NCBI GenBank assembly: GCA_040905465.1
Contig: JBBDRK010000017.1
Coordinates: 8,208-72,207 of the forward strand
Source: Trueperaceae bacterium
Lineage (GTDB): Bacteria > Deinococcota > Deinococci > Deinococcales > Trueperaceae
Direction of reading: 5' to 3'
DNA: 64,000 bases
Positions within the stretch are counted from its first letter, which is position 1. The number at the start of each line of letters is the position of its first letter. The notes under the pieces are model-generated. The model made no database searches. It had not been told where the DNA came from and worked only from the letters and a program-made list of their open reading frames with translations. Positions 1-64,000 of the stretch are shown here, one piece after another. A program made the translations under genes and the position numbers.

Positions 1-130
1 TCGAGGCAACCCCATCGATGCCGGGTCTCACCGGGGCGATCTCTCAACCCGGATCATTCAGTCGGGATCTCCTGTTTCCGCCAACGGTCTTGGCGAACGT
101 ACCGATCAATGTCGATTTGGACGCGGCAGC

Positions 131-1378
131 TTAGCGGCTCCAGACGGGGGCGCTGCCGCGGGCGACAGGGTGCAGCTGCCCGGTCAAGGTCACCACGTAG
201 ATGCGTGTGATGCCGTCGTCGTCGACAATGGGCAGCACCAGCGCGTCGCTCGCGGGCGACCAGATGTCGTGGCTGAGGGTGTACTGGTCGAAGAAGGGCA
301 GAAACTGGGCTATGAAGAGCGGGCTGGGCCGGAAGGTGGCCACCTGCCACACCTTGCCGCTGGCTACCTCAGCGACGGCGAGATCGAGCAGCGGCAGGCG
401 CTGCTGCCCGTCTGCGTCGTCGGCGTCCCCACCGCCCTCGTCCCGTAACGCCGGGGTGAAGTAGGCGATACAGCAGCCGTCAGGGGACCAGAAGAAGGCG
501 ATGGCGAGCTGGGGGACCAGGGGCTCCAGCAGCCCCGACTCGGCGTCCAACAGGGAGATCGGCCCGTAGAAGTAGGGCGCCTGCCCAGGGGGGCTAATGA
601 ATGCCAGGAGGTCCGCCGTCGGACTCCAGCTGAGGGCTATCAGGCCCTGGTGGCCCACCTCGCGGGCCACCGGTTCTGCTTCGACAGCCTCCAGCTGCGG
701 ATTGCTCTGCACGACCAGGCGCCCGCGGCCGAGGGCGTCCACTGCGCCGTAGGCGATGTAACGTTCGCTGGCGGAGATCCCTGGCGCCTGGAAGAAGCCG
801 GGGGCGGCCAGGTCCCCGCCGGGCCCCTCCCCAGCGGCGTCGATGAAGGTGAGCCTGGAGCCCGGGCCAGCGAAGCCGGTATGCCTCAGCAGACCCTCCC
901 CGTCGGCTGTCCACTGCCAGTAGAAGGGTTGCCCGGTGAGCCTGAGGCGGCTCTTGGCGTCTTCCGGCGAAGCGATGTGCAGACCGATGCCGCTGGGATG
1001 GTTTGCCAGAAAGCCAAGTTGCCGGCCGTCCGGGGTCCAGTAGAGGTAGAACGGTGGCTCCTCTTGGCTGCGGTAGAGTTCCTGAGGCTCGGCGCTGGCG
1101 CTATCGGCAACCGTGTAGACGGCGCCCCCCGCGGTATCTGCCCCGATGACGGCCAGGGTGGTGCCGTCAGGGGACCAGGCCGGAAACTGAAACTGCCGAC
1201 CCGGCTCGGTGAGGATCCGCAGCTCGCTGCCGTCCGGGGCCACCGTCGCCACGCGCCCGTCGGGATCGATGAAGGCGATGCGCCCCTGATCTTGGGCTAG
1301 GCTCAGGCTCAGGTGCGACAGGAGCAAGACGGCTAGCAGGACCGGCACTCCCCCGAAGGCTCGTCCGGTTGTGCTCAC
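131..1378 (-). CDS. Secreted TolB-like/PD40 beta-propeller protein
   Basis: N-terminal signal peptide ending SLSLAQ; repeated WSPDG/WTPDG/WSP blades. Confidence 0.8.
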   Translation of the reverse strand: MSTTGRAFGGVPVLLAVLLLSHLSLSLAQDQGRIAFIDPDGRVATVAPDGSELRILTEPGRQFQFPAWSPDGTTLAVIGADTAGGAVYTVADSASAEPQELYRSQEEPPFYLYWTPDGRQLGFLANHPSGIGLHIASPEDAKSRLRLTGQPFYWQWTADGEGLLRHTGFAGPGSRLTFIDAAGEGPGGDLAAPGFFQAPGISASERYIAYGAVDALGRGRLVVQSNPQLEAVEAEPVAREVGHQGLIALSWSPTADLLAFISPPGQAPYFYGPISLLDAESGLLEPLVPQLAIAFFWSPDGCCIAYFTPALRDEGGGDADDADGQQRLPLLDLAVAEVASGKVWQVATFRPSPLFIAQFLPFFDQYTLSHDIWSPASDALVLPIVDDDGITRIYVVTLTGQLHPVARGSAPVWSR

Positions 1379-1469
1379 GCCACCAGTCTAGCGGCCCCCG
1401 GGCGGCCAAGGCCATGTTCTGCCGAGGCTTCTACGCTCACTTGCCTTCAGGGGGCTTCGCTCAAAGCCC

Positions 1470-1868
1470 TCAGGTAGCGGCGAATGGAGGTTCGAGATCA
1501 CGGAACATCGGAAAGTGACGAACGTTGAGGGTGGCTAGGTCGAGTCCTCGTGTTTGCGATGTTGCTGCAATGAGATAGTCGCCAAGGCCGATACCGGCGT
1601 GGCTTCGCCGGTAATTACGCATCAGCTCACCGGCCCTACGAGCTATGAGCTCAGTCACTGGTTCTGCGCGCAAGGAGCCGAGCAACGCCCATACTTCGCG
1701 CCGCTCGGGTGACCGCATGCCGCCAGTCAGTTCGGCGACTGTCACGACACTCACGGCAAGCGGACCACCGATACGGGCTTGCTTCAGCCAGTCGCGGGCC
1801 CTTTCTGCGCCTCGGAGATGCGCAATGAGCACGTCGGTATCGACCAGGGTCAAAGGGTTTGCCGCCAC
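1470..1868 (-). CDS. vapC: PIN-domain VapC toxin
   Basis: LVDTDVLI...VTVAEL...LGDYLIAAT...TLNVRHF PIN motifs; overlaps upstream antitoxin. Confidence 0.9.
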   Translation of the reverse strand: MAANPLTLVDTDVLIAHLRGAERARDWLKQARIGGPLAVSVVTVAELTGGMRSPERREVWALLGSLRAEPVTELIARRAGELMRNYRRSHAGIGLGDYLIAATSQTRGLDLATLNVRHFPMFRDLEPPFAAT

Positions 1869-2107
1869 ATGCGCGTCAAGTGCTTCTCCCGGTCGCCGGT
1901 TTCTCGCGAAGGGGCATCGACGTGCTCGAGGACGGCGAAGGAGCTCTCGATTGCCGCCAGGTCGCCGGCGAGATCATCGTCTCGTTCGACCAATGCCCTG
2001 TCCAGAAGGCGCCTTATCAATTCTGCCCGCGACACGCCCTCTTCGGATGCAAGCCGGTCGAGCCTCTCGGTCTGCCGCTCCTCGAGGTAGATATTCGTCC
2101 GTCGCAT
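1850..2107 (-). CDS. vapB: CopG/ribbon-helix-helix antitoxin (VapB)
   Basis: MRRTNIYL...LDRLASEEGVSRAELIRRLLD RHH; start at 2107 chosen because TATGAT lies 7 nt upstream; GGTGTATG direct repeats at 2105-2112 and 2117-2124. Confidence 0.85.
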   Translation of the reverse strand: MRRTNIYLEERQTERLDRLASEEGVSRAELIRRLLDRALVERDDDLAGDLAAIESSFAVLEHVDAPSRETGDREKHLTRMWRQTL

Positions 2108-2241
2108 ACACCGCATCATACACCATCTTCAGCGTCGGGCCCGTCGTTGCTCGTGCGCCAGGAACAGATCCGCCGTCGGTATAGATGTCAGGACGCTCGT
2201 CAATCGCCTGCTCGAGCGTGGGTTCGAGCTCACAGTTGTTC

Positions 2242-2290
2242 TTGAATCACAATTTTGCCTCCCTATACTCTGCGAAAAGAGTCAGTGACT
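2242..2290 (+). promoter_or_regulatory. Putative promoter (TTGAAT-N16-TATACT) with palindrome AGTCAGTGACT
   Basis: Hexamers at 2242-2247 and 2264-2269; perfect inverted repeat 2280-2290 upstream of the FadR-like gene. Confidence 0.5.
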
Positions 2291-2328
2291 AGGTGACTTG
2301 TTCTTCTCTCTCCGAAGAGGGTGTCGTC

Positions 2329-2826
2329 TTGAAGTTCGAGGTGTCAGCTTGGACCGGCCAGCGTTCATCGCTTACCGAAAGCTTGGGCCGGGAGGTGTTG
2401 AGGCTCATAAAGGCGGAGGAACTCGGTCCCGGCGACCGCCTGCCCAGCGTCAAGAAGCTGGCCGAACGGTTCTCCGTCGCCACGCCCACCATGCGCGAGG
2501 CGCTAAGGCTGCTGCAGATGGCCGGCAACATCGACATCCGGCACGGGTCGGGAATCTACGTGCGCGACGGGATCTCCCGGCTTGTCCTCGCCAACCCCTA
2601 TCCCGGCGACCTCGACGTCGACACCATCCTCAACCTGCTCCGCACCCGACTGCTGATAGAGCCGCCGGTGGCCGAACTCTCGGCAATCGCCGGGACTGAA
2701 GGTGCCTTCGACGAGCTCGAGGGGTTGCTCGCCGAAGCCGAGCGCCACCTGGCCGGCGACCAGGTGGCGGACGGCGTCCTCGGGCTGGCGAACATGAAGT
2801 TCCACCGGGTGGTCGTTGGCGGCTGA
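2329..2826 (+). pseudogene. FadR/GntR regulator, C-terminally truncated
   Basis: wHTH LGPGDRLPSVKKLAERFSVATPTMREAL...RHGSGIYV; FCD domain stops shortly after NMKFH. Confidence 0.75.
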
Positions 2827-2827
2827 G

Positions 2828-2910
2828 CAGCACACCTTCACCGTGCGCTGCTTCGATGGCAGCGGCGAACCGCAGATCGCCGAGCGAAACCGGGATGGTC
2901 CCAGTGGGCG
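2828..2910 (+). pseudogene. Possible C-terminal remnant of a sulfite-oxidase-like molybdopterin oxidoreductase
   Basis: QHTFTVRCFDGSGEPQIAE resembles the H-x-x-x-VR-x-x-DG-x-G-x-x-Q dimerisation-domain tail. Confidence 0.4.
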
Positions 2911-3007
2911 GGTCGGGGCTAGATCTGGAATGGTGCCGCAGACGGGTGCGGAAGCTCTGGTAAGGGCGTCCTGCGCATCGACGCGGGCGGGTCACTCTCG
3001 CTATCCC

Positions 3008-3598
3008 TCACTCGCCGAATGGGTCGTTCATCGAGATCGACCACACCGCCCGACAAACATCCGAGGTCCGGTTGATCCAACTGTGGTGCAGGATGCTGGG
3101 GAAGGAGATGGTGTCGAACCTCCTGAGGGGGTAGATTTTGCCGCTGACGGTGAACTCGATCTCACCCTCGATCACGATTCCCTGCTCGAAGCCCTCATGG
3201 GGCTCGTGTGGGATGCGGGTGGAGCCGCGCTCGGCGCCCGCTTCCGCCTCAAACAGGAACAGCTTCTGCTGCCTCGAGTATGGCGAGGCTAGCACCGTGA
3301 AAGTGACTCCCTCGTAGGAATAGATGCGTTTGTGGTTGTAAGCGACCGGGTCCGGGTTGGGGTCGATCTCGTGGCTGAAGAGGTATGCGACGGGGACGCC
3401 CAGGGCCTCGGAGATCTGCCGCAGTGAGTTGATCGAGGGGTTGCCGTTGCCCGACTCGATCTTGCTGATCATCGCCGTACTGAGTGAAGACAGCTTGCCC
3501 AACTCCTCGAGGGTCATCTGCCGATTCCGGCGAAGGGTGCGGATAGCCTCACCTAGCGAGGAAACACGGTCGACCTCGTTTACTCTGCGTCTTTGCAT
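3008..3598 (-). CDS. XRE-family HTH regulator with cupin sensor domain
   Basis: IRTLRRNRQMTLEELG...ISKIESGNGNPSINSL HTH plus cupin HEGFEQGIVIEG...H motifs. Confidence 0.9.
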   Translation of the reverse strand: MQRRRVNEVDRVSSLGEAIRTLRRNRQMTLEELGKLSSLSTAMISKIESGNGNPSINSLRQISEALGVPVAYLFSHEIDPNPDPVAYNHKRIYSYEGVTFTVLASPYSRQQKLFLFEAEAGAERGSTRIPHEPHEGFEQGIVIEGEIEFTVSGKIYPLRRFDTISFPSILHHSWINRTSDVCRAVWSISMNDPFGE

Positions 3599-3611
3599 CG
3601 GCCTGATTCTC

Positions 3612-3946
3612 CTAGAAGGCGTAAGGCTCGTACCGTAACCGGTAGAGGAGGAGTTCCTGGATCCGGAAGACCTCTTCCGGGTGCGAGGTGAAGGCGACAG
3701 TGCGAGGCGCCAGGCGCTCTACGCCGGGCACGAGCGTGGCGGCGTCTGCCATGTCGGTACGGAGGAAGTCTACTTCGAACGTCAGCTTCGCGGGGCCCTC
3801 GACCGGTTTCATCTCCCTCAGGCGACCGCCAATCTCATCAGCCGCCGGGCCATCTCGAACTCCGGTTCACCGAGGCGCGGTTGCAAGGGCCCCACGACAC
3901 CTGCCACGCCCTCGATGTCCACCGATATGAAGACCTTGTTGTTCAT
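3612..3946 (-). pseudogene. dppA: M55 (DppA-type) D-aminopeptidase with large internal deletion
   Basis: N-terminus KVFISVDIEGVAGVV joined out of frame near 3837 to the C-terminal FEVDFLRTDMADAATLVPGVERLAPRTVAF. Confidence 0.8.
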
Positions 3947-4013
3947 GTCGTCCTTCCGGATCCTTGTTTGTGCTTCGAGGGGTCGGGTCGAGAGTGACAA
4001 GGCAGGCGGCTGA

Positions 4014-4856
4014 CTAACCCACGCTCCGCGGGTCAAGCAGGTCCCGCAACCAGTCGCCGACGAAGTTGAAGCCCATGACCGTCACCGCGATCGCCAGGCC
4101 CGGGAAGGTCGTGAGCCACCAGGCCAGGTTGATCAGGTTCCGGCCCTCCTGCAGCATCGATCCCCACGACGCGATCTTGGGCGGTACCCCCAGTCCCAGG
4201 AACGAGAGGCCGGACTCGAGCAGAATCACGAATCCCAGTTCGAGAGTGGCCACCACCAGGACAGGACTCATGACGTTGGGCAGCAGATAGCGGTGCACGA
4301 TCCGGCTGTCCTTCGCCCCGGAAGCGCGAGCCGCCAGCACGAAGTCGCGTTCTTTGACCTCGAGAGTTTGGGCGAAGGCGATGCGCGTGAACTGGACCCA
4401 TCTTATGGCGACGAAGGTGAATATCAGGTTCACGAGGCTCGAGCCCAGGACACTTATTATCACCAGGGCGAAGAGAATGAACGGGATAGCCAGCATGATG
4501 TCGACCAGCCGCATGATGATGTTCTGCACCAACGGGCCGGAGTATCCGGCCACTACGCCCAAGAGCGTCCCCAACACCCCGTAACCGAGGACGGCGAAGC
4601 AGGCGGTTATCAGCGAAATCCGCGAACCGTAGATGATCCGGCTGAGGATGTCGCGGCCGATCTTGTCGGTACCCAGGAGGTGCGCAGTGGAGCCTCCGTC
4701 ACTCCATGCCGGCGGTGCCAGGGTATTGAAGAGATCGGTGGCGTTGGGGTCGAACGGGGCCAGCCATGGCGCGAAGAGCGCACAGAGGACGACCATGGCC
4801 ACGATCAGGAGGCCGATTATGCCAGTGGGACCGAGACGGAGTCTCCGAAGCGCCAT
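4014..4856 (-). CDS. Peptide/nickel ABC permease (DppC/OppC-like)
   Basis: HLLGTDKIGRDILSRIIYGSRISL; ESGLSFLGLG; GDWLRDLLDPR. Confidence 0.92.
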   Translation of the reverse strand: MALRRLRLGPTGIIGLLIVAMVVLCALFAPWLAPFDPNATDLFNTLAPPAWSDGGSTAHLLGTDKIGRDILSRIIYGSRISLITACFAVLGYGVLGTLLGVVAGYSGPLVQNIIMRLVDIMLAIPFILFALVIISVLGSSLVNLIFTFVAIRWVQFTRIAFAQTLEVKERDFVLAARASGAKDSRIVHRYLLPNVMSPVLVVATLELGFVILLESGLSFLGLGVPPKIASWGSMLQEGRNLINLAWWLTTFPGLAIAVTVMGFNFVGDWLRDLLDPRSVG

Positions 4857-4864
4857 GGCCTCCC

Positions 4865-5782
4865 CTACTCGAGCTGCACCTGCGGGTTGAGCGCCGCATA
4901 CATGACGTCCACCAACAGGTTGATGAAGGAGAAGAGGAAGGCGGCGACGAGTGCGACCGCCTGCACGACAGGGAAGTCCCGGTTGTAGACGGCGTTGACC
5001 GCCAGACGGCCCATCCCCGGCCAGGCGAAGACTACCTCGGTGAGGACCGCGCCACCCAGCAGCCCGCCCAACTGCAGGCCGACCATCGTAACGATGGGTA
5101 TCGCCGCGTTTCTCAGGACATGCTTGTAGAGCACCGACCGCTCACGCACGCCTTTGGCACGTGCCACCCGCACGTAATCCTGGCTGAGTACCTCGAGGAC
5201 CGCGGAGCGCGTGAGTCGCGCGATCCGTGCCATCGAGTAGATTGCCAAGGTGCTGGCGGGCAGGACGAGGGCGTTGATCGAGCCCCCGCCCATCGACGGG
5301 AACCAGCGGAGGTTCACGCTGAACACGAGGATCGCCAGCAGCCCCAGCCAGTAAACGGGCATCGCCTGGCCGACCAGGCTTAATCCCGTCGCAAGCGTGT
5401 CTACCCAGGTGTTGCGGTTCACCGCCGCCAGCACGCCAAGGGGGATGGCCAGCACTACCGCGATGAGGAGCGCCGTGGCCGCGAGGAGCGCGGTCCTGGG
5501 CAGCCGCGCCAGCACCAGGCCCAAGGCAGGTTGCTTGTACTGGAATGACTGCCCGATGTCACCTTGCAGCGCCTGCCCGATGAAGCGGACGTACTGCACC
5601 GGTAGCGGAGCGTCGAGGCCGAGTTCGTGGCGCAACTGCTGCCTGATGACAGGGGGCGTGTCCAACGGCAGGAGAAGGTTGGTGGGGTCGCCGGAGAGCC
5701 TCTGCAGGAAGAATACGACCGTCATCACTCCGAAGATGACGATAACGACGAGGCCAAGTCGCCGTGCCAGATAGGAGAACAT
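4865..5782 (-). CDS. Peptide/nickel ABC permease (DppB/OppB-like)
   Basis: MFSYLARRL start at 5782 (TGATG coupling); DYVRVARAKG; TEVVFAWPGMG. Confidence 0.92.
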   Translation of the reverse strand: MFSYLARRLGLVVIVIFGVMTVVFFLQRLSGDPTNLLLPLDTPPVIRQQLRHELGLDAPLPVQYVRFIGQALQGDIGQSFQYKQPALGLVLARLPRTALLAATALLIAVVLAIPLGVLAAVNRNTWVDTLATGLSLVGQAMPVYWLGLLAILVFSVNLRWFPSMGGGSINALVLPASTLAIYSMARIARLTRSAVLEVLSQDYVRVARAKGVRERSVLYKHVLRNAAIPIVTMVGLQLGGLLGGAVLTEVVFAWPGMGRLAVNAVYNRDFPVVQAVALVAAFLFSFINLLVDVMYAALNPQVQLE

Positions 5783-7188
5783 CAGCCCTTCCCGAACTCG
5801 AAGAGGAAGGAGACCATCGAGCGGTAGAAGGGGCGGAGGTCCTCGAGGTAGATGTATTCGTTGGGTGAGTGCGAGCGGCCGCCGCGGCCGACGCCGCCGA
5901 AGGCGAAGGGTATGCCGACGACCTCGGAGAAGAGGTGGAGGGGGGCGGCTCCGGCGTGGAGTGGGTAAACGACCAGGTCGTCGGTCTGCTCCCGACACGC
6001 TTCGAGGAGGCTCTGCACCACCGCCTGGTCGACGTCCACCTTGGCCGCCGGGTAGGCGGTCTTGACATCCATCTGAACATGTCCGAAGCCCCTCCTATCG
6101 AGGTGCTCGCGGACGAGCCGAACGACCTCCGCCGGGTCCATTCCGGGCGTCGGCCGCAGGTCGAGGTAGGCGCGAGCGCGGTGGGGGATCACCGTAGGCG
6201 GGTCCTCTCCCGGCTCGACCGCGCCCACGTCGATGGCGTCGATGTTCAGGGTCGGGTCGAACATCAGGTGGGTGAGGAGGTCCTCCGGTTCGGCGTCGTA
6301 CTTGAAGCGATGGGCACCCAGCTCCTCGAGCCAGGTCTCCCTGTCGAAGCCAAGGGCCAAGTCGGCGATCAACGTCCGGTCGTGCTCGCTGGGACCCGCC
6401 GAGACCTTGTCGAGCCCGTCTACGCTCAGACGGCCACTCTCTGTCTGAAGGCTGGTGAGTGCCTGAAGCAACTCCCAGGCGGGACTCTGAAGCCAGGCCG
6501 AATGCATGGCATGCACGTCACGTTGCACCGGGCCGCCCCAGTCGCCGCCCTCGACGCTCAGCTCGAGCATTACCAGCCCCTTGAAGCCGAGTCGGATAAT
6601 CGTCTGACCCCGGCTGTTGGTGCTGAAATAGGGGATGAAGGCAGCGTTGCAGTCGCGCAGGAAAGCCAGATTCTCCCTGATGAACGGCTCCAGCGAAGGG
6701 CTGCCTATCTCCTCCTCACCCTCTATGAGGAAACGCAGGTTCACTGGCAGCGGCACGCCTGCATCCCGAAACGCCTTGAGGACACCGAGGAAGCCGACGA
6801 GTGGCCCCTTGGAGTTGAACGCGCCTCTTCCGACAATGCGGTGCTGCCCGCTGCCGTCGGGCACGATCTCGGCAGCGAAGGGCGGGACCGACCATCCGGG
6901 CTCGGCGGCCGGCTGTACGTCATACAGCTCATAGAAGAGGAGCGTCTTCTCTGCTTTCGCTGCGCCAAGGTGACCGTAGATAATGGGCGCGACCTGCCCG
7001 GGTGAGTGCTCGACCTCTGCGCCCAAGTCCTCGAGATAGCGGCACAGCCAATCGGCCATCTCGGCGAGACCCTCCCCGGTCTTGCTTATCGAGGGCTGGC
7101 GTATGGCCGTCAAAATATCCGCAACATAGGTCGAGAAGCTCACTTCCAGCTGCTCCAGGACCCTTTCCTTGTCGCTTTGCATCCTCAT
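5782..7188 (-). CDS. M20/M25/M40 family metallopeptidase or deacylase
   Basis: YDVQP, GRGAFNSKG, EGEEEIGS, HSPNE; first His ligand and the DD motif are divergent. Confidence 0.85.
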   Translation of the reverse strand: MRMQSDKERVLEQLEVSFSTYVADILTAIRQPSISKTGEGLAEMADWLCRYLEDLGAEVEHSPGQVAPIIYGHLGAAKAEKTLLFYELYDVQPAAEPGWSVPPFAAEIVPDGSGQHRIVGRGAFNSKGPLVGFLGVLKAFRDAGVPLPVNLRFLIEGEEEIGSPSLEPFIRENLAFLRDCNAAFIPYFSTNSRGQTIIRLGFKGLVMLELSVEGGDWGGPVQRDVHAMHSAWLQSPAWELLQALTSLQTESGRLSVDGLDKVSAGPSEHDRTLIADLALGFDRETWLEELGAHRFKYDAEPEDLLTHLMFDPTLNIDAIDVGAVEPGEDPPTVIPHRARAYLDLRPTPGMDPAEVVRLVREHLDRRGFGHVQMDVKTAYPAAKVDVDQAVVQSLLEACREQTDDLVVYPLHAGAAPLHLFSEVVGIPFAFGGVGRGGRSHSPNEYIYLEDLRPFYRSMVSFLFEFGKG

Positions 7189-7201
7189 CCTGAATCCGGA
7201 A

Positions 7202-7234
7202 GAGGTAGGGGGAAGTCGTGCTACCCCCTACCTC
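7202..7234 (-). terminator. Intergenic hairpin after the binding-protein gene (mRNA stabiliser or partial terminator)
   Basis: GAGGTAGGGGG/CCCCCTACCTC 11-bp stem. Confidence 0.55.
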
Positions 7235-7259
7235 CGATCGGTGAACGAAACGCTTTGGG

Positions 7260-8780
7260 CTAGTCGGTCGCCATCTCGTAGGCGTTGATAACACCATCCG
7301 GGCGCGGTTGCCACTGAAGGCTTTCGTTCACGCCGTAGATCGATACCTGGGAGAGCAGGGGTACGCCGGCGGCGTCGTCGATGAGCACTTGCATCGCCTC
7401 GCCGAGTATCTGCGAGCGCTCCTCGCCCCGGGCCATGTTCGAGCTGGCGAGCAGCTCGTCGACTTCAGGATTGGAATAGGTGGAGAGGAAGCCCTCGCTG
7501 TGGAAGAAGGCATCCAGTTGGGGGTACGGGTCGATCCATACGTTTCCGTGATCGTTCAGGTAGATCGCCGACATGTCCTTGGCCTGCAGGTCTGCGAACC
7601 AGGCCCCCCACTCCTCGGAGGTAACCTCGACGTTGAGTCCGACCTCGCTCAACTGCGAGGCAAGCACCAGCGCGAGGTTCCTGAAGATCGGGTATGCCGT
7701 TGTGCTGCGGAGTACGATCTCCTGGTCGCCCAGGTCGATCTCCGAGAGGAGCTCACGTGCGCGCTCCGGGTCGTACTCGAACGTGTAGTCGTTCTCATTT
7801 GGCCAGCCTGGAGTAGCCGGGCTCATGTATGAGTTGACCGGCTCGGCGTAGCCCTTGTACAGGCCGGAGACGATCACCTCCGTATTTATGGCGTGCCCTA
7901 CCGCCGCGCGGAACTTCTGCTGGTCGGCGGGCGGGACGTCGGTGCCGAAGTTGAGCACCAGCGCACGGGTGCTGGGGGCGGTCTCGACCCGCACCTCGTC
8001 GATTCCGCTCAGGTAGTCGCCCTGTTCGGGGGAGATGCTCTCGATGAGGTCCGCCTCGCCAGTGACAAGGGCAGAGACGCGAGAAACCTCCTCCGGAACC
8101 ACGCGGAAGGTGACGCTCTCGATAGCGGCGGGTTCGCGCCAGTAGTCCGACTTCGCCTCGAGGGCGATGTGATCGTCACGCACCCACTCGACGAGCTCAT
8201 ACGGCCCGGTGCCTATCGGGTTGAGCGCGAACTGGCTATTGCCGATCTCCTGTACGTACTCGGGCGGCACCGGGTAGAGGAAGGTCAACCGCACGGGGAA
8301 GAGCGGGTCGACACTGTCGGTGGTGATCCGCAGTGTCAGCTCGTCGACTACCTCGATGCTCGTGAATGTGTTGAACCAGCGAGTGGTGGGTGCCTGAAGT
8401 TCCGGATCAAGGATTCGTTCGAGCGAGAACGCTACGGCCTGAGCGTTCAGCGGCTCGCCGTTGCTGAACATGATGCCGCCCCGCAGGTGCACCAGCCATT
8501 CGGTGTCGCTGACCTGCTCCAGCGACTCGGCCAGCCACGGCTCGAGGCTCATGTCGGGCATTCGCATCACGAGCGGATCGAAGATGTGGAGGATCAGATT
8601 TCCCGTTCGCGTGTTGTCGCGGAAGGCCGGGTCCAGTGAGGTCGCATCGACCGTCTGTGCGATGACGATCGAGTCCTCGTCGCCCTGCGCCGTGGCGGCT
8701 CCGAGTGCCATCAGGCCGCAAAGCGCCAGGAAGAGGGCGACGGTAAGCGGACCTACAGAGAAGCGCTCCATCTTCAACAT
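7260..8780 (-). CDS. Family 5 (peptide) ABC substrate-binding protein
   Basis: Signal peptide; EPWLAES, FSNGEPLNAQAVAFS, PIGTGPY; GAGGAGG RBS before ATG 8780. Confidence 0.92.
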   Translation of the reverse strand: MLKMERFSVGPLTVALFLALCGLMALGAATAQGDEDSIVIAQTVDATSLDPAFRDNTRTGNLILHIFDPLVMRMPDMSLEPWLAESLEQVSDTEWLVHLRGGIMFSNGEPLNAQAVAFSLERILDPELQAPTTRWFNTFTSIEVVDELTLRITTDSVDPLFPVRLTFLYPVPPEYVQEIGNSQFALNPIGTGPYELVEWVRDDHIALEAKSDYWREPAAIESVTFRVVPEEVSRVSALVTGEADLIESISPEQGDYLSGIDEVRVETAPSTRALVLNFGTDVPPADQQKFRAAVGHAINTEVIVSGLYKGYAEPVNSYMSPATPGWPNENDYTFEYDPERARELLSEIDLGDQEIVLRSTTAYPIFRNLALVLASQLSEVGLNVEVTSEEWGAWFADLQAKDMSAIYLNDHGNVWIDPYPQLDAFFHSEGFLSTYSNPEVDELLASSNMARGEERSQILGEAMQVLIDDAAGVPLLSQVSIYGVNESLQWQPRPDGVINAYEMATD

Positions 8781-8822
8781 TTCATTCCTCCTCGGAATTG
8801 GTTCGGGTGGTTGCATGATGGT

Positions 8823-9509
8823 CTACTTCGTCCACCTCGCAATCTTCTCGTCGAGACCGAATACCTCTGACACGTTCTTCCCTGATTCGACCTCCTTTAC
8901 GCGGTCCAACTCCCCGTGAAGGTGTTCGTCCGCCAGGTCGAGGACCCTCCGCGCGTCGTCTTTCGGCACGGCGATCACGCCATCGCGATCGCCGAGGATA
9001 ATATCTCCCGGGCTGATGGGGACGCCGCCGGACTGGATGGGCACGTTGATGGCGCCCGGGCCGGTGGAACCGAAGATCTTGATGCACACGGAGCGGCTGA
9101 AGACGGGCAGGCCAAGGTCCACGATCCCTTGCGAGTCGCGGACGGCGCCGTCTACAACGATTCCGGCAACGCCCCTGCGTTGGAAGAAGTAGGCGAGTCG
9201 CTCGCCGATGACGCAAACGTCCTTGAAGCCGGCCGCGTCGATCACGACGACGTCCCCCGGCTGAACGAAGTCGATCGCCCGCTGCACGTAGAGGGCGTCC
9301 CCCGGCTTGGTCAGCACGGTGAATGCGGGGCCGGCGATTTTCATCTCAGGGGTAAGCGGCTTGATCTCGTGATGCATCACGCCGTAGCCCCCCATCGAGT
9401 CAGCGACCTTCGCGGTCTCGTGTCGGGCGAGCCTCTCTATCAGCTCCCTTGGCGGCCGGTCGAACTCGGTCCTCTCGCAGCCATGAACGGCGTGTTTCTC
9501 GGTGGTCAT
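8823..9509 (-). CDS. RraA/HMG-aldolase family protein
   Basis: TAKVADSM, GPAFTV, GIVVDGAVRD, PGDIILGDRDGV. Confidence 0.88.
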   Translation of the reverse strand: MTTEKHAVHGCERTEFDRPPRELIERLARHETAKVADSMGGYGVMHHEIKPLTPEMKIAGPAFTVLTKPGDALYVQRAIDFVQPGDVVVIDAAGFKDVCVIGERLAYFFQRRGVAGIVVDGAVRDSQGIVDLGLPVFSRSVCIKIFGSTGPGAINVPIQSGGVPISPGDIILGDRDGVIAVPKDDARRVLDLADEHLHGELDRVKEVESGKNVSEVFGLDEKIARWTK

Positions 9510-9562
9510 CGATCCTCCTGGTGCTAGAGTCGGGGGAAAAGCTGAATCCTCGAGTCTGTCTC

Positions 9563-9590
9563 GTTTTACTGACAGTAAAACTATACACCA
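9563..9590 (-). promoter_or_regulatory. Perfect palindrome operator overlapping the -10 of the peptide ABC operon
   Basis: GTTTTACTG-A-CAGTAAAAC at 9563-9581; TATAGT on the minus strand at 9585-9580. Confidence 0.7.
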
Positions 9591-9640
9591 GAAGTAGAAT
9601 GTATGGATTGTTCGCGGTGGGTCGATCCGGACGAGTGAGC

Positions 9641-10261
9641 TTATGAAGTTGGCAGAGGACTTTTGGAGGACGCGCTCGGCCCAAACCGGTTACCATCGAG
9701 TCGATTGTAGGCGATCGGTAAAGTGGTCACGCGGCGCCGCGAGCCCATTCCCGCTATCTCGGGGTAGTCGACGCTCACCCAGGCCACGCCCTGGTCGCGC
9801 AATGACGCCTCGACCTCGGAGGTGTGCCACTCGGGGTTGCGAAATTCGATGGCCAGCGCCTCGCCTTCGAACCGGCTCACCAGATCGAGCAGGTAGCGGC
9901 TGTGGTCGGGGGTGCGGTGGAACGACCATGAGAACTGCGCCAGGAACGGCCCAAGCACTCGGGCTGCGCGCAGCGACTTGACCGAAGCGCGCAGCTGGCG
10001 GAAGCCGCCCTCGTCGGTGCTGCGTTCATGGGTCATCGAGCGGTGGGCCTTCACGGCGAAGCGCACGCGCCCGTCGCTCTTGCGCACCATTCCCTCGAAC
10101 GCCTTCTTGCCGGGAATATTGTAGAAGGAGGTGTTCAGCTCCACGGCATTGAAGTGCGGCGCGTACGCCTCGAGAAATTCCGACGAAGGAGCGCCTGGCG
10201 GGTAGATGATGCCCTTCCAGTCGTAGTTGGTGTAACCGCCGGTACCCATATAGAGTTCCAT
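9641..10261 (-). pseudogene. DUF72 (YecE-like) protein, C-terminally truncated
   Basis: GTGGYTNYDWKG, VELNTSFY, FAVKAHRSMTHE, AIEFRNPEW; similarity ends after YNRLDG. Confidence 0.8.
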
Positions 10262-10402
10262 CAGCTGGGGTGTCTCCTTCGCCCGGCGTGTGCTTGTCGG
10301 TTCTCACAGTACTTGAGCGCCTGGGCGGAAAGTAGCTGAGGTACGGCGCCGATTCGCCAGATAGTTCGTCGCCTTTGCCGACTGGGTAGGGCTACGGCCA
10401 AG

Positions 10403-10727
10403 AAGCCGGGTCAGAACGGGTTGTGGATGACGATTCCCGAGTGGTTGCGGCCGTCCTGCATGTCCTCACTAAATATGCGCTCCGCGCCTGCGGCCAGTGC
10501 CGCCTCCACGATCAAAGCGTCCCACAGCGAGAGCATGTCGGTTTCACTTCGCTCGGCGGCCCGCACAATCATCTTGGCGTCGATCTCGGTTGGCGAGAAG
10601 GCGCTGAGCCGGCGCACGACGTCGACCGCGTCGGTTGGGGGAAGGGGGTCGGCCAGCTTTCGAGTCACAGTCACATAGAAGTCCTGGAGCACCTGGGTGC
10701 TCAGCAGGAGAGTGTCAGCAGCTGCGT
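10403..10727 (-). pseudogene. vapC: 5'-truncated vapC copy, near-identical to 44678-45002
   Basis: About 325 bp direct duplication of the intact PIN gene; lacks the N-terminal DTN motif. Confidence 0.9.
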
Positions 10728-10744
10728 TGACCGATTGAGAACAC

Positions 10745-10888
10745 CGTTGGCTTATCAGGCGGCGAACTGCACGTGCTTGGTCGCAAAAGGAGCTTGCGCG
10801 TAAGCTCGGTGTTTTAGAGGCGCAGGTGTCGCGGGATGAAGCGAATGAGTACCACAACGTCCCTACCGAGAAGGCACAGAGGATCCCG
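10745..10888 (+). pseudogene. XRE HTH protein remnant
   Basis: Own translation: RWLIRRRTARAWSQKELARKLGVLEAQVSRDEANEYHNVPTEKAQRI; no start codon. Confidence 0.6.
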
Positions 10889-10995
10889 GCGCAAACAGCA
10901 TTCTTATTTTTTTGCTTTTGCCGACACCCCGAGCAATCTCCGCGCCTCTTCCACAATCCTGTTGGGCAACGGACCAACCGGACGCGCGCAGTCCA

Positions 10996-11028
10996 CATCC
11001 CATATCCCGGGACATGGGATGCTACTAT
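10996..11028 (+). promoter_or_regulatory. 26-bp palindrome operator plus -10 box of a leaderless gene
   Basis: CATCCCATATCCCGGGACATGGGATG (12 of 13 pairs match) then TACTAT 5 nt before ATG 11034. Confidence 0.65.
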
Positions 11029-11033
11029 GGCTT

Positions 11034-11534
11034 ATGCTGCAGCCGCTCGACGTACTCGTCTGTCTGAAGCTGGTCGTGGTCAACGATCCCACACTAAGCT
11101 TCGAAGATCTTGAGCAGGGGACAGGCATCGCTTCCTCCAGCATTCATCGAGCTGTAGTGCGGGCGCGGGCAGCGGGTCTCTTGACAGCAGAACGTCGTGT
11201 TAATCGAAGCGCGCTGCTGGAGTTCGTCCTACATGGCGTTCGTTACGTCTATTACGTGGAAGAAGGTGGGCGTACACGTGGTTTACCGACTGCTCATGGT
11301 GCGCCGCCACTTTCCAACCTGATCACAGGCGGCGATGATGTGCCGGTTTGGCCCGATCCACTGGGGAGCGTCCGCGGGTACGCTATTGAGCCATTGCACA
11401 AGGAGGCGCCCAACGCAGCGCGGCGCGATCAGAAACTCTATGAGCTTTTGGCACTTGTCGACGCCTTGCGTATCGGCCGCGCCCGAGAACGTAAGCTAGC
11501 GCAGGAGGAACTCAGTAAGAGGCTCAAAAGGTGA
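11034..11534 (+). CDS. Winged-HTH hypothetical protein, putative antitoxin of the adjacent nucleotidyltransferase
   Basis: N-terminal HTH; LLEFVLHGVRY, TRGLPTAH, PVWP, LYELLALVDALRIGRARER; stop overlaps next GTG. Confidence 0.75.
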   Translation: MLQPLDVLVCLKLVVVNDPTLSFEDLEQGTGIASSSIHRAVVRARAAGLLTAERRVNRSALLEFVLHGVRYVYYVEEGGRTRGLPTAHGAPPLSNLITGGDDVPVWPDPLGSVRGYAIEPLHKEAPNAARRDQKLYELLALVDALRIGRARERKLAQEELSKRLKR

Positions 11535-12233
11535 ACTCCACGGTCTTGGCCAACCTGAGTCGCGTAGCCAGAATTCTCGAAGATCTCGGCCTGGACGACG
11601 TCGTTTTCGTTGGAGATGCAGCAGTTGGCTTGCTAACTTACAGACCTGGGCGCGCCCGAGTCAAGGCTCACTAAGGACGTGGACGTAGTGACGCCGGTGG
11701 CATCTCGAACTGCGTATAACGCACTGGAGGAGCGATTGCGGGCGGCGGGATAATCGCAACCAACCGGCGAGAGCGTTCCGATATGTCGATGGCTGATGGA
11801 TGGCGTTCCCGTGGATCTCATGCCTCCCGACGAGACAATCCTTGGCTTCTCGAACCGCTGGTACTACTCAATTATCGAACACGCTGTACCGATGGCACTG
11901 CCAGGTGGAACAACCATACGGCTTGCAAGCGGCCCCTTCTTGATAGCTTCGAAACTCGAAGCCTTCCATGGTCGCGGAGAAGGTCACTACCGGTACAGCC
12001 ACGATATCGAAGACATCATCGTCGTACTTGACGGGCGCATGGAGATTGTGGATGAGATCCGCCAAGCTCCCAGCGATGTACGTTCCTACCTCGCTGCCGA
12101 GTTTGGGAAGCTTCTGGGTGACGAGGATTTTGTAGAAGGGATCGGCGACCACCTGTTGCCGGACGCTGCGAGTCAACAGAGAACAGACATTATCCGCGAG
12201 CGGATGCGGCGGATTAGCGAAAGCGATCGCTGA
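11531..12233 (+). pseudogene. Nucleotidyltransferase-fold (AbiEii-like) protein, inactivated
   Basis: VVFVGDAAV...RLTKDVDVV...SKLEAF...SHDIEDI; +1 frameshift near 11636 and in-frame TAA at 11751-11753. Confidence 0.75.
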
Positions 12234-12662
12234 TGATCTTTTCCTCGACAAGCAGACAAGCCGGCCACCATCGATCAAGCCCTCACTTGTGGGCGCGTTG
12301 ACCTGGCACTGTTCTCGACATACTCCGAGGTGCTTTTTCTCAACATTACGGGCGGGACTCTCGGCGACGGCACCTTTCTTGCCGGCGAGTTCAACGAGGA
12401 GGCGTTCTTCTTGACACTCTCGCGGAACGTCTCGCCGACGAGAGTTGCTGTTTCGATGATAATTCTCGAATGGAGCAGAGGGCATGGATTGCGCATCTGG
12501 GGTGGAGCAAACTCGAGGAGACCTCCTTGGGGAATGCCGGCTCATTGACCGCTCGGATCGGTAGCTACCGCTTCTTCCAACACTCGCAATGGCTTTGGGG
12601 CACGCCGGCCTTCCGAAATCTCAGCCAAATCGGGCAGAGTTGATCAAGGCATCATGCAATCC

Positions 12663-15600
12663 TTATGGGCCCACCTCGTTACTCGAGTTATTTATACGCC
12701 GGCCCCCGCTTTTCAGATCCGCCAGCGCGCAGAGTGTATTCGCCAACCGCATCTGCTCGATCGATTCGCATTTCACTTCACGAAGCCGGGGGCTTCCGAA
12801 CACCACAGCCAGCCCCTTTGCGCGCGAGACCGCCACGTTGATTCGATTCAGTGAGAAGAGGAATTCCATGCCTCGTGGCGTTTCTTCTGCTGAGGAGGCG
12901 GTCATTGACACGAGGCAGATCGGTGCCTCCTGTCCCTGGAACTTGTCCACCGTGCCAACGCGGATCGTCTCCGGCAGCGCCTCGCGCAAAGCATTGACCT
13001 GCGCGTTGTAGGGCGCCACAACGATGATGTCGGAGCCGATCATCGGGCGCGTCGTGCCGTCCTTGTCGGTCCAATGGCCTCGCATCAGTTCCTCGGCGGC
13101 ACAGCGGATGGCCTCCACCTCCTCGGGCGAGACCTGCGCGTTGCCGGCATGCGCGATTGGCGCCCAGAAGGCTCCCGTATGCGGGAAGGCCGTGCCGGTC
13201 ACGGCTTGGCGAGCGGTATCGGGGTGGCTTGCCAGCCGCCCTTCATAGACCTGATCCGAAATGAACCGGCAGACGTCCGGATGCATCCGCCGTGAGACAG
13301 GAAGGAAGATTCCTCGCTCGGGCGCGATCGTAGCGTGATCGCCAAGCAGCCACTCCAAGCAGGAAAGGTTGGCAGGGTGCGGGTGGGCACCCTGTATGAC
13401 CTGGGGCAGCTGGCGCGGATCCCCGACCAGCACGATGTTTCGTGCCGCTCGACCCATAGCGAGCAGGTTGGCGAGGCTGACTTGTCCCGCTTCGTCGACG
13501 AAGAGCCAGTCGAAGTTCTGTGCAAACTCGGGCCGGGAAAAAAAGAAGGCCGTTCCGCCAACGATGCTCGCGGACGACAACACCGGATGGTCGTTGGAGG
13601 TGGTTCGGGTTATCCCCGTGAACCCCTCGGGGTAGCCGTCATCATCGCCGCTCACCTTGTGTGCTATCGCAAGACGATCGATCCTGCTAAAGGCGTCATC
13701 GTCCCTGAGCGCATCGAGACAGTCCATGAGGACCTTGCGAATCGCCTCGTGGCTTGTCGACGCGACGCCCACTCGATGTCCCTCGTTCACCAATGACAGG
13801 ATCGCCCGAGCGGTGACGTAGGTCTTGCCGGTGCCGGGAGGCCCCTGAACCGGCAGGACCGTGCCGTCCATGCCAGCGACGGCTGCGATAGTACCTTCGA
13901 CTGGATCGGCACCGTCGAGAATATCCGAGCGGGGCCCGCCCTTTAAACGAGGGGCGGCACGAGCCAGCGTATCACCGAGCGCCGTGAAACGCTGCGGACC
14001 ACAATGGTCGGCAATGACATCACGCAGAGCTTCGGCGATGACATCGGTATTCAGCGGCCAGTCCGGATGCAGCGTCAACCTGTCGGCGAGCAGGTGCGCC
14101 TTGGCATTGCCGACCTTGACGGTAACTTCCCGTTTCAACCGGTCGAGCTCGTGGATGTTGATGGTCGCGGGTGGGCCGTCGAGAACTGGGACGGTGGCCC
14201 TCTTTCCAGCGCGCAGCTTCGTCTCCTGCAGTGGAAAGCGGTAAGTGCGGGCCATCGACCTCTTGATCGGCTCGGCCGGACCAACTGCCTCGAGCCCCGC
14301 CAGGGCATCGAGATCGTCGATCAGATCGTCCTCGTCCTTGCCGACGCTGTCGAACACTGCCCATTGCGCCGGCTTGGCTTCACGCCTGTGAAAGAGGCCA
14401 AGGTTGAACAGCATCTCCTGCTGGTCAGCGGAGAGTCCGCTGACCAGCAGTTCGGCTTTGAACGCCTGTGTCTCCGCGTCCTCCTCGATCTCCTTGTCAT
14501 CAGCCGGCTCACCGAGCACGGGCCATGGCCCACCCGGCCTGATGCTGACGAGCCAGTCGCGCAGCTCGTGTGTGGAGATGCAATCGATGCGGTTGTAGTC
14601 CTCGATCTCATCGAGGATCTGTTGGTCGCCGGTCTCGCGCCAACGCTCGTAGGCAACGACAGAACCGCCAGCCGTTTTCACCTCACCTTCGCGCGTCCGG
14701 CCGTAGAACGCCTCCATCGACTTGATCGAATAGTTCGGCTCCGATCCGATCATGGCGCCGCGCACGACGGCATAGAGATCGACAAAGCGGCGCTCGCGCA
14801 GCAGGCGATCGAGGAAGGCCTCGCCGATCCCGAATTTCGTGGTCAGCCGCCGCAGCGCGGTGATCTCGTACGGTGCGTAGTGATAGATGCGCGCCGCTGG
14901 GTAGGAGGTGAGCCGCGAGCGGAAGAAATCCAGCAGATCAGAGAGCGACTGTGCCTCCGCGGCATTATCATGCGCCCAGAAGGCGCGGAACTCACCATCG
15001 AACCAGATGCCGTGCAGATACTCGAGACCACCTTCGAAGTGCGGATCCCCCTCGATGTCATAAAAGAGATCGCCCGGCCCTGGCTCCGGCAATAGGTCAA
15101 ATCCCTTGCCCGGCTCGTGCTCCCGCAGCTCCCAGGACGGATCCCCAGTCTTGCGTGCATTCTGCAACCTAGCTTGGGTGACCAAGCGTTTGCGGGTGGG
15201 CTCGGCCATTCCTCGGATGGGCTCATCGCGTGCAGCGAGGGCTTCCATCGTCCGCACGCCGGAGGCTTCCAGCTTCTTCGCTTGCCCACGGGTGATGTTG
15301 GCCACGTTGAACAGGCTGTCCTCGGCCTGCCAGACCTCCGCACAGTGATCGCCCCAGCGACAGAGGGCGCAGTCAGCGCACGGCGCAGGACGTGTTTCTG
15401 CAGGATTGGCGATGAAGGTCTCGAGGCGGGAGCGCGCTTCTCGGGCATAGGCAGCATAGTCGGCAAGCCGAAATGTGGCACGGGAGCCATCACCCAGTTC
15501 GACATGGGCATATTCAGGTGCCACACCCTGAATATCTGTCAGCAGGTCGGAGTAGAGCACGAGTTGCAGGACGTGCTTGGGATGTGGACGGCGTTTCAGC

Positions 15601-16001
15601 TTGGTATCGGCGACCTGGTAGCTGAATGGTCCGAGCGCGGAAGGCTGCTCGACACGTTCCAGGAAATCCGGCCAACCGCCCCAGTTGCCGGATACGAAAG
15701 CGCCTTGAAAGATCACATCCGGACCTTCGGCCAAGGCGGCACGAGTAGTCTCGGCATCCTTCGCTAATTCTCTGCGATCAATCTCGACAACCGACTGGCC
15801 GTCATCCTTGAGCCGCTTCAGGTGCGCTGTCTCATGGGCATCGCCCTGCTTTTGCAGAAGTCGGGCGTCATCGCTATCCTCGCGCGGCGTCGGGCCACGG
15901 CCCTGCAAATGCGCCAGGTCGAGCGTAGTCGCATGAGTGCACCCCGTGAAGCGCATAAGGTCGGAGGTTGACAGTAGAAGTTGACCGTCGAGGATCCTCA
16001 T
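12663..16001 (-). CDS. TM0106-family RecB-like nuclease fused to RNase H-like domain and SF1 (Dna2/Upf1-like) helicase
   Basis: PDFL...DTK nuclease motif with Cys cluster; FYDIEGD; QGPPGTGKT, DEAGQ, LVGDPRQL, PYNAQV, TVDKFQGQE, NVAVSRAK. Confidence 0.9.
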   Translation of the reverse strand: MRILDGQLLLSTSDLMRFTGCTHATTLDLAHLQGRGPTPREDSDDARLLQKQGDAHETAHLKRLKDDGQSVVEIDRRELAKDAETTRAALAEGPDVIFQGAFVSGNWGGWPDFLERVEQPSALGPFSYQVADTKLKRRPHPKHVLQLVLYSDLLTDIQGVAPEYAHVELGDGSRATFRLADYAAYAREARSRLETFIANPAETRPAPCADCALCRWGDHCAEVWQAEDSLFNVANITRGQAKKLEASGVRTMEALAARDEPIRGMAEPTRKRLVTQARLQNARKTGDPSWELREHEPGKGFDLLPEPGPGDLFYDIEGDPHFEGGLEYLHGIWFDGEFRAFWAHDNAAEAQSLSDLLDFFRSRLTSYPAARIYHYAPYEITALRRLTTKFGIGEAFLDRLLRERRFVDLYAVVRGAMIGSEPNYSIKSMEAFYGRTREGEVKTAGGSVVAYERWRETGDQQILDEIEDYNRIDCISTHELRDWLVSIRPGGPWPVLGEPADDKEIEEDAETQAFKAELLVSGLSADQQEMLFNLGLFHRREAKPAQWAVFDSVGKDEDDLIDDLDALAGLEAVGPAEPIKRSMARTYRFPLQETKLRAGKRATVPVLDGPPATINIHELDRLKREVTVKVGNAKAHLLADRLTLHPDWPLNTDVIAEALRDVIADHCGPQRFTALGDTLARAAPRLKGGPRSDILDGADPVEGTIAAVAGMDGTVLPVQGPPGTGKTYVTARAILSLVNEGHRVGVASTSHEAIRKVLMDCLDALRDDDAFSRIDRLAIAHKVSGDDDGYPEGFTGITRTTSNDHPVLSSASIVGGTAFFFSRPEFAQNFDWLFVDEAGQVSLANLLAMGRAARNIVLVGDPRQLPQVIQGAHPHPANLSCLEWLLGDHATIAPERGIFLPVSRRMHPDVCRFISDQVYEGRLASHPDTARQAVTGTAFPHTGAFWAPIAHAGNAQVSPEEVEAIRCAAEELMRGHWTDKDGTTRPMIGSDIIVVAPYNAQVNALREALPETIRVGTVDKFQGQEAPICLVSMTASSAEETPRGMEFLFSLNRINVAVSRAKGLAVVFGSPRLREVKCESIEQMRLANTLCALADLKSGGRRINNSSNEVGP

Positions 16002-16111
16002 CAGAACTCCTTTGCGCGCCTCACCGAAATCCTCGCTGGGTCACTGCATCAACTATATCGTCTGGAACTCGTAGCCCAAAATCTTAAGTATGCCGTGTCG
16101 AGGCTCGGCCG

Positions 16112-17263
16112 CTAACTCTCGATCAGTTCCCCGTCGCCTAGGCGCTGGACGAACGCGTTCGCCGGAAGGATGAGGATCCCGTCGCTGGTCCTTCGGCTCT
16201 TGCCTTCCAGGCATACGACTACGCGTTGACTCACACCGGGGTGATCCTTGGCCAGTTCGCGAAGGCCCTTCAGGTGGTGGTCCCTCACCGTGGCGGCGGC
16301 CTTCGCCTCGATGGCCACTTTCATGTCGTTGACGATGAAGTCGACCTCGACCCCGGTGGTGAGCCGCCAGTAGCTGAGGCGGGCGTATGACTCCGAATAC
16401 GAGTTGTGAGCCGCCAATTCATGATGCACCCAGTTCTCGAACGCCTTGCCGTACAGCTCGGAGCCAGGGGTCAGTTTGCCCCGGCGTGCCAAGTGGTTCA
16501 CCACCCCAACGTCGGAGAAGTAGAACTTTGGAGCGACAGCTACTCGGCGCTTTGGTCGCCTCCGGTATGCGGGCAGCCAGCGGCCCAGGAGCGTGTCAAC
16601 GAGTATTTCGAAGTAGGATTTGACGGTATGGCTGGAGACGCCGGTTTCGCGCGCGATGTTCGTGAAGTTCACTGGCTCGGTGTCGCCTAGCGCGGCGAGG
16701 GACAGGAAGTCCGCAAACGCCGGCACGTTGCGTACCAACGCCTCGGCAGCCACCTCTTCACGCAGGTAGTCGGAGACGTATGCGTTCAAGAGGCGTTCGG
16801 GCCGGTCGGAGAGGTAGGCCCGGGGTAGGTACCCGTGGTTGAGTAGGCGGTTGATGTCGGCGTCCCTGCCGACCTCGTTAGCGGTTAGCCCGAAGAGCTC
16901 GCGCCGAACGGCCCGGCCCCCGAGCAAGTTCGCTCCCCTGCGCTTCACCTTGCGGGCGCTCGAGCCGCAAAGTGCGAACTGCACGGAACTGTTCTCGAGC
17001 AGCCAGTGAACCTCGTCGAGTAGCGCCGGGACCTTCTGGACTTCGTCGATGACCACCTGGTTGGTGGGCCGGGCCGAAAGCTCCTCGCGTAGAAGCTCCG
17101 GTCTTTGCAGGTAGCGGCGGTACTCCTCGGACCTGAGGAGATCTATCCAGCGGGCGTTCGGGTACGCCTCGTGAAGCAGGGTAGACTTTCCGGTTTGCCG
17201 TGGTCCCCATAGGAAAAACGTCTCGGTCCCGGACGGTGGAAACCCAATCAATCGCTTGAACAT
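16112..17263 (-). CDS. AAA_14 ATPase with DUF4143 C-terminal domain
   Basis: GPRQTGKST, IDEVQK, CGSSA, PKFYFSDVG, EVDFIV...IEAK. Confidence 0.88.
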   Translation of the reverse strand: MFKRLIGFPPSGTETFFLWGPRQTGKSTLLHEAYPNARWIDLLRSEEYRRYLQRPELLREELSARPTNQVVIDEVQKVPALLDEVHWLLENSSVQFALCGSSARKVKRRGANLLGGRAVRRELFGLTANEVGRDADINRLLNHGYLPRAYLSDRPERLLNAYVSDYLREEVAAEALVRNVPAFADFLSLAALGDTEPVNFTNIARETGVSSHTVKSYFEILVDTLLGRWLPAYRRRPKRRVAVAPKFYFSDVGVVNHLARRGKLTPGSELYGKAFENWVHHELAAHNSYSESYARLSYWRLTTGVEVDFIVNDMKVAIEAKAAATVRDHHLKGLRELAKDHPGVSQRVVVCLEGKSRRTSDGILILPANAFVQRLGDGELIES

Positions 17264-17266
17264 CGA

Positions 17267-17292
17267 CTTCAAAATATCATGAAATATTGAAG
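17267..17292 (-). promoter_or_regulatory. Interrupted palindrome immediately upstream of the ATPase start
   Basis: CTTCAA-N4-TCATGA-N4-TTGAAG. Confidence 0.5.
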
Positions 17293-17604
17293 GCGCGGTG
17301 CGGGTTCGCAGGGCTTTCGGGAGTTCGCAACGGTGCTCACGGCTGATGGCGTCTTCAGGCAAACGGCCACACGGTTTCGTTCACACGGGTACCCGAATTC
17401 CTATCGGCCTGGTACTGAGGTGGGGGATTAGTGCGACGTTAGCTGTCGCTACGGCTGCCTAGAGTGCACTTCCTGCTCGCCGGCGCGCCATGCGGCCCAC
17501 TAAGCGGCCTTTGTTGTCGGCGAGTGGACGCATGCAGGGGCCTCGCGATTATAGGGGCCAGAGGTGTAGCACAGGCTTCTAGCGCATGGAAAGGATCGGC
17601 CCTC

Positions 17605-18144
17605 GTGGCGGTACTCATCCAAGACCTAAACCTCATCGTCCGCGTTTCGACGCTCGCTCGGAAGTACCGGGGCGGTGTAATGCAGTTCCAGCGCGACTGG
17701 CTGGACGACGGCTTCTGCTGTGACGGGTTGTTGGCGAGAGTCGGCTCGCCGGCGAGGTCGGACATCGATGTGCTGATCGACCGGCTGCGAGAGGAGGGCT
17801 TCGTCATGGCGGACGAGTTCGGTTTCCGCGATATGGCCATCGTCGACGAACGGCGAGGGATGCCGGACGGCTGCCTGTGGCTCTGCACGGGCCGGCGGCC
17901 CGACGGAATGAGCTTCGCCTATCAGCGCGGCAGTGATCCCGACGCGCTCATCGCGATTCCCCACGGCTGGTCGGTCGCGTCCTGGCGAGCGCAGGAGCAG
18001 ATGCAGGCAACGGGGGATCCGCGGGCCCAGCTTCTCTTCATCAGGAGTGATGGTGAGTGCGACGTCTATCTGAACAGGCGAACCGGCCAGGAGGTCAGGG
18101 TGGTCAGGAGTGGGAAGCTTGCCGGTCCGCGCCTCGTCAACTGA
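17605..18144 (+). CDS. Hypothetical protein
   Basis: GTG start MAVLIQDLNLIVR after AAAGGA; GC-rich third positions. Confidence 0.55.
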   Translation: MAVLIQDLNLIVRVSTLARKYRGGVMQFQRDWLDDGFCCDGLLARVGSPARSDIDVLIDRLREEGFVMADEFGFRDMAIVDERRGMPDGCLWLCTGRRPDGMSFAYQRGSDPDALIAIPHGWSVASWRAQEQMQATGDPRAQLLFIRSDGECDVYLNRRTGQEVRVVRSGKLAGPRLVN

Positions 18145-18280
18145 GCTCTCCTGCCTGCGCCCGGGCCCTGAGAGAGATGCTGGCGCGCGAGGCGACATCC
18201 GCCCACTCCCTGCCGGCAAGGCGGGTACTCTTCGACGCAGATGAATGCCCGAGCGGACTTGCCCTCTCGAGAAGACGCCC

Positions 18281-19242
18281 ATGAGTGAACAAGTCGCCCA
18301 CCTGCGTGCCGAGATCGAAGCACTTGCGACGCAGGCCGGACGCTTGGTCGGTTCCGCCGGCCACGACCGAGCGAGGCGTTACCTCGAGGGGCGCCTCGGC
18401 GACCTGGGGCTGGTGCCTTACTCCGGCGAGTCATACTCGCTCGAGTACGCAGCCTCCTCCGCGCAGTTCACGAACCTGATCGCGGTCGCTCCCGGCCGCG
18501 ATCGAAACCTCACGCCCTTGCTGATCGGCGCCCATACGACACCGCTGGTGCGATGCCGGGCGCCGACGACAACGCCGCCGCCGTGGCTATCGCTTTGGGC
18601 GTGGCCGGGCGTCTCGCGGCCGAGCCGGCCAGGCGAGACGTGGTCATCGCGTTGTTCGACGCCGAGGAGCCTCCTTATTACCTTACTGACGCGATGGGCT
18701 CGACCTGGTTCTACCGGCAGCAGCGTCGGAGTGAGTTCCAGGCCGCCCTGATCATGGACTTGGTGGGTCACGACGTTCCGTTGCCGGCTCTCGGCGACCT
18801 TCTCTTCATCACCGGGATGGAGAGCAGCCCCTGCCTGGAGGGGGCCGTCCGGGGGGTGCCCAGCCTGGATGGTCTCCGCATCGTCACGGCGCTGAACCGT
18901 TACGTGGGAGATGTGAGCGATCACCACGTCTTCCGGCAGAATGGCACGCCGTACTTGTTCATGAGCTGTGGCAGGTGGGAGCACTATCACCTGCCGAGCG
19001 ACACGCCGGAGAAGCTCGACTACCTCAAGATGGCGCGGATCGCGCGGCTGTTGGAGCACCTGGTCCGCCACCTCGCCGATGGGGAGGATTGTGTTTCCGA
19101 GGTTTACGACACTACTCCCACCGACCTGGCCCTGATGAGGGCGAACCTCGGTCCGGTCGCTGAGGCGCTGGGGTTGCCGCTGGAGTCGCGAGCGGACATC
19201 GACCGCGTCGCCGGCATGCTCAACACCTTTCTTGGGATTTGA
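18281..19242 (+). pseudogene. M28 family peptidase, frameshifted
   Basis: LLIGAH[YD]T broken by a 1-bp deletion near 18535; continues PGADDNA, FDAEE, SDH, YHLPSD. Confidence 0.8.
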
Positions 19243-19579
19243 GCGTGCCGACGCCGCAAATCGCCGGACATCCTGGTATCCACGAGGACGACCAGTGAGC
19301 GCGGACGAGGCTCAGTGAAGGGAGGCAAGCGGATGACGGTCCGGGATCGCTATGGTGGTTGCAGCCATGAACACCGCGCCGAAGCTGTTTCTGCGGGAGA
19401 TCCTCTTCTTCCTGCTCGACTAACCGTCGCTCCTGAAAAGCTCCGACAGCTCCGGCTGTCGCGTTAGGAACTGCCGGGGATGGCTGATTCGTCGTATTCG
19501 ACTCGGCGGACCATGCTCTTGCCGAGGACGATCTGACCGGGCTCGACGACCATTCAGTCTGATTTGCGGATGAGGTAGT

Positions 19580-20563
19580 ATGCCGGCCATGGAGAACGGT
19601 GCCCTGCTCGAGTGGCTCCTGGATTCCGACCCAGCGCTGCGCTGGCAGGTGGAGCGAGACCTCGCCCATGCACCCGAGGAGGTGTGGCAGGCGACGCGTG
19701 CCCGGGTCGCGACCGAGGGCTTCGGGGCGAGGTTGCTGGCCCTGCAGGATGCGGACGGGCAGTGGGCCGGCGGGGCGTACTTCCCGGGCGACTTCGATTT
19801 CCACGGTCCCGAGGCGCAGGACGGCGCCGGTCAGCCGTGGACCGCGACGACCTGGTCCCTCAACACGCTGCGTGAATGGGGGCTCGACGCCTCGGTGCTC
19901 GCCGGTACTGCCGACCTCTTGGCGGCCAACAGCCGCTGGGAGTACGAGGGCCTTCCGTACTGGGGCGGCGAGGTGGACTGCTGCATCAACGCCTATACCT
20001 TGGCGAACGGGCTCTGGCTAGGCGCCGATGTCGCCGCTCTGGCGGACTGGTTCGTCGAGAAGCGGATGCCCGAGGGCGGTTGGAACTGTGAGTGGGTCAA
20101 CGGGTCCGTTCGGTCGTCGTTCCACTCGACGCTGAACTCAGTGAAGGGGCTGCTCTACTTTGAGGCGGTCACGGGCGGCACCGAGGCGATCCGGGAGGCA
20201 CGCCGGAGTGGCGAGGAGTACCTGCTCGCGCGCGGTCTGTACCGCCGGCAGACGACCGGCGAGCCGGTGGGGCCGTGGGCTCTGAAGTTCAGCTATCCCT
20301 TCCGCTGGTTCTACAGTTTACTGAACGCCGCCGAGTACTTCCGCGAGGCGTCCCGACTCACGGGAACCGCGCCGGACCCGCGGATGGCAGACGCCATCGA
20401 ACTCATCCGTGAGCAGCGCCAGCCCGACGGCACCTGGCTCCAGACCAGGCGGCACCCAGGGCGGGTCTGGTTCGAGGTCGACGTGCCGGCAGGCGAGCCT
20501 TCGCGCTGGCTCACCGTGTCCGCGATACGTGTGCTCGAGTGGTGGGACGAGGCTCGATCTTGA
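19580..20563 (+). CDS. Prenyltransferase/squalene-cyclase-like alpha-barrel hypothetical protein
   Basis: LLDSDPALRWQ; QDADGQW, MPEGGWNC and RQPDGTW QW-like repeats. Confidence 0.75.
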   Translation: MPAMENGALLEWLLDSDPALRWQVERDLAHAPEEVWQATRARVATEGFGARLLALQDADGQWAGGAYFPGDFDFHGPEAQDGAGQPWTATTWSLNTLREWGLDASVLAGTADLLAANSRWEYEGLPYWGGEVDCCINAYTLANGLWLGADVAALADWFVEKRMPEGGWNCEWVNGSVRSSFHSTLNSVKGLLYFEAVTGGTEAIREARRSGEEYLLARGLYRRQTTGEPVGPWALKFSYPFRWFYSLLNAAEYFREASRLTGTAPDPRMADAIELIREQRQPDGTWLQTRRHPGRVWFEVDVPAGEPSRWLTVSAIRVLEWWDEARS

Positions 20564-20598
20564 CGCGGAGATCGAGGCTTTCTTCCGCCTTCTCGCCC

Positions 20599-20633
20599 GG
20601 AATATTGTAGAAGGAGGTGTTCAGCTCCACGGC
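20599..20633. repeat. 35-bp exact copy of a DUF72 internal segment (10113-10147)
   Basis: GGAATATTGTAGAAGGAGGTGTTCAGCTCCACGGC at both sites, same orientation. Confidence 0.9.
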
Positions 20634-20679
20634 GACTCCGTTTAGTGTCGCACCGGAGGATCTCGGAGAGGAGCAGGGA

Positions 20680-21024
20680 ATGGCGGTAACCGGAACCGAT
20701 AGACAGACGATGGAACGCTGTATCGATCAGTGCCTGGCGGTAGTGAAGTTGGCGTCGAGGTGCTCCGACGAGTGCCTCAAGAGCGACCGGGTAGCGTCGC
20801 TTCGTGACTGCGTCGGCCTGTGTCTCGACGCAGTTGGGGTCGCGGGCTTGTGCGCCGAAATGATGTCGGCTGACTCGCGCTTCGCCATGCGCACTTGCGG
20901 GCTCTGTACGGATGTCTGCCGAAAGTGCGCCGATGAGTGTGCCCGGCACGAAGGCGACACGATGAAGGAGTGCGCCGAGGCGTGCCTGCAGTGCGCCGAT
21001 ACCTGCCGAGCAATGGCCGCTTGA
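20680..21024 (+). CDS. Cys-rich four-helix-bundle copper storage protein (Csp3/DUF326-like)
   Basis: 114 aa with 16 Cys in CxxC/CxxxC spacing; no signal peptide; GAGGAG RBS. Confidence 0.85.
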   Translation: MAVTGTDRQTMERCIDQCLAVVKLASRCSDECLKSDRVASLRDCVGLCLDAVGVAGLCAEMMSADSRFAMRTCGLCTDVCRKCADECARHEGDTMKECAEACLQCADTCRAMAA

Positions 21025-21245
21025 CGAGTACCTGATCGCCACCGAGGGCGGCCAGGCATGGCGGGGTCCGGGGTGATGGAAGCTGGACGGCCGCCCGCGA
21101 CAGACCGGCAACTGCCGTGCCAACGTCTACGCCGGTGACGGGGTTACCTTATGCTGTTGTAAGTCTCAATCTCCGATCGGAGTTGGCCGACTTCGCAAGG
21201 ATTGAGTTAGAGACGAAAGGATAGCGGTGAAGAGGAGGGTCTGAA

Positions 21246-21464
21246 GTGAGCAATGAACTTACGGCGGTTGTTGAGCGAGACGGCGACTGGTTCATCGCAT
21301 ACTCTCCCGAGGTCCCTGGCGCCAATGGGCAGGGTTCCACCAAGGAGGAGTCGCTGGAGAGTCTTTCGTAGGCGATAAGGCTCATATTGGAGGACAGACG
21401 TGAGGACGGTCTTCGCGGAGTCCCGCGCGATGCCATGGTCAAGAGAATTTGGTCGAGAGAATAA
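21246..21464 (+). pseudogene. hicB: HicB antitoxin with in-frame TAG
   Basis: Own translation: MSNELTAVVERDGDWFIAYSPEVPGANGQGSTKEESLESLS*AIRLILEDR; TAG at 21369-21371. Confidence 0.85.
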
Positions 21465-21471
21465 ACGTCGG

Positions 21472-21663
21472 TTGAAGCGAGCGGCGCTGCTGCGACACCT
21501 GCGAAGACATGGGTGTGTGCTCAAGCGTGAGGGCAGGTCACATTCGCTGTAGCTAAGGACCTCTTCTGGAGCAGTGGAGACGGTACCTCGCCATTCTGAA
21601 ATTGCTGATGTTCTCGCCTATAAGATTTGTCAGAGGCTATCGGTGCCAAGGCCGGGAGGTTGA
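21472..21663 (+). pseudogene. hicA: HicA toxin with in-frame TAG
   Basis: Own translation: MKRAALLRHLRRHGCVLKREGRSHSL*...ETVPRHSEI...KICQRL; TAG at 21550-21552. Confidence 0.85.
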
Positions 21664-21748
21664 CTCGACCTTGCCCTACAGGTATCACCCTGCGGTAAAC
21701 TCAGCCCCAACAAGGTGACGCCTGTCGCACCTCAATGGAGAAGCCGAT

Positions 21749-22791
<1,043 letters not shown>

Positions 22792-22850
22792 GGCCTCGGC
22801 CAGCGACCCTTTTCGGGACAGGCGCGTCGGCGCCTGCGATCAAGGGAATT

Positions 22851-22952
22851 CATCTCGGACAGCAATCGTGGACGGGGATTCGTCTCCGGGATCGCCTTGT
22901 TCAAACAAGAGGTATCGAGTTCCATCACGATGCCTGTCGTAGCGATGCGGCC
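22851..22952 (-). pseudogene. Fragment of a PHP histidinol-phosphatase paralogous to 56748-56850
   Basis: RIATTGIVMELDTSCLNKAIPETNPRPRLLSEM versus RIAATGIAMELNTSGLNKAIPEMNPSPRILSEM. Confidence 0.85.
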
Positions 22953-22969
22953 CTGCCGCGGCATCTGAG

Positions 22970-23055
22970 TTGACACCACCAGTCGTAAGTGATACAACCT
23001 TCACATCAAACATTGAATGAATCTGACCGGAATCCAGCACCGTAATCCAGCACCG
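22970..23055 (+). promoter_or_regulatory. Putative promoter of the FadR-oxidoreductase-ABC operon
   Basis: TTGACA-N17-TACAAC with extended TG; 12-bp direct repeat AATCCAGCACCG at 23031 and 23044. Confidence 0.5.
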
Positions 23056-23061
23056 GAATGA

Positions 23062-23769
23062 ATGCTCCCAATGACCACTAGAAATCGCAACCGCCACCTG
23101 ACCTACGAACCCGTGATCGAGTTGATCAAGGCCCAACTCCTCGAGGGGAAGCTGCGTCCTGGTGATCAGTTGCCGACCATCGCCGAGCGGGCGGCGCACT
23201 TGGGAGTCAGCCACGGGTCGGTGCGCGAGGCGTACCGCGTTCTCGAGAGTCGCGGCATTCTCGAGGTAGTTCAGGGCCGCGGGACCTTTGTGGCCTCCAC
23301 GATCGGTTCCAGCAGTGAAGTCCTCGACCGGCTGCGCCTTACCGGCAACCCGACCCGCGCGCACCTCCTGGAGGCGCGCCGATTGCTCGAGCCCCGTGCA
23401 GCAGCCCTTGCCGCCATCCGTGCGACACGCGCGGAGCGTGACGCAATTCTTCGAACCGTGGACGAGGAAGAGGCAAAGACCCTGAGCGTGAGCGAATGGG
23501 TCGAACTGAACCTCAAGTTCCACAGCCTGATCGTGCTCGCAGCGCACAACCCGGTCATCTCTCAGATGCTCACCAGCATCTACGAGCTCTTCAAGGAGAG
23601 TGAACCTCACCCCGCCGAGCTCCCTATCGTCCGCGAAAAAGGGAGGCTCTTCCACCGGCTGATCGCCTTCGCCATCGACGACCAGGACGCCGAGTCTGCC
23701 GAAGGGCTGATGTATCACCACATCGAAAGCGTCGAGCGCATTTTGGCCACGGAGGAGCTCGGCAAGTGA
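23062..23769 (+). CDS. FadR/GntR family regulator
   Basis: LRPGDQLPT...LGVSHGSVREA...GRGTFV; FCD domain FH...AHN. Confidence 0.9.
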   Translation: MLPMTTRNRNRHLTYEPVIELIKAQLLEGKLRPGDQLPTIAERAAHLGVSHGSVREAYRVLESRGILEVVQGRGTFVASTIGSSSEVLDRLRLTGNPTRAHLLEARRLLEPRAAALAAIRATRAERDAILRTVDEEEAKTLSVSEWVELNLKFHSLIVLAAHNPVISQMLTSIYELFKESEPHPAELPIVREKGRLFHRLIAFAIDDQDAESAEGLMYHHIESVERILATEELGK

Positions 23770-23837
23770 TGTCCTCACCTGGCCAGATCCTCGAACACCA
23801 CGAAACCACCGACTCCAGAAGCGTTAAGGGGAATTGA

Positions 23838-25232
23838 GTGCCACAAAGTCTTGGAAAGAAGAAGTTCGACGTCGTCGTAGTGGGTGCGGGGAGCGCCGGC
23901 GTTTCGGCCGCATTGGCCGCGTCGAGAAATGGCGCGCGAACGCTCCTCGTCGAGAGTGGCCCGATGGTTGGCGGGGAGTTGCTCAGCGGCCTGCCGATCG
24001 ATGGAGCCCTCAACGCCCACGGTGAGTGGATCGTTGGGGGCGTCGTTCGCGAGTTGCTCGAAGCGAGTTCCCAACTCGATGGCTACGTCGGTCCGGTGTT
24101 CGACTGGCGTCTCAACTGGGGGGTCTGCTTCGACCCGGAGATCCTGAAGCTCGTACTGATCGAGGCCCTCGCGCGCCAGAAGGTCACGACTCTTCTCTAC
24201 ACCCTGGCCGAAGACGTCGTCGTCAGTAACGGGAAGATCGAGGGCCTGATAGTCGTCAATAAGAACGGGCGCACGCTGATCGAGGCCGACGTCTTCATCG
24301 ATTGCTCCGGCGACGCCGACCTTGCCATCAACGCTGGTGCGAAGTTCATGAAGGGCGGGACGGCCGGAGAGTTGCAGCCGGTGAGCCTCATCTTCCGCAT
24401 GGGGAATGTGGACTACGGCAAATACCTAGAGTTCATGCGCGATAATCCCGATCAGTTCATCCTTGCGGAGAATCCGGTAATCGATCGGTCGCCGAGCGAG
24501 TGCGCCGCAGAAGTGCACAAGGCCGGCTTGCCGTTTTCGGTACTCGGAGCGCACGGCCGGCTGATGAGCACCGCCATCGACGAGGGCAGGATGTTCGAGA
24601 CGACTGCCATCTACATGTGGCCAACGTCCTTGCCGCGTAAGGAAGTCGGCCTCAACGCCACTCGGTTGGCCAATCTCGATGCTACCAACGTCGACGCCCT
24701 CAGCGCCGCACTGTCCACGCTCAGCAAACAGGTGGGGCAGTGTCAGTCGTTTCTTCACGACTGCGTTCCCGGGTTCGAAGATGCGCACCTCTCGGGCGTC
24801 GCCCCGCGCGTGGGCATTCGGGAGACCAGGCGGGTCGTCGGCGAATACGAGCTGTCCACGGATGACGTTCTCGAGGGGCGCAAGTCTGCCGAGGGAGTGG
24901 CGAAGGGCGCGCACCACGTCGACCTGCATGGCAGCGGTAGGGACCAGGAACGTATTCCCGTGAAGGAGGGACGATCGTACGACATCCCCTTCGGTTGTCT
25001 GATCCCCAAGGGGCTCGACAACGTGCTCGTTGCCGGACGATGCCTCTCCTCCTCGCGTGAGGCGAACGGCTCGGCTCGAGTAATGGGGCCGTGCATGGCG
25101 ACTGGACAGGCCGCCGGTACCGCCGCCGCACTGAGTACGCAGAACTCGTGGGCGAGCATGAGAGACATCCCGGTAGAACAGCTACGCGAAACGCTCAAGG
25201 CCCAAGGAGGAGTCGTCGACGGAACCAAGTGA
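23838..25232 (+). CDS. FAD-dependent oxidoreductase (FAD_oxidored-type)
   Basis: DVVVVGAGSAG, FIDCSGDADLA, GIRETRRVVG, YDIPFGCLIP, VAGRCLS, RVMGPCMATGQAAG. Confidence 0.88.
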   Translation: MPQSLGKKKFDVVVVGAGSAGVSAALAASRNGARTLLVESGPMVGGELLSGLPIDGALNAHGEWIVGGVVRELLEASSQLDGYVGPVFDWRLNWGVCFDPEILKLVLIEALARQKVTTLLYTLAEDVVVSNGKIEGLIVVNKNGRTLIEADVFIDCSGDADLAINAGAKFMKGGTAGELQPVSLIFRMGNVDYGKYLEFMRDNPDQFILAENPVIDRSPSECAAEVHKAGLPFSVLGAHGRLMSTAIDEGRMFETTAIYMWPTSLPRKEVGLNATRLANLDATNVDALSAALSTLSKQVGQCQSFLHDCVPGFEDAHLSGVAPRVGIRETRRVVGEYELSTDDVLEGRKSAEGVAKGAHHVDLHGSGRDQERIPVKEGRSYDIPFGCLIPKGLDNVLVAGRCLSSSREANGSARVMGPCMATGQAAGTAAALSTQNSWASMRDIPVEQLRETLKAQGGVVDGTK

Positions 25233-25310
25233 TCCGATGTTGACCCATGTCGAGTGGCCGCCGTATCGCCGGTGCGGCGGCCGAAGTCTCAGAGTAAGGG
25301 AGAGAAGCTA

Positions 25311-26588
25311 GTGAGCATATTCAAGACCTTTTCCCGCCGTACATACGAGGTATTTCTTGTCGCTGCAGCGGCCGCGTTCTTTAGCGGCGCGCTTGCCCAA
25401 GAGACGGTCACGCTCCTCATCCACCCCACGCTCTACGGGGCAACCGGGGGAGACGAGGGCGTCATAAAGGCGTTCACCGAAGAGACCGGAATCAGAGTAA
25501 ACGTGGTAACGGCTCCGACCGATCAGCTCCGCGAAAAGGCCGTGATCGAGTACGTGGGCGGAACCGGGCAGTACGACGTAGCCACGCTGCAGGACGCCTG
25601 GATGAACGAGGAGATCACCGCATTTCTCGAGCCGTTGAGCCAGCGTGTCGAGCAGTTGGATGAAAGTTACGATTTCGACGACCTGGTCACGTCGCTCGTG
25701 GGAGTAAACACGGTCGACGGGCAGCTCGTGGCCGTTCCGTTCCGCGGCGGCACCACCATGCTCTACTACCGCACCGACTTCCTGGAAGCGGCCGGAGTCG
25801 AACCGCCGCAAACGATTGAAGAGCTCTATGAAGCGGCCGAGGCTCTTACGCTGGATCAAGACGGCGACGGCACAACGGACGTCTACGGGCTGGTGCTGAG
25901 AGGGAAGCCGGGCTTCGAGGTAACCCAGGACTTCACTCGCATCCTGTTTGCCAACGGCGGCTCGGTGTTGACTGAAGACCTGAGCGGTTGTGCCCTCGAG
26001 GAACCCGAGAGCGTGGAGACAATCCAGTTTTGGCAAGATGTCCTTCAGAATGGCTACATTCCGCCCGACACTCTGTCCCTCGGGCGCGACGACCAGATTC
26101 GGGTTCTTCAGACCGGCGGCGCGGCCATGGGGATCTACTTCTCGCCCTACTACGGACGTATCATCTCGGAGCTCGATCCGAGCCTCGTCGGTTGGGCAGT
26201 CACGCCGACGGCCGAAGGCGTCACGAGCGGCCGGAGCCTGAACACGCTCTGGAGCCTGGCCATCGACCGAAACAGTGACAGCAAAGACGCCGCATGGCAA
26301 CTCGTCCAGTGGCTCACCAACACGGAGAATCAGATCGAGATGGCTGTGAAGTATGCCAACGCGCCAGTACGCGAGTCGACCTACGTCGACGAGAGCTTCA
26401 TCGGAAAGAATCCCCTCGGGCCGGAGTGGCTGCAGGCTACGGCGGCTTCGCGCTTCGAGCCCACGCATCCTCGTTTTCCCGAAATCGCCGACATAATTTC
26501 CGTCGAGCTGACCGGCGCGATGGAAGGCAGGAGGACGGCCGAGGAAGCCGCCGCAAGAATGTGCCGGCAAGTCGATCGGCTTCTCTAA
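25311..26588 (+). CDS. Carbohydrate ABC substrate-binding protein
   Basis: Signal peptide ending ALAQ; VPF...LYYRTD, PPQTIEEL, KDAAWQLVQWL. Confidence 0.9.
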   Translation: MSIFKTFSRRTYEVFLVAAAAAFFSGALAQETVTLLIHPTLYGATGGDEGVIKAFTEETGIRVNVVTAPTDQLREKAVIEYVGGTGQYDVATLQDAWMNEEITAFLEPLSQRVEQLDESYDFDDLVTSLVGVNTVDGQLVAVPFRGGTTMLYYRTDFLEAAGVEPPQTIEELYEAAEALTLDQDGDGTTDVYGLVLRGKPGFEVTQDFTRILFANGGSVLTEDLSGCALEEPESVETIQFWQDVLQNGYIPPDTLSLGRDDQIRVLQTGGAAMGIYFSPYYGRIISELDPSLVGWAVTPTAEGVTSGRSLNTLWSLAIDRNSDSKDAAWQLVQWLTNTENQIEMAVKYANAPVRESTYVDESFIGKNPLGPEWLQATAASRFEPTHPRFPEIADIISVELTGAMEGRRTAEEAAARMCRQVDRLL

Positions 26589-26595
26589 CTCGCCG

Positions 26596-27519
26596 ATGGT
26601 TGAAAAAAGGCTCGGATCAACGACGTCGAGAGGTTGGGGCATTCGCCCCGGCCTCTCCCGGCAAGCGGTACCTTATCTTCTCCTCGTCCCATCCGCTCTT
26701 CTTCTCGGCACTGTACTCGTGTACCCGCTCGTCTATAACGTATATCTTTCGTTCTTTTCCTGGCGCTACACCAATCCGGATGCAACACGCTTCGTCTGGT
26801 TCGAGAACTACATCCGGCTGTTTTCCGACCAGACATTCTGGCAGGTCTCTCAGTTCACCCTGTACTTCGTTGTGCTCACCATCTTGCTCGAGTTCGTATT
26901 CGGTCTGCTCAGCGCCCTGCTTCTCGCCTCGCTGTTCAAGAGTCGGAAGTGGCTCGCAACGGTCTTGCTCCTGCCTTACCTGATCGCACCGATCGCGGTT
27001 GGCCTCAATTGGCGTTTGCTGTGGAACTACGACTTCGGGCTAGTCAACTGGCTCCTCGGGCTTCTGGCTATCGCCCCCGTGAACTGGCTTGGCAACTCCG
27101 ACCTGAGCCAACTGGCGGTCGTGATAACCGAGGTGTGGCGCTCTACTCCGTTCGTGTCCATCATCCTCCTCGCGGGCTTGACGGCAATACCCAAGGAATC
27201 GTTGGAAGCGGCCAGAATGGACGGCGCGAACGCGTGGGATGAACTTTTCCATGTGATTCTTCCGCTTCTTCGTCCATCGCTCACGATTGCCCTGCTGTTC
27301 CAGACGATCGTGAAATTGAGGGTGTTCGACCTCGTCTACATAATGACGGGAGGCGGTCCCGGCGTCGCCACTACCCCCTACGGCATCCACATCTACCGCA
27401 CGTACTTCCGGTACTTCGACGGAGGTCAGGCCGCCACCATCGCAGTCGTACTGATGATTCTCGGAGCCTTGATCAGTGTGGCTTACATCAGGCTCGTCTA
27501 CCGAGAGGTTCAGCACTAA
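26596..27519 (+). CDS. Carbohydrate ABC permease (MalF-like)
   Basis: FENYIRL, VWRSTPF, EAARMDGA, MTGGGPG. Confidence 0.92.
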   Translation: MVEKRLGSTTSRGWGIRPGLSRQAVPYLLLVPSALLLGTVLVYPLVYNVYLSFFSWRYTNPDATRFVWFENYIRLFSDQTFWQVSQFTLYFVVLTILLEFVFGLLSALLLASLFKSRKWLATVLLLPYLIAPIAVGLNWRLLWNYDFGLVNWLLGLLAIAPVNWLGNSDLSQLAVVITEVWRSTPFVSIILLAGLTAIPKESLEAARMDGANAWDELFHVILPLLRPSLTIALLFQTIVKLRVFDLVYIMTGGGPGVATTPYGIHIYRTYFRYFDGGQAATIAVVLMILGALISVAYIRLVYREVQH

Positions 27520-28356
27520 ATGACGCCGCTACTCTTCCAGGGAAAACGCAGTCCGCTCAAGTGGTTGCTTGTCGTACTCTTCGCTGCATCATCCGTAATT
27601 CCTATCGCCTGGCTGATCGTCACGTCACTCAAGACCCGCCTGGACATATTTGCCTTTCCGCCCAAGTTTCTCTTCTCTCCCAACCTCGACTCGTACCGAA
27701 AGTTCCTTTCGTTCGGCTCCGAGTCGATCCTCCCATTCCTCATGAACAGCATCGTGATAGCCGTCTTCGCGACGCTCCTTACCACCGTTGCCGGCAGCCT
27801 GGCGGCCTACGCGTTCTCACGGATGACGTTCGCTGGCCGGCTGCCGCTACTCATGGGCGTGCTCGCCACCCGGTTGCTTCCTCCCATTACAGCGGTGATA
27901 CCTCTGTTCCTGTTGATGCGAGATCTGAATCTGCTGGACACCCATCTCGGTCTCGTCATCATCTACGGCGCAATAAACGTGCCGTTCGCGATATGGATAC
28001 TCAAGTCGTTCTTCGACACCATTCCCAGGGAGCTGGAAGAATCGGCGCTCGTCGACGGCTGCACGATGATCAACGCACTGCGCCACATCACCCTTCCCCT
28101 CGCCCTGCCCGGCGTGGCAGCCACGGCTACGTTCATCTTTATCCTGGCCTGGAACGAGTTTACTTTCGCCTTCCTGTTCACCAGCGTCGATGCCAAAACG
28201 ATGCCCGTCATCATTGCGGAAACCTTGGGAGAGATGGAGATCTACTGGCAGGACATGAGCGCCATGGCAACGTTGATCGCCCTCCCAGGCTTGCTCTTCG
28301 CCTTCTTCATGCAGCGCTATCTGGTAAGTGGCCTGACGGCCGGGGCGATCAAGTAG
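27520..28356 (+). CDS. Carbohydrate ABC permease (MalG-like)
   Basis: IPRELEESALVDG, AWNEF, QRYLVSGLTAGAIK. Confidence 0.92.
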   Translation: MTPLLFQGKRSPLKWLLVVLFAASSVIPIAWLIVTSLKTRLDIFAFPPKFLFSPNLDSYRKFLSFGSESILPFLMNSIVIAVFATLLTTVAGSLAAYAFSRMTFAGRLPLLMGVLATRLLPPITAVIPLFLLMRDLNLLDTHLGLVIIYGAINVPFAIWILKSFFDTIPRELEESALVDGCTMINALRHITLPLALPGVAATATFIFILAWNEFTFAFLFTSVDAKTMPVIIAETLGEMEIYWQDMSAMATLIALPGLLFAFFMQRYLVSGLTAGAIK

Positions 28357-28419
28357 GGCTCTGGGCGGTTCTTACCGAACGAACGACAGCTAGCTGAACC
28401 AGCAATCCGCGTTCCCTGC

Positions 28420-28881
28420 TTGACTCCCGCCTTAGCCGACTACCTCGCCTTCGACTGGAACGCGATGGACGCATGGTACGAGGAGGTGGATGTTCACCCC
28501 CGTGACCCGTTCCATCGGGTCGACACCAGGCGCTCGTCCCGTCATCTCAGGCTGGAGTTGGGCGGACTCGTCGTGGCGGAGACCAGGCGGCCGACGTTGC
28601 TGTTCGAGACGTCTTTGCCGACGCGCTACTACATCCCGCCCACCGATGTTCGTCTGGAGCTGCTCGAGCCGAGCGACCACACCACCGGTTGCCCTTACAA
28701 GGGACACGCCCGTTATTACAACGTCCGTTTGGGCGACGAGCTACATCGCAATCTCGTGTGGAGCTACTCCACTCCCAGGGCGGCGGCACTCGACATCGCC
28801 GGAATGATGGCGTTCTACACGGAGAAGCTCGAGGCCCTCTACATCGACGGTGAGAAGGTGAAGAAGCCCGCGGTGTTCTGA
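28420..28881 (+). pseudogene. DUF427 protein, apparently missing its first domain
   Basis: HPRDPFHRVD, LFETSLPTRYYIP, CPYKGHARYY; begins in the inter-domain linker. Confidence 0.65.
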
Positions 28882-28968
28882 CGGCGACTCGGTGTTGCTG
28901 ATATCATGGAAGGCCGTCCCGTAGTCCGAGTCCTTCGGCTCGATCGATTGCTCTATCGCCGGCCTTTG

Positions 28969-29472
28969 CTAAGTTCGTCGTCTGTAGTGCGTGACCATAA
29001 ACTCGCGCCAGCTGCCGTCGTCCTCCCGAACCAGCCCGCGCAGAATCCGCTGGTCGTCACTCTTTAGCTCGATCACGTCGCGGTAGGGGAGCATCCTGCC
29101 GTCGCCGCTCATGCTCGGCCCCTCGCAGTCGAGGTTCAGCGCCGACCCGTCTTCACTCAGGTGCCCGTCGTAGACCCAAAGGTGCGTCATCATCGAGCCG
29201 AACCACGTCCCCACGAACCGCTGTTTGGCCGGGTCGAAGCCCAGCGTCATGAGCGATCGATGCGGTTTGCCGTCCCCCACCTGGTGGCTCCCCTCGGCCA
29301 GGTACCAGATGTCACCCAGTGCACGCACCGTCTCGCTGCCGGTGAACTCCGGCTGCCCCGGAGTCGACTCCAATTCGAACGTCCACTCTCCAACCAGCCG
29401 TTGAAGCCAACGGTGTTCAGACTGGGGCTCGACCGACGGGATGGCTTGCGTGTTCTCCTGACTCGTGTCCAT
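28969..29472 (-). CDS. DUF1579-like protein
   Basis: PQSEHRWLQRLVGEW, LGFDPAKQRFVGTWFGSMMT. Confidence 0.8.
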   Translation of the reverse strand: MDTSQENTQAIPSVEPQSEHRWLQRLVGEWTFELESTPGQPEFTGSETVRALGDIWYLAEGSHQVGDGKPHRSLMTLGFDPAKQRFVGTWFGSMMTHLWVYDGHLSEDGSALNLDCEGPSMSGDGRMLPYRDVIELKSDDQRILRGLVREDDGSWREFMVTHYRRRT

Positions 29473-29656
29473 ATATCCTCCCTCGACCTACGACTGCTGC
29501 CGCCTTCCCCTCTCCTGTTGACCCCAGGCTGAATACGCTCCGCAGAGCAAGTCTAGACCTTAGAGACGTCTGGTGGTCGGCGGAAAAGCGCTACAATCGA
29601 CCTCCTTCCGGTAGTCTCCCTGGAAATCCAAGAATTGGAAGCCTTTGAGGTGACAA

Positions 29657-30586
29657 GTGGACCGTTCGACGTGGACTCGTGGCGGCTGGAACGTTGGACG
29701 CCTGGTTCTGGCCGCGTTCGTCGTGGAAGCTCTGTTGGCCGGTGGTAACGGGATTGCGGTGCGCTTCAGCAACCGGGAACTGCCTCCCCTGTGGGGTGCG
29801 AGCCTGCGTTTCTGGCTCGCGGCCCTTCTGCTGGCGTCCCTGATGATCGGGCTGAAGCTGGCGCTTCCTCGTGGGCGCGCATTGGTGGGATCGCTCATTT
29901 ACGGCCTGCTGCAGTTCGCCGGGGCGTTCGGGCTGATGTACTACGCGCTGGTAAATGTCCAGGCCGGGCTTGGCCAGACGCTGTTGGCGTTGGTGCCCCT
30001 GGCCGCGTTGCTCCTCGCGGTCGCCCAGCGGCAGGAGCGGCTTCGGGCTGCGTCGGTGGTTGGTGCTCTGCTGGGGCTTGCGGGGGTGGCGCTGATGTCC
30101 CTGGGGCCGTTGGGCCAGCAGATTCCGCTGCTGTCGCTGCTCGCCATTCTCGGGAGCGTGCTGTGTTTCGGGCAGGCGCTGGTGGTGGTGCGGCGCTTTC
30201 CGCCGGTTCATCCGGTCGCCATGAACGCCGTGGGGATGGCGGCTTCCGCTGTAGTGCTGCTTGGGGCCTCGGTGCTCTTCGGCGAGGTGCGGGAGGTTCC
30301 TCGGCTGACCTCGACCTGGGTCGCGCTCGGTTACGTTTCGGCTATCGGTTCGGTCGTGGTTTTCCTGTTGTACGTCTACGTGGTGCAGCGTTGGAGCGCT
30401 TCTCGCGCGTCGTACGTGATGGTGCTTATCCCGTTCGTCACCGTGGCCCTTTCCGCGTGGCTGGATAAGGAACCGATTACGAGCGGGCTCGTTTTCGGAG
30501 GTGCATTGGTTCTGGCCGGCGTCTACTTCGGTGCATTACGGCCTTCCAAGGCGCTTCGCCCTGCCCATCCGGCGCCGGCCAGCTAG
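29657..30586 (+). CDS. DMT/EamA family transporter
   Basis: About 10 hydrophobic segments; PPLWGASLRF; two-fold internal repeat. Confidence 0.88.
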   Translation: MDRSTWTRGGWNVGRLVLAAFVVEALLAGGNGIAVRFSNRELPPLWGASLRFWLAALLLASLMIGLKLALPRGRALVGSLIYGLLQFAGAFGLMYYALVNVQAGLGQTLLALVPLAALLLAVAQRQERLRAASVVGALLGLAGVALMSLGPLGQQIPLLSLLAILGSVLCFGQALVVVRRFPPVHPVAMNAVGMAASAVVLLGASVLFGEVREVPRLTSTWVALGYVSAIGSVVVFLLYVYVVQRWSASRASYVMVLIPFVTVALSAWLDKEPITSGLVFGGALVLAGVYFGALRPSKALRPAHPAPAS

Positions 30587-30920
30587 CGCGGTTACTCGTC
30601 GGCCCACTCTCCATGTACGAGCGGCGGCCGTCAGGGCTGATCCGGGTTCTGAAGCGCGAGGTCGGTAGTGCCCGTGCAGCTCCTCGATGGCCCGCCTTAC
30701 CTTGGTGAGCGTCGCCGCTGCCAGTTTGTCCGGTTCTCGCCCCAAACTGGTACGACTTCGATGGTCTCCTCCCGGCGATCCTCTCACCATGGGAGCCGTG
30801 AAGTGATGGATGACCAGTAGTGATGGTCGTAATCGGCGGGTCGGAGTCCGGCTTCGATCGGAAGCAGGAGTCGGCTGGGGTGGCGAGCAACGGCTCGCTG
30901 CCGCCGTTAGGAGCTGTCTA

Positions 30921-31534
30921 GTGACGAAATCTGGTCGAGCGCTGCCGGCGGAGATGATCGCGGCACGCATCGAGGAACCTAACCGTGTTGCAGTCGAGAC
31001 GCTGGAGCGGCCGCGGCCCGGGCCCGGCGAGGTGCTTATCGAGGTGGCCCGGGCGGGGGTGTGCAGAACCGATCTGCATATCCTGCATGGGCAGTACGAG
31101 CTGGCCCGGTTCCCGGTGACTCCCGGGCACGAGTTCTCTGGAACGGTTGCACAGGTCGGCGAGGGGGTGAGGAGGCGCCGCATCGGCGAGCGGGTCACTG
31201 CCGATCCCAATCTGCCCTGCGTCACCTGCGAGGAGTGCCTGCGCGGCGCGCCCGCTCGGCCGGCACGGTCTGGGTCTTCGGCGTGGCACCCGAGGACGCC
31301 CGCATCTCCGTTTCGCCCTTCGAATTCTTCCGGCGCGATCTGAGCCTGATCGGCTCGTTCGCTGTGAACGGCACCTTCCCGGAGGCCATCTCGCTGATTC
31401 GCTCGGGCCGAGTCATGACCGGTCCTCTGGTTTCGCACGTGTTGCCTATTGAGCGCTTTGGCGAGGGGATGGAGATCGCACAGAGCGACCCCGACCGGAT
31501 GAAGGTGCAGTTCCGGCTGGATAAGGAGTCGTGA
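30921..31534 (+). pseudogene. Zinc-dependent (polyol-type) dehydrogenase 1 with internal deletion
   Basis: GVCRTDLH, PGHEFSG, CVTCEEC, then an out-of-frame jump near 31250 to the C-terminus; the NAD-binding part is missing. Confidence 0.85.
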
Positions 31535-31625
31535 CCTGCCCGCTTCCCGCTGGAGGACGTCCGAGACGCCTTCGACAAGGGTAGCCGCAGGGGGCGCGAC
31601 TCTCAAGATGGTGCTGAAACCTTAG
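31531..31625 (+). pseudogene. C-terminal remnant of zinc dehydrogenase 2
   Basis: Own translation (one frameshift): ARFPLEDVRDAFDK..VAAGGATLKMVLKP*. Confidence 0.6.
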
Positions 31626-31641
31626 CTGCCACGGTCGATCC

Positions 31642-32766
31642 TCACCTCATCGTATAGCGCTCCACGACCTCCTCATTCAGTTCGACACCTAGGCCCGGAC
31701 GGTCGGGGACAGGCAGTTCGCCGTTTTTGATCTGGGAGGCATGCCCCACAGGTTCCAGCAGGAGTTCGTCTCGCAGCGGGTGAGGGTAGTAAGAGCACTC
31801 ATAGGTATTGAAGTTACCTGCCGCGGCCGCCAGTTGAACCGATGCTGCTGCGGCAACGCCACCACAGTTGCCCACGTGCGGAGAGAAGGAGGCGTTGTAA
31901 AGGCTCGCGGTTATGGCGATCTTGTGACACTCGCTGATACCACCCGCGCGTGCTACGTCCGGCTGTACTACGTTTACCGCCCCAGTATCTAGCAAGGCCT
32001 TGATTCCGAAACGCGTGAACTCGCCTTCGCCGGCGGCCAGGGGCACTATGGAGTTCTGGCGCAGCATCGAATAAGAGGCGAGATCCTCGGTGGAGAACGG
32101 CTCCTCGAACCAGGCGACCGGTACCTCCTCGAGACGGCGGGCCAAACGAGCTGCCTCGGGGTACTGGTAGGCGCAGTTGGCATCCACCATGATCTCCACG
32201 GTGGGGCCTACGGCTTTCCGCAGTGCCCAGATTGTGGTGGCGTCCTGCTCGGCACCCAAGCCGATCTTGACCTTTATCGCCGTGAAACCGCGCTCTACTA
32301 GCGTCGTCGCGTCCTCGACCATCGCAGCGAGCTCCGCTACCCCGACCGAGGAAGCGTACGCCGCGATCGACGAGCGAGCGGAACCGCCGAGAAGCTTGTG
32401 GACGGGCATACCGGCGGACTTGCCCATCACATCCCAGACCGCGATATCGATGCCGCTCATCGCCTCCAGGAGAATGCCTCTGGAGTGACCGCTAAATGAG
32501 CCGAGCCCTCTGTACATACGGTTCCAGATCCACTCGACATCGAACGGGTCTGCCCCAACGATCAACGGTGCCAGCACCTCTTCCACGAGTTCCGACCAGA
32601 CCAGGGGCGAGTACCGGGCCAGGCACTCTCCTACCCCTTCTATGCCGTCACTGGTAGTTAGACGAACCAGGGCGGACTTAGCCTCTGTAAATGTCTGAGC
32701 GCTCGTGCTGAGCTTCTTGCTGAGCGGCGCCGCCAAACTGAGGGCCTTCACCCCGGTGATCTTCAT
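31642..32766 (-). CDS. Mandelate racemase/muconate lactonizing enzyme family protein
   Basis: IDIAVWDVMGK, KVKIG, VDAN, WFEEP, GE, QPD, H. Confidence 0.9.
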   Translation of the reverse strand: MKITGVKALSLAAPLSKKLSTSAQTFTEAKSALVRLTTSDGIEGVGECLARYSPLVWSELVEEVLAPLIVGADPFDVEWIWNRMYRGLGSFSGHSRGILLEAMSGIDIAVWDVMGKSAGMPVHKLLGGSARSSIAAYASSVGVAELAAMVEDATTLVERGFTAIKVKIGLGAEQDATTIWALRKAVGPTVEIMVDANCAYQYPEAARLARRLEEVPVAWFEEPFSTEDLASYSMLRQNSIVPLAAGEGEFTRFGIKALLDTGAVNVVQPDVARAGGISECHKIAITASLYNASFSPHVGNCGGVAAAASVQLAAAAGNFNTYECSYYPHPLRDELLLEPVGHASQIKNGELPVPDRPGLGVELNEEVVERYTMR

Positions 32767-33941
32767 CTCTGAGGTTGCGCCCCCTCAGCCGAACTGTTGC
32801 CGAAACGTGTTTCCCAGCCGGACTCGAAGAGGCGCATGAAGTTGCCGGCGCTGTACGGGTGCTCCCGGGCGATCTCTTCGTTCAGTTCGATGCCCAAGCC
32901 GGGACGATCGCTTACCTGGAAGTAGCCGTCTCGTAGTTCGGGTGTTCCCACCACGACGTCTCGGGTCCACGGATCGTTGAAGTCCTGGAACGTCTCTTGT
33001 ATCAGCAGATTGGGGAGGGTGAGGTCAAGATGACAGTTTGCCGCGCTGCATATCGGGCCGCGGGCGTTATGGAGGGCTACTACGGCGTTATTTGCGTTGG
33101 CGATAGCGGCGACTTCGCGGGTGGGCCACAGGCCGCCGACGTCGATGGTCTCCGGGTTGATTATATCGATCACATTGTGCGCCAGGAGCCGGGTGAATTC
33201 GCGCTGGCTCGTGAAGCGTTCTCCCACGCCGACAGGAACCGGGACGGCTTTGGCCACGGCCACCAGATCCTCGATGTCGCTGGAGAGCACAGGAGCCTCG
33301 TACCAGAGAGGGCTGAATTCTGCCAGTCGTTGGCCGATCCGTATCGCGTTCTGTACAGTAAAGCGGTCGTGAGCTTCAATGATGATATCCACGTCTTCGC
33401 CCACGGCTTCCTTCACAGCTCGTACGATCTCGATGCTCAGCCTTTCCTCTCGTGCGGAGATTGTTTGAAAGGAGGCGCCGAACGGGTCGAACTTGAGGGC
33501 GGTGTAGCCTTTCTCTACGACCTCCGCAGCCATCTCGGCGAACGCAACCGGGTCTCTCTTGCCGCGGTACCAGCCGTTCGCGTAGGCCCTGATCTCGTTC
33601 CTCATGCGTCCGCCCAAGAGTTGGTGGACGGGAGTGTTCAGGCTCTTGCCAAGAATGTCCCAGCAGGCGATTTCGATTCCGGCCATGGCCGCCTTCTGTA
33701 TCTGGCCTTCGGTCAGGTACATCGCTTTGTAGAGGTGATCCCACAGCGCGTGGATGTTGCGCGGGTCCTTCCCCTTGCAAAGGTGAGCTACCTCCCTGAT
33801 TGCGGCCTCGACTGGTAAGGAGTTGAGTCCTACAGTGGATTCGCCGTATCCGGTAATGCCTTCGTCTGTCTCTACCACGACGAAAATCCAGTTCTTCCAT
33901 GGATTGCCAACGATAATCGGTCGAATCTCGGTTATCTTCAT
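32763..33941 (-). CDS. Enolase-superfamily sugar-acid dehydratase (galactonate/gluconate dehydratase-like)
   Basis: IEIACWDILGK, AYANGWY, LKFDPF, EAH, GERF, HN. Confidence 0.88.
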   Translation of the reverse strand: MKITEIRPIIVGNPWKNWIFVVVETDEGITGYGESTVGLNSLPVEAAIREVAHLCKGKDPRNIHALWDHLYKAMYLTEGQIQKAAMAGIEIACWDILGKSLNTPVHQLLGGRMRNEIRAYANGWYRGKRDPVAFAEMAAEVVEKGYTALKFDPFGASFQTISAREERLSIEIVRAVKEAVGEDVDIIIEAHDRFTVQNAIRIGQRLAEFSPLWYEAPVLSSDIEDLVAVAKAVPVPVGVGERFTSQREFTRLLAHNVIDIINPETIDVGGLWPTREVAAIANANNAVVALHNARGPICSAANCHLDLTLPNLLIQETFQDFNDPWTRDVVVGTPELRDGYFQVSDRPGLGIELNEEIAREHPYSAGNFMRLFESGWETRFGNSSAEGAQPQR

Positions 33942-34891
33942 CTTGACTTCAACTCCCCGTACACGGTCATTAGCGGCGTGAGGCTCTCCAAAATGTTATC
34001 CAGTTCAGCGAGCGCGAATTTGTCGAGATGCTTGCCGCCGACTTGACGATGTCCCGCATGGCTAATGACGCCCCTCCTCTGCAAGACTTCTTTGTAGACC
34101 GCTACTCCGTAGGAGGTCTCGAAAAGGAGCAGTGGGAGAAGCTGGATGAACGTCTTCCTGGCGGCTTCCAGGTTGCCTTCTTCCAGGCTGTTCCAGAGTT
34201 TCACGTGGACGTCTGCTACCTCGCATGCGGGCATGGTTCCGCAGGCTCCGCGGCGAAACTCATCCAGAAGGTGCCGGCCTGCCTTGCCGCCCATGACGCC
34301 CTCGACGTCTGGTCCCGCCACCGCCTGGATTTCTGTAATGAGTTGACTCGAAAACTCCGTCTCTTCCTTTACGAAGCGAACATTGTCCAGGTCGCGCAAC
34401 ATCTTCGCCATCAGCTCGGCCGACATGGGTGTTCCCCCTGGGCCGCCGTAATTTTGCAGAAAGATTGGGACGCTCACTGCGTTGTCGAGAGCGGAGTAGT
34501 ACGCCCGTATCTCTGCCGGGGAACCCTTCTGCACGAATGGCGGCATGGCGATGATGGCGTCTGCCCCAACGTCCTGAGCGTGTGATGCGATCGGTACGGC
34601 CAACTCGGCACATGAGGCGGTAACGCCTACCACAACAGGAACGCGCCCCTGTGTCTCTTCGATGATGATCTCGGTGACGCGCTGACGTTCCCGTTCTGAA
34701 AGGTAAGCCGCCTCGCTGGCATTGACTGGAGCGACCAGCCCATGAACGCCTGCCACTAGGCAAAAGCGCACGCACTCGCGCAAGCTCACCTCATCCAGTG
34801 CCCCGTTCTCATCGAAGGGCGTCGGGGGTATGGCGAAAACTCCGCGCCAATGGCCAGTTGTTTGTTCTGTCACTGATCCAGCTCCTTTCAT
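33938..34891 (-). CDS. DapA/DHDPS-like family protein (KDA-dehydratase-like motifs)
   Basis: PTPFDENGALD; VNASE in place of GTTGE; LQN in place of LYN; Schiff-base K in VKEE. Confidence 0.85.
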   Translation of the reverse strand: MKGAGSVTEQTTGHWRGVFAIPPTPFDENGALDEVSLRECVRFCLVAGVHGLVAPVNASEAAYLSERERQRVTEIIIEETQGRVPVVVGVTASCAELAVPIASHAQDVGADAIIAMPPFVQKGSPAEIRAYYSALDNAVSVPIFLQNYGGPGGTPMSAELMAKMLRDLDNVRFVKEETEFSSQLITEIQAVAGPDVEGVMGGKAGRHLLDEFRRGACGTMPACEVADVHVKLWNSLEEGNLEAARKTFIQLLPLLLFETSYGVAVYKEVLQRRGVISHAGHRQVGGKHLDKFALAELDNILESLTPLMTVYGELKSR

Positions 34892-35020
34892 AGCTTGGTT
34901 AATCGTGGAGAGTCTCGATAGACGACCGCAGGTGATACAGCTGTACCGTCTGGCAGGGCCGGGAGAAGACGCGTGTGATGATGATCCAGAGTGAGGGGGT
35001 CCAGGTATGCAGCCATCGAT

Positions 35021-35908
35021 TCACCCCTTCACGGCTCCGCCGGTCAGGCCTTGGATCAGGGAGCGTTGCAGAAACGCGAAGGCGACTATGACCGGGATCA
35101 AGGAGCCCATCGTCGCAGCCATCAGAGGGCCCCACGAAATCCCGACCTCGGTTACGAAGAAGTAGAGGCCCACCTGCACCAGCCGGTGCTCGTCGGTGAG
35201 CGTCAGCGAGTACCCGAGCAGGAAGTCGTTCCATATGGTGACGAACACTAGGACGGCACCGGCAGCGAGCCCGGGTCGGAGCAACGGAAGCACGACCCGG
35301 TAGAACGCTCCCAGCTGAGTGGCACCGTCGATTAGCGCTGCCTCTTCCAGATCGGCGGGGATGCTGTCGATGAAGCCCTTGAGCAGCCAGATCAGGGTAG
35401 GCACGAGCCAAGCGGCGTAGACCAGCACGAGTATCGTGTAGGTGTCGTAAAGCCCGACGTCGACGGACAGCAAGTAGAGCGGAACTATGACGGATACGCC
35501 CGGGATCATGATGGTCGCCCACACCAGGAAGAGCAGTACGTTTTTTCCGGCGAACTGTCGGCGTGAGACTATATATGCGGCGTGGGCGGCAAGGAGGATA
35601 CTGATCAACATCGCTCCACCCACTACGATCAGGCTGTTGAGAAGGTAGCGCAAGAATTTCTCGTTAAGGAAACCTCGCAGATAGTTGTCGAGGTACAACT
35701 CCGACGGAATCCAGCGGGGTGGGAAGGCCGTAACGTTCACGGGAGACTTGAACGAGGTCGAGAGCCCCCAGAGAAGGGGCGCCAGAGCGAACAAGCATGC
35801 GATTATCAATAGTCCGTTCGTAAAGAGGACGCTGCCCATTCGTCGTACGACGCTGTACCGCTTCTGAGCTCTCTGGTCCCGTTCGGCCATCCGGCTCGTC
35901 AAATCCAC
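35021..35908 (-). CDS. Carbohydrate ABC permease (MalG-like)
   Basis: IPADLEEAALIDGA, WNDF, GLTGGAVKG. Confidence 0.92.
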   Translation of the reverse strand: MDLTSRMAERDQRAQKRYSVVRRMGSVLFTNGLLIIACLFALAPLLWGLSTSFKSPVNVTAFPPRWIPSELYLDNYLRGFLNEKFLRYLLNSLIVVGGAMLISILLAAHAAYIVSRRQFAGKNVLLFLVWATIMIPGVSVIVPLYLLSVDVGLYDTYTILVLVYAAWLVPTLIWLLKGFIDSIPADLEEAALIDGATQLGAFYRVVLPLLRPGLAAGAVLVFVTIWNDFLLGYSLTLTDEHRLVQVGLYFFVTEVGISWGPLMAATMGSLIPVIVAFAFLQRSLIQGLTGGAVKG

Positions 35909-35921
35909 GACGACTCCCGTC

Positions 35922-36845
35922 TCACTCGTTGTCCGAGCGTAGGACGCGTATATATACGAGTGTGAACGCGATGTTGAGGAGGAAGATCACCACGGCCGCG
36001 GCGGACGCGACACCCATTCGATAGAACTGAAATCCCTCCTTGAAGACTCGGAGCGCCAGGACATCGGTGCTGCCCGCCGGCCCACCTCCGGTCATGAGCA
36101 GGATCATGGTGACCATGTTGAAGGCGTGAAGGGTGGTGAGGACGAGCGCGACCAAGGTCGTGTTCCGGATCAGGGGCATGGTCACGTGCCAGAAGTTCTG
36201 CCACCTGTTGGCGCCGTCGATCCGGGCCGCGTCGGTCAATTCGCTGGGTATCGTCTGCAGCGCCGCCAAGACGAAAAGCATCACTAGCGGGTAAGACCGC
36301 CAGGCGTTAGCGAGGATCACACTTGGCATGGCGAAGTCAGTGCTCGTCAGCGGGTTGGGTAAGGACAGCCCCACCTGGCCCATGCTGTAGGCGATCGGTC
36401 CGAAGCGGTTGTTGAGAAGCCACATCCACAGGAGGGCCGTTACCAGTTGGGAGACGACCCACGGCAGTATGAGGATAGTCCGATATGCGCCGCGGAAGCG
36501 CGAAGGCCGGTTCAGCAGGAGTGCCAGCCCGAAGCCGATGGGCACGGTGACGCCTACGGTGCCTACTACGAAGATGAGTGAAATGCGCAGGTTCACTAGA
36601 CCGCTGCCGTCGAGGAGGAGCCTGTTGTAATTTCGAAAGCCGACGAAATTACCGAGCTGAAGATATTCGGCAGAGAAGAAGCTTTGCCTTACGGCATAAA
36701 AAAGCGGAAGGAAAGATACGGCAGCTACCAACAAGAACGCCGGGACGAAGAACAGATAGGTCATGAAGTGCTTCTGAAAGTGCCGTCTTGGCCCCATTGT
36801 CTTCGGAGCAAAGCCGGTGCCGGATCGTGTCGGTTCATTCCTCAC
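35922..36845 (-). CDS. Carbohydrate ABC permease (MalF-like)
   Basis: FVGFRNY, DAARIDGA, MTGGGPAGST. Confidence 0.92.
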   Translation of the reverse strand: MRNEPTRSGTGFAPKTMGPRRHFQKHFMTYLFFVPAFLLVAAVSFLPLFYAVRQSFFSAEYLQLGNFVGFRNYNRLLLDGSGLVNLRISLIFVVGTVGVTVPIGFGLALLLNRPSRFRGAYRTILILPWVVSQLVTALLWMWLLNNRFGPIAYSMGQVGLSLPNPLTSTDFAMPSVILANAWRSYPLVMLFVLAALQTIPSELTDAARIDGANRWQNFWHVTMPLIRNTTLVALVLTTLHAFNMVTMILLMTGGGPAGSTDVLALRVFKEGFQFYRMGVASAAAVVIFLLNIAFTLVYIRVLRSDNE

Positions 36846-36907
36846 TGCAGCGTGGCTCCCTCAGTTGCGTAGCCGGTCCTGGATGTGACTCGAGGAGGGG
36901 AGAAGGA

Positions 36908-36933
36908 GGGGCGGCACGTCAACGCGCCACCCC
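36908..36933 (-). terminator. Hairpin after the binding-protein gene
   Basis: Minus-strand RNA GGGGUGGCGCGU/ACGUGCCGCCCC pairs fully using G-U wobble, which works only on this strand. Confidence 0.6.
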
Positions 36934-36947
36934 CAATTTTTCGGTCC

Positions 36948-38225
36948 TTACCGTTCCGTGAGGCTGTCGTATTCGCGTTCCGCCCACGCGAGCCCTTCAC
37001 TGGGGCTCATCTGGTCGGTGAGTACCTGTTCGAACATCCGTGCCCAGACGTCGTAGAGGACATTGGTGTGCTGGGAAAGGCCGGCGAAGGTCATGGGATG
37101 CTCGGACGCGTAGTTGAGTGCCCAACGAATGTCCTTCGCTTCCTCCGTGTCGAAGAACGGGTCGGAGAGGACGCTCGCCCTGATCGGGATGTAGCCTGCC
37201 ATCTTGGTTTGAGCGATCTGCATCTCCGGCGACACCCAGTGCTCGATAAGTTTCCAGGCCAGATCGGGGCTATCGGAGGCCGCGGGTATTGCCGCCGTCC
37301 AGCCTTGGGTCAAGGCGGGGCCGGGCTGCTCCGGGTCGAAGGTCACGAGTTCCATGATTTGGATGTTGTCGCCAAGCCCCGACTCCGAGCGAATGAACTC
37401 CAGGCGATGAGTCGGGAGTGGCCGCATCGCTGCCTGGCCCGAAATGACGAGTTGTTGGGTCTCCTCGGAGCCCAGGAGAGCAACGTCGAGAGGCATCGCC
37501 TCGTGCACGTGAACGAGGTCGTAGACCCACTGCACCAGCCGCTCTGCCTCCTCCGAGGCGAAGTCGGCACTTCCGTCTTCGTTTAGTATCTCTGCTCCCA
37601 TGCCGACGAGGGTGGGGAAGAGCCACTCCATGGCGCCCGAGGCGTTCTTGGCGCTGAACGGCATCGCCATGCCCACTTGGTCACCCACAGTGAGCTCGGT
37701 TGCGGCGGCAGCGAGTTCATCGAGTGTTCTGGGAAGCTCCAGACCGGCTGCCTCGAACAAGTCGGCCCGGTAGATGATTCCGCCCACTCGCATCTCGTAG
37801 GGAATCGCGAAAATTGTTCCGTCGGAGGTCTGGGCTTCGGGAAAGATGACCAGGTCCGACCTGATCTCTTCGGACAGGTAGTCGTTAACCGGAAGTATCG
37901 TGCCGGCGTCAACGTGGGTGGGCAACAGCGGGGCAAACAACATCACCACATCGGGCACTCTGCGCGCCTGCGCCGCACGTAGCAGGCTAGGGCTTAACTC
38001 CTGCCACTGGATGACGTTCGCGGTTACGGTCACGCCCGGATTTTGTTCCTCGAAGGTGTCGATTACATGGGCCAACGCTTGGGAGCGCACGTTGTCGCCT
38101 GCTGGATCGATGAAGGTCCAGAGTTCGAGCTCGGTCTGACCGAGGGCAAGTGAGAGGGCCAGTAGCAGAGGTGCTATCCACGCTAGCCTTATTGCCGTCT
38201 TCTCGTGTCGATTCTGAGTTCGCAT
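36948..38225 (-). CDS. Carbohydrate ABC substrate-binding protein
   Basis: Signal peptide; FEEQNPGVTV, PDVV, IYRADLFEAAG, PRTLDEL. Confidence 0.9.
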   Translation of the reverse strand: MRTQNRHEKTAIRLAWIAPLLLALSLALGQTELELWTFIDPAGDNVRSQALAHVIDTFEEQNPGVTVTANVIQWQELSPSLLRAAQARRVPDVVMLFAPLLPTHVDAGTILPVNDYLSEEIRSDLVIFPEAQTSDGTIFAIPYEMRVGGIIYRADLFEAAGLELPRTLDELAAAATELTVGDQVGMAMPFSAKNASGAMEWLFPTLVGMGAEILNEDGSADFASEEAERLVQWVYDLVHVHEAMPLDVALLGSEETQQLVISGQAAMRPLPTHRLEFIRSESGLGDNIQIMELVTFDPEQPGPALTQGWTAAIPAASDSPDLAWKLIEHWVSPEMQIAQTKMAGYIPIRASVLSDPFFDTEEAKDIRWALNYASEHPMTFAGLSQHTNVLYDVWARMFEQVLTDQMSPSEGLAWAEREYDSLTER

Positions 38226-38367
38226 AATTATCTTCCCATCCTTTCCCTGGAGGCGAGCGGTTTTCCTTCTGGGCGAGGCGACTGGATTTCACCGCATAGC
38301 AGGCCTCCAAGTTTCTATGGGTCCTGGCAGTAGGGGCGGGCTGCTCGAGAGAACTCTCATAGCTGAG

Positions 38368-39201
38368 TCAATACTCTTGCTCAGGGGTCGCCCCCTTCGC
38401 GTGCATGGGCGGGAACGCGGGCTGTGTTGGATGAATGCCAAGTGCTCTTTGGGCATGCTCGGCTACCTCAACAACGATTCGTGCCAGTTCGGGGACACGT
38501 TGCTGGCTAACACGCGCACTAGGTCCGGAAATACTGATAGCAGCAAGCGCTATGCCCGGCCCATTGATGATCGGTGCACCGACGCAGCGAGCGCCTAACT
38601 CCCCCTCTTCGTCGTCGACAGCGAATCCCTGCCTCCTAACCCTCTCCAGCTCTGCCAGGAAGACCTCTCGCGAGACGATAGTCCTCTCCGTGCGACGCTC
38701 GAACGCTTCGCTGGCGAGTACTTCTTCCACATAGGTGGGGGACTGATAGGCGAGGAGGGCCTTTCCTGCAGACGTCGCGTATGGGGACGTGTGCCGCCCG
38801 ACGCGCGAGTAGATGCGGAGGGTGTTCGTGCTTTCGACGTTATCGATGAACACGGGTTTGGTGCCGTCGAGAACGACCAAGTTGCTCGTCTCGCCGGTGC
38901 GTTGTGTCAATTCGGTAAGGAACGGGCGTATGCTCTTGCGCAGTTCGAGCTGGTTACCTGCTGCCACTCCTATGCGAAGGGCAACCAGGCCCAGGTAGTA
39001 CCGGCCGTCGTCCCGGGTGCGCCGGACGAGACCGTTGTTTTCCAGTGTAGCTAGAAACCGATGTGCCGTCGATTTGCCGATGCCGAGCGCTTCCCGGATT
39101 TCGGTGAACGTCCGACCTTCGTGGCTCGACGCAAGGAACAGCAATACGGCCGTGGCTTTGTGAATCGATTTGATATCGCTGCTGCTTGCCGCGGAATCCA
39201 T
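38368..39201 (-). CDS. IclR family regulator
   Basis: KSTAHRFLATL, TGETSNL, TSAGKALLA, GFAVDDEE...CVGAPI. Confidence 0.92.
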   Translation of the reverse strand: MDSAASSSDIKSIHKATAVLLFLASSHEGRTFTEIREALGIGKSTAHRFLATLENNGLVRRTRDDGRYYLGLVALRIGVAAGNQLELRKSIRPFLTELTQRTGETSNLVVLDGTKPVFIDNVESTNTLRIYSRVGRHTSPYATSAGKALLAYQSPTYVEEVLASEAFERRTERTIVSREVFLAELERVRRQGFAVDDEEGELGARCVGAPIINGPGIALAAISISGPSARVSQQRVPELARIVVEVAEHAQRALGIHPTQPAFPPMHAKGATPEQEY

Positions 39202-39216
39202 GATGACATCCTTACG

Positions 39217-39243
39217 AGTTCCGGAACCCGGAACTAAGTTCCG
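39217..39243. promoter_or_regulatory. Overlapping inverted repeats, likely IclR operator
   Basis: AGTTCCGG-AAC-CCGGAACT (39217-39235) and CGGAACT-A-AGTTCCG (39229-39243). Confidence 0.65.
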
Positions 39244-39399
39244 AAAGTGCGATCAATTGATATTAAACCGCATCTGGATGCCGAGTAACGGACCAACTCG
39301 TGTTCGAGTACAAAGGACGGGCACGATACGCCTCGTACAAGCTGACTCTATCGGCTGACAGGCGGGGAAGACCGACCCACGATTGCAGTTGACAGGACC

Positions 39400-39612
39400 C
39401 CCAAGAAGCTGAATGAACGCGGGCTGGAGGGCGAAACCATGATGATCGTCGAGAAGACCGATGAGGGAGCACTAATGCTTCGTCCGGCGGGCGTCTATCC
39501 GATAGAGCTCTACAGCGAGGAGCGCATCGAGCAGTTCCTCGAGGCGGACAGGATGAGTGCGGAAATGGCTGAGCGGGTGAGGGGCAAGCTCGCCACAAAA
39601 AAGAGCCAGTGA
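39400..39612 (+). pseudogene. AbrB/MazE-type antitoxin remnant, paralog of 57611-57877
   Basis: GLEGETMMIVEKTDEGALMLRPAGVYPIELYSEERIEQFLEA aligns with the 57611 ORF; N-terminus and toxin are absent. Confidence 0.8.
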
Positions 39613-39619
39613 GCGCTTA

Positions 39620-40110
39620 AGAAGAGTGACTGGCCGGCGCCGTAGGTGGCCGGGTAGTCGCGCAGGCGGTGTTGAGGAAGGGCGTCTTCCCGGATCTGCC
39701 GGCGCTCGTGGCCGCCGGTCGCCGCCGTCGCTGCGTGAACCATTGCCGCGAAGAAAAGCCCGGCCTTTGGGCGCTGCTGCGACTTAAGAAGCGAGTAGCT
39801 CTCGGCTTCGTCGATCAGCACGCACAGGCCGCTGTAGCCGGGCAGCCGCGCCAGCACGTTGATGCCGCTGAGCAGGAAGGCGATCTGGCGAGCGTTGTGC
39901 CCGACTTTGTAGATAGTGGGGAACTTGACATCCTTGGGGGTGGCCTTGGTCATGAGCCTGGTGCGCCCGCCGCCCATCAGCCAGCTCCGCCAGGCCGCCT
40001 GCTGGCGAGTGGAGGGGGTGTCGGCCAGGACGTCCGGCGCCACCTCGCGGGCAGGAATGAGCAGCGGTTCGCCCGCTCTCGTGACGAAGCGGTTGCGCTC
40101 ACGGTGGCAG
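39620..40110 (-). pseudogene. Internal fragment of a BrxD/DUF2791-like P-loop ATPase
   Basis: LARLPGYSGLCVLIDEAESY Walker B region; no Walker A, no credible start or stop. Confidence 0.5.
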
Positions 40111-40188
40111 CTGTAGTGGTCTCGCGGCGGGCTTAGAGCTTTCTCGGTCAACCAGTATGATCGGTACGATCGAGCTACCTTGCGGGCC

Positions 40189-40359
40189 ATGGCGAAGCGG
40201 ATCTCAGCAATCAAGGCGCGGCAGGCTCTCGGTACCTTGCTGGACGACGTCAAGCTCACAGGCGCGGAGTATCTCATCGAGCGCGACGGCAAGCCCACGG
40301 CTGCCGTAATCTCGTCATTACTCGCCGTTGAACGGCGGAACGTGCCATCTGTATACTGA
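40189..40359 (+). pseudogene. Phd/YefM antitoxin, truncated and orphaned
   Basis: MAKRISAIKARQALGTLLDDVKLTGAEYLIERDGKPTAAVIS; tandem GTATGATCG/GTACGATCG at 40155-40172 upstream. Confidence 0.75.
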
Positions 40360-40412
40360 GCCGATGCCGGACGAAGACTACCCGACCGAAGTTTTCTGAT
40401 GGCGTATTACCC

Positions 40413-41753
40413 TTGGAAGCATTCCTCGTGATTGCTGCCGTTCTCGCGGTAATCGCGTTCATGATCTTTGTCAACGCCCTTTACGTCGCGGCCGAGTTCT
40501 CCAGCGTCAGCGCCCGCCGTTCCCGCATCATGCATCTCGTCGCCGAGGGGAACCCCGCAGCACGAGCCCTGCTTCCTATCCTCCAAGATCGCACTCTGCT
40601 CGACCGGTACATCGCCGCCACCCAGGTCGGCATCACCCTCTCCTCGCTGGTGGTCGGTTTCTACGGTCAGGCGCAACTCACGCCCATCGTCGCGCCGCTG
40701 CTCACGCGCCTGGGAGTTTCGGAGCCCCTGTCGCGCTCGATCACCGTGACCGGGTTGCTCCTGGGGCTCACCTTCCTTCAAGTTATCTTCGGGGAGCTCC
40801 TGCCCAAGTCCGTGGCCCTGCGCTTCCCCGAGCGGCTCGCCATCCTGGTGGCGTACCCTATGCGTTGGTCTCTCGTCCTGTTGTGGCCGTTCATTGCCGT
40901 TCTCAACGGCTCGGCGCTCATAGTGCTGCGCCGTTTCGATCGCGCGGGCTTAGAGGAGAGCCACGTGCACCATCCAAACGAACTGGAGGCGATCTTTCGA
41001 GAGAGCGCCGAGGGCGGCCTCATCGACGCCGGCGAGCGCGACCTGCTCAGCAATGTATTCCATCTCAGCCAACGGGTCGCCAGGCAGATAATGATCCCGC
41101 GGCTGCGCATCGTTGCGGCAGCGATAGAAACGCCGCCCGGTGAGTTGCTTCGCGAGCTGATCGCGTCGCCGTACAGTCGCTTCCCGGTCTTCGAAGGCAC
41201 CATCGACCAGGTTCGCGGCTTCATTCACGTTCGCGAGCTGTACGCGGTGGCCAAGCGGGACGCTGACGGCGACCTCCGCAGTATCGTCCGTCCTCTCCCC
41301 ATCGTTCCCGAGTTCGTGTCGGTGACCGTCCTGTGGGCGCGCATGAGGCGCGAACGCAGCAGCATGGCCGCCGTATTCGACGAATACGGCGGCATGGCAG
41401 GGATGGTAACCATCGAGGACATCCTCGAGGAGTTGTTCGGCGAGTTCCAGGACGAGTTCGACCTGGAGCGCGAGCTGTATCGCGAAGAGCCGCTGGGACG
41501 GATCAGCCTCCGCGGCGACGCGTTGGTGTCGGAGGTGAATGAGCGCTATCTCCTGGCGCTGCCTGAGGAGCGCTCCGACACCATCGGTGGCCTGGTCATG
41601 GACCGCCTGGAGCGCGTGGCGCGCGAGGGGGACGAGGTCGAGGTGGCAGGCGTCAAGTTGCTGGTAACCGAGGTCGCGGGACAGGCCGTGAGCCAGGTAG
41701 AGTTCGCGCCCGCCGACGTCGAGCGCGATGAACGGGAGGCCGGCGGTGCGTGA
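40413..41753 (+). CDS. Hemolysin-family/CNNM (DUF21-CBS-CorC) membrane protein 1
   Basis: NALYVAAEFS, QVGITL, GELLPK, YSRFPV, DEYGG, EDILEELFGE. Confidence 0.92.
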   Translation: MEAFLVIAAVLAVIAFMIFVNALYVAAEFSSVSARRSRIMHLVAEGNPAARALLPILQDRTLLDRYIAATQVGITLSSLVVGFYGQAQLTPIVAPLLTRLGVSEPLSRSITVTGLLLGLTFLQVIFGELLPKSVALRFPERLAILVAYPMRWSLVLLWPFIAVLNGSALIVLRRFDRAGLEESHVHHPNELEAIFRESAEGGLIDAGERDLLSNVFHLSQRVARQIMIPRLRIVAAAIETPPGELLRELIASPYSRFPVFEGTIDQVRGFIHVRELYAVAKRDADGDLRSIVRPLPIVPEFVSVTVLWARMRRERSSMAAVFDEYGGMAGMVTIEDILEELFGEFQDEFDLERELYREEPLGRISLRGDALVSEVNERYLLALPEERSDTIGGLVMDRLERVAREGDEVEVAGVKLLVTEVAGQAVSQVEFAPADVERDEREAGGA

Positions 41754-43077
41754 GGTAGGCTTCCCGCTTCTGGTGGTAGCGTTGCTCATCATCCTCAACG
41801 GCGTGTTCGTGGCGGCTGAGTTTGCAACCGTAGCGGCCAGCGGACGGCGCTTGGCACAGGGCGACGGGGGTCGGACATGGACGGTCCGCTACGTACGACG
41901 TGTTTTGTCGAGCGCGGCGTCCCGGGATCGCTATATCGCGATTGCACAACTCGGTATCACGCTGGCCACTATCGGGCTGGGTATGTACGGAGAGCCCTCC
42001 ATCGCCGCATGGATCTACGGCCCGATCGAGGGGCTCTTCGGCATCGGCGAGGGGCTAGCCCACACCGCCGGCACTGTCGTCGCAGTCGTCGTTCTGACCT
42101 ACTTCCATGTGGTGGTGGGGGAGATGATCCCCAAGGCGATCGCGCTGCAGGCGCCCGAGCGGACCGCCGTCGGGGTCGCGCGGGTGATGCACCTCACCGG
42201 CATGCTCTTCTACCCACTGGTCGCGCTGTTGAACGCTGTCGCCACGGCCCTGCTTCGCCTGCTTCGGATACCCGTAAGCGGCGAGTCGCGCCACTACTCC
42301 TCGGCGGAGCTCGTGCACCTGATACAGGAGAGCCACGAGGAGGGTGCGGTGAGCGAGGAGGAACAGCGACTCATCCGCAACATCCTCGATTTCGGCGAGC
42401 GCCAGGTGCGCCAGGTGATGGTCCCGCGGGTGAGGTTGCGGGCGCTTCCCATCGATGCCGGGTGGGAGGAGGCGGGGAGGTTCCTCGCCGAATACCGCTT
42501 CACTCGATACCCCGTCTACCGCGGCCACCTGGACCGGGTGGTCGGCATCCTTCACGTCAAGGACTTCATCCGCCACGATGCCGCCGGTGAGCCCGTCGAT
42601 CTACGCGCCCTGGTGCGCCGCGTGCCGAGGATCCCCGAGACGCTGCCGATCGAGAACCTGCTCGAGTCGTTCAGGCGCCTGCACGTGCACATGGCGATCG
42701 TGGTGGACGAGTATGGCGGGACCAGCGGAATCGTGACCCTCGACGATCTTCTCGAGGAGGTGGTGGGCGAGGTGGACGATGAGTTCGGGGAACCCCAACC
42801 GCCCGAGGTAGAGCCGCTCCGTGACGGCAGGTTCCTGGTCGACGGGGCGTTACCGCTTCATCGCTTCAACGAGCATTTCGGCACGGCGTTGGAGGCGGAG
42901 GAGTCTACTACCGTGGCCGGTTTCATACTGGAGCGGCTGAAGCGCGTTCCGGTGACGGACGACGAAGTGACGACCGAGACCTTGATCCTGCGCGTCCAGG
43001 AGATAGAGGGCCAGGCAATCAGACGGCTGCTCGTCGAGATCCTGGCCGGCGGATCGGACCGGGGCGATGAGACGTAG
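41746..43077 (+). CDS. Hemolysin-family/CNNM (DUF21-CBS-CorC) membrane protein 2
   Basis: NGVFVAAEFA, QLGITLA, GEMIPK, DEYGGTSGIVT; GGGAGG RBS before GTG 41746. Confidence 0.92.
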   Translation: MREVGFPLLVVALLIILNGVFVAAEFATVAASGRRLAQGDGGRTWTVRYVRRVLSSAASRDRYIAIAQLGITLATIGLGMYGEPSIAAWIYGPIEGLFGIGEGLAHTAGTVVAVVVLTYFHVVVGEMIPKAIALQAPERTAVGVARVMHLTGMLFYPLVALLNAVATALLRLLRIPVSGESRHYSSAELVHLIQESHEEGAVSEEEQRLIRNILDFGERQVRQVMVPRVRLRALPIDAGWEEAGRFLAEYRFTRYPVYRGHLDRVVGILHVKDFIRHDAAGEPVDLRALVRRVPRIPETLPIENLLESFRRLHVHMAIVVDEYGGTSGIVTLDDLLEEVVGEVDDEFGEPQPPEVEPLRDGRFLVDGALPLHRFNEHFGTALEAEESTTVAGFILERLKRVPVTDDEVTTETLILRVQEIEGQAIRRLLVEILAGGSDRGDET

Positions 43078-43089
43078 TTGCTGCTCAAA

Positions 43090-43121
43090 TGCCATGACAT
43101 TTAAGTGCCATGACGTTCAAG
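43090..43121. repeat. Two tandem 16-bp units
   Basis: TGCCATGACATTTAAG / TGCCATGACGTTCAAG. Confidence 0.7.
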
Positions 43122-43299
43122 CGAGTGCCAAGGAGGTCGAGCAGCAACGGCTGGTGGAGTACGTAGCTGACTCCTGGGACATGGCGGATCGCCTCCGCTC
43201 CGTGCCCACGCCCGGCCACGAGGGGCAGTACGCTGAACTGCCGCTACGGGCCGCTTATGCCAACTATGAGCCTCAGGGGGCGGAGGGGCGGAAACAGCC

Positions 43300-43430
43300 T
43301 CTGTTCGAGACCGGGCTCCCTACCCGCTACTACATTCCCGCCATGGACGCGCGGCTGGATCTGCTCGAGCCGAGCGACCGTACCAGCGGCTGCCCATATA
43401 AAAGGGCACGCCAACTATTACAACGTTCGG
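43300..43430 (+). pseudogene. DUF427 fragment, paralog of 28600-28730
   Basis: LFETGLPTRYYIPAMDARLDLLEPSDRTSGCPYK, then frameshifted GHANYYNV. Confidence 0.8.
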
Positions 43431-43435
43431 GCAGG

Positions 43436-43580
43436 GGCAGGAGCGATCGCCTAACGACAGGCCTGCACGTCGAGTAAGCGGACGTAGTTCTCCGCCAAGA
43501 TAGGCGAGCTCTTCAGAGAACGACTCGACCGGCACGCCGAGCCCACCAAGGGCTTCCCGAACATCGTCGATCGGCACGCC
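43436..43580 (-). pseudogene. Internal fragment of a VapC/PIN toxin
   Basis: ELAYLGGELRPLTRRAGLSLGDRSC motif. Confidence 0.7.
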
Positions 43581-43585
43581 CCAGT

Positions 43586-43678
43586 CAGATCACGGCGGCA
43601 GCGGTACCGGTACTTCTCGCCGGCTGGATCGCGCAGCGGCAACTGGTATCCGGCCTCACCATGGGAGCCGTGAAGTGA
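43586..43678 (+). pseudogene. C-terminal remnant of a polyol-type ABC permease
   Basis: Own translation: AAAVPVLLAGWIAQRQLVSGLTMGAVK*; its last 24 nt also occur at 30783. Confidence 0.7.
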
Positions 43679-43691
43679 TGGATGACCGGTA

Positions 43692-44030
43692 GTGGTGGTC
43701 GACGCGACCGGGGTGCCGGCGGTGCTCGAGTCGGCGGTAGCTCGGGCTCGCTCGGCCGGCACGGTCTGGGTCTTCGGCGTGGCAGCCGAGGACGCCCGCA
43801 TCTCGGTTTCGCCCTTCGAATTTTTCCGGCGCGATCTGAGCCTGATTGGCTCGTTCGCTGTGAACGGCACCTTCCCGGAGGCCATTTCGCTGGTTCGCTC
43901 GGGCCGAGTTCGGACCGGTCCTCTGGTTTCGCACGTTTTGCCTATTGAGCGCTTTGGCGAGGGGATGGAGATCGCTCGGAGTGACCCCGACCGGATGAAG
44001 GTGCAGTTCCGGCTGGGTAAGGAGTCGTGA
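43692..44030 (+). pseudogene. C-terminal third of zinc dehydrogenase 1 (second copy)
   Basis: VVVDATGVPAVLE...; about 14 differences in 283 bp versus 31252-31534. Confidence 0.85.
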
Positions 44031-44650
44031 TCCGGGGAGAGCACTCCCTTGTTGGCTCGGCAAACGCTGGGAGTGCAGGCTCCGGTTCGCAAACCCGCTC
44101 GTCCGAGACGGATCCGCCAAGTGAGGGGCGAGCGGCGCGCCGGGTCGCTATCGATGCTCCCGATTCCGTTCGTCTCGAGCGCTTCGGACCGGCGGAGCGG
44201 CCACCCGCGCTCAACGCCCGGGTCGAAGTCTCGCTGGTCGGCATCTGCGGCTCGGACCTCCACGTTCTGGCCGGCCACCACCCCTTCGTGAACTATCCCG
44301 TCCTGCCCGGGCACGAGCTGGTGGGCGTGGTTAGCGCAGTGGGAGACGACGTCGATCACGCGCTGCTCGGTCACAGGGTGACGGTTGAGCCCTCGCTCTA
44401 CTGCAGGGAGTGCAGAGCCTGCCGGCGAGGCGAATACAACATCTGCGAGCACCTGAGGGTGATGGGCTTCCAGGCACCGGGAGGAATGGCGGACCTCATC
44501 GATGTACCCGCACACCGGCTGCACCTGCTGCCCCAGTCGCTGACCGATGACCTGGCCGTGCTGTCTGAGCCCCTGGCGGTGGCTGTTCGCGCCGTGAGGG
44601 TGGCGGACATACGGCAAGGGGACGAGGTAGCGGTGGTGGGCACCGCAGAA
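44027..44650 (+). pseudogene. Zinc dehydrogenase 2, truncated at the Rossmann GxG motif
   Basis: GICGSDLH, PGHELVG, CRECRAC...C, EPLAVA, VAVVG; the ORF then reads antisense through vapC. Confidence 0.85.
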
Positions 44651-44685
44651 GGACGACCCCATTCTCGCCGCCTCGAAAAGCTGGG

Positions 44686-45102
44686 TCAGAACGGGTTGTG
44701 GATGACGATTCCCGAGTGGTTGCGGCCGTCCTGCATGTCCTCACTAAATATGCGCTCCGCGCCTGCGGCCAGTGCCGCCTCCACGATCAAAGCGTCCCAC
44801 AGCGAGAGCATGTCGGTTTCACTTCGCTCGGCGGCCCGCACAATCATCTTGGCGTCGATCTCGGTTGGCGAGAAGGCGCTGAGCCGGCGCACGACGTCGA
44901 CCGCGTCGGTTGGGGGCAGGGGGTCGGCCAGCTTTCGAGTCACTGTCACATAGAACTCTTGGAGCACCTGGGTGCTCAGCAGGAGAGCGTCAGCAGTTGC
45001 GTGACGGTGGAACAGTTCTTGCGCCGTGCGCTTCTTGTCGGGCGACGATTCGTCGAACAGGTAGACGAGGACGTTCGTGTCGAAAAACGTGCGAGGCGTC
45101 AC
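44686..45102 (-). CDS. vapC: PIN-domain VapC toxin
   Basis: FFDTNVLVY, STQVLQEF, SLWDALIVEAA, SEDMQDG. Confidence 0.92.
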   Translation of the reverse strand: MTPRTFFDTNVLVYLFDESSPDKKRTAQELFHRHATADALLLSTQVLQEFYVTVTRKLADPLPPTDAVDVVRRLSAFSPTEIDAKMIVRAAERSETDMLSLWDALIVEAALAAGAERIFSEDMQDGRNHSGIVIHNPF

Positions 45103-45329
45103 CGCTCATGTAGCTCTTCGCGCGTCCAGCGCCTGCCACGGCTCGCGGACCGGGCAGAATGCGAGACAGTGAGAATCGCCTCGGTCGCTTCCTCGCGTTC
45201 CCTCGACAGTCCGGCATACGATGCCAGAAACTCGCTCAAAATCGCGTTGACCGAGGTACCCTCCTCGATGGCGCGAATGCGTGCGCGCTTCAGAGCTTCC
45301 CGGTCGACTGCTATCGTGATGTTTGCCAT
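45099..45329 (-). CDS. vapB: RHH-type antitoxin (VapB-like)
   Basis: MANITIAVD...ARIRAIEEGTSVNAIL...WTREELHER; 4-nt overlap with vapC. Confidence 0.85.
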   Translation of the reverse strand: MANITIAVDREALKRARIRAIEEGTSVNAILSEFLASYAGLSREREEATEAILTVSHSARSASRGRRWTREELHER

Positions 45330-45577
45330 GAGCGCTCCTCGTGCTATACGACATCAGTGTAGCACGACCACCCAGGTTCCGCCCATTCCTCCGCGCCGCG
45401 GATCTGCTCCACGATCTCTTCCCGTAGCGGGGGCGCCACCGCGACCAACGGCACCTCGAGCGCGCGCAGCTCGCCGGCCGAGGGTGCTCAGCCTTTCTCC
45501 ATGGCTTTGCCTCAGTTGGTTCACAGAGCAGTAGCGCAAGCAAGGTGGCGTTCTGGACGTTCCCGGTCGACCTGGTC

Positions 45578-45814
45578 TTATCTTCGCTCCACGGCACGCA
45601 ACATCCTCATCCTCCTCGCCGTTGCTTCCTCACGTGCCTCGTTCGCCTGGTCCAGTGAGCGGAAGCGATAGATTCCAGGTTCGAAGAGCTGGGGGCAGTT
45701 TGCCGGCGCCAGCGAAACTAGTTCGAGCATTCGCGCCAGCGCGGACGGCGCATCCAACGGTTCGGGTGTCGCACTGTTGGCTTGGTCTATAGACGAGTAA
45801 CGCTCCAATGCCAT
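45578..45814 (-). CDS. Small hypothetical protein coupled to the nucleotidyltransferase
   Basis: TGATG overlap; PGIYRFRSLDQAN motif. Confidence 0.65.
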   Translation of the reverse strand: MALERYSSIDQANSATPEPLDAPSALARMLELVSLAPANCPQLFEPGIYRFRSLDQANEAREEATARRMRMLRAVERR

Positions 45815-46308
45815 CAGTCTTCCTCATTCCCTGCATTCCGCCCTAGGTGAAAGGCTCGAGCCAGGCGACTTGCGTCATCTTGATCCCTTGCCCGTGCGGT
45901 CCGATGTTTCATGATGTACAGGCTCTCTGGCGTGGCGACTCGCACCGTCACACCATCGAGATCGATTACCTGCCAGTTGGCGTCCTCGTATGCGAATGCA
46001 GTACCCAGCCTGCTAATGAAGTCGATTGGCGGACTGTCTCCGGGGGGAACGTATCGGATGACTGGATAGTTGCCCGCGAGGTCGGCTGCCTCTATCTTCT
46101 CGATCTCCGGATCGTCGTAGATCGATCGGAGCGCAAGCCGCAGCCGTTCAACGTTGTCGGCGCTGGGGTCCAGCAAAAGGTCTACATCCTCTGTGGCCCT
46201 TACGAGACCGTGAAGGTTCAGGGCCAATCCGCCGATGAGGACGTAGCCGACTCCGGCTTCCGACAGGGCGCGCAACAGGCTCACAATTTGAGTTCGGTCC
46301 ACTAACAA
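45814..46308 (-). CDS. Nucleotidyltransferase-fold protein (AbiEii/DUF6036-like)
   Basis: YVLIGGLALNLHGLVRATEDVDLL...MK...RARDQDD. Confidence 0.8.
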   Translation of the reverse strand: MLVDRTQIVSLLRALSEAGVGYVLIGGLALNLHGLVRATEDVDLLLDPSADNVERLRLALRSIYDDPEIEKIEAADLAGNYPVIRYVPPGDSPPIDFISRLGTAFAYEDANWQVIDLDGVTVRVATPESLYIMKHRTARARDQDDASRLARAFHLGRNAGNEED

Positions 46309-46530
46309 ATCATCTCACGAATGTATGCGCTCAACGTCGGCGACTTTCCGAACGACGAGACGGCCTTGACGATTGCATCCTCAGGCGTAGACTCGATCGA
46401 AGGCCCACGGCTTCAATACAAGTCCCATGAGTCAGGATCGGGAGAAGCGCGGCGGGCTATCCTTCATGGCAACCGACAACAAGGGTATAGGCTCGACGCC
46501 TTCTAAGATCGCCTCGCCCCCTCAGTTCTG

Positions 46531-46576
46531 TTGACAGCAGACGAACCTGCCGCTACACTCCCTGCTAGCGCTAACA
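46531..46576 (+). promoter_or_regulatory. sigma70-like promoter plus LacI-type operator of the sulfatase
   Basis: TTGACA-N17-TACACT; TGCTAGCGCTAACA at 46563-46576. Confidence 0.75.
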
Positions 46577-46633
46577 CACTACTCGGGCCACCCGCCCGGC
46601 CGTTCACCCGCTCGCCTCCAGGGAGTACCGTCG

Positions 46634-48124
46634 ATGAAAGCTGTCATGGTCATGTTCGACACCCTCAACCGGCGCATGCTGCCGGCATACGGGTGCGACT
46701 GGGTCCACGCCCCCAACTTCGATCGCCTCGCCGCGAAGTCCGTCACCTTCGACAACGCCTGCGTGGGCAGCATGCCGTGCATGCCCGCCCGCCGGGATCT
46801 GCACACGGGGCGCTACAACTTCCTGCACCGCAGCTGGAGCCCGCTCGAGCCGTTCGACAACTCGATGCCGCAGATCCTCCGCCAGAACGGCGTCTACACC
46901 CACTTGATAACCGACCATCAGCACTATTGGGAGGACGGCGGCGCCACCTACCACAACCGTTACAGCAGTTACGAGTTCGTGCGCGGCCAGGAGGGCGACC
47001 TCTGGAAGGGGGTCGTCGAGCCGGACTTCGACATCCCTCCGTACGAGCGAACCCCCTCGGCTCACGAGAATCGGGACGAGGGGGTCCGGCTGTGGCAGCA
47101 GGACTGGATCAACCGAAGCTACATGCCCACGCCGGCGGAGCAGCCGCAGACGATCGCCTTTTCGCTGGGGCTCGAGTTCCTCGAGACCAACGCCCGCGCC
47201 GACGACTGGTTCCTGCAGCTCGAGACTTTCGATCCCCACGAGCCGTACTTCACCCATCAGAAGTACAAGGATCTCTACCCGCACGATTACGAGGGACCGC
47301 ACAGCGACTGGCCGCCCTACCATGCCGTGCGGGAGTCCCCGGAGGAGGTCGAGCACCTCCGCTACCAGTACGCCGCCCTGCTCAGCATGTGCGACGAGCA
47401 ACTCGGCCGCGTCCTCGACACCTTCGACCGGCTCGACCTGTGGCAGGACACCATGCTGATCGTCTGCACCGACCATGGATACCTGTTGGGCGAGCACGGC
47501 TGGTGGGCGAAGAACATCCAGCCCTGGTACAACGAGAACGCCCACATCCCGCTGTTCGTGTGGGATCCGCGCAGTGGCAAGGCGGGTGAGCGCCGGCAGA
47601 GCCTGGTGCAGATGATCGATTTCCCGGCCACACTGCTCGAGTACTTCGGCCAGCCGCTGCCGCCGGAGATGCAAGGGCTTCCGCTTGCCGGCACCACCGA
47701 TCACGATGCGGGCGTGCGTGAGGCGGCGCTGTTCGGCATTCACGGTGGGCACGTCAACGTTACCGACGGTCGTTACGTATACATGCGGGCGCCCGTGAGC
47801 TCGGACAACCAACCGCTGTACGAATACACCCTCATGCCCAGCCACATGCGCTCGATGTTCTCGGTCGAGGAGCTCCAGCAGCTGGAGCTGGCGCCGCCGT
47901 TCTCCTTCACCAAGGGCTGCCCGACCATGAAGGTGCCGGCCCGCCCGTGGCTCAACCCACATCGGTTTGGAACGCTGCTATTCGACCTGGAGAACGATCC
48001 GGCACAGGAGCAGCCGCTCGACGATCCGGAGGTGGAGGAGATGATGATCGGCCACCTCACCAGGCTGATGAAGGCCAACGACGCTCCCGCGGAGCAGTTC
48101 GAGCGGCTGGGCCTGGCCGGATAG
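46634..48124 (+). CDS. Cys-type formylglycine-dependent sulfatase (cytoplasmic)
   Basis: FDTL, CMPARRDLHTGR (CxPxR), DPHEP, TDHG...K; no signal peptide. Confidence 0.92.
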   Translation: MKAVMVMFDTLNRRMLPAYGCDWVHAPNFDRLAAKSVTFDNACVGSMPCMPARRDLHTGRYNFLHRSWSPLEPFDNSMPQILRQNGVYTHLITDHQHYWEDGGATYHNRYSSYEFVRGQEGDLWKGVVEPDFDIPPYERTPSAHENRDEGVRLWQQDWINRSYMPTPAEQPQTIAFSLGLEFLETNARADDWFLQLETFDPHEPYFTHQKYKDLYPHDYEGPHSDWPPYHAVRESPEEVEHLRYQYAALLSMCDEQLGRVLDTFDRLDLWQDTMLIVCTDHGYLLGEHGWWAKNIQPWYNENAHIPLFVWDPRSGKAGERRQSLVQMIDFPATLLEYFGQPLPPEMQGLPLAGTTDHDAGVREAALFGIHGGHVNVTDGRYVYMRAPVSSDNQPLYEYTLMPSHMRSMFSVEELQQLELAPPFSFTKGCPTMKVPARPWLNPHRFGTLLFDLENDPAQEQPLDDPEVEEMMIGHLTRLMKANDAPAEQFERLGLAG

Positions 48125-48224
48125 CCTCAGCTGTAGCACCGGCGTCTGGCGTGGCTGAGAGGAGCAGCGCGGCCGCTCCATCTTCGTTCTCCATCAAATC
48201 GAGCTTCTCGTGCTCTTCTGGGAG

Positions 48225-48827
48225 CTATTCCCCCGCCTTCACCTTCATACGCATTCGCTCTACCAACCTCGGTTCGATCTCGTTCCACTCGGGTGCCACT
48301 ATCGAATACAGAATCGTATTCCTGTAGGTGCCGTCTTTTGCGAGCATATGACGGCGCAAGCGGCCCTCTTCGGTAGCCCCCAATTTCTCGAGGGACCGCC
48401 TCGAGGCTGTGTTGCGTTCGTCGACCTAAAATTGGACTCGATTCATTCCGAGCTCTTCGAATGCGTATTGGAGAAGGAGGTACTTCGACTCGAGATTCGT
48501 CCCGTCACCGTGGTGGCGGGGAGCGATCCAGCTGTAACCGATGGAACAGCGACGGTTGCCGAGATCGATCTCGTTCAGCCGCGTGGTTCCCACCACGGCG
48601 CCGTTCTCCTTGTGCACTATCGCAAATGGCAGAGCCGTTCCGGCATCGCGGTTGGCGAAGGCCTGGCCGAAGTAATCATCTCGTTCTGCATCGGTTCGAG
48701 GCGTCGAGGTCCACACGAAGGCGTCGGGCGATTTCGTGGCGATCAGCATCAACGAGGCCAGGTGTTCCGGCACGAGAGGGCTGAGATAAACCGAGTTCCC
48801 GCGCAGGACGGGTTGATGCTGGCTCAT
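48225..48827 (-). pseudogene. RimJ/RimL-type GNAT acetyltransferase with in-frame TAG
   Basis: IGYSWIA...NLESKYLLLQYAFE...RVQF*VDERNTASRRSLEKLGATEEG...; stop at 48426-48428. Confidence 0.85.
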
Positions 48828-48934
48828 TGAGGAGGAGAGGCTCCTTTGTGCGGCAAACCACGGCCGCTTTCGAAGTTACCGGGTTAACGGGTAGCGACTG
48901 CTCGTTACTCGCCCGGACCGACTGAGGGAGGGTC

Positions 48935-49465
48935 TTACCGAGCCTGGACGAAAAGGGCAACAGAATCGGCTATCCGCCGGCTCGATGCCTCGAGCTCATC
49001 GAACATCGCCCGCCTCGCCGCCGCCGGATCCCGCGATTCGATCGCTTCTACTATCTTCAGGTGGCGTTCGCGCATCTCGACCTCTTGGCGTTGATCGGAA
49101 ACCTGTGCGAGCACGCGGAGCATGTCGTCGAAGAGGCGCGAGATGCTGTCCACCAGGCGGGAGTTGTTGGTCGATTCGGCTATGAGCATATGGAAGGCCC
49201 GGTTGGTTATTGCCAGTTTTCGCCCATCTACCACGCCGTCGGTAGAGTTGTCCTTGAGTGCGAGTTCCCGGAGTTGTCGAACCTGGTCTGGCCGCATCTG
49301 CTGGCTGGCGCGTTCCGCCGCCGCCCCTTCGAGCAGTGAGCGAAGGAAGACGATCTCCTGTGCGTCGGCGAGCCCGAGCGAGTTGATCAAGTAACCCTGC
49401 CTCGCCTTGACCGATATCAGCCCGGCCTCTATCGCTCGGGCCAAGGCGTAGCGCACTGGCGACCG
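48935..49465 (-). pseudogene. GntR regulator lacking its N-terminus
   Basis: Begins mid-HTH at RSPVRYAL...RQGY; FCD domain intact. Confidence 0.8.
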
Positions 49466-49769
49466 AACGGCAAGGGCGAAGGGCTTGCGCAACCGTGTGG
49501 TCGTATATAGGCACGCCTTGCGTAACGCCCTCCCCCCGGTAGTGACTGTCATCGGCATACAGGTGGGCAATCTACTGGGCGGGTCGGTGGTCACCGAAAC
49601 CGTGTTTGCCTGGCCGGGAATCGGACGCTACGCCTATCTGGCAATGATGCAGCGCGACTACACGACGGTGATGGGCAGCCTGTTCCTCTTTTCGCTCATC
49701 TATATGGTCATCAACCTACTCACCGACTTGTCCTACGGCTGGCTGGATCCCCGCGTTCGCTATGGCTAA
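49464..49769 (+). pseudogene. C-terminal third of a DppB/OppB-like permease
   Basis: RTARAKGL...HALRNAL...TETVFAWPGIG...LDPRVRYG; no N-terminal part. Confidence 0.85.
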
Positions 49770-50583
49770 ATGGAAACGCTACGTTCGCAATCCGCCGGCC
49801 GTAGCCGGTACCCTCATCTGCTTGGGCCTGATAGTCGTGGCTGTCTTCGCCCCGTCGATCGCACCCTACCCGCCCGATCAGATGCAGCTGGGTAACCGTC
49901 ACCTGCCTCCATCCCCCGGCCACTGGATGGGGACCGACTTCTTCGGCCGCGACATTCTCAGTCGAATTATCATGGGAAGCCGAATAACGGTAGCTGTCGG
50001 AATCATCGCCCTTGTCGCTCAGGCGGCCATCGGCATTCCCCTGGGCCTGGCCGCTGGGTATTTCAAGGGCCGAGTCGACATGGTGATAATGCGACTCACC
50101 GACATCTTCATGTCGTTTCCCACAATCTTGCTGGCCCTCGCGATCATGGCAGTCAGTGGCGGCGGCTTCTGGAATCTGATACTCGTCCTGAGCATCACCA
50201 GTTGGACGTCCTTCTCCAGGCTCGTCCGCTCTCAGGTCTTGACCCTGACCGAAAGAGACTTCGTGCAGAGCTCCCATGCCCTCGGCGCCCGTGACCTGCG
50301 CACCATCTTCCGGCACATTCTGCCCAACTGCATTCCGATAATCATCGTGCACGCGACCTTCGTCGTCGCCGTACCGATACTTGCCGAATCGTCTCTCAGC
50401 TTCCTGGGGCTCGGCCTGCCGCCCGAGACTTCCAGTTGGGGAGCGATGGCGGCGACCGGACGCGCCTACATACGCGAGGCTTGGTGGTCAGTTACCTTTC
50501 CCGGGCTGGCGATTGCCCTCGTGGTGCTGGGCACCAACCTACTCGGAGACGCCCTACGGGACGTTCTCGACCCGAAGATGTGA
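49762..50583 (+). CDS. Peptide ABC permease (DppC/OppC-like)
   Basis: HWMGTDFFGRDILSR, ESSLSFLGLG, GDALRDVLDPK. Confidence 0.92.
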   Translation: MAKWKRYVRNPPAVAGTLICLGLIVVAVFAPSIAPYPPDQMQLGNRHLPPSPGHWMGTDFFGRDILSRIIMGSRITVAVGIIALVAQAAIGIPLGLAAGYFKGRVDMVIMRLTDIFMSFPTILLALAIMAVSGGGFWNLILVLSITSWTSFSRLVRSQVLTLTERDFVQSSHALGARDLRTIFRHILPNCIPIIIVHATFVVAVPILAESSLSFLGLGLPPETSSWGAMAATGRAYIREAWWSVTFPGLAIALVVLGTNLLGDALRDVLDPKM

Positions 50584-50653
50584 TCTTCGGTACGAACAGT
50601 TGCACGCAAGTAGAAGATCCGACCTGCAGTCGGCAGATCGGGGAGAGGAACAG

Positions 50654-52240
50654 ATGTTTGACACGACAATAAGAAACGCGCTCATCGTCGACGGCACAGG
50701 GTCGCCGGCGTTCGAAGCGGATCTCGCGATTGAGGGCGGCCGTATCGCCGGGATCGGCACCGATCTGGCGGGTGGCAAGAGGGAGATAGACGCCGCCGGG
50801 CAGGTGGTGGCCCCCGGATTCATCGACATTCACTCGCATTCGGATTTCACTGTCCTCGTGGATCCGCTCTGTTCCAGCAAGATACGACAGGGAATTACCA
50901 CCGAGCTGAACGGCAACTGCGGATGGTCGGCGGCACCGTTGCGGGGTGAAGGTAAGAACTGGATCCAGGAAAAGGTCCGGCAACTGGGATTGGCGACGGA
51001 GTTCCCTTGGGACGACGTCAAAGGCTACCTGGACGCCCTCGAAGCGGCACGGCCGGCGATGAACATGGGAATCCTCGTCGGCTTCGGAAACCTGCGGGTG
51101 GGCGCCATGGGGTACGACGACCGTGCTGCAACCAACAGCGAGATCGGACTCATGCAGGCGGACCTGCGACAGGGGCTAGCCGACGGAGCGTTCGGGCTGT
51201 CGAGCGGCCTCTACTTCTCCCCGGAGAGCGCAGCCGAAGCAAGCGAGGTCGGCGCCGTCGCGAGCGTACTCCCGGAGTTCGGCGGCCTCTACACCGCCCA
51301 CATCCGCGACGAGGGCGCTCAATCGATAGGACTCCTGGCCGCTGTCGACGAGGCCATCGGAGTAGGGGTCGAAGCGGGTGTCCCTGTTCAGCTCTCGCAC
51401 CTGAAGGCGTTGGGACCGAAGGCCTGGGGACTGGCAGGCGCGGTCCTGCAACGGATGAATGAGGCCCGTGCCAACGGCGTAAACGTAGCGGGTGACCAGT
51501 ACCCCTACACCGAGACCGGGGGCAACCTCCACAGTGCCCTCGTCCCCAAGTGGGCGCTGGCAGGCGGAAGAGCAGGACTGACGAAACGGCTCGACGATCC
51601 CGGGGACAGGGGGCGTATTCGCGAGGCCGTCAGCGGACTCTTTCCGCTCCGGGGAGGTCCCAGCCGTCTGATGGTGCGCGCCTGCGCCTTCGACCGATCC
51701 TTGCAGGGCTCGACGATCAACGAGATCGCTGAAGACTGGAAGATTGCCCCGGAAGACGTCGTGCTGAAAATGCTGGAGCACGAGAACGTCAAGCTCATCT
51801 CGATGGCGTTGGACGAAGACGACGTGGAAACGTTCATGAAGGACCCGAACGTGATGATCTCCTCGGATGGCATGGTGCTGGCCGATACCGGTGTCCTCAG
51901 CGAAGTGCATACCCACCCGCGAACCTACGGAGCCTTCCCTCGAGTGCTGGCCGAGTACGTGCGCAAGCGCTCGGTCCTCACGCTGGAGAACGCCATACAC
52001 AAGATGACCGGTCTCCCGGCGCGCCGCCTGGGGTTGGACGGGCGCGGCGAACTCCGGGAAGGCAACTGGGCGGACATCGTGATCCTGTCCGCGGAGGAAA
52101 TTCAGGACCTGGCGACGCTACAGCGGCCTCATGTCTACCCGCGGGGAATCCAGCATGTCATCGTCAATGGGGTCATCGCCGTCGAAAACGGTATGCAGAA
52201 CACGGCGAGCGGCGGCCAGGTGCTACGCCATGCGGCTTGA
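50654..52240 (+). CDS. N-acyl-D-amino-acid deacylase family amidohydrolase 1
   Basis: PGFIDIHSHSD, GNCG, HIRDE, SHLK, DQYPY, HPRTYGAFPRVL. Confidence 0.9.
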   Translation: MFDTTIRNALIVDGTGSPAFEADLAIEGGRIAGIGTDLAGGKREIDAAGQVVAPGFIDIHSHSDFTVLVDPLCSSKIRQGITTELNGNCGWSAAPLRGEGKNWIQEKVRQLGLATEFPWDDVKGYLDALEAARPAMNMGILVGFGNLRVGAMGYDDRAATNSEIGLMQADLRQGLADGAFGLSSGLYFSPESAAEASEVGAVASVLPEFGGLYTAHIRDEGAQSIGLLAAVDEAIGVGVEAGVPVQLSHLKALGPKAWGLAGAVLQRMNEARANGVNVAGDQYPYTETGGNLHSALVPKWALAGGRAGLTKRLDDPGDRGRIREAVSGLFPLRGGPSRLMVRACAFDRSLQGSTINEIAEDWKIAPEDVVLKMLEHENVKLISMALDEDDVETFMKDPNVMISSDGMVLADTGVLSEVHTHPRTYGAFPRVLAEYVRKRSVLTLENAIHKMTGLPARRLGLDGRGELREGNWADIVILSAEEIQDLATLQRPHVYPRGIQHVIVNGVIAVENGMQNTASGGQVLRHAA

Positions 52241-52297
52241 AGTCCGCTACGACCCACTTGGTTCGACCACGACCAGCAGCCTCCGAAGGAGCATGAG

Positions 52298-53011
52298 ATG
52301 AGTCAGGCACTGCCGGCGTTTCGCATCGAGCTGCGTGACAACCACGTAGAGGCCGACCTGCTCGACAAGCTCCGTCGGTTTCCGACGGCTCTCCTCTCCG
52401 ACGCGATGTTCAAGCTCAACACCCTCGACTACCGGGTCAAACCGGTATGGCAGGTCCCCTATGTCCTGGGCGGACCGGCGTTGACGGTAAGGGTTCGGCC
52501 CGGCGACAACGCGATGTGCATGAAGGCTATCGAGCTCGCCCAAGTCGGCGACGTCATCGTCGTCCAGGACCATTGGGACACCACCCATTCCATCTGGGGC
52601 GGGATAATGAGCCTGCTGGCCAAGAAGAAGGGCATCGCCGGACTTGTGACGGACGGGCTGGTCCGGGACACCGCCCAGATGCGAAACGCGGACTTCCCCG
52701 TCTGGGCCAGGGGAACTACGCCCATCGCACCCTGCCGCAACGTGCCTCCCGGACAGATCGGAACGCAGATCGTTTGCGGCAACACCGCCATCAACAGTGG
52801 CGATGTAGTGGTGGCCGACGAAGACGGCGTGGTGGTCGTGCCACGGAACGAGATTGCCGACGTCATAGCCGAAGCTGAAGCGCGCGAAGCCAAAGAGGAC
52901 AAGTGGATCGAGCAGATCGAAAGGGGAGAGATGATCCTCGTCGACGCCGCCAACGAGCTGCTGGAGCGGAATGGCTGCGCGACAATCGACATGCGAGGCG
53001 GTAAATCGTGA
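52298..53011 (+). CDS. RraA/HMG-aldolase family protein
   Basis: TALLSDAM, GPALTV, WGGIM, DGLVRD, GDVVVADEDGVV. Confidence 0.88.
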   Translation: MSQALPAFRIELRDNHVEADLLDKLRRFPTALLSDAMFKLNTLDYRVKPVWQVPYVLGGPALTVRVRPGDNAMCMKAIELAQVGDVIVVQDHWDTTHSIWGGIMSLLAKKKGIAGLVTDGLVRDTAQMRNADFPVWARGTTPIAPCRNVPPGQIGTQIVCGNTAINSGDVVVADEDGVVVVPRNEIADVIAEAEAREAKEDKWIEQIERGEMILVDAANELLERNGCATIDMRGGKS

Positions 53012-53796
53012 GGACGAACGAGCTCGCGCGAATGAGTTGGCCCGAAGCCGGGGAGGCTTTCCGTCAGGATCCGGTGGTGCTGATACCGATGGGCACCATC
53101 GAACAGCACGGACCGCACCTGCCGATGGCGGCGGACACGATAGTGGCGGAAACCGTCGCGCTTGCCGCGGCGTCGTCGACCGCGAGCGTGCTGACGCCGG
53201 CGATTCCTTTCGGCTACTGCGCCAACTCCCGGAACTTTCCCGGTACGGTCACTCTGCCCTCGCAGTTGCTCGCCGAGCTGGTGCAGCATACGATCGGAAG
53301 CCTCGCCCAGCACGGTGCGCGCCGGTTCATACTCGTCAACAACCATCGCAGCAACGCCGCGGCCGTCCAACACGGCGCCTACGAGCTCCGCTCGCGCAGG
53401 GACCTGCTGATCGGTTCCTTCTTTCCCTGGGGAACGATGATAGCCATCGCTCGTCAACGGTTCCCCGATCTCGGCGAGGCGATCGGGCACGGGGGCGAGC
53501 CGGAATCGAGCGTGATGGCTCATCTGCGGCCCAGAGACATCGGTACGGTTGCCGACGGCACCGCCCGCTCCTACTCGGACTTCCAGGGGCTGCCGATGAA
53601 GAGTGCGTCCGAAACGTTCATCGACGGTCATGTGGTGAACCTGTTCCGGGACCTGGATGAACTGACTCCATCCGGGGTGAACGGAGACCCGACCCAGGGC
53701 GATGCCGACCGTGGGGCGGAGTTGCTGGAGCGCACCACACAGGTTCTCGTCTCGTTCATCGAAAAGTTTGCAGCCCTGAACCTGCGGCAGGCCTGA
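53008..53796 (+). CDS. Creatininase family amidohydrolase
   Basis: PMGTIEQHGPHLPMAAD, FPGT, NNH, HGGEPES, SGVNGDP. Confidence 0.88.
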   Translation: MRTNELARMSWPEAGEAFRQDPVVLIPMGTIEQHGPHLPMAADTIVAETVALAAASSTASVLTPAIPFGYCANSRNFPGTVTLPSQLLAELVQHTIGSLAQHGARRFILVNNHRSNAAAVQHGAYELRSRRDLLIGSFFPWGTMIAIARQRFPDLGEAIGHGGEPESSVMAHLRPRDIGTVADGTARSYSDFQGLPMKSASETFIDGHVVNLFRDLDELTPSGVNGDPTQGDADRGAELLERTTQVLVSFIEKFAALNLRQA

Positions 53797-53816
53797 AGTG
53801 CCGCAGCGGAGGCAAA

Positions 53817-55382
53817 ATGCTCGATACCCTCTTTAAGGACACCCGAATCGTGGACGGCTCAGGCAATCCCTGGTTCCGCGGGGACGTGGGCGTGGACGCC
53901 GGCAGGATCTCAGCCGTAGGAGACCTGACCGGATCATCTGCCCGCTCGGTCGTCGACGCACACGATTCCTATCTGACGCCGGGATTCATCGATGTCCACA
54001 CTCACTCGGACTTTTCCTTGCCCGCCTTCCCGCGGGCGGAGAGCCTGATATCCCAGGGAATCACGACCGAAATCGTCGGCAACTGCGGGCTCACGCCTCA
54101 CCCCGTCGGCCCCGACCGCCTCGATCTGATCCAGAAGTACACGGCCTTCCTGGGCGCGAAAATGCCCTGGGACTGGTCCTCCACCGCCGAATTCCTCGGT
54201 TACCTCGAGTCGTTGCCGCTCAGCCACGACGTCGTGACCCTCGTCGGGCACGGGAGCATCCGGGTAGCCGTAATGGGATTCGACGACCGCGCGCCCACCG
54301 CCGGCGAGCTCGACCTGATGAAGAAGTACGTGGGCCAAGCCATGGAGGCCGGTGCCGCCGGGCTCTCTTCCGGCCTCATCTATGCTCCAGGGAGCTCCGC
54401 CGCCAGCGATGAACTGAGTGAGCTGTGCTCCGTGGTTCGCCGCTTTCGTGGCATCTATACCACCCACCTTCGAGACGAGTCCACAGGCTTGATGTCCGCC
54501 GTCGAAGAGGCGCTGCAGATCGGCAAGAGTGCTGGAGTGCCGGTCCAGTTCTCGCACCACAAGGTGATGGGCGAGGCGAACTGGGGGTTGGTGCGGGAGA
54601 GCCTGGCGCGAATCGACCGGGCCCGGCGTGAGGGCCAGGACGTGACCCTCGACCAGTACCCTTACACCGGCTCGAGCACCACCTTCTCCGTCTTCCTTCC
54701 CGGCTGGGCGCTGGAAGGGGGCGTCGCGCGCCTGCTCGAGCGCCTCGGCGAGGAGGAGACCCGGCGTCGGATCGCCTTGGCCGCTCAAGGCACTGACTGG
54801 AGCCAGGTTCTGATCGCCGGACTCGCCAGAGCCGAGCACAAGGAGTACGAGGGGCTGAGCATCCACCAGTTGGGAGCGGCATTGGGCAAGGATCCGTTCG
54901 AAGCGGCCCTGGAACTGACTCTTGCCGAGGAAGGTCCCTTCTCGATCGTTCGCTTCGGCATGGCCGAGCAGGACGTGAAGTACGTCATGCGGCACCCGCA
55001 TGTGATGGTGGCCAGCGACGGCCACGCAATGTCACCCGAGCTGGGAGGCAAACCGCATCCCCGTAGCTACGGGACCTTCCCCCGGGTCCTCGGACGCTAT
55101 ACCGATGCACTGGGTGGGCTCAGTCTGGAAGAGAGCGTGCGGAAGATGACCTCCCTGCCGGCCCAGCGCTTCGGGCTGTGGGACCGTGGACTGATTCGGC
55201 CGGGCCAGCGCGCCGACCTCAACATGCTCAGCCCGACGATTTCGGATACCGCCACCTTCAACGACGCCCACTCCTACAGCCGCGGCGTCGAAAGCGTGCT
55301 GGTCAATGGCGAGCTTGTCTGGAACGAAGGTGGCGATACCGGTGCACGAGTCGGGAGGGTGGTCCGGAGTAGCCGTGCCTGA
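53817..55382 (+). CDS. N-acyl-D-amino-acid deacylase family amidohydrolase 2
   Basis: PGFIDVHTHSD, GNCG, HLRDE, SHHK, DQYPY, HPRSYGTFPRVL. Confidence 0.9.
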   Translation: MLDTLFKDTRIVDGSGNPWFRGDVGVDAGRISAVGDLTGSSARSVVDAHDSYLTPGFIDVHTHSDFSLPAFPRAESLISQGITTEIVGNCGLTPHPVGPDRLDLIQKYTAFLGAKMPWDWSSTAEFLGYLESLPLSHDVVTLVGHGSIRVAVMGFDDRAPTAGELDLMKKYVGQAMEAGAAGLSSGLIYAPGSSAASDELSELCSVVRRFRGIYTTHLRDESTGLMSAVEEALQIGKSAGVPVQFSHHKVMGEANWGLVRESLARIDRARREGQDVTLDQYPYTGSSTTFSVFLPGWALEGGVARLLERLGEEETRRRIALAAQGTDWSQVLIAGLARAEHKEYEGLSIHQLGAALGKDPFEAALELTLAEEGPFSIVRFGMAEQDVKYVMRHPHVMVASDGHAMSPELGGKPHPRSYGTFPRVLGRYTDALGGLSLEESVRKMTSLPAQRFGLWDRGLIRPGQRADLNMLSPTISDTATFNDAHSYSRGVESVLVNGELVWNEGGDTGARVGRVVRSSRA

Positions 55383-55403
55383 GCCCGGGAGCGAGGAGTA
55401 CTC

Positions 55404-56225
55404 TTGAGCCGAGCTGAGTTCTGGAGCCGATTGCGCCACGACATCGAGCGGCGGGTCGACGCCTTCGACGGAGTCGCCGGGGTAGCACTCGCCGACCTTT
55501 CCTCCGGTGAGCGGTTGGAGGTGAGAGGGGCGGAGCGGTTCCCTTCCGCCTCGACGATCAAGATCCACCTGCTCGCGGCCCTCGTGCAACTACACCAGGA
55601 CGGTGTTGTCGACCTCGACGAGCGTGTCCGGGTCACGGGCGGGGTGCCTGGATCCGCGGTCCTCGGTTGCCTCGACGATCTCGTCGAGCTCACATGGCGT
55701 GATGTCGCCAACCTGATGATCATGGTTTCCGACAACACCGCTACCAACTTGATCATCGACCACATCGGCCTGGAGCGGATGGCGGAGTTTCTCGAGTTGT
55801 GGCAGTTGGGGAACACCGTTGTGGCCCGGAAGATGCAAGACGCCCGAGCGGTAGCCGCCGGCCTGGAGAACCTTGCGAGTCCGCTCGACACCCTTTCGCT
55901 GCTGGAACGACTCAGCTCGGGAGCCGGCTTTTCCACGGGCGTGGCAGAGGAATGCCTGCGGATCCTGAAGAAGCCGAAGAAGAGCCCGTTTCGCTCGGCC
56001 TTGCCGGCCTCCGTCGAGATGGCGAACAAACCGGGCGCCTTGCCGCGCGTTCAGTGTGAGGCGGCGATCGTGTACCTGCCCCGCCGGCCGTTCGGTCTCG
56101 TAATCATGTCGAGTTTCGGCCCCGTGGACCCCCGCGAGCAGACCTATTGGCTAACCGGTCTCGCCCGTTCGATATTCGACGCCATGGCGGTTCTCGACGC
56201 TTGCACGGAACATGGGCGAGGGTAG
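55404..56225 (+). CDS. Class A beta-lactamase-like serine hydrolase (no signal peptide)
   Basis: FPSASTIK (SxxK), SDNTATN, NKPG. Confidence 0.85.
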   Translation: MSRAEFWSRLRHDIERRVDAFDGVAGVALADLSSGERLEVRGAERFPSASTIKIHLLAALVQLHQDGVVDLDERVRVTGGVPGSAVLGCLDDLVELTWRDVANLMIMVSDNTATNLIIDHIGLERMAEFLELWQLGNTVVARKMQDARAVAAGLENLASPLDTLSLLERLSSGAGFSTGVAEECLRILKKPKKSPFRSALPASVEMANKPGALPRVQCEAAIVYLPRRPFGLVIMSSFGPVDPREQTYWLTGLARSIFDAMAVLDACTEHGRG

Positions 56226-56308
56226 TTAGCCTCCGTATTCCGTCTTCGCCGCCATTTCGACCCAAAGTGGTCTCTCCAGGCGCACAAGCTTTGAGTCGGA
56301 TGCAGTAG

Positions 56309-56431
56309 CGCGACGCGCTTCACCTGGCAATCGCCGGCAGCCGCAAGCTCACCCTTAACACGCTCGACAAGACGCTTCTCGACACAGCCAACGTCCTCGG
56401 CGTTCCCGCGACCGACGCGAACATACCGTAG
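56309..56431 (+). pseudogene. C-terminal remnant of a VapC/PIN toxin
   Basis: Own translation: RDALHLAIAGSRKLTLNTLDKTLLDTANVLGVP. Confidence 0.6.
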
Positions 56432-56555
56432 ATGAACGCAACCGCCCAAGGCCTGCAAGTAAGTGGGGAGGAGCACCCACAATTACAGGTCTGATGGCCT
56501 GGCGTCGTTCTCGTGGTCGAGAGAGGCGTCAGCTGGGCGTCGATTGCCGGTTTGC

Positions 56556-57422
56556 CTAGCTTGGGGCCAGCCGCAGACTGGCCAACGCCCGTTCGATGGG
56601 CACATCCCTACGCTCGCGGTTCAGGACGTAGCTGACATGGGTGTAACCGGCTGCCAGTAGGTGACGGTAAGCCTCGTCGTAGCGGTCCGCGACCCGTTGC
56701 GGAACGTGCGCGTCGGCACCCACGACCACCGGAATGCCGCGCTCATGCATCTCGGACAGTATTCGCGGGCTGGGGTTCATCTCCGGGATCGCCTTGTTGA
56801 GACCCGAGGTGTTGAGTTCCATGGCGATGCCGGTGGCGGCGATGCGGTCCAGGCTGCGCAGGATGTGCCCTTCCACCCGACGGTAGTCCCACTCATCGGG
56901 AGCGATATTCTTGACCAGATCGGGGTGGGAGAGCGAATCGTAAAGGCCGGACTCGGCGGCGGCAACCAGGTGATCGAAATAGGTCATCTGGAACTCGAGC
57001 GCATTGCCGGTCCAGAACGCCTCCCGGTACTCGCTCATCTGAGGATGAACGGAACCGAGGATGTAGTCGAACTCGGCGGAGGCGAACTGGCGCTCGAGCC
57101 AGGCCTCCATTCCCGGAACGAAGTCGCCCTCGAGTCCGAGGCGCACTTCGACGATCCCGGCCATCGACTCGCGCGCTTGCGCCACCATCTCCAGGTACTG
57201 GCCGAACTGCTCGAGCGCCATTCGCGAACTGCTGGCGTAACCGCCCGGCAAGGGATTATGGCAGGTGACGATTATCCCCTTGAGCCCTCGTTCGCGAGCC
57301 ACGTCGGCGTATTCGGCGGGTGTACCGGTGGCATGGTTGCACAAGGGTGTGTGCATGTGGGTTTCGTAGACGAGCGGTTCGGCTGGGGTGGGGTCAGCGG
57401 TGATCGCGGAGCGTCCTTGCAT
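56556..57422 (-). CDS. PHP-family histidinol-phosphatase (HisJ/HisK-like)
   Basis: HMHTPLCNHA, DYILGSVH, HPDLVK, ELNTSG, GADAH; start uncertain. Confidence 0.85.
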   Translation of the reverse strand: MQGRSAITADPTPAEPLVYETHMHTPLCNHATGTPAEYADVARERGLKGIIVTCHNPLPGGYASSSRMALEQFGQYLEMVAQARESMAGIVEVRLGLEGDFVPGMEAWLERQFASAEFDYILGSVHPQMSEYREAFWTGNALEFQMTYFDHLVAAAESGLYDSLSHPDLVKNIAPDEWDYRRVEGHILRSLDRIAATGIAMELNTSGLNKAIPEMNPSPRILSEMHERGIPVVVGADAHVPQRVADRYDEAYRHLLAAGYTHVSYVLNRERRDVPIERALASLRLAPS

Positions 57423-57610
57423 ATAGGGAAGGATACGACGAGTGGCCATCGCGGCCCGTTCAGCGCGCGAACTTGAGGTGCGTGACCTCCTGGGCTGGGG
57501 CGGAGCCGACCGGAGCTGCCGGGCGCCAATGGCCTGGGTTCCTTCAAGGAGGAGTTTCGGCAGAGCGTATGGAGAATCCGGCATGTCGGAAATCGAGCTA
57601 ATCTGCCCAT

Positions 57611-57877
57611 ATGGACGTAGTGAAGCTCGGCAAGAAGGGACAGGTCAGTATCCCCAAGAGAATCCTGAGTGAGTTGGGACTCGAAGGGGACTCTATGCTG
57701 ATCGTGGATAGTACCGATGACGGCGCTATCTTGCTGCGCCCCGCCGGTGTATATCCCATCGAGACGTACAGCGATGAGCGGATTCGGAAGTTCCTGGAAG
57801 CCAATACCATGACACCGGAGGAAGAGGCGCGGGTAAGCGCCAAGCTTGATCAACTCAGGTCCGCTCGGGTGGAGTAG
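57611..57877 (+). CDS. AbrB/MazE/SpoVT-type antitoxin
   Basis: VKLGKKGQVSIPKRIL; TAATCT 6 nt before ATG; TCCG-N6-CGGA at 57577-57590. Confidence 0.88.
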   Translation: MDVVKLGKKGQVSIPKRILSELGLEGDSMLIVDSTDDGAILLRPAGVYPIETYSDERIRKFLEANTMTPEEEARVSAKLDQLRSARVE

Positions 57878-57884
57878 CTGCCGA

Positions 57885-58313
57885 TTGCTCCTCTCTCTGG
57901 ACGCCAACGTGCTCTTTGCCGCTGCATTCAATCCCGAGGGACGAGTGCAGCGGCTTTTCGACCTCGCCGAACTCAAGGCGTGCGATCTCCTCAGTTCGGC
58001 CTTCGCAATCGAGGAAGCCAGACGTAACCTTACGGTAAAGAGGCCAAAGGCGCTGGAGCGGTACAAGGACCGGTTGCGATTGGTCTCGATGACCGTCGAG
58101 CCAGCCGCGGAACTGATTGCTCAGATGGCGCAACACGTGCCGGCCAACGACGCACCGATACTCGCGGGCGCGATCGCAGCTCGTGCCGACGTACTGGTAA
58201 CGGGAGATCGGCGGCACTTCGGTGACTCTTATGGTCGGTCGATCGGCGGCGTGCTTGTCCTCACTCCACGCGAGGCCCTAGCCCAGGTGATCGGCGAAAC
58301 CGCGCCTCGCTGA
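57885..58313 (+). CDS. vapC: PIN-domain toxin (VapC-like)
   Basis: LDANVLF, IEEARRNL, DAPILAGA, LVTGDRRHFG; start uncertain. Confidence 0.8.
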   Translation: MLLSLDANVLFAAAFNPEGRVQRLFDLAELKACDLLSSAFAIEEARRNLTVKRPKALERYKDRLRLVSMTVEPAAELIAQMAQHVPANDAPILAGAIAARADVLVTGDRRHFGDSYGRSIGGVLVLTPREALAQVIGETAPR

Positions 58314-58490
58314 CCAGAGCGAAGTGGAATACCGGGAAGTCGCCGTGCGCTGCCTTCCCCGAGTCGATCCACCGTAGGTAGCCGAGATCAAGTAGGTCAG
58401 GTCGCCAGGCCGCTCTCCACCGACTGTTCGCTGTTTGCATGTCTTCTGACTTGCGCTGACCGGCGGAGAGAGCCGTCCCGACGGTGCTCC

Positions 58491-58535
58491 TTGACCTACG
58501 TCGCCACTTCAGATAATCTCATGACAGCGCTAACA
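58491..58535 (+). promoter_or_regulatory. sigma70-like promoter plus LacI-type operator of the LarA-family operon
   Basis: TTGACC-N17-TAATCT; TGACAGCGCTAACA at 58522-58535. Confidence 0.7.
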
Positions 58536-58602
58536 GGAACGAGTAAGACTCTCGGCCGGAGCGATGGGGCGGTAACCGCTTCGCGCTCGAAAGGGGAATC
58601 GC

Positions 58603-60018
58603 ATGCGTATCGACCTCGAGTACGGGGATGGCTACCTGCCCATAACGGTACCAGACAGCACGCCCGTAATCAGGGCAGGCGACGCCTTCGAGGAGCCGGC
58701 ACCGCTCGAAGATCCGGTGGAGGCGACCAGACAGGCGCTTGCCAATCCTATCGGCAGCAAGCGGATCGGCGAGGTGGTCGACAGCCGCTCGAAGGTCGTG
58801 ATCGGCTTCCCGGACCGGGTCAAGGGTGGCTTTCACTCAACCGCTCACCGCAAGGTCGCTATCCCGCTGATCCTCGACGAACTCGAGCGAGCCGGCGTCA
58901 AGGACGAGAACATCAAGCTGGTGTGTGGAATCGGGCTGCACCGGATGAACACTCACGAAGAGTTCGCCAGCTACCTGGGCGAGGACATCGTGAAGAGGTT
59001 CGGCTACACCGGCGTTGTCAACCACGACGCCGAGGACCCCGAGGGCATCGTCGTTCTGGGCAAAACCGATCACGGCGACTGGGTCGACTTCAATCGGCAC
59101 GCCTTCGAAGCGGACCTGACGATAATGCTGGGCCACACCATGGGCAACCCGTACGGTGGCTACAGCGGGGGCTACAAGATGCCCTGCACCGGTTTCACCA
59201 GTTGGCGCTCGATCCGCTGCCACCACACCCCGGCAACCATGTACCGCGACGATTTCGTCCCGGTGTCGACCGAGTCGCACTTTCGGCGCCAGCTTCGCGC
59301 TATCGGCAGCAAGGTGGAGTCGGAGATGAACAAGGATTTCTTCCTGGTGGACGCGGTTCTCAACGGCCGCTCGCAGCAGATGCAGGTGGTCGCGGGCTCC
59401 CCATCCGAGGTGGAGGAAGCCACCTGGCCGAAGGCCGCTACCCGTACCGACATCGAGATCGGCGGAGACAAGGCCAACGTCCTGGTCCTGGGAATACCGC
59501 GCTCGTTTCACTACGGCCCCGGAATGGGCACCAATCCGGTGCTGATGCTGCAAGGGATGGGTTCCTGGGTCGCGCGGGCGGCAGCCGTCATGGAGAAGGA
59601 CTTCGTGGTGATAGCCGCGTCAATATGCGACGGCTGGTTCAACGAGTCGTGGTTCCCGGCATACGAGTCCATCTACGACAAACTGCAGGACCTCACTGGC
59701 GCCAGCGAGCTCATCGACTTCGAGGAGGAGTTCGCCACGAACCCCGAGTGGGTGCACAAGTACCGCCGCGAATTCGCTTACCACCCGTTCCACGGCTTCT
59801 CTATGGCCTACATGGGTAGCCTTGCGACGCGCCAGGCGCTGAGCGTGTACGTGGTGGGCGCAAAGAAGCCGGGTTACGCCCGAGGCATGGGTTGTACCCC
59901 GGTGGCAACCTTCGAGGATGCGGTGGAGCGTTCCAGGCGGCTGATCTCCGGTGAGCCGCGCATGCTGGTGGTGCCCGCGGTGTCGAAGCCGGCCGTCCAC
60001 CTCAGGGCAGCAGGCTGA
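58603..60018 (+). CDS. larA: LarA-family nickel-pincer-nucleotide-dependent enzyme (divergent lactate racemase homolog)
   Basis: ALANPIGS, GLHR, NHD, GGYSGGYK, IRCHH; larC in the same operon. Confidence 0.85.
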   Translation: MRIDLEYGDGYLPITVPDSTPVIRAGDAFEEPAPLEDPVEATRQALANPIGSKRIGEVVDSRSKVVIGFPDRVKGGFHSTAHRKVAIPLILDELERAGVKDENIKLVCGIGLHRMNTHEEFASYLGEDIVKRFGYTGVVNHDAEDPEGIVVLGKTDHGDWVDFNRHAFEADLTIMLGHTMGNPYGGYSGGYKMPCTGFTSWRSIRCHHTPATMYRDDFVPVSTESHFRRQLRAIGSKVESEMNKDFFLVDAVLNGRSQQMQVVAGSPSEVEEATWPKAATRTDIEIGGDKANVLVLGIPRSFHYGPGMGTNPVLMLQGMGSWVARAAAVMEKDFVVIAASICDGWFNESWFPAYESIYDKLQDLTGASELIDFEEEFATNPEWVHKYRREFAYHPFHGFSMAYMGSLATRQALSVYVVGAKKPGYARGMGCTPVATFEDAVERSRRLISGEPRMLVVPAVSKPAVHLRAAG

Positions 60019-60025
60019 TAGGGCG

Positions 60026-60946
60026 ATGACCAGCCAACAGCGCAACACCACGGTACGGGGTCTTTCCGGCAGGGTCAACGACGCTCCGACCGTGGGTGTC
60101 GTGGGCCTCGGCCGCATGGGCTCGGCGATTGCCGAACGGCTGAGCGAGCGCTATCCGGTGCTGGGCTGGGATCTGCGCGCGGTCGCGGTCGCCGGCGTCG
60201 AGACGGTCGCGGACGCGGTGACGTTGGCCGAGCGCTGCGACGTGATCGTATCTTCGCTCCCGTCGGCGGTAGAGACCCGCCAGGTACTGCTGGACAGTGC
60301 CTTTCGCAGCGCGTTCGAACGTTCTGACGCTGTCTTCGTCGATGCCAGCACGTCCAGCCCTGACTCGATTCGTACGCTTGCCGACGAGCTCGGCGAACCG
60401 GGCGAGAGGCTGGTGGACGCGCCCATTCTCGGCCGCCCGGAAAGCTGTGGGTCGTGGACGATGCCGGTAGGCGGCACTGCCGGAGCGTTCGAACGAGTTC
60501 AACCGGTCCTCGGCCAGGTCGCCTCACGCCAGTTCCACGTGGGCGAGCTGGGCTCCGGCCACTCGATAAAGCTGCTCAACAACATGATGTTCGCCGCCAT
60601 CAACGTGATTACCGCCGAGGCCATCGGCGCTTGCGGACACATGGGCGTGAACCCCGAAGCGTTCGTGGAGATAGTCGGCGGCAGCACCGCGGCAACGGTT
60701 AGCCCGCTGTTCCGGTCGCTCGCCCCGCGCATGCTGGGCGAGGACCTCGAAACCGTGTTCACCGTCCGGCTGCTCGACAAGGACCTGCGCCTCGCCGTCG
60801 AGATGTGCCAACAGGCTGGAGTGCCGCTCATCTCGGCGCCGGCACTGCAGGAGGCCACGCGCCGGGCCCTGGAGCTGGGCCTTGCCGAGCAAGACAGCGC
60901 AGCCCTCGTATACCTCTACCGACCCGAGGCGAAGCATGAGCAGTAG
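60026..60946 (+). CDS. Beta-hydroxyacid dehydrogenase family NAD(P)-dependent oxidoreductase
   Basis: GVVGLGRMG, DAST, VDAPILG, KLLNN, KDLRLA. Confidence 0.88.
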   Translation: MTSQQRNTTVRGLSGRVNDAPTVGVVGLGRMGSAIAERLSERYPVLGWDLRAVAVAGVETVADAVTLAERCDVIVSSLPSAVETRQVLLDSAFRSAFERSDAVFVDASTSSPDSIRTLADELGEPGERLVDAPILGRPESCGSWTMPVGGTAGAFERVQPVLGQVASRQFHVGELGSGHSIKLLNNMMFAAINVITAEAIGACGHMGVNPEAFVEIVGGSTAATVSPLFRSLAPRMLGEDLETVFTVRLLDKDLRLAVEMCQQAGVPLISAPALQEATRRALELGLAEQDSAALVYLYRPEAKHEQ

Positions 60947-61727
60947 AATCGCGGTCGCTACCTCACCCGGCTGGAGCGGCTGGCTGACTCAGGCGGCCGT
61001 GCGAATCTCGCCCTTCATCGTGGTGATCATCCTGTGGCAACTGACGCACCTCAGCGGTGTGGTGTCGCAGGTACTGCTGCCTTCGCCGCTGGACGTGGTC
61101 AACTCGGCAATACGACTGATCCAACGAGGTGGGCTGTACCAGCACATCATTGCGAGCACGCTGCGTGTGCTCGTCGGTGTCGTTATCGGGGTAACGCTCG
61201 CCATCCCCGTGGGATTCGCTCTCGGCTGGTACAAGGGCGTTCGTGGCTTTCTCGACCCGCTAATCAACTTCTTTCGAGCTCTGCCGCCGATCGCGCTGGT
61301 GCCGCTGGTAGTGGTGTATGTCGGTATCGGCGAGAGCGGCCGGCTTTTCGTACTGATCTACGCCTCGTTCTTCCCGGCAGTGATCGTGATCTACGAGGGA
61401 ATCCTGGCCATCGAGTCGATCTATATCCGGGCGGCCCGGGTGCTCGGTGCCGACGGTCGCGAGCTGTTCCTGCGCGTGGTTCTGCCGCTCACGTTGCCAC
61501 ATATCCTCACCGCCTTTCGGGTCGCCCTGGGAGTCGCCTGGGCCACCCTGGTAGCAGCCGAACTGGTTGCGGCTCGGACAGGCCTGGGAGCGATGATTCA
61601 GGACGCCAGCAACTTCTTCCAGATACCGACGATCTTCCTGGGGATCATCATCATCGGCGCAGTTGCCCTGGTGATGGACTCCGCGGTTCGTGCCGCTATC
61701 GCCCGCTTCGTGACGTGGCGGGATTAG
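60936..61727 (+). CDS. NitT/TauT (SsuC/TauC-like) ABC permease
   Basis: LLPSPLDV, LPPIALVPL, AARVLGA, LVAAELVAARTGLG. Confidence 0.9.
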   Translation: MSSRIAVATSPGWSGWLTQAAVRISPFIVVIILWQLTHLSGVVSQVLLPSPLDVVNSAIRLIQRGGLYQHIIASTLRVLVGVVIGVTLAIPVGFALGWYKGVRGFLDPLINFFRALPPIALVPLVVVYVGIGESGRLFVLIYASFFPAVIVIYEGILAIESIYIRAARVLGADGRELFLRVVLPLTLPHILTAFRVALGVAWATLVAAELVAARTGLGAMIQDASNFFQIPTIFLGIIIIGAVALVMDSAVRAAIARFVTWRD

Positions 61728-61826
61728 ATGGGCAGGATTGAATGGGCGGTATCGAGTGGGCGAGATTGAAGGGCCGGGCTTGATATGGCGGGATTGAGTG
61801 GGCAGGACTGGCGTGGCGGGATCGAG
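61715..61826 (+). repeat. Eight degenerate 14-bp G-rich tandem units
   Basis: Consensus about TGGGCGGGATTGAG with period exactly 14. Confidence 0.8.
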
Positions 61827-61835
61827 GGAGAGCGA

Positions 61836-62648
61836 GTGACGGAGAACAGGATAGAGCGCAGCGGCATCAGCCTCGAGAACGTGAGCAAGAGCTTTGCCAC
61901 GCGCGAGGGGGAGCTCAAGGTACTGGAGAACTTGAGCTTCGAAGTAGAGGCGGGTGAGTCCGTCGCCGTGGTCGGTCCCAGTGGCTCGGGGAAGACCACG
62001 CTGCTGAACCTGCTGGCCGGACTCGACTTTCCGACAGGCGGGAGCATCAAGGTCGACGGCGAACCGATCACCGGCCCCAGTCCCCAGCGCGGGGTCATTT
62101 TCCAGCAGTACGCGGTGTTCCCGTACCTCACTGTTTTCGAAAACGCCGTCTTCGGCCTGCTGCTTGGCGCCAACCGAAAGCCGAAAGCCGAGCGCGACCG
62201 AATCGCGCGACGCTATCTGGAACTGATGGGCCTCAGCGGATTCGAGAACGCCTATCCCAAGACGCTCTCGGGCGGGATGAAGCAGCGTTTGGCGATAGCC
62301 CGTGCTTACGCGGTCAACCCCAAGATCCTGTTCATGGATGAGCCGTTCGCCGCGCTCGATGCCCAGACGCGCGCCCTCATGCAGGAGCTGATTCTCGAGA
62401 TCATGGCCGAGGAGCAGAAGACCGTGGTGTTCGTGACTCACTCCGTCGAGGAGGCGATCTTCATTGGAAACCGCATCGTGGTGGTATCCGCGCGCCCCGC
62501 CAAGGTCCACTCGATCATCGACATCCCCTTCGGTTTCCCGCGAGGCCCCGACGTAAAGACGAGTTCCGAGTTCATGTCGATCCGCCGGGAAGTCGAACAC
62601 CTGGTTCGCGAACAGTACGTGCTTGCTCACCCCGAGCTGGCCAAGTAA
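61836..62648 (+). CDS. NitT/TauT ABC ATP-binding protein
   Basis: GPSGSGKTT, YPKTLSGGMKQR, MDEPFAALD, VTH. Confidence 0.93.
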   Translation: MTENRIERSGISLENVSKSFATREGELKVLENLSFEVEAGESVAVVGPSGSGKTTLLNLLAGLDFPTGGSIKVDGEPITGPSPQRGVIFQQYAVFPYLTVFENAVFGLLLGANRKPKAERDRIARRYLELMGLSGFENAYPKTLSGGMKQRLAIARAYAVNPKILFMDEPFAALDAQTRALMQELILEIMAEEQKTVVFVTHSVEEAIFIGNRIVVVSARPAKVHSIIDIPFGFPRGPDVKTSSEFMSIRREVEHLVREQYVLAHPELAK

Positions 62649-62681
62649 GCAAGCACTCTTCTCTCAGGCCGGAGGTAGAAC

Positions 62682-63608
62682 ATGGCAAACGTGGTAGTTA
62701 CCGGCATCGCCGGCTGCATAGGAAGTTGGATCGCGCGGCACCTCCTCGAAGAGGGTCACCGGGTGATCGGGATAGATGTGGCCCAGGACCTGCCAAACGC
62801 CAGGTTGCTGGGGATCCAGGGTGACTTCGAACTGCACCGCATAGACGTCACCGACAGCGAGGCGTTTTCGGCAACGTTGCGAGATGCCCAGCCCGACGGG
62901 ATAATCCATCTCGCCTCGCTGTTGATGCCCAAGTGCAAGGAGAACCCGATGCTGTGCGTCGACGTGAACGTCAAGAGCTTCATGACGGTACTGGAGTCGG
63001 CGCGCGAGCTCGGCAGCAACGTAGCCTACGCCTCCAGCGCCTGGGTGCTGAACGCGCCCGAGGGCGACCGGATGGTGACCGAGGCCGACCCTACCGATCC
63101 CCAGAGCCTCTACGGCGTCTTCAAGATGGTCAACGAGGGGATGTCGCAAACCTACGCACGCGACTTCGGGGTGAAGAGCAACGGTCTCAGGCCTTATATC
63201 GTCTACGGACCGGGCCGCGAGGTAGGCCTCACCGCCGACATCAACTTGGCGTTGCTGGCGGCTTCGCGCGGCCAGCCCTACCGCATCGGATTCGGAGGCA
63301 CGGTGGCGCTGCATCACGCTTCCGACGTAGCCAAGTTGTTCATCAAGCTCGCACTTTCGCCGGTCGCCGGCGGCAAGGTCTACAACGTTCGCGGTACCGT
63401 TGAGCCGATGGCCGAGGTCGTGAACACAATCGAACGGGTCACCGGCACCAGCGGTCTTCTCGAGGCGGCCGACAACTCCTTGCCGATAGCCGCCAACCTC
63501 AGTGACGCGGCCCTGCAGAAGGACTACGGACCGTTCGACTACCTGTCGCTGGAAGAGGGCTTCGGCCAGACGCTTGGCGTTTACAGGCAGGCTGGCGTGC
63601 TTGAGTAG
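62682..63608 (+). CDS. NAD-dependent epimerase/dehydratase (extended SDR)
   Basis: TGIAGCIG, HLAS, ASS, YGVFK (YxxxK), VYGPG. Confidence 0.9.
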   Translation: MANVVVTGIAGCIGSWIARHLLEEGHRVIGIDVAQDLPNARLLGIQGDFELHRIDVTDSEAFSATLRDAQPDGIIHLASLLMPKCKENPMLCVDVNVKSFMTVLESARELGSNVAYASSAWVLNAPEGDRMVTEADPTDPQSLYGVFKMVNEGMSQTYARDFGVKSNGLRPYIVYGPGREVGLTADINLALLAASRGQPYRIGFGGTVALHHASDVAKLFIKLALSPVAGGKVYNVRGTVEPMAEVVNTIERVTGTSGLLEAADNSLPIAANLSDAALQKDYGPFDYLSLEEGFGQTLGVYRQAGVLE

Positions 63609-63670
63609 CGGCCCCGCCAATGGCCGGGACCGGTTTCGCCGGAGCGGGACGGGGCTACATGGGAGGTCCG

Positions 63671-64000
63671 ATGGCCGGGGACGAACGGCGTAAGCCTAAC
63701 CGCGTCTACCTCGATTGTTCAGCGGGGATCGCCGGAGACATGCTCCTCGGCGCTCTGCTGGACCTGGGAGCCTCGCTGGCCTACGTGCGCGCGGGGCTGG
63801 AGCGGCTCGAGCTGTCCGAGCCGTGGACGCTGGAGACGGAAGAGGTATTGCGGGCCGGTATTCGCGCTTGGCGCGCCGTGGTCACGGTCTCCGGAGAAGC
63901 GGCCGACGTTGCGTTTCAGGAGACGAACCCCGGCGACGATCGCTCGTCCGCCCATCCGTCCCACCGACACGATCACGGCGCCCATGATCACGGCGCCCAT
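63671..64000 (+). CDS. larC: LarC nickel-insertion protein, partial (runs off the window)
   Basis: Not in the ORF track; own translation: VYLDCSAGIAGDMLLGALLDLG, then His-rich HPSHRHDHGAHDHGAH (15-bp unit GATCACGGCGCCCAT twice); GGAGG RBS. Confidence 0.88.
   Translation, partial: MAGDERRKPNRVYLDCSAGIAGDMLLGALLDLGASLAYVRAGLERLELSEPWTLETEEVLRAGIRAWRAVVTVSGEAADVAFQETNPGDDRSSAHPSHRHDHGAHDHGAH

Follow-up and report, generated by a model that had tools for sequence, protein, structure and literature searches.

The analysed window comprises 64,000 nt from a Trueperaceae bacterium. Towards its end it carries a gene for a LarA homologue and further genes on the same strand (Table 1). The genes named in the earlier note were all recovered on the + strand between 58603 and 64000. 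The larA start given there (58491) is wrong: the 442-aa ORF at this position lies in another frame without any Pfam match, and the gene spans 58603-60018. For the adjacent dehydrogenase, ATG 60026 is the likely start.

Table 1. Features of the larA locus, positions referring to the window.
Feature	Position	Strand	Basis
Upstream control region: TTGACC-N13-GATAAT (58491-58515), then palindrome TGACAGCGCTAACA (58522-58535)	58491..58535	+	sequence reading
larA homologue, 471 aa, single-histidine (His to Asn) LarA subfamily	58603..60018	+	Pfam Lar_N, E 7.5e-39
HIBADH-family (beta-hydroxyacid) NAD(P) dehydrogenase	60026..60946 (ORF 59951-60946)	+	Pfam NAD_binding_2, NAD_binding_11
NitT/TauT-type ABC permease (TauC/SsuC-like)	60936..61727 (ORF open from 60882)	+	Pfam BPD_transp_1, E 6e-25
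ABC ATPase (TauB-like)	61785..62648	+	Pfam ABC_tran, E 9.3e-35
Extended short-chain dehydrogenase/epimerase, 308 aa	62682..63608	+	Pfam Epimerase, E 2.2e-34
larC, 5' part (nickel insertion protein)	63620..64000, open at window end	+	Pfam Ni_insertion, E 3.3e-16

The genes lie on one strand with small gaps or overlaps and are hence read as an operon. Its order is LarA homologue, HIBADH-family dehydrogenase, TauC-like permease, TauB-like ATPase, extended SDR, larC, larB, larE and lacI. The region past the window holds larC, larB, larE, the LacI-type repressor, a binding protein resembling SsuA/TauA and a nickel permease; larB, larE and the binding protein, which the earlier note had proposed to look for beyond 64000, are thus all present. 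The binding-protein gene belongs to a second operator-preceded unit after lacI, and the permease, NicO-like, is encoded nearby. larC leaves the window into a His-rich repeat, which in the assembly is interrupted by a run of 100 N at 64001-64100 (L004, 6209-6308). Its reading frame differs across this assembly gap, and an intact LarC is a candidate only. The rest of larC scores 202.9 bits with the NCBIfam model LarC1 (cut-off 90) and 146.5 bits with LarC2 (cut-off 50). LarB and LarE reach 256.9 (cut-off 175) and 321.9 bits (cut-off 150), respectively. Using tblastn, a single larA, larB, larC and larE each were found in the genome, which is 95% complete.

A 14-bp imperfect palindrome, TGACAGCGCTAACA, is located upstream of larA. 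The same 14-mer also precedes the binding-protein gene (L004, 10173). Of 13 close relatives examined, 6 carry related palindromes, the perfect TGATAGCGCTATCA included, at 63-92 bp before larA. Judged from sequence, TGACAGCGCTAACA is a probable LacI-family operator, and the operon is probably under a LacI-family repressor. The single promoter assumed in the earlier note gained no support: a consensus scan called none upstream of larA and one in 57800-64000, which equals chance expectation, and TTGACC-N13-GATAAT is seen only by eye. Position 58491 coincides with the TTGACC hexamer.

The motif reading made previously was confirmed. The LarA homologue keeps the first catalytic His (H113, GLHR), the cofactor-linking Lys (K192, SGGYK), the Ni-binding His (H208, IRCHH) and Asp71. 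The second catalytic His is replaced by Asn182 within MGNPYGGYSGGYK (N182...K192), and DxTR reads DRVK (D71, K74) with Arg replaced by Lys74. Further key residues are H303, Y304, H397 and R427. In the HMMER alignment N182 is paired with the His of the H-Y-K loop in the malate racemase Mar2 and K74 with the Mar2 Arg. According to Desguin 2020, Y172 and K173 of Mar2 directly follow its catalytic His. Those key residues that were tallied by column are invariant in 120/120 database homologues and present in 91-94 of 94 environmental ORFs, varying by residue, while R427 is conserved to at least 90% in a 34-row alignment. Asn occupies the position equivalent to His174 in 120/120 database homologues and in 92/94 environmental relatives.

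The protein stays far below every curated NCBIfam LarA-type cut-off. The LarA model itself gives 111 bits (cut-off 460). The best curated model is NF052592 (LarAH14/15/16, NPN-dependent hydroxyacid isomerase) with 199.3 bits against a cut-off of 740; the alignment falls into two separate parts, the better covering residues 6-257, and membership was rejected.

A subfamily of LarA with a single catalytic histidine was published together with structures in 2025 (Gatreddi et al., Protein Sci 2025, PMC12611868; PDB 9Q2U/9Q3K/9Q3J), the solved members being LarA_Sp from Streptococcus plurextorum (9Q2U/9Q3K) and LarA_Bw from Blautia wexlerae (9Q3J). Using phmmer, 9q2u_A was matched with E 2.4e-136 over residues 1-468 and 9q3j_A with 2.1e-120 over the full length; among the other solved chains of the LarA family, Mar2 came closest (9e-27). 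The AlphaFold2 model (pLDDT 93.7) superposes on 9q3k_A with a Foldseek TM of 0.96 at 45% identity. For LarA_Sp and LarA_Bw the TM values are 0.96 and 0.89-0.94, and both share with the homologue the GNPYGGYSGGYK loop carrying Asn where the second catalytic His would stand, the Asp/Lys pair of DRVK, the Ni-binding His, the His-Tyr and His of the pocket and the dimer-interface Arg. In the alignment every active-site residue named for LarA_Sp (Asp73, Lys76, His115, Asn185, Lys195, His211, His306, Tyr307, His401) as well as the dimer residue Arg431 (PMC12611868) has a counterpart. Differences lie in the identity (45% and 38%), in a length shorter by about 30 residues, and in the neighbouring genes, which are glycolysis-like in LarA_Sp and LarA_Bw (PMC12611868), whereas the homologue and its environmental relatives are accompanied by a dehydrogenase of the HIBADH clade, an extended SDR and importers of the TauT or CUT1 type. 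The LarA homologue is a member of this published subfamily and not a new kind of enzyme. The divergent form described in the earlier note is therefore not novel, as both the subfamily and its missing His have been described.

With the LarA of Lactiplantibacillus plantarum (5HUQ/6C1W), Mar2 and the broad-spectrum LarA of Isosphaera pallida, the protein shares the Lar_N domain, the GLHR-type first catalytic His, the NPN-tethering Lys with the Ni-binding His 16 residues on, and the predicted dependence on LarB, LarC and LarE. In contrast, identity to LarA/Mar2 structures is only 18-21% with a TM of about 0.62-0.73, the second His is Asn, the phosphate/carboxylate-binding Arg is Lys, and the substrate residues of the C-domain differ (PMC12611868). 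Many homologues are labelled 'lactate racemase' in public sources. Nevertheless, the protein is highly unlikely to be an ordinary lactate racemase, or else an inactive relic. The former is opposed by the low LarA score, the distance to the LarA structures and the nearly universal Asn; moreover lactate racemase activity is absent in LarA_Sp (PMC12611868, section 2.5). This agrees with the earlier note, which had argued against a classical lactate racemase. A relic is unlikely given the strict conservation of the NPN-binding residues and the presence of the genome's only larBCE set in the same operon.

The neighbourhood was compared across 97 related loci, of which 47 were assessable, being flanked by 1.5 kb or more on each side; several are near-duplicates in architecture, so the counts are not independent. 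An HIBADH-family dehydrogenase is located within 400 bp of larA in 28/47 and within 3 kb in 34/47. Either this gene or an extended SDR is present within 3 kb in 42/47, the orthologous SDR being clustered within this distance in 14. Two of the five loci lacking both by clustering have a BKACE beta-keto-acid cleavage enzyme. The importer varies, with TauT-type and CUT1 sugar type in 16/47 each. A distinct HIBADH-family dehydrogenase is thus a recurrent companion of the enzyme across related loci. Since the neighbourhood is conserved, the refuting test named in the earlier note does not refute its reading.

The partner dehydrogenase belongs to a distinct clade, with DAPILGRP replacing the usual DAPVSGG; DAP(V/I)LGRP is kept in 57/58 LarA-linked homologues. 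All its scores against NCBIfam equivalogs are far under the cut-offs. The best PDB matches (E 1e-29 to 1e-25) are 2-(hydroxymethyl)glutarate dehydrogenase, tartronate semialdehyde reductase and sulfolactaldehyde reductase. It shares the HIBADH fold and the catalytic Lys-x-x-Asn motif with E. coli YihU (6SM7) and tartronate semialdehyde reductase (1VPD), but scores only 92-102 bits. The extended SDR matches sugar-nucleotide enzymes, threonine dehydrogenase and uronate dehydrogenase in the PDB, all weakly (≤87 bits).

The sulfo- or sugar-acid substrate proposed in the earlier note is a guess at this stage. Parts of the operon resemble sulfonate systems. The solved proteins nearest to the binding protein are TauA (E 1.3e-13) and SsuA types, and its best NCBIfam match is SsuA_fam (120.6 bits, cut-off 163.5). 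The permease is closest to TauC (168 bits, cut-off 342) and SsuC (133 bits, cut-off 347), the ATPase to the taurine ATPase TauB (218 bits, cut-off 357). The partner dehydrogenase has the unusual Gly-Arg of the YihU substrate loop, and the Arg123 backbone amide of this sulfolactaldehyde reductase contributes to its sulfonate pocket (PMC8006165). Among the related loci, 3 carry TauE/SafE exporters and 4 carry sulfatases. The operon could hence import a C3 sulfonate or sulfo-sugar product (sulfolactate, dihydroxypropanesulfonate or sulfolactaldehyde), the NPN enzyme inverting sulfolactate or a related 2-hydroxy sulfonate and the dehydrogenase acting similarly to sulfolactaldehyde reductase. We consider this unlikely. 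No sulfo-lyase, Xsc-type or other desulfonating enzyme was found among the annotated neighbour families of the operon and the 97 loci. The loop reads LGRP instead of GRTS (YihU) or SGG (canonical), Phe stands in place of the pocket residue Ser178, and the score with the NCBIfam model for sulfolactaldehyde reductase is 112.6 bits (cut-off 348). Moreover the CUT1 importer is as frequent as the TauT type, and the repressor resembles gluconate/idonate regulators.

The repressor is nearest to P. aeruginosa GntR (343.8 bits, cut-off 400) and IdnR (242.5 bits), which would fit an aldonic or related sugar acid as substrate. Related loci hold an enolase-superfamily dehydratase, a DHDPS-family aldolase, a D-2-hydroxyacid dehydrogenase, the carboxylate transporter TctABC and a FucA-type aldolase (284 bits, cut-off 264), and 12 kb downstream the same genome carries an enolase-superfamily gene. 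However, sugar-acid genes are found in a minority of loci (3-5 each), NitT/TauT-family importers are not known to us to take up sugar acids, and the single-histidine subfamily lies far from the GntE groups. The NPN enzyme would epimerise one hydroxyl as do the LarA-family gluconate/mannonate 2-epimerases; characterised LarA homologues act on both compounds (PMC11770544). A relocated proton donor (His303, Tyr304 or His397) would replace the lost His, consistent with His306, Tyr307 and His401 touching a ligand of undefined identity in LarA_Sp (PMC12611868). Such a pathway is conceivable but tentative.

Asn cannot serve as acid/base, and epimerisation with one His is mechanistically unsettled. 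The authors of the structures found no substrate for the subfamily; they suggest a one-way racemase/epimerase or different chemistry and conclude that substrates and processing probably differ from known LarAs (PMC12611868). Alternatives are net oxidation or reduction, hydride shuttling between two substrates, or transient oxidation enabling aldose-ketose isomerisation, elimination or retro-aldol cleavage. NPN chemistry extends beyond racemisation, since an NPN enzyme with aldo-keto-reductase fold transfers hydride between sugar molecules (PMC13524815). A keto product would fit the BKACE enzyme encoded beside the LarA gene in 8 related loci. On the other hand, such reactions lack direct evidence in any LarA fold, all characterised LarA homologues in the literature examined are racemases or epimerases, and the linked NAD(P) dehydrogenase already provides net redox. 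We thus regard non-epimerase chemistry as rather improbable.

Taken together, 58603-60018 very probably encodes an NPN enzyme of the single-histidine LarA subfamily, other than lactate racemase, as first gene of a probably LacI-controlled catabolic uptake operon. By homology with the LarA_Sp holo structure, LarC, LarB and LarE from the same operon would supply the cofactor, for which the adjacent NicO-like permease may provide nickel. The cofactor would be tethered to Lys192 with nickel ligation completed by His208. His113 would be the only classical acid/base, Asn182 taking the second position, and His303, Tyr304 and His397 would line the substrate pocket. As a guess, the substrate is an anionic sugar-derived hydroxy compound. 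After import, one of its secondary alcohols would be oxidised transiently with hydride passing to the cofactor, and return of the hydride would yield an inverted or isomerised product, which the adjacent HIBADH-type dehydrogenase would then oxidise or reduce.

The larA-like gene heads a run of six genes in succession on the + strand (window 58491-64000), which are listed in the table together with those beyond the window; its 471-aa product is referred to as P0001. The earlier note had let the gene begin at 58491. This position however opens a 442-aa ORF in another frame (58491-59819), which was rejected as the larA-like gene since it lacks a Pfam family. Directly 5' of the operon a MazE-type antitoxin gene (88 aa) overlaps a PIN-domain toxin gene (155 aa; window 57611-58313, +), a pair that is unrelated to the lar operon. 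An Amidohydro_3 protein (53817-55382), a class A-type beta-lactamase-family protein (55404-56225) and a PHP-domain protein (56556-57584, minus strand) are seemingly unrelated as well.

Genes of the lar operon and its 3' flank (window coordinates unless L004, this genome beyond the window, is named; scores in bits)
Feature	Location	Strand	Evidence and remarks
larA-like gene	58603-60018	+	471-aa ORF; Pfam Lar_N E 7.5e-39; ATG start, GGGGA before ATG
HIBADH-family (partner) dehydrogenase	ORF 59951-60946	+	plausible start ATG 60026, eight bases past larA stop
TauC/SsuC-like permease	ORF 60882-61727	+
TauB-like ATPase	61785-62648	+
extended SDR	62682-63608	+
larC, first 127 codons	63620-64000	+	Ni_insertion E 3.3e-16
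larC	running past window end		NCBIfam LarC1 202.9 (cut-off 90), LarC2 146.5 (cut-off 50)
larB	L004 7363-8271		NCBIfam 256.9 (cut-off 175)
larE	L004 8264-9088		NCBIfam 321.9 (cut-off 150)
LacI-family regulator	L004 9085-10116		best models P. aeruginosa GntR 343.8 (cut-off 400), IdnR 242.5 (cut-off 500)
NMT1/SsuA-type binding protein	L004 10326-11303		after 209-bp gap; SsuA_fam 120.6 (cut-off 163.5)
isochorismatase-family hydrolase	L004 11334-12143	+	after binding-protein gene
NicO-like nickel permease and 235-aa ORF without family match	L004 12182-13592	minus	Pfam NicO E 1.5e-06

A PDB sequence search with P0001 returned two full-length matches, 9q2u_A (E 2.4e-136, 458 bits) and 9q3j_A (E 2.1e-120, 406 bits), which represent LarA_Sp and LarA_Bw. 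Other solved LarA-family chains reached at most 97 bits, the next being malate racemase Mar2 (E 9e-27). The AlphaFold2 model, built from a 34-sequence alignment (pLDDT 93.7, pTM 0.92), superposes on LarA_Sp (9q3k_A) with a TM of 0.96 at 45% identity and on the 9q3j chains of LarA_Bw with 0.89-0.94 at 38% identity, in contrast to 0.62-0.73 at 18-21% identity for LarA, Mar2 and the Isosphaera enzyme. P0001 is nearer to LarA_Sp and LarA_Bw in sequence and fold than to other solved LarA-family chains. The NCBIfam models for lactate racemase, malate racemase, LarAH10 and LarAH14/15/16 all scored far below their cut-offs (best 199 bits vs 740). A classical lactate racemase LarA was rejected, as model NF033504 scores 111 bits (cut-off 460) and the second of the two required catalytic His is Asn here.

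Gatreddi et al. (Protein Sci 2025, PMC12611868) describe a LarA subfamily with an invariant Asn for the second catalytic His, whereby Asn185 of LarA_Sp takes the place of His174 of LarA_Lp. In the same text the nickel-pincer nucleotide (NPN) of LarA_Sp is attached to Lys195 and His211, the octamer is assembled from tail-to-tail dimers, and a 316-Da ligand of unassigned identity lies beside His115, His306, Tyr307 and His401. LarA_Sp is described there as devoid of lactate racemase activity, and the tie of the subfamily to carbohydrate metabolism as speculative only. Section 2.5 names His221/His223 as the Ni-binding His of LarA_Sp/LarA_Bw, probably a misprint: His211 and His213 stand in section 2.4 and result from counting residues in the PDB chains.

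P0001 carries the motifs D71-R-V-K74, G-L-H113-R, G-N182-P-Y-G-G-Y-S-G-G-Y-K192 and C-H-H208. A HMMER alignment to Mar2 places N182 opposite the catalytic His of its H-Y-K loop and K74 opposite a conserved Arg; Y172 and K173 of Mar2 are the two residues directly after its catalytic His, as stated by Desguin et al. 2020. N182 lies ten residues before K192 and aligns without gaps with N185...K195 of LarA_Sp, and the K192-H208 spacing of 16 residues equals that of Lys195-His211. Hence the by-eye motif reading of the earlier note was correct. Moreover, H113, K192, H208, D71 and K74 align with His115, Lys195, His211, Asp73 and Lys76 of LarA_Sp, and H303, Y304, H397 and R427 with His306, Tyr307, His401 and the dimer Arg431. 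Asn is found at position 182 in all of the top 120 homologues from the database (54-83% identity), in which the other tallied columns are invariant too, and in 92/94 environmental ORFs. R427, which was outside that tally, shows a conservation of 90% or more in the alignment of 34 sequences. The related loci provide 94 LarA ORFs, and all ten residues are kept in 91-94 of them (H303, Y304, H397 and R427 in 92-94).

The genome (3.53 Mb, 81 contigs, 95% complete) was followed past the window in L004 (C17:66000-85999, the window being G000:C17:8208-72207; L004 position + 57792 = window coordinate). The operon runs on with larC, larB, larE, a LacI regulator, a binding protein and an isochorismatase-family hydrolase, so that larB, larE and the binding protein, which the earlier note had proposed to look for past 64000, are all present. 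larB, larC and larE exceed the curated NCBIfam cut-offs, although larC is broken in the assembly by 100 N (L004 6209-6308, window 64001-64100) within its His-rich coding repeat. Either side of this run holds two copies of GATCACGGCGCCCAT, and the reading frame differs across the run. A programmed frameshift or a 130-bp duplication was considered and dropped, since the DNA shows 100 N between two His-rich repeat copies. At this repeat the run probably marks a scaffold gap, and the two larC ORFs in different frames are no evidence of a frameshift.

By tblastn, larA, larB, larC and larE occur in one copy each. P0001 is hence the sole LarA-type client of the cofactor pathway as far as visible in the 95%-complete genome. 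Taken together, P0001 is securely a member of the single-histidine LarA subfamily served by a co-encoded NPN pathway. The NicO-like permease pair faces the end of the lar cluster and plausibly supplies nickel for the cofactor. The isochorismatase-family hydrolase matches nicotinamidase weakly (31.5 bits, cut-off 174) and RutB-like models higher, with a weak biuret-amidohydrolase-like match too; it may turn over the pathway substrate or provide nicotinate for NPN synthesis. Next to these genes, the minus strand (L004 13676-19884) encodes another LacI regulator together with an Opp-type ABC importer and an MR_MLE enzyme of the enolase superfamily, whereby the SBP_bac_5 gene of the importer is seemingly split (ORFs 16739-17629 and 17199-18275). 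This region looks like an adjoining acid-sugar-type cluster.

The 14-mer TGACAGCGCTAACA is located at window 58522-58535, 68 bp 5' of the larA start and after a TTGACC-N13-GATAAT element. An identical copy lies between lacI and the binding-protein gene (L004 10173-10186, window-equivalent 67965-67978). A related palindrome was found 63-92 bp 5' of larA in 6/13 close relatives (loci L005, L008-L011 and L022), being the perfect palindrome TGATAGCGCTATCA in L011 and L022, and is absent at this place in the remaining seven (L006, L007, L013, L018, L023-L025). We interpret TGACAGCGCTAACA as a likely operator for the LacI-type repressor that the operon itself encodes. A consensus promoter scan called none in the TGACAGCGCTAACA region, and the promoter and terminator scan yielded none above chance.

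Conservation of the neighbourhood was evaluated in 97 loci, 17 from species-representative genomes and 80 metagenomic ones; for the latter the search listed 597 matching stretches, 553 of them encoding a relative, and the best 80 were kept. Genome loci titled Truepera or Trueperaceae show 65-78% identity, a range shared by two further ones labelled 'uncultured bacterium', and those with 47-58% bear the titles of Acidobacteria, Anaerolineae, Chloroflexia, Candidatus Fervidifonticultor and a delta-proteobacterium. Every ORF within 6 kb of larA was clustered and the cluster representatives were annotated by Pfam. Greedy longest-ORF calling gave antisense artefacts in high-GC loci, so GC3-weighted calling was used instead; the counts derive from the all-ORF clustering after removal of overlapping and antisense clusters by hand.

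In the assessable set of 47 loci (at least 1.5 kb on both sides of larA), a HIBADH-family gene lies within 400 bp of larA in 28 and within 3 kb in 34, an extended SDR within 3 kb in 14, and either of the two within 3 kb in 42; these figures and those that follow are counts of loci, several near-identical in architecture, and not of independent evolutionary events. The neighbourhood test proposed earlier thus came out in favour of conservation. Among the five loci with neither gene by clustering, two have a BKACE beta-keto-acid cleavage enzyme and a methyltransferase (BKACE in 8/97 loci). TauT-type and CUT1 sugar-type importer genes are present in 16/47 loci each, a 647-aa alkaline-phosphatase-superfamily protein (Pfam Phosphodiest) in 13, a LacI regulator in 14 and a GntR/UTRA regulator in 8. 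Two gene orders recur: LacI, binding protein, TauC, ATPase, SDR, LarA, HIBADH; and SBP1, two permeases, Phosphodiest, (LacI), LarA, MalK-type ATPase, HIBADH. Both blocks are joined in three loci (L090, L098, L101). Minor neighbours, in 3-5 loci each, are an enolase-superfamily dehydratase, a DHDPS-family aldolase, a D-2-hydroxyacid dehydrogenase, TctABC and a Zn-dependent alcohol dehydrogenase, next to sulfatase (4 loci), TauE/SafE (3) and a FucA-type aldolase (3). In several relatives (L014, L016, L017, L020, L035, L041, L042, L075) a TM1506/DUF1893 domain, fused to or beside an ECF-transporter S component, directly follows the HIBADH gene, with vitamin or precursor uptake as a possibility.

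The partner dehydrogenase has DAPILGRP in its substrate loop where a residue-by-residue alignment shows DAPVSGG in 3cky, 1vpd and 1wp4. D-x-P-(V/I)-L-G-R-P is found in 57 of the 58 LarA-linked homologues covering the motif (six more ORFs of the set do not cover it and were left outside), the lone exception lying 2 kb from larA. The partner dehydrogenase is a separate clade. Its equivalog scores are 115.9 for L-threonate dehydrogenase (cut-off 350), 112.6 for YihU sulfolactaldehyde reductase (348) and 110 for tartronate semialdehyde reductase (397). YihU (6sm7) has Gly-Arg at the same place of the loop, but the loop of the partner dehydrogenase is one residue longer and the position of YihU Ser178 is Phe; the sulfonate pocket of YihU comprises the Arg123 backbone amide, Asn174 and Ser178, as given in PMC8006165. 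A YihU orthologue was rejected on the basis of the score, the LGRP loop and the Phe. The conservation of the Arg in the loop hints that the substrate bears an additional or unusual anionic group. Importer scores are 168 for TauC (cut-off 342), 133 for SsuC (347) and 218 for TauB (357); the binding protein has TauA as closest solved structure (E 1.3e-13) and reaches 68 with NCBIfam TauA (cut-off 304). TauABC/SsuABC equivalogs were hence rejected: the similarity is at family level only, which leaves the transported substrate unassigned. It is well supported that P0001 belongs to a repressor-controlled uptake and catabolic operon and is functionally linked to the LGRP-type dehydrogenase and the importers.

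In the route we propose, an anionic sugar-derived compound would be imported, P0001 would transiently oxidise a secondary alcohol of it and give the hydride back to form an inverted or isomerised product, which the partner dehydrogenase would then process. The compound may be a carboxylate sugar acid, consistent with the type of repressor and with neighbours of the enolase, DHDPS and Tct kinds. It may also be a sulfonate or another hetero-anion; pointers to this are the resemblance of the importer to TauA/SsuA, the Gly-Arg loop in the partner dehydrogenase, and TauE, sulfatase or phosphodiesterase genes, which occur nearby in some loci. A literature search linking LarA to sulfoquinovose gave no LarA enzyme in the titles and abstract openings of the matches listed. 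P0001 may carry out chemistry other than racemisation, because an unrelated NPN enzyme fold performs intermolecular hydride transfer, as reported in PMC13524815 (2026).

Tentatively, as a possible rather than a probable reading, a catabolic route not yet described would have three proteins as its conserved core: the NPN enzyme with a single histidine, the HIBADH-type dehydrogenase with the LGRP loop and, in this lineage, the extended SDR. It would handle a small anionic sugar-derived compound, which possibly carries a second carboxylate or else a sulfonate, phosphonate or phosphate group. Some bacteria would import this compound directly by a TauT-type system and others as a conjugate via CUT1, from which an alkaline-phosphatase-type hydrolase may free it. 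The NPN enzyme would perform a one-way stereoinversion or a reaction new to the LarA fold.

The missing histidine and the conclusion of the earlier note that the enzyme is not a lactate racemase are both in print already, and some of the neighbourhoods may be shown in the supplement of PMC12611868 (Figures S1, S2 and S6, on phylogeny and neighbourhoods). New are the TauT-type and SDR variant of this lineage, which has a nickel permease and larCBE genes of its own, the likely operator, and the signature loop of the partner dehydrogenase. The reaction of single-histidine LarA enzymes is a question posed by the specialists themselves in 2025, with structures in hand and no substrate. For this question the locus is a useful handle rather than a surprise: it is a compact test case combining the enzyme, the sole cofactor-synthesis genes and a dedicated importer with soluble binding protein, and it holds two partner dehydrogenases as well as a repressor whose likely operator can be recognised. 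As the LGRP loop is strictly conserved and TauT-type and CUT1 importers alternate, the search narrows to anionic sugar-like compounds, and the substrate could be named from the ligands that the binding protein and the repressor take up. If the chemistry is other than racemisation, the known scope of the nickel-pincer cofactor in the LarA fold would widen.
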